Shown in pieces: positions 1-12,759 of a stretch of 12,759 nucleotides of DNA. Positions within the stretch are counted from its first letter, which is position 1. Every line of letters begins with the position of its first letter. Under the pieces are notes generated by a model. That model had not been told where the DNA came from. It worked only from the letters and a program-made list of their open reading frames with translations, and did not search any database. The DNA comes from a virus (taxonomy: Duplodnaviria; Heunggongvirae; Uroviricota; Caudoviricetes; Thumleimavirales; Hafunaviridae). Location of the stretch: the IMG/VR virus record IMGVR_UViG_2974793816_000001, positions 1 to 12,759 of that record; one strand, given 5' to 3'. Made by a program: the position numbers and the translations under genes.

Positions 1-53
1 ACCGATTCCGCCGGTTTCAGGGGCCGGAGAGATACCGGATAACGGCCCGTATG

Positions 54-278
54 GACGGCCCGAGAGACGGGACGAGAGACGGCCCGCGCGGGACGGGGGC
101 AGGGGGCCGGGCCGTATCGAGAGACGGACGGGCAGGGACGGGCAGGGACGGGCCGGGGGCCGGGGCAGGGGCAGGGAACCAGCTACGAACAGGCAGGCAC
201 GCCGCCCGCGCGTAGGGCGGTCAGCAACGTACATATCCGAGGGTACAAGCCCCCACGACGGGACGGGACGGGGGCCGG
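54..278 (+). repeat. Purine/G-rich degenerate short-repeat region with G-quadruplex-competent tracts
   Basis: GAGAGACGG x3 (62-70, 74-82, 119-127); tandem GGGCAGGGAC x2 (130-149); four G>=3 tracts at 90-111; nine at 130-176 with 2-nt loops; three more at 260-274. Very few T on the + strand. Confidence 0.85.
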
Positions 279-323
279 TTAGAACATTGAGTGTCTTTCC
301 GCACGCACAGTTTAGTAAGTCCC

Positions 324-346
324 CCTCAGAATTTTCACCTCTGAGG
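324..346. repeat. Perfect 7-bp inverted repeat CCTCAGA-N9-TCTGAGG
   Basis: Read directly: 324-330 and 340-346. It lies just downstream of the minus-strand HalOD1 gene stop. Confidence 0.7.
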
Positions 347-350
347 TCAG

Positions 351-355
351 AAAAA
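351..355 (-). terminator. Possible oligo-T terminator of the HalOD1-domain gene
   Basis: AAAAA on + (TTTTT on -) about 9 nt past the TGA at 364-366. Archaeal intrinsic terminators are oligo-T, but this tract is short. Confidence 0.35.
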
Positions 356-363
356 TCGGTTTT

Positions 364-918
364 TCAGACGAGTGGTGGGGTCGTGGAGAGAGCTTTGTTG
401 ATGGCTCCGAGGAGGACGAGGCCAGCTCCGACGAACAGGTGTTCTCCTTTCTCGGGGGAGAACTCATCTGATTCACCCCCATCTGTACGGCACGGTGTGG
501 ACGGCCTCTCGTGTCGGGAATGTTCGGGGACTTCCACGACTTCTTTCTCTGGAGTGGCTAAACGCATCGAGTGGGGAGTCTCCATCTCGCCTCTCTCGTG
601 TGCTTGGAGGTCGCCGTAGATTGCGATTTTGCCGCACGAGCAACAGAACACCTTGTAGTCGCCGTAGTGGAAGGCGACCCCGGTGTTGTTACAGCCGTGG
701 ACGGTATCTCGGTTGGGGAGCTGGTCGAGCCAATCCGCGTCGATGGAGTCTTCCAGATGGAGGGGAGTAGTGGTGGGGTCTACGTCGAGGAGGTCAGCGA
801 GTTCCTGTATGACTGAGATTGAGAGTGAACCCGGCCCTCTCGCGTCGTGTGCCCCCCGGCTGAGCAAATCATGTTCTACATCAACGGCAACATGGTGGCT
901 GTGTATCGGGTCGGGCAT
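364..918 (-). CDS. HalOD1 (halobacterial output domain 1)-like protein with C-terminal extension and hydrophobic tail, 184 aa
   Basis: SLSISVIQELADLLDVDPTTTPLHLEDSIDADWLDQL...VAFHYGDYKV fits the HalOD1 pattern as I recall it (V..vA...vdp....L...iD.d.Ld.l...v.F.y.gy.V). Acidic; has a TDGG motif common in haloarchaeal small proteins; upstream TATA-like element. Confidence 0.75.
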   Translation of the reverse strand: MPDPIHSHHVAVDVEHDLLSRGAHDARGPGSLSISVIQELADLLDVDPTTTPLHLEDSIDADWLDQLPNRDTVHGCNNTGVAFHYGDYKVFCCSCGKIAIYGDLQAHERGEMETPHSMRLATPEKEVVEVPEHSRHERPSTPCRTDGGESDEFSPEKGEHLFVGAGLVLLGAINKALSTTPPLV

Positions 919-941
919 ATCTAAATAGCAATCAGGAGGGG

Positions 942-955
942 TATTAAGACTTATC
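942..955 (-). promoter_or_regulatory. Candidate BRE/TATA for a leaderless HalOD1 transcript
   Basis: Minus strand reads GATAAGTCTTAATA, ending about 23 nt upstream of the ATG at 918, which is the usual spacing for leaderless haloarchaeal mRNAs. Confidence 0.5.
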
Positions 956-1018
956 GCAGTATCTTCTTCTTAGGATGGTACTCAGACTCATAGATTTTCT
1001 GTGGTTAGATGGCAAGTA

Positions 1019-1041
1019 GGAGATACCGCAGGAATATCTCC
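1019..1041. repeat. Perfect 7-bp inverted repeat GGAGATA-N9-TATCTCC
   Basis: Arms at 1019-1025 and 1035-1041. Confidence 0.7.
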
Positions 1042-1091
1042 CGGTAATGTGTCAGTCTTCCCGAGAGGTAGTATTTGAACACCCCCCATCC

Positions 1092-1108
1092 TATATAAAC
1101 CCTTTACC
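1092..1108 (-). promoter_or_regulatory. Consensus archaeal promoter (BRE + TATA) facing leftwards
   Basis: Minus strand reads GGTAAAGG-G-TTTATATA: a purine-rich BRE directly upstream of a consensus TTTAWATA box. Predicted start near 1068. The + strand reads TATATAAA but has no purine-rich BRE. Confidence 0.65.
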
Positions 1109-1171
1109 ATTAATAGGAGTGTAGGAGTGAAGCGACGACGAAGACCTCCTACGGTGGCATCTTCTCTGGAT

Positions 1172-1285
1172 TTCTGAGCTGGTGACTCAGAATCTTCTCT
1201 CTGGTTCTGTTTTCTGTCGGTTTTACTCGGGTCTTTTCACTTTTTCTTCTAACCCGAGTTCTACTCTTTCTAACCCCGAGTTAGA
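1172..1285. repeat. Cluster of inverted and direct repeats upstream of terS
   Basis: TTCTGAG-N7-CTCAGAA (1172-1192); ACTCGGGT (1225-1232) inverted to ACCCGAGT (1252-1259); direct repeat TTCTAACCC(C)GAGTT (1247-1260, 1268-1282); hairpin TCTAAC-N5-GTTAGA (1269-1285); T-rich + strand. Confidence 0.7.
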
Positions 1286-1326
1286 GAAAACGACTCGATG
1301 CGGTGAATCACTTTTAGTAACTCACA

Positions 1327-2103
1327 ATGGCTCAGGCAGAGGTAACAGGCTACACGGTTCAGGAACTCGCTGAACTCAAGTTCGAGTATCAGCAGACTCC
1401 GAAAGCCGAGAAGGGGATTCCCTTCGACACAGCCTACTGTCTTACTCGGATTGGTAAGCAACCCGAGGATTACGATGGGCCAACACGATACTGTTCAAAC
1501 CGAGTAGCCCGCCTCGATGATGGTGGGCACGCTCATTCGTGCCGATTTCACGGCGCGAACCAAAACGCGAACGGCAACAACGACAATCTCGAACTTCTCG
1601 CGGCAATCAAACACGGAATGTACGCTACTGACGAACACTTAGAGGAGGTTTTCACCGACGACGACCAGCGGCTCTACGACTTCATTATGTCGTGGGCTGA
1701 CGCCTACGGCTGGCCGTCCAAGGACGAAGACCCCGCTCGATACGACCTGCTTGAGCAGGCGGCGATTGCCCGTGTTCGTGTAGCCCGGTCGTCCAAATAC
1801 ATCCTTGACGAGGGTGAGATGGACAGACAGGAAGTGTACGACGAGAACGGGAATCTTCGCGTTATTACGGATGCTCACGGTCTGAGCGAAGACCTCCGAC
1901 TCAAGCAGAAGCTCATTCTCGATATTATGAAGGAGCTTGGCTTGACGCCGAAGGAGGCGTCCAAGATGAACACGGACGAGAAGACCGCGAGCGCGACGGA
2001 ACAGCTCGCCGCAGTTGCGGCGGAGGCTGTTCTCGGTGGGGGAGAGGACGGCGAGGAGCCGTCGTTCGACCCCGACGACGAAATATTCGATGACGATGGC
2101 TGA
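1327..2103 (+). CDS. terS: Probable terminase small subunit with N-terminal Cys3-His (HGGxSTG-like) domain, 258 aa
   Basis: First large + strand ORF upstream of terL; C..C..CRFHG followed by AIKHGMYA; helical core; C-terminal KELGLTP motif typical of small terminases; acidic tail. Confidence 0.7.
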   Translation: MAQAEVTGYTVQELAELKFEYQQTPKAEKGIPFDTAYCLTRIGKQPEDYDGPTRYCSNRVARLDDGGHAHSCRFHGANQNANGNNDNLELLAAIKHGMYATDEHLEEVFTDDDQRLYDFIMSWADAYGWPSKDEDPARYDLLEQAAIARVRVARSSKYILDEGEMDRQEVYDENGNLRVITDAHGLSEDLRLKQKLILDIMKELGLTPKEASKMNTDEKTASATEQLAAVAAEAVLGGGEDGEEPSFDPDDEIFDDDG

Positions 2104-2359
2104 ACTTGAGAACTTCTCCGCTGGCTACGCTCTGGTGCGGGACGCGACCGTTCAGACGTGGGCGGAGGAAGAAGCACACATGGACGTTGACCTGTACGAC
2201 GAACTGGCATACCACCTTGGAGAGCCGATTATCGGCTTCGTAGGCGGTCTTCACTATCAGTTCCGTCCGTCGAAACAGCTCTTGACCGACCAATGCGCCG
2301 TTCCCCGGCGCGACCGGGGGCGTCGGGTCGGCGGTTCAGCTCTGCTGGTGAGGCGGTGA
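2096..2359 (+). CDS. Small haloarchaeal protein (DUF5802-like by recollection), 87 aa
   Basis: Probable start is the ATG at 2096 (MAELENFSAGY...), overlapping the terS stop; the track's extension from 2015 is Arg-rich and non-halophilic. The E.FS.GY start and ...AVP...LL end resemble the DUF5802 family as I recall it. Confidence 0.6.
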   Translation: MAELENFSAGYALVRDATVQTWAEEEAHMDVDLYDELAYHLGEPIIGFVGGLHYQFRPSKQLLTDQCAVPRRDRGRRVGGSALLVRR

Positions 2360-2366
2360 ATTACCT

Positions 2367-2498
2367 ATGAATTGCTATAACTGCGGATATAACGCTCCTG
2401 ACGGCGGGAATTGCCCCACTTGTGGTGTTCTTCTTGGGGCTTTCCGCATCGAGGGGCGAACACGATACAATGGACAAAACGGACAGCTCCGAGTATAG
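2367..2498 (+). CDS. C(P)xCG-type zinc-finger microprotein, 43 aa (not in ORF track)
   Basis: MNCYNCGYNAPDGGNCPTCGVLLGAFRIEGRTRYNGQNGQLRV: CxxCG...CPxCG. SD-like GGTGA at 2356-2360; starts 7 nt after the previous stop. Confidence 0.7.
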   Translation: MNCYNCGYNAPDGGNCPTCGVLLGAFRIEGRTRYNGQNGQLRV

Positions 2499-2577
2499 TG
2501 TCTCCGAGGACGGCAAGCTCGTCCGAGAGGAGACTGAGGAAGCGAATTTCGAGGAAAATCTGACTTTCGAGGACTAA
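2470..2577 (+). CDS. Acidic microprotein, 35 aa (not in ORF track)
   Basis: MDKTDSSEYSVSEDGKLVREETEEANFEENLTFED: halophile-like composition; fills the gap exactly, with TAA 2 nt before the next ATG (2580). Confidence 0.55.
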   Translation: MDKTDSSEYSVSEDGKLVREETEEANFEENLTFED

Positions 2578-2579
2578 GA

Positions 2580-2774
2580 ATGACTGAATCCTGCGAAAAC
2601 TGCGATTGCGGCCTCTCTGAGCCGGATTTCGAGTACGATACGGTCGAATTTGGCCTCTCGCTCCCCCTCGCGTCGATTATGGACGGTCATATCCGTGGTA
2701 GCACGGATGTTGACCCCGCTGACGTGGAGAAGGTGGAGATTTGCGGCGATACGGTCACTCTGACGTTCCGGTAG
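2580..2774 (+). CDS. Hypothetical acidic protein with N-terminal CxxCxC, 64 aa
   Basis: ATG start, acidic composition, tight packing with neighbours. Confidence 0.7.
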   Translation: MTESCENCDCGLSEPDFEYDTVEFGLSLPLASIMDGHIRGSTDVDPADVEKVEICGDTVTLTFR

Positions 2775-2811
2775 TCGTTTTCACACCCCTCGATGCGGCG
2801 AATCTCTCTAA

Positions 2812-3018
2812 ATGAACCCCTACGAGCCGGTAAAGCGGTCTAAATCTGAACCATACCCCCGAAGTAATACTCCTTCGGACGGCGAAGCCGTCGGATTGGA
2901 GTTTGGAACCTCTGGTGTAGAGCCAGCGAGGTATCTCATCGAGGATTCTCGGAACTGGTATGCGTGGATTGAGGCACTTGACGGCGATTCATACGTCGAT
3001 TTAGCCGAGATTCGGTAG
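2812..3018 (+). CDS. Small haloarchaeal-type hypothetical protein, 68 aa
   Basis: Acidic; the C-terminal WIEA...YVDLAEIR resembles widespread haloarchaeal small proteins ending WI.A...(F/Y)V.L.E.R (DUF7511/DUF7331-like, from memory). Confidence 0.65.
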   Translation: MNPYEPVKRSKSEPYPRSNTPSDGEAVGLEFGTSGVEPARYLIEDSRNWYAWIEALDGDSYVDLAEIR

Positions 3019-3021
3019 TTC

Positions 3022-3093
3022 AGGGCCTTAGTGTAGTGGTTATCATCGAGCGTTTGGGACGCTCGGAGGCCGGTTCGATTCCGGCAGGCCCTA
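3022..3093 (+). tRNA. tRNA-Pro (anticodon UGG), intronless, CCA not encoded
   Basis: Hand-folded cloverleaf: acceptor AGGGCCT/AGGCCCT; U8 A9; D-arm GTGT-AGTGGTTA-TCAT; anticodon stem GAGCG/CGCTC with loop TTTGGGA (TGG at 3055-3057, G37); T-stem GCCGG/CCGGC with TTCGATT loop; discriminator A. Confidence 0.93.
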
Positions 3094-3095
3094 TC

Positions 3096-3102
3096 TTTTT
3101 TT
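3096..3102 (+). terminator. Oligo-T (T7) terminator/attenuator after the tRNA
   Basis: TTTTTTT 2 nt after the discriminator base and 8 nt before the terL ATG. Confidence 0.6.
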
Positions 3103-3110
3103 ACTGATTT

Positions 3111-4802
3111 ATGGAGGAAATAGCCGAAAAGTTCGCCTCTGAGAGCGATGCTGACGTTGACGCATTGCTTGAGAGGTGGAACGGTCGCCCCGACCTTCTC
3201 GCGGAGGATATTCTCCGGGCGAAGAATCTGGAGACGGACGAAATTGAGCCGCTGACGCTCTTTCGACCGTACCAGCCCCGGATTATGCACGCCTACTTCT
3301 ACGGCGATGCTAAGATTCTGAACATCTACAAGGGGCGGCGAATCGGTGTTTCCTACGTAATCGGTATCTGTATCCTGATTGAGGCGCTTCTCAAGCCGGA
3401 TACGTTCTACCCCATCCTCTCGAAGACGAAGGGGCAGTCGAACTCGCGGATTAGTGACATTAAGACGCTAATCAAGAACGCGAAAATCGACATTGAGCTG
3501 GAGAAGGACAATCAAGACGAGATTGTTCTCTCGAACGGCTCGCGCATCAAGGCGTACACGGGCGACCCGGACTCCGCTCGTGGTGAAGACCCGCCGAAGA
3601 CGGTTTTCATTGACGAGATGGCGTTCTTGGAAGACCAGAGCGCCACCCTCGATGCGTATTTGCCGACGATTTCTCTCGGCTCCAGTCAGATGGTTCAGGT
3701 GTCCACTCCGAAGGCTCCGAACGACGAGTTCATGGAGGCGAACGAGCGGGGGACGCCGGATGGTCGCAACGACTTCGGGATTCTCGCGCTGAAACAGCCG
3801 ACGTTCAAGAACGCCGACGAGATTCAGACGGACGTTTCGCTGTTCGAGCAGGACGTGGAACCCGTCCGGGGCGACTTCGACCTGATGGCGGCAGAGACTC
3901 AGCGAGCCAGCGACCCTAACGGCTTCGCACAAGAGTATCTGTGCCGCCCTGTGAGCGACGAGTACCGCTTCTTCTCTATGCCTACCATAGAGGCCGCGAT
4001 GGAGCGGGGAGGCCAGCAGGACTACTCCTACGGCCTCAGGCGGTACGAGACTCCCAACACACTCGTTATGGGTGTGGACATTGGGTTCAACTCCGACGAC
4101 ACGGCGATTGTGGTCTTTGAGCATGAAGGCCCGCGTCGGTATCTCCGCTATCACGAGGTCGTGAACGACCGCGTTCTCGAACAGGCGGGAATCACTCCAT
4201 CGAGTCGGCAGAACCCGGCGGCGGTGGCTGAGAGAATCGCTCAGGTCTACAACGGAATGGGCGTTTCAAACGTCGTGATGGACATGACGGGCGTGGGACA
4301 GGGGTTCCACGACGAGGTTCGCCGTCGTATCGGTCGTGGCTACACGGGCTTCAATTTCTCTGCGAAGGACAAGGTGGAGAAGATGATGGGCAACATGAAT
4401 TACGCCCTTCACAACGACCTCGTGTGGCTCCCCGAGGACGAATCCCTCCGTGAACAGCTCGGTGCGATTGTCAAACAGCAGAAAGAGGATTGGCAGAAGC
4501 CGAAGTTCACGGGGAAGGAACACGCCCCGGACGGAAAGGACGACCTCGCTATGGCGACCGTCCTCGGCGCGTTCCCGCCGAACTTCAAGTCCGACAAGTC
4601 GCGGAATCTCCAGCAGAGAGAGAACGTAACCCCTCCAGTTCAAGTGGAACAGTCGGGTGAGCGCGACGGATGGGCGGGATTGAAGATTTCCGGTCAGTCT
4701 TCGAGCGGTCGCGGGTATTCTCTCTCGCACGGGCGGAAGAAGCGCGGGTACGAATCACGAAACAGACGCCGCTCTACCAAGAGGCGGCGACGAACGTTCT
4801 AA
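3111..4802 (+). CDS. terL: Terminase large subunit, 563 aa
   Basis: Deviant Walker A KGRRIGVS (K.R..G.S type), Walker B VFIDEMAF, coupling motif VSTP, RNase H-like nuclease GVDIG and C-terminal DDLAMA; directly upstream of the portal. Confidence 0.95.
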   Translation: MEEIAEKFASESDADVDALLERWNGRPDLLAEDILRAKNLETDEIEPLTLFRPYQPRIMHAYFYGDAKILNIYKGRRIGVSYVIGICILIEALLKPDTFYPILSKTKGQSNSRISDIKTLIKNAKIDIELEKDNQDEIVLSNGSRIKAYTGDPDSARGEDPPKTVFIDEMAFLEDQSATLDAYLPTISLGSSQMVQVSTPKAPNDEFMEANERGTPDGRNDFGILALKQPTFKNADEIQTDVSLFEQDVEPVRGDFDLMAAETQRASDPNGFAQEYLCRPVSDEYRFFSMPTIEAAMERGGQQDYSYGLRRYETPNTLVMGVDIGFNSDDTAIVVFEHEGPRRYLRYHEVVNDRVLEQAGITPSSRQNPAAVAERIAQVYNGMGVSNVVMDMTGVGQGFHDEVRRRIGRGYTGFNFSAKDKVEKMMGNMNYALHNDLVWLPEDESLREQLGAIVKQQKEDWQKPKFTGKEHAPDGKDDLAMATVLGAFPPNFKSDKSRNLQQRENVTPPVQVEQSGERDGWAGLKISGQSSSGRGYSLSHGRKKRGYESRNRRRSTKRRRRTF

Positions 4803-4816
4803 TCTACTCTATTTAA

Positions 4817-6256
4817 ATGACTACTGGCAATTTTGTTGACCCTCCCGACGAGGGCGAGCGGATGGACTTCGCCGCCGACACTCCCAAGGGCGCTATCAAA
4901 GAGCAGGGACAAGGCGGTAGTGGTCGATTCTCCGGCCCTCGTTCTTCTGAGGCTCCGAAAGCGGAGATTGAGAAGAATCGGGATATTGTGCGAACCGACC
5001 CCCACGTTCACGAGGGTCTTTACACACTCATCGACTGGATTTGCGGCGACGGCTTCAATCTCGCTCCGAGCAACGTTCCCGGTACGGGAATCGAGCAGAC
5101 GGAGGAGGATATTGCGCCGATTGCCCTCCTACTCCACAACTCCGAGTTTTGGCGCGTATTCAACCAATGGGTTGAGTACGCGGCTCAGGACGGTCACTCG
5201 TTCATGGAGCTGGTCGTTCAGGACGAGCGGTTCCTTCCGCGCGTTCTCCCGACCGAGCGGATGCACAAGAAGACCGACGAGTACGGCTTCGTAACGAAGT
5301 ACGCTCTGGAGCCTCCGGGTGGCGGTGGCCCCGACGACGACGACGCGACGATTTACGACCCGCACGAGGTCGCGGAGTTGTGGTTCACGAAAGACCCGAC
5401 CGATGATTTCGGTCGGTCGTTCGTCGAGCCGATTCAGGAACAGGCGGATATGCTCCGCGATATGGAGTTTGACTACGCCCGGTTCGTTGCGACGAAGGCG
5501 TACCCGCCGATTCTCTGGAAGCTCGGAACCGAGGAAGAACAATGGTCGGAAGACCAGATTGGCGGCTGGCTGGACACCGTTGAGCAAATCGAGCCGGACT
5601 CGATGCTCGCGGCTCCCCACGACGTTGACTACGACGTAGTTGGCGTGACTTCTACTTCATCGAGTGCGGGTGCGATGAAGCTGGAAGGCACGTTCGAGCA
5701 TCTTCAGAACCGTATCGTCACGGGCCTCGGTATTCCGGCGCTCCTGATGAACATGGATGGTTCGACGGGCGAAGCAACCGCCTCGATGCCTGCTTTCAAG
5801 CGGCGTATCAAGCGGCTTCAAAACATCGTCAAGTCGGCTGTTGAGAACCAGATTCTCAAGTCGCTGATGGTGGAGTCCTCGCTGGACGAGTTTGACGGTG
5901 TGGTTCCCGAGTTTGAGTTCGGGGAACACTCGTCGGCTGAGAAGCGGCTTGAGATTGATAAGCTCATCAAGCTCTATCAGTCCGGTTTCCTCACCCGAAA
6001 GGCGTTCGCTGAGCGGGCTGGAATCGACCCCGAGGTTGAGCTTCCGTCCCCCGACGAGCTTTCGAGTGAGATTATTCCTCTGATTACGGAACTCGCCGGG
6101 CGTGGCGACAGGGTTCAGAATCCTGATGGTGGGCGTCCGACTGACACCGGGACTGGTGTAGAGTCGGCGGGTGGGGAGGTCAAGTCCCGAGAGTCGGGGC
6201 GTGATAGCTCGAAGGAGCGAAATAGACAGTCCATCACGGAGGATGAAAACGCCTGA
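4817..6256 (+). CDS. Portal protein, 479 aa
   Basis: Directly after terL; typical size; portal-like features (FG.S..E.I.....L., I...LGIP..L, coiled RRIKRLQ, long acidic C-terminal tail). Confidence 0.88.
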   Translation: MTTGNFVDPPDEGERMDFAADTPKGAIKEQGQGGSGRFSGPRSSEAPKAEIEKNRDIVRTDPHVHEGLYTLIDWICGDGFNLAPSNVPGTGIEQTEEDIAPIALLLHNSEFWRVFNQWVEYAAQDGHSFMELVVQDERFLPRVLPTERMHKKTDEYGFVTKYALEPPGGGGPDDDDATIYDPHEVAELWFTKDPTDDFGRSFVEPIQEQADMLRDMEFDYARFVATKAYPPILWKLGTEEEQWSEDQIGGWLDTVEQIEPDSMLAAPHDVDYDVVGVTSTSSSAGAMKLEGTFEHLQNRIVTGLGIPALLMNMDGSTGEATASMPAFKRRIKRLQNIVKSAVENQILKSLMVESSLDEFDGVVPEFEFGEHSSAEKRLEIDKLIKLYQSGFLTRKAFAERAGIDPEVELPSPDELSSEIIPLITELAGRGDRVQNPDGGRPTDTGTGVESAGGEVKSRESGRDSSKERNRQSITEDENA

Positions 6257-6258
6257 AA

Positions 6259-6543
6259 ATGCCCGCTGACGAACCAGATGGGGACTCTGAGGTGAAACTC
6301 CTCAAGAACATTCTAAGTGAGATACAAGACCTAAACTCACAGCTTGCTCGAACTGACGAGCGTTCTCGAAACAACCGCGCTCAGGTGGAAGACCTACGGG
6401 ATAACCGTATTGTTCCGCTTGAGGGGCAGGTTGCGAAGAACGACAATCGGAGCCGGAGGAACGCGCTAATTATTGGCGGGTTTCTGACGACGCTGACGCT
6501 TCTCGTGGGTGCGGGGGCTTCGTATCTCTTTACTATCCTATGA
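6259..6543 (+). CDS. Coiled-coil protein with C-terminal transmembrane anchor, 94 aa
   Basis: Heptad-like LKNILSEIQDLNSQLARTDERSRNNRAQVEDL, then RSRRN and a 26-residue hydrophobic C-terminus. Packed between the portal (2-nt gap) and the protease (ATGA overlap). Confidence 0.8.
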   Translation: MPADEPDGDSEVKLLKNILSEIQDLNSQLARTDERSRNNRAQVEDLRDNRIVPLEGQVAKNDNRSRRNALIIGGFLTTLTLLVGAGASYLFTIL

Positions 6544-7304
6544 GTCTCAATCTAACTGAAACTGAATTTTCTGCGAGTACCGATTCCCCGCCGGACGACG
6601 ACAGCCCGACGCCGGTTTCGACCGACGCTCATCTGGAGTTTACTGCCGGTCGCCATTATCCCGAGTCCGTTGACCTCGATGGGTTCAACGAGTACGGGGT
6701 GCGCGAGAACCGCGACGAGAATGGCGAGCTGGTGTCGGTTGACGTTGTGTACGAAGCGATGGAACCCGGCCCGCCCGAAGACCGTAATGGAGTCCGTATC
6801 ACGGACACCTTCTTGCGAAAGGTCGCTGAGAAGAATTACTCGGGTCAGGAGCCGTATATGCTCGGTCACTCCGACCGCCCGCTGGACGAGATTGGTAAAG
6901 TCCAGAAGGTGTGGTTCGAGGAGTCGGTCGAGAAACTGATGCTGATGAATCGGGTGTTCAACACGGGCGCTCCGACCCACGATGAAGTGGTGAAGCGCCT
7001 GACGTACACCCCGCCGACTATGACCGATGGCTCGGTCGGGTTCGGCAATCAGTATGAGGCTGTTGTGAACGACGACGGAGAGCCTGAACTCATCGACGGG
7101 GAGATTCGAGAGTTCAGTACCGTCCCGTTCCCCGGAGGGTACGATGAGGGTGGCCTTGGTCTACCGAGCGCCGCCTTTGCTGAAAGCATCATGGAGCAGG
7201 TGAACGCCGCTGTCGATGATGAGGACGAAGCCAACCCCCTCGATGTGGGGGAGTCCTCGGAGAACTCGGCCTTCTCTGTCCGAACGGAGACTATCTCCTT
7301 CTAA
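6540..7304 (+). CDS. Prohead (capsid maturation) protease, 254 aa
   Basis: Catalytic-type motifs YMLGH and GSVGF plus ..REFSTVPFP, as in HK97/herpes-fold prohead proteases; canonical position. Confidence 0.85.
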   Translation: MSLNLTETEFSASTDSPPDDDSPTPVSTDAHLEFTAGRHYPESVDLDGFNEYGVRENRDENGELVSVDVVYEAMEPGPPEDRNGVRITDTFLRKVAEKNYSGQEPYMLGHSDRPLDEIGKVQKVWFEESVEKLMLMNRVFNTGAPTHDEVVKRLTYTPPTMTDGSVGFGNQYEAVVNDDGEPELIDGEIREFSTVPFPGGYDEGGLGLPSAAFAESIMEQVNAAVDDEDEANPLDVGESSENSAFSVRTETISF

Positions 7305-7310
7305 CTAACT

Positions 7311-7736
7311 ATGGATTTCCAGAAGGTTACTTTTGACACCGACCTCGATGAGATGGAGGCTGACGACCTTGCCGACCTTGTTCGTCAGTTCTCTGAGGCA
7401 CAGGAACAGAATATTGCGGAGTTCGAGTCGGCCAGCGAGACTATCGAAGGTCTTGAGGGTCGCGTCTCGGAGGTTCAGGATTTCGATGCTGAGCTGACCG
7501 AGGAGCTTTCCGAAGTCTCGCCTCTCGGTGAGGACGAGCTGGCAAACTTCTCTATCTCGCGCAAGCGGGAGCTTCTTGCTGAGTTCGCTGAGGCGGATGA
7601 AGACGAGGAGGAGGAAGACGAGGACGAGGAGGCCGAGTTCTCTGACATGGGCCAGCGTGGGGAGACTCACGATGAAGACGCGGAGCGCAACTTCGCAGAG
7701 GAGTACCTCGGAGACATTCCGGGGCTTGGCTTCTAA
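7311..7736 (+). CDS. Probable capsid scaffolding protein, 141 aa
   Basis: Extremely acidic, helical/coiled-coil, with a DEDEEEEDEDEE run; lies between the protease and the capsid genes. Confidence 0.65.
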   Translation: MDFQKVTFDTDLDEMEADDLADLVRQFSEAQEQNIAEFESASETIEGLEGRVSEVQDFDAELTEELSEVSPLGEDELANFSISRKRELLAEFAEADEDEEEEDEDEEAEFSDMGQRGETHDEDAERNFAEEYLGDIPGLGF

Positions 7737-7758
7737 ACAACTGATTTTCTACTAACAC

Positions 7759-8274
7759 ATGGCTAACTTCAAGTTCGCTAAGTTCAAGGACGCGCCGCTG
7801 AACCGCGATGGTGAAACTCTCGACCCCGAAGCGACTCTCCCTCTACTTGAGGGCGACGTTGTGGGTCTGAGCGAAGACGTTGATGGGAACACCATCGTCG
7901 TCGCCGCCGACGCAGACGCGGCGGTTGCACAGCCCGCTGTTGGCGTTCTGATGGAGGACGTGCGCGACCGTTCGTACTGGTCGGCTAACCTCCACGACAA
8001 CGGCACGATGGGTCGTCGCCTCGATGAGGCTTACGACCTCGAACGCACGCAGGCCGGGGATGAGGTCACGTACTTCACCCACGGCATCTACCTCGAAGAC
8101 GAGGACGAGACGGTTGACTTCAACGTGAACGAACCCGTCTATCTCGCTCCGGGCGGCGGCGTGACGCAGACTGCTCCCTCGGCGTCGGGCGAGCTGGTTC
8201 AGGTTCTCGGTGTGGCTGTCAGCTCCACCAGATTCCTGCTCAGCGTTGACTTCGACTACGAGACGCTGGCGTAG
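7759..8274 (+). CDS. Capsid decoration/cement protein (beta-tulip, lambda gpD/DUF2190-like), 171 aa
   Basis: Immediately before the MCP; beta-rich; VYLAPGGGVTQTAPS..GELVQVLGVAVS matches cement-protein C-termini. Confidence 0.7.
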   Translation: MANFKFAKFKDAPLNRDGETLDPEATLPLLEGDVVGLSEDVDGNTIVVAADADAAVAQPAVGVLMEDVRDRSYWSANLHDNGTMGRRLDEAYDLERTQAGDEVTYFTHGIYLEDEDETVDFNVNEPVYLAPGGGVTQTAPSASGELVQVLGVAVSSTRFLLSVDFDYETLA

Positions 8275-8314
8275 AGTACCAGCTAAAGACTTAATCTCTA
8301 CTTTCTAATTCTTT

Positions 8315-9271
8315 ATGGTTAACCGCGAAATCTTCACCAAGGACGATGTTCCGCTTGTCGAGATTGCTGAGAAGACTCAGAATCTCGTCAACTACTTCAA
8401 CGAGGCTGAGCGCCCGTTCCGCGACCTGTTCGTGGAGCAGGTTGACCAGCAGACCTTCCTTCAGGAAATCGAGGCCGACCCCGGCGAGTGGGAGAAGCTG
8501 AGTGAGGGCGAGTTCCCCGGCACGACTCGCGCGAAGGACGACGACTACCTCCAGATGACCATTCGCACGAGCGAATACGGGAAGGCCCTCGGCTTCACGC
8601 AGAAGTTCCTCGAAAAGTCCACCTCCGACCACATTATGAAGCAGGTTCGTAATGTGCTGGAGGAGGGCAAGGAGACGGAAGACCGCATCATCCACGATGT
8701 TATCTTCAACGGCATCGCTGACGGTAGCGAGCCGGTCTGGTTCGACGTTCCCGACCACGGCAACTACGGCTTCGACCGCACCCACTCCCACGTCTTCTCG
8801 GACACCTCGGAGCTGTTCGGTGACAGTACGGCGCACCGCGCGTCCGAACACATCGAGTACGCCGCTGACGAACTGCGTCACCACGGCTGGAACGGTCAGA
8901 AGGTCGCCCTCATGTCCATCGACCTCAAGCGCAAGCTCCGCAACGAGCTTTCGTGGGACATGGACTACCACATCCCGATGGCGACCGGGATGCGCTCGCA
9001 GGACGTGCGTGAGCAGACGTTCAGCATCGACGGTGTTGAGCTGATGACCACGCCGTACCTCCGTGGCGACGAGTTCTACGTTATCGGCGTCGGTGAGAAT
9101 CCTGTCAAGGAATACATCGACCGTCCGATGCAGATTACCCGCCCCACGGGTGGCCCCGCGATGGAGCCGGGCGAGATTGTCAATTCGAGCGCCACGATGT
9201 CGTTCGGTGTCTCGATGACCAACCCGCTCGGCGCTGTCCACTTCAAGGGCGACAGCACGAACTACCAGTAA
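8315..9271 (+). CDS. Major capsid protein (HK97 fold), 318 aa
   Basis: Size and position; strong codon bias suggesting high expression; EYGKALGFT E-loop/P-domain-like segment; followed by an oligo-T terminator. Confidence 0.85.
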   Translation: MVNREIFTKDDVPLVEIAEKTQNLVNYFNEAERPFRDLFVEQVDQQTFLQEIEADPGEWEKLSEGEFPGTTRAKDDDYLQMTIRTSEYGKALGFTQKFLEKSTSDHIMKQVRNVLEEGKETEDRIIHDVIFNGIADGSEPVWFDVPDHGNYGFDRTHSHVFSDTSELFGDSTAHRASEHIEYAADELRHHGWNGQKVALMSIDLKRKLRNELSWDMDYHIPMATGMRSQDVREQTFSIDGVELMTTPYLRGDEFYVIGVGENPVKEYIDRPMQITRPTGGPAMEPGEIVNSSATMSFGVSMTNPLGAVHFKGDSTNYQ

Positions 9272-9294
9272 ACGGGCTGGAAGTTCGGGTTCGA

Positions 9295-9306
9295 TTTTTC
9301 TTTTTT
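9295..9306 (+). terminator. Oligo-T terminator after the MCP
   Basis: TTTTTCTTTTTT about 23 nt after the MCP stop, consistent with down-tuning of the low-copy neck genes. Confidence 0.7.
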
Positions 9307-9316
9307 CGTACTTTCA

Positions 9317-9760
9317 ATGGCAACTGACGATACTACATTCATATCTGAAATCCGGGCGTTCACCGGCATCGAGGTGTCTCGAATCTCCAGCGAGGAGATG
9401 GACGCTGTTCTTTCTGACGCGAAACGGCACGTCAAGCTACGTGCCTCTCTGAACGACGCTGAGGTGGATTGGTATGGCGACCCGGCTCAGGAGGAAGCCC
9501 TCAATTGGGCGACCAAACTTTTCCTAAAGGTTGCCGCAGGCGAACTCGACTCTCAGACTGTTCAGGTAGGCGCTATCGACCACAAGGGCCTGCTCGCCAA
9601 GAACGACAACTCCGTTACCATTTGGTATCGGAATATGGAGAACGCTATCCGCCGGATTACCAAGCCCGGCGCGGCGTTCGGCGTTTCCTCGGTCGCTCGG
9701 ACTGACCGTGAGTATGGTTCTGACACCGAAGACGACTCCGGCGGTGGCATTTCCCTATAA
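9317..9760 (+). CDS. Head-tail adaptor (HK97 gp6/SPP1 gp15-like), 147 aa
   Basis: First gene after the MCP; helical pattern (EIR.F.G....I..E.MD..L..A...V...L...) typical of adaptors. Confidence 0.65.
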   Translation: MATDDTTFISEIRAFTGIEVSRISSEEMDAVLSDAKRHVKLRASLNDAEVDWYGDPAQEEALNWATKLFLKVAAGELDSQTVQVGAIDHKGLLAKNDNSVTIWYRNMENAIRRITKPGAAFGVSSVARTDREYGSDTEDDSGGGISL

Positions 9761-10098
9761 TGGCCCGACGCTCCGTTCACTCGGCTATCGACCGTCTCGG
9801 GCAGGAGATTGATGTTCTAATCGAGGCGAAGACCGGGACTGACGACTTCAATAATCCCGAGTATGATTGGGTTCAGTCTCACACCACTCGATGCGTTAGA
9901 ACATATCCGAATCGGAACACGGAGGTAAACAACCGTGGTGGCCCCCGGAAGCGCGACCACCCCGTGTTCCTGTTCCCTCGGGAGGAAGCCCCGGAAGCTA
10001 ACTCTCGGATTCGCTACAACGGGACTCTCTACGAGCTTGAGTCCCCGACCGTGTACGACACTCACGTTGCGATTTTCGGTAAGCTCGTTTCTGAATAA
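9760..10098 (+). CDS. Head closure/stopper (SPP1 gp16-like), 112 aa
   Basis: TAATG coupling to the adaptor; beta-rich; GTDDFNNPEY.W and RIRYNGTLYEL motifs typical of head-closure proteins. Confidence 0.7.
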   Translation: MARRSVHSAIDRLGQEIDVLIEAKTGTDDFNNPEYDWVQSHTTRCVRTYPNRNTEVNNRGGPRKRDHPVFLFPREEAPEANSRIRYNGTLYELESPTVYDTHVAIFGKLVSE

Positions 10099-10100
10099 CA

Positions 10101-12759
10101 ATGGGTAAGATACGGGTTCGAGTCAAAAACGAAGACCGCGTTATCCGCGAGATTAAGCGGGATTTCAAGCGCGGGATGGACAAGTCTGCCAACGCGATTG
10201 CTGAGGCTGGACGCAATAAGGCGCTCCAGATTATCAATCAGAATCAGGCGTACTTCAACTACGAGGTCGCCAAAGGATTCCGAATCATCGACGCGGCAGA
10301 CAGCTCTACTCGTTCCAGTATCAAGCTCATTAACGAAGCCCCACACGCAGGGGCGCTCGACGCTGGTGTTCCAGCGGCGAAGTACGCTGACGGCGGCCCT
10401 CCAGTTCAAGCCCTCCTTCCGTGGGTTCAACGGAAGATGGGCGGCTACGACCTCGGTGGAAGCGAAAGTGACGGTGGGAGCGGTGGTAACGACCCCGACC
10501 CATCGGACTCGATTGATGAAGACAAGGCCGAGAAAGAAGCGCCTGAAATCATCAGCGAGGAACGCTTCGACTACGAGAAGTCTGGATTCGAGGAAGAAAT
10601 CTCGGCGTCCAGACTCGAAGAAGGCGACGTTCTTGACCTTCGCGGAGATGGAATTAGTGGTCGATATGTTGTCACTAACATTACTGGTGACTACATTGAC
10701 GCGACGAACTACCGCGAGAACATCAACGCGAATCTTGACCAGATGGTGTTCGGTGGGGGCTACCAGAACCTCCACGGCTACGGTCGCGTCGGTCGTGTCT
10801 CCGACTCGGAGCTTTCCGTGGGAGATACGGTCTACAACAAGAACGGCCAACTCGGTGTTGTCACGCTGATTGACTCCGACGAGATAATCGTCGAGTTTGA
10901 GGATGAAGTGGGGACATATGAGAACGCAATTCGGCGTCCCACTAACGACTTCATTCTCGCCAACCCCGAGGAGGTCGTTGACGACGAAACCGACCCGTTC
11001 GACGTTGCGAGTCAGCTCTCCAGCATCACCCTCGATGGGGCTGAGACGGATGGGCTTGATGAGGATACGGCGGAGGCCCTACTCCAGCAGTTCGATAAGG
11101 TAATTCGGGGCCACGGCTACCCACCCGTGTCTCAAATCGTGACAGACGACACTCTGGACACGATTGACGCCGCTGTTCGACCCGGTGGCGATTCGAGCGT
11201 TCTCAAGATTCCGTCTCAACTCATCGAGCCGGGAGGCCGAATTGAGGGAATCGAGGAAGCGAACGAGAACGTCGATTGGGAACAATCCCGGCGGGCATAC
11301 GTCGCTATCAGAGACGGACGGGGCGCGGAGTACGCGCTCCTACACCAGTACGGGGAATACCTGTTCGATAACCTCTCCGACGACGCGAAGGCGTACCTCG
11401 CGGAGAACAGCACGACCATCGACCTCGTTGGTGGTGAGCTGGTTCCCTCGGACGACTCGGTTCCGAACATCTGGAGGAAATACTCCGCAATCAGCGGAGA
11501 CAGCCTCAAGAGCTACTTCGGGGAGAACTTCGCGTCCTACATCATGGACGACAACGATGTGTTCCGCGAAGACACACTCACCCGACGTTCGCGGTTCTTC
11601 GAGGTCGCGCTCGGCAACCCCGAGCAGTATTTCGACGTGAACGTTCCGAGTGGTTGGGAGCGACCCGACTACTACCTCGGCGTGGACTACGACGGAAAAC
11701 CACTACGGGAGTCCGACCTCCCCGATGGATACAGCCTCGCGTTCGACCGAGCGTTCGGTGACATATACGACTTCAACCGGCGAGAGAAGTACGTCGTCCA
11801 AACTGGCGACGGTGAGCTGGTCGAAACTCGTGTGTTCGAGCGCCTTCGAGCGGGGGAACACTCCCTTGAGCGAAACGAAGACCTCGTTCGGCTCGATGAG
11901 GTTGACGGCGACCGGAAGTTCTACTACTACGGTGGGGGTGAGAGCTTCACCATCGTCGGTCAGGAGACTAAAGACTACGAGTTCTCCCAAATCGACCGTG
12001 GCGACTTCGTGATTGTCAAAGAGACTGATGGTTACGAAGACGAAGGTGAGGTGATTGACACCCACTACGCTCGGGTTAGTAGCCGTCCCGGTTACGACGA
12101 CCGGGCGGGCGACTACCTCGGTGAAGCGACCGACGTGGTTACGGGCGAAACTGTCCAGTTGGACAGATACAGCTTCTACGGTCGTCGTGACACCCACCTC
12201 GATGAGTGGATGCGCGACGTGGATACGCTGGAACACACCCCGGACTCGGAGATTCCCGAGAGCCTAACCACGGACTTCGACCCGGAGCATATCGACCTGA
12301 GCTTCCGGTACGCTCACGAAGACGCTGACGGCCAAGGCCCGGTGGTCTACATCAAGACCAACAACGGCGGGAACGTCTACCCGGCGAAGGTCAAGGGAGG
12401 TCGCGGCGACAGGCTCAATCTCGAATCCACGGAGGTTGACGAGTTCGGTGAAACTCGGACGTGGACTCGGGAGGGAGATGGAAGTGGGGACGCTGAAATC
12501 TACGCTATCTCACAAGACTACGAGAACTTCCGTAGTCTGGAGGAGGGGGACGACATTATCATCGACCCCGAGCTTCTTGACGTTGAAGACCACCCGTTCC
12601 CCGAGGATACGCTTTCGAGAGCGACTATCTCAAGCGACTTCAACGGGGTCTTCGCAAGACCGTGGGCGACCTCTGGTGAAGGTGTGAGAGTTAACCACGA
12701 TGCGTTCGTGGATATTCGAGAGAACGTCCCGACTTGGGATGCTTACAACATCGAGGAGG
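10101..12759 (+). CDS. Giant acidic protein (>=886 aa, 3'-truncated by the window): HK97-gp10-like neck domain fused to a multidomain extension; absent from the ORF track
   Basis: Translated by hand from ATG 10101 (2 nt after the previous TAA) with no stop to the window end: MGKIRVRVKNEDRVIREIKRDF...APHAGALDAG...GGPPVQALLPWVQRK-GGYDLGGSESDGGSGGNDPDPSDS-...WDAYNIEE. Halophile-type codon usage throughout. Confidence 0.92.
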   Translation, partial: MGKIRVRVKNEDRVIREIKRDFKRGMDKSANAIAEAGRNKALQIINQNQAYFNYEVAKGFRIIDAADSSTRSSIKLINEAPHAGALDAGVPAAKYADGGPPVQALLPWVQRKMGGYDLGGSESDGGSGGNDPDPSDSIDEDKAEKEAPEIISEERFDYEKSGFEEEISASRLEEGDVLDLRGDGISGRYVVTNITGDYIDATNYRENINANLDQMVFGGGYQNLHGYGRVGRVSDSELSVGDTVYNKNGQLGVVTLIDSDEIIVEFEDEVGTYENAIRRPTNDFILANPEEVVDDETDPFDVASQLSSITLDGAETDGLDEDTAEALLQQFDKVIRGHGYPPVSQIVTDDTLDTIDAAVRPGGDSSVLKIPSQLIEPGGRIEGIEEANENVDWEQSRRAYVAIRDGRGAEYALLHQYGEYLFDNLSDDAKAYLAENSTTIDLVGGELVPSDDSVPNIWRKYSAISGDSLKSYFGENFASYIMDDNDVFREDTLTRRSRFFEVALGNPEQYFDVNVPSGWERPDYYLGVDYDGKPLRESDLPDGYSLAFDRAFGDIYDFNRREKYVVQTGDGELVETRVFERLRAGEHSLERNEDLVRLDEVDGDRKFYYYGGGESFTIVGQETKDYEFSQIDRGDFVIVKETDGYEDEGEVIDTHYARVSSRPGYDDRAGDYLGEATDVVTGETVQLDRYSFYGRRDTHLDEWMRDVDTLEHTPDSEIPESLTTDFDPEHIDLSFRYAHEDADGQGPVVYIKTNNGGNVYPAKVKGGRGDRLNLESTEVDEFGETRTWTREGDGSGDAEIYAISQDYENFRSLEEGDDIIIDPELLDVEDHPFPEDTLSRATISSDFNGVFARPWATSGEGVRVNHDAFVDIRENVPTWDAYNIEE

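Follow-up and report, generated by a model that had tools for sequence, protein, structure and literature searches.

A gp10-type tail completion domain fused to a large exchangeable module in HF1-type haloarchaeal viruses

The DNA analysed here (the window; 12,759 nucleotides, positions 1 to 12,759 of IMG/VR record IMGVR_UViG_2974793816_000001) comes from an HF1-type virus that infects salt-loving archaea. An ORF on the plus strand starts with an ATG at 10101, two bases past the stop of the head-closure gene, and stays open to the window end (886 aa). In the complete 76,759-bp genome it continues for another 458 nt to a stop codon at 13215-13217, so that the full ORF (10101-13217) encodes a protein of 1038 aa and 116.5 kDa. 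The more than 770 acidic residues lacking a stop in the original prediction are therefore part of a longer gene. That the gene had been "missed by the ORF track" reflects merely an ORF running off the window edge; its orthologues are annotated in GenBank, as "hypothetical protein". The Hc1-like gene is tightly coupled to the 1038-aa ORF. Downstream are genes of 73, 169 and 430 aa, the same as those found with stand-alone tail completion proteins (TCPs), and a gp17-like gene at 13477-13986 lies behind the 73-aa ORF. The resulting order, Hc1, TCP ORF and the slot of the gp17-like terminator (Tc1), is also that of distant relatives. The features of the locus are collected in Table 1.

Table 1. 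Features of the 1038-aa ORF and its upstream neighbour (positions in the window; residues of the 1038-aa protein).
Feature	Position	Strand	Evidence or remark
Head-closure gene (SPP1 gp16-like, Hc1)	9760..10098	+	phrog_501 E 6e-6, weak PF05521; annotation of relatives
Whole ORF, 1038 aa	10101..12759, then to stop 13215-13217	+	phrog_20771 full-length match; 33 intact orthologues; dN/dS
TCP domain, HK97 gp10 / lambda gpZ / 80alpha gp51 type, residues 1-113	10101..10439	+	pI 10.05
Gly/Ser/Asp-rich flexible linker, residues 114-137	10440..10511	+	similar in nearly all relatives; recombination breakpoint against the alternative cassette at 10444/10445
Acidic region, residues 138-295, with two GD-motif beta units (~172-201, ~240-275)	10512..10985	+	poorly modelled
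Alpha/beta domain, residues 296-535; probable LF/MtfA-like zincin fold with degenerate site	10986..11705	+	
HQYGE, residues 415-419, in place of zincin HExxH	11343..11357	+	class-B alignment
Tudor/SH3-like beta-barrel, residues 613-700	11937..12200	+	
Second barrel copy, residues 801-880	12501..12740	+	hhalign against 613-700: probability 84%, E 7e-6, 74 columns

The 1038-aa protein matched phrog_20771 over its full length, and the frame is intact in 33 Haloferacalesvirus isolate genomes at 85-98% identity. Over the whole ORF, dN/dS is 0.14-0.19, and each segment falls within 0.04-0.38, indicating purifying selection. The unusual length alone would speak for two genes fused by a sequencing or assembly error, the circumstance that the original prediction had named as fatal to it. 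The comparative data already refute this reading: the frame is uninterrupted in the 33 isolates, which were sequenced independently and come from several countries, the fused layout recurs in distant relatives with different extensions, and purifying selection spans the junction. The same gene (1037-1038 aa, 85-98% identity) is present as Nep1/HrrHF2_575 in HF2, gp17 in HRTV-5, HrrHc2_090 in Hardycor2 and gp16 in HRTV-22. The long "Nep1" gene with its gp10-like start was already described by Dyall-Smith et al. 2020 (PMC7230728), who reported that only the first ~129 aa of the HF2 orthologue match HK97 gp10 (VIRFAM Ne1) and that two proviruses have only the first 387 nt in common with the gene. 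That paper does not extend to a domain analysis of the other ~900 aa, a zincin link, cassette boundaries or a function, and Liu et al. 2021 do not discuss the gene.

Residues 1-113 are strongly basic (20 Lys and Arg versus 12 Asp and Glu; pI 10.05), in line with the basic or neutral N-terminus predicted for the first ~112 aa; all other structural proteins tested have a pI of 4.1-6.1. The predicted gp10 motif, AP(H)A..L(D).G...PP...L..WV..K, sits at residues 80-112, and His-82, Ala-83, Gly-89, Pro-100, Pro-101, Leu-105, Pro-107, Trp-108 and Val-109 are invariant or nearly so among 48 relatives. A profile of these 48 N-domains found its best PDB match in chain P of 9mu2 (E 0.008, positions 12-99 of 117). 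This chain is named "HK97 gp10 family phage protein" and is the TCP of 80alpha/SaPI1. Two relatives identified by phmmer, P0034 (27.5 bits) and P0044 (25.9 bits), exceed the PF04883 cut-off of 21.4 bits; PF04883 did not match the 1038-aa protein by itself up to E 10, nor anything in the whole genome. As judged from these sequence scores, PF04883 membership of the 1038-aa protein is transitive, via its relatives.

In the AF2 model of the N-domain (pLDDT 72-94), a long helix is followed by a beta-hairpin, then by a short helix and finally by a helix at the C-terminus, a layout that agrees with the published description of gp51. The stretch GPPVxALLPWVxRK makes up the last helix of a tail-completion fold that is complete, and the short C-terminal gp10 segment that had been thought absent is hence not missing. 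The profile match, the AF2 fold and the gene order together uphold the assignment of a gp10-type domain to the slot after head closure, and we hold with high confidence that residues 1-113 are a gp10-type TCP with a fused modular extension. A second stand-alone TCP was not found elsewhere in the genome, leaving this as the only TCP-like domain copy. 80alpha gp51 (9mu2 chain P), lambda gpZ, SPP1 gp16.1 and HK97 gp10 are single-domain proteins of ~110-190 aa, whereas here a further 920 residues are present. Because the protein has 1038 aa and is not a small single-domain protein (~110-200 aa in the family), we file it as a fused variant containing a gp10-like domain and not as a typical family member. 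The label "neck protein" given to it originally is misleading, since the only solved family member is a single copy in the neck lumen and forms no ring.

The predicted Gly/Ser/Asp linker is present and contains no Lys or Arg. Beyond it the relatives diverge. A phmmer search returned 44 matches among 1.84 billion representatives, almost all of them via residues 1-140 only; the relatives are 131-1137 aa long and have only the first ~115-140 aa in common, which confirms the suspicion that the extensions vary among orthologues. These extensions sort into four classes, and related viruses with the same gene order have stand-alone TCPs of 131-142 aa. The DNA of HJTV-2 is 88% identical to the present genome as far as 10444, shows no identity between 10445 and 13213, and is 89% identical from 13214 onwards. 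Identity thus restarts at the stop codon of the ORF, indicating that the whole extension has been swapped. The original prediction had left open whether the payload was inserted or fused; fusion stands, and insertion does not, as the linker is preceded by an entire gp10 fold. Nor does that fold resume at the far end as had been proposed, where the last 150 aa are beta-barrel-like and nothing gp10-like was seen. Comparison of the sequences supports a role of the gp10-type domain as a putative constant anchor for exchangeable C-terminal modules. Cassette type is independent of host, both for HJTV-1 versus HJTV-2/3, all on Haloarcula japonica, and for HSTV-4 and HSTV-3, both on Halorubrum sodomense, which argues against a receptor-binding role. 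A programmed frameshift or internal start yielding a short TCP was also considered and rejected: no slippery heptamer occurs close to the linker, and the sole X XXY YYZ site of the ORF is at codon 1027.

The extension after the linker is acidic, as predicted (901 aa; 205 Asp and Glu versus 84 Lys and Arg; pI 4.19). A five-stranded Tudor/SH3-like barrel fold was found in it, and residues 236-269 gave a weak match to YajC (SH3-like). The S1-S4 hhalign comparison had an E of 0.012. Scanning the entire protein, and six segments of it, against Pfam with E up to 10 returned noise only (YajC 0.008, Ntox24 0.16), and no Pfam toxin or enzyme family matched any segment of the module. Foldseek with the full-length model (mean pLDDT 45.6) gave no significant match and only weak tandem-Tudor rows. 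For residues 296-535, AF2 with the 8-row alignment of class B, to which this module belongs, reached a mean pLDDT of 53 with an unusable N-terminal half, and shape searches of afdb_clusters and atlas with this model found nothing clear. A word-index search for further class-B relatives recovered only the four known clusters.

Within this domain, the best fold neighbours of class-B residues 403-518 are LF, MtfA and PA-binding domains, all with weak scores; neither the anthrax LF/PPEP (M34) and MtfA (M90) gluzincins nor the PA-binding domains show a sequence-level match. The language-model neighbours of class B are those of class A, the class with an intact zincin described below. In class B the His and Gln of the degenerate motif are invariant in 8/8 sequences, the pattern being HQ[YV]G followed by Glu, Ser, Arg or Thr where the second His of the zincin motif would stand. 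Glu-475 lies 60 residues after His-415 and is shared by those class-B sequences that extend over the region; hhalign, at a non-significant E of 0.07, aligns it to class A at the second conserved Glu and not at the Glu at Y+7. No significant hhalign match was obtained between the class-B extension and the class-A zincin, whether whole, N-part or C-part, and homology of the two cassettes is not demonstrable from sequence. On balance, the module probably holds a degenerate LF/MtfA-like zincin domain. With HExxH decayed to HQYGE, this domain is probably non-catalytic; its most likely function is binding, not cleavage. The PA-binding domains of LF, EF and Certhrax resemble residues 403-518 in that the fold is seemingly kept and the metal site lost. 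The module would appear to matter even without catalysis, given a dN/dS of 0.04-0.38 in each of its segments.

Most relatives carry an intact HExxH...E zincin cassette, usually followed by an extra ORF of 86-100 aa. In class A the His, Glu, His, Tyr and Glu of HExxH...Y-x6-E are invariant, and the PDB profile matches are zinc proteases throughout; the Y-x6-E spacing is presumably that of LF Tyr-728 and Glu-735. HJTV-2 gp131 belongs to class A and has a neighbour of 99 aa. The HExxH motif is also present in class-C relatives. The extra ORF was found only with HExxH cassettes, usually overlapping as a small downstream ORF. No class-A zincin was found elsewhere in the present genome, and a provirus scan of genome contigs gave no confirmed relatives.

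These sister cassettes bear on the parallel with MuF head proteins drawn by the original prediction. Its general part holds: a constant virion N-domain with variable C-termini fits the relatives, with their intact HExxH and extra ORF, reasonably well. For the present protein it fails, as there is no Pfam toxin or enzyme match, the motif reads HQYGE and no extra gene follows; the immunity-like gene suspected downstream is absent from this locus, where the next ORFs are those of 73, 169 and 430 aa. A strict polymorphic toxin carrier of the MuF type, delivering an active C-terminal toxin or enzyme to the host and paired with an immunity gene, would account for the constant virion domain, the variable C-termini and the LF-like zincin of the sister class with its small overlapping ORF. 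We nevertheless regard it as highly improbable, because HQYGE stands in place of HExxH throughout class B, no toxin family was matched, the extra downstream ORF is lacking here, and the module, at 85-98% identity across 33 genomes, is not polymorphic. MuF-toxin fusions and lytic tape measures of the T5 pb2 type are alike in having an internal virion carrier with a variable C-terminal enzyme, and in both the cargo would move with or before the DNA. In contrast to these, the carrier here is a TCP, the host is archaeal, the cargo is seemingly dead and there is no immunity-like neighbour.

TCPs are nearly universal in long-tailed phages. To our knowledge, a TCP has been placed in a virion only in 2024-25, as one molecule with the DNA end on one side and the tape measure on the other. 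In 80alpha, the neck lumen holds a monomeric TCP, which stacks against the terminal base pair and is paired with three tape measure N-termini. Since the one TCP of this kind with a solved position is internal, a single copy at the DNA end within the neck, we tentatively favour the module as internal, ejected pilot cargo over an external appendage. The basic TCP domain would be present as a single copy within the neck, where it would cap the leading DNA end and hold the tape measure N-termini as in 80alpha. On this view, the virion would contain one copy of the tethered module as internal cargo, which would exit via the tube together with the tape measure and immediately ahead of the DNA. In the host it may serve as a pilot or counter-defence factor, either at the envelope or within it. 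The tape measure protein of this virus starts with a strand-then-helix pattern; this start, the pI of 10.05 and the position of the 80alpha TCP were counted for an internal, DNA-contacting role. Counted against internal cargo were that the TCP location has been solved in one phage only and that the T5 TCP is outside, at the tail tip. For the complete explanation, comprising the TCP, the exchangeable module and the internal-cargo mechanism, we estimate a probability of roughly 45%.

The T5 protein p143 is likewise a TCP extended at its C-terminus, by a domain spanning residues 81-255. It occurs at one copy per virion on the tail tip and is released on infection. Its addition is 175 aa long and mostly helical, and no sequence similarity to the module was detected. 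This outside position, the location of our gene in the neck slot and the tethered tandem small beta-barrels, typical of decoration and adhesion modules, would suit a gp10-like anchor at the head-tail joint that holds the acidic multi-barrel module on the outside, as a collar or whisker for adhesion or stability, resembling lactococcal neck passage structures or T4 fibritin. Such an external appendage is distinctly unlikely: the solved gp10-type TCP is a lumen monomer with few outer-ring contacts, the strongly basic N-domain suggests DNA contact, cassette type is unrelated to host, dN/dS is low throughout with no diversifying segment, and neither a haloarchaeal virus review nor the HF1-group genomics paper mentions a collar.

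Size poses a difficulty for internal storage. The tube of HFTV1 is 36 Å wide, and a folded zincin-like domain of ~200 aa would be too big to lie beside the tape measure in a tube of ~36-40 Å, so that the module, if internal, would need to be stored extended or partly folded. The tail of HF1/HF2 is 90-94 nm long, and the 605-aa tape measure should span the whole of it. HF2 virions display four major bands of 23-72 kDa, with the 1038-aa protein not among them. A single-copy protein would escape detection on a stained gel. That absence, and the difficulty of housing a 100-kDa folded module in neck or tube, also suit a module that works only in the infected cell and is clipped at the exposed linker, leaving the virion with a TCP of ~12 kDa; it might chaperone or time the insertion of the TCP or the joining of head and tail or, in the HExxH class, take part in tape measure processing. 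The linker is long, flexible and free of Lys and Arg, stand-alone TCPs of 131-142 aa show that the TCP job needs no extension, and tape measure proteins are often cleaved by a protease that is unknown. We consider this assembly-only role rather unlikely, since there is no protease site or evidence of processing and no frameshift or slippery site to yield a short form, class B has lost the catalytic motif with its module still under purifying selection, and the cassette swap between genomes otherwise 88-89% identical is not accounted for.

The zincin cassettes appear to be new to the literature; a title-level search on gp10/TCP and metalloproteases found no title suggesting such a fusion. Extending the internal-cargo reading, it is conceivable, if doubtful, that the TCP on the leading DNA end is a tether for exchangeable, first-entering cargo in haloarchaeal tailed viruses, which in most lineages would be an LF-like metalloprotease with a small inhibitor-like partner and in the HF1 group a dead, binding-only derivative. 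If true, a third phage cargo route would join those by MuF fusions and by tape-measure-borne enzymes, and archaeal viruses would have their first proposed one. Should the module be ejected, archaeal tailed viruses would have their first candidate for an injected effector, and the sister cassettes with an intact zincin would become candidate proteases whose host target might be the S-layer or a defence factor. A TCP with 100 kDa of extra folded domains fits poorly into the site between DNA end and tape measure, and the location of the module would therefore test the generality of the 80alpha picture. The hosts of Hardygib1 and HF1 belong to the genetically tractable Haloferax, which makes the question answerable at the bench.

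The TCP-fusion ORF opens with an ATG two bases past the stop codon of the upstream gene and runs without a stop to the window edge, an overrun that by itself explains its absence from the ORF track. In the whole source genome (76,759 bp with direct terminal repeats, of which the window covers the first 12,759 nt), the ORF terminates at 13217 and encodes a 1038-aa product of 116.5 kDa. A tblastn search against phage records identified uninterrupted 1038-aa orthologues in 33 Haloferacalesvirus (Hafunaviridae) records at 85–98.5% identity, including HF1, HF2, HRTV-5, HRTV-8, HCTV and HJTV isolates, Hardycor2, Serpecor1 and Hardygib1; all are annotated as hypothetical proteins. The protein is also matched end to end by phrog_20771. 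Pairwise dN/dS against HRTV-5 and Hardycor2 was 0.14–0.19 overall and 0.04–0.38 per segment across seven segments, indicating that the full length is constrained coding sequence. The unusual long ORF with a gp10-like start is confirmed, and the interpretation given in the original prediction is partly supported. The genes lie in the order terminase, portal, 94-aa ORF, prohead protease, 141-aa ORF, gpD-like decoration protein, major capsid protein, 147-aa ORF, SPP1 gp16-like head closure protein, TCP-fusion ORF, 73-aa ORF and gp17-like tail terminator, followed by sheath, tube, chaperones and tape measure.

Residues 1–113, the single TCP-like domain in the whole genome, are by sequence comparison a tail completion protein (TCP). 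The best PDB match of a profile built from 48 N-domains was 9mu2 chain P (E 0.008, nearly whole domain covered), an "HK97 gp10 family phage protein" that is TCP gp51 of 80alpha/SaPI1. The TCP-fusion protein scanned alone against Pfam did not match the PF04883 model; two relatives retrieved in a phmmer search with it as the query exceed the PF04883 gathering score, and the HF2 orthologue has a significant VIRFAM Ne1 (HK97 gp10) match in its first 129 aa (Dyall-Smith et al. 2020, PMC7230728). These lines agree on the proposed gp10-like N-terminus. The gp10 tail segment reported as missing is present: it is the helix GPPVxALLPWVxRK, and its core residues do not vary within the family. The domain is complete, and neither insertion of a payload into gp10 nor resumption of its fold further on is borne out. 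Dyall-Smith et al. 2020 (PMC7230728) had already described what is central here: a long, divergent gene, "Nep1", that starts like gp10 and whose remainder is unrelated in proviruses. Among the papers searched, none was found on the extension domains, zincin cassettes, partner ORF or the clash with an internal TCP position.

Among 1.84 billion representatives, phmmer with the full protein gave 44 matches of 131–1137 aa, nearly all confined to residues 1–140. Nearly every relative has a Gly/Ser/Asp-rich linker behind the PWV helix. The extensions on these relatives were sorted into class A (27 representatives, 446–1137 aa), class B (8 sequences: three phmmer representatives, the query and four HF1-group clusters), class C (4 representatives, ~325 aa, HExxHxxH) and class D (3 representatives, ~200 aa); stand-alone TCPs of 131–142 aa were also seen. 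Six Haloferacalesvirus records share residues 1–113 only, at 82% identity. The HJTV-2 gene encodes 821 aa with an HEFGH motif, and DNA identity to HJTV-2 is 88% over 4111–10444, none over 10445–13213 and 89% again from 13214; the swap therefore runs from the first linker residues to the stop codon. The proposed carrier with an exchangeable payload is upheld. Host species is not tracked by cassette type.

In the class-B protein, a 24-residue Gly/Ser/Asp linker leads into 901 acidic residues, most of which were modeled poorly because relatives are few. Residues 801–880 are a homologous copy of the Tudor/SH3-like barrel at 613–700 (hhalign E 7e-6), and several more GD-motif beta units look like this barrel. 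A separate structure model of residues 296–535 is alpha/beta, confident only at 408–485; Foldseek found no significant match for it, with PPEP-1/2 and LF making up about half of the best 50 rows. A language-model search placed residues 300–620 with Peptidase_Mx1, ATLF and Peptidase_M90 clusters at 0.93. The helix in the HExxH place reads HQYGE (residues 415–419); all eight class-B sequences keep this H and Q and vary at the position of the second His. These individually weak lines agree, and residues 296–535 probably form a zincin fold no longer capable of catalysis; an active toxin is not borne out here.

The 22 motif-carrying class-A members have invariant H, E and H, an invariant downstream Tyr and Glu seven residues apart, and a near-constant 297–416 aa (mostly 297–361) from HExxH to the C-terminus. 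PDB matches of the class-A profile were weak and to zinc proteases only, and its language-model neighbours were the same Mx1/ATLF/M90 clusters as for class B. PF04883 was the sole Pfam family matched by class-A members, and sequence-profile comparison of class A with class B found no link. An overlapping 99-aa ORF comes along with the HJTV-2 cassette, and homologous ORFs of 86–100 aa follow the class-A gene in three more metagenomic loci and seven of nine IMG/VR HExxH loci. This partner ORF is acidic, weakly conserved and without a Pfam match, and overlaps the stop codon of the HExxH fusion genes. It is absent after class-B and stand-alone TCP genes and from two near-identical compact-zincin loci. 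This ORF could encode an inhibitor or chaperone of the protease, or a partner resembling an immunity protein. Its usual occurrence with intact zincins suggests that an active protease needs restraint in the producing cell, which speaks for an enzyme aimed at the host in class A; in class B, a binding or structural role alone would be left.

Coordinates of the TCP-fusion ORF and related features (genome numbering unless a locus label is given)
Feature	Position	Remarks
TCP-fusion ORF	10101–13217 (+)
Linker	10440–10511	Residues 114–137
94-aa ORF	6259–6543	Between portal and prohead protease genes, overlapping the protease start; kept in HJTV-2, HRTV-22 and metagenomic relatives; annotated hypothetical
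73-aa ORF	13219–13440 (L001:4619–4840)	Just past the window; 51–77 aa in relatives; always between TCP gene (or partner ORF) and tail terminator, even with a stand-alone TCP; no family match
Tape measure start	16698–16790 (L011:3499–3590)	Past the window
Partner ORFs	L002:8463–8762; L004:9411–9671; L008:2925–3185; L009:4284–4586
Compact TCP-zincin fusion	L027:4820–6940	L028 near-identical
Tail chaperone pair	L002:11463–12246; L003:11815–12595	GenBank annotation in relatives: putative programmed -2 translational frameshift

In 80alpha, a single TCP molecule sits inside the neck. Through aromatic residues it caps the last base pair, and through its hairpin it joins three tape measure chains, at their N-termini, in a sheet. 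The TCP domain here has a pI of 10.05, with portal, capsid, adaptor, terminator, sheath, tube and tape measure all at 4.1–6.1. The tape measure starts with a beta-strand-like MSVKIDLDL followed by a helix, an arrangement kept in two distant relatives and resembling the N-terminus by which the 80alpha tape measure pairs with the TCP hairpin. This basic domain and strand-then-helix start fit an 80alpha-like internal role. If that role holds, we infer from the published 80alpha description that the C-terminal helix of the TCP would point down the tube; the tethered module would then be an internal single-copy cargo that exits together with the tape measure, immediately before the DNA. We give this ejected pilot cargo a probability of roughly 40%. 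Space is short, however: a tape measure of 605 aa is expected to occupy the whole 90–94 nm HF1/HF2 tail. The HFTV1 tube is 36 Å wide, and one extra 100-kDa chain fits by volume only if extended or partly unfolded. Given this difficulty, two other readings stand beside ejected cargo. The module may, with rather lower probability, work during assembly and then be cut off at the linker; it is unlikely to be an external appendage, for which T5 offers the precedent of a TCP sited outside the tube. For an active-enzyme structure, the best target may be the compact 706-aa TCP-zincin fusion, which is without the large insert of other class-A members and the small partner ORF and has only ~140 aa from HExxH to the YSxxNAxE helix.
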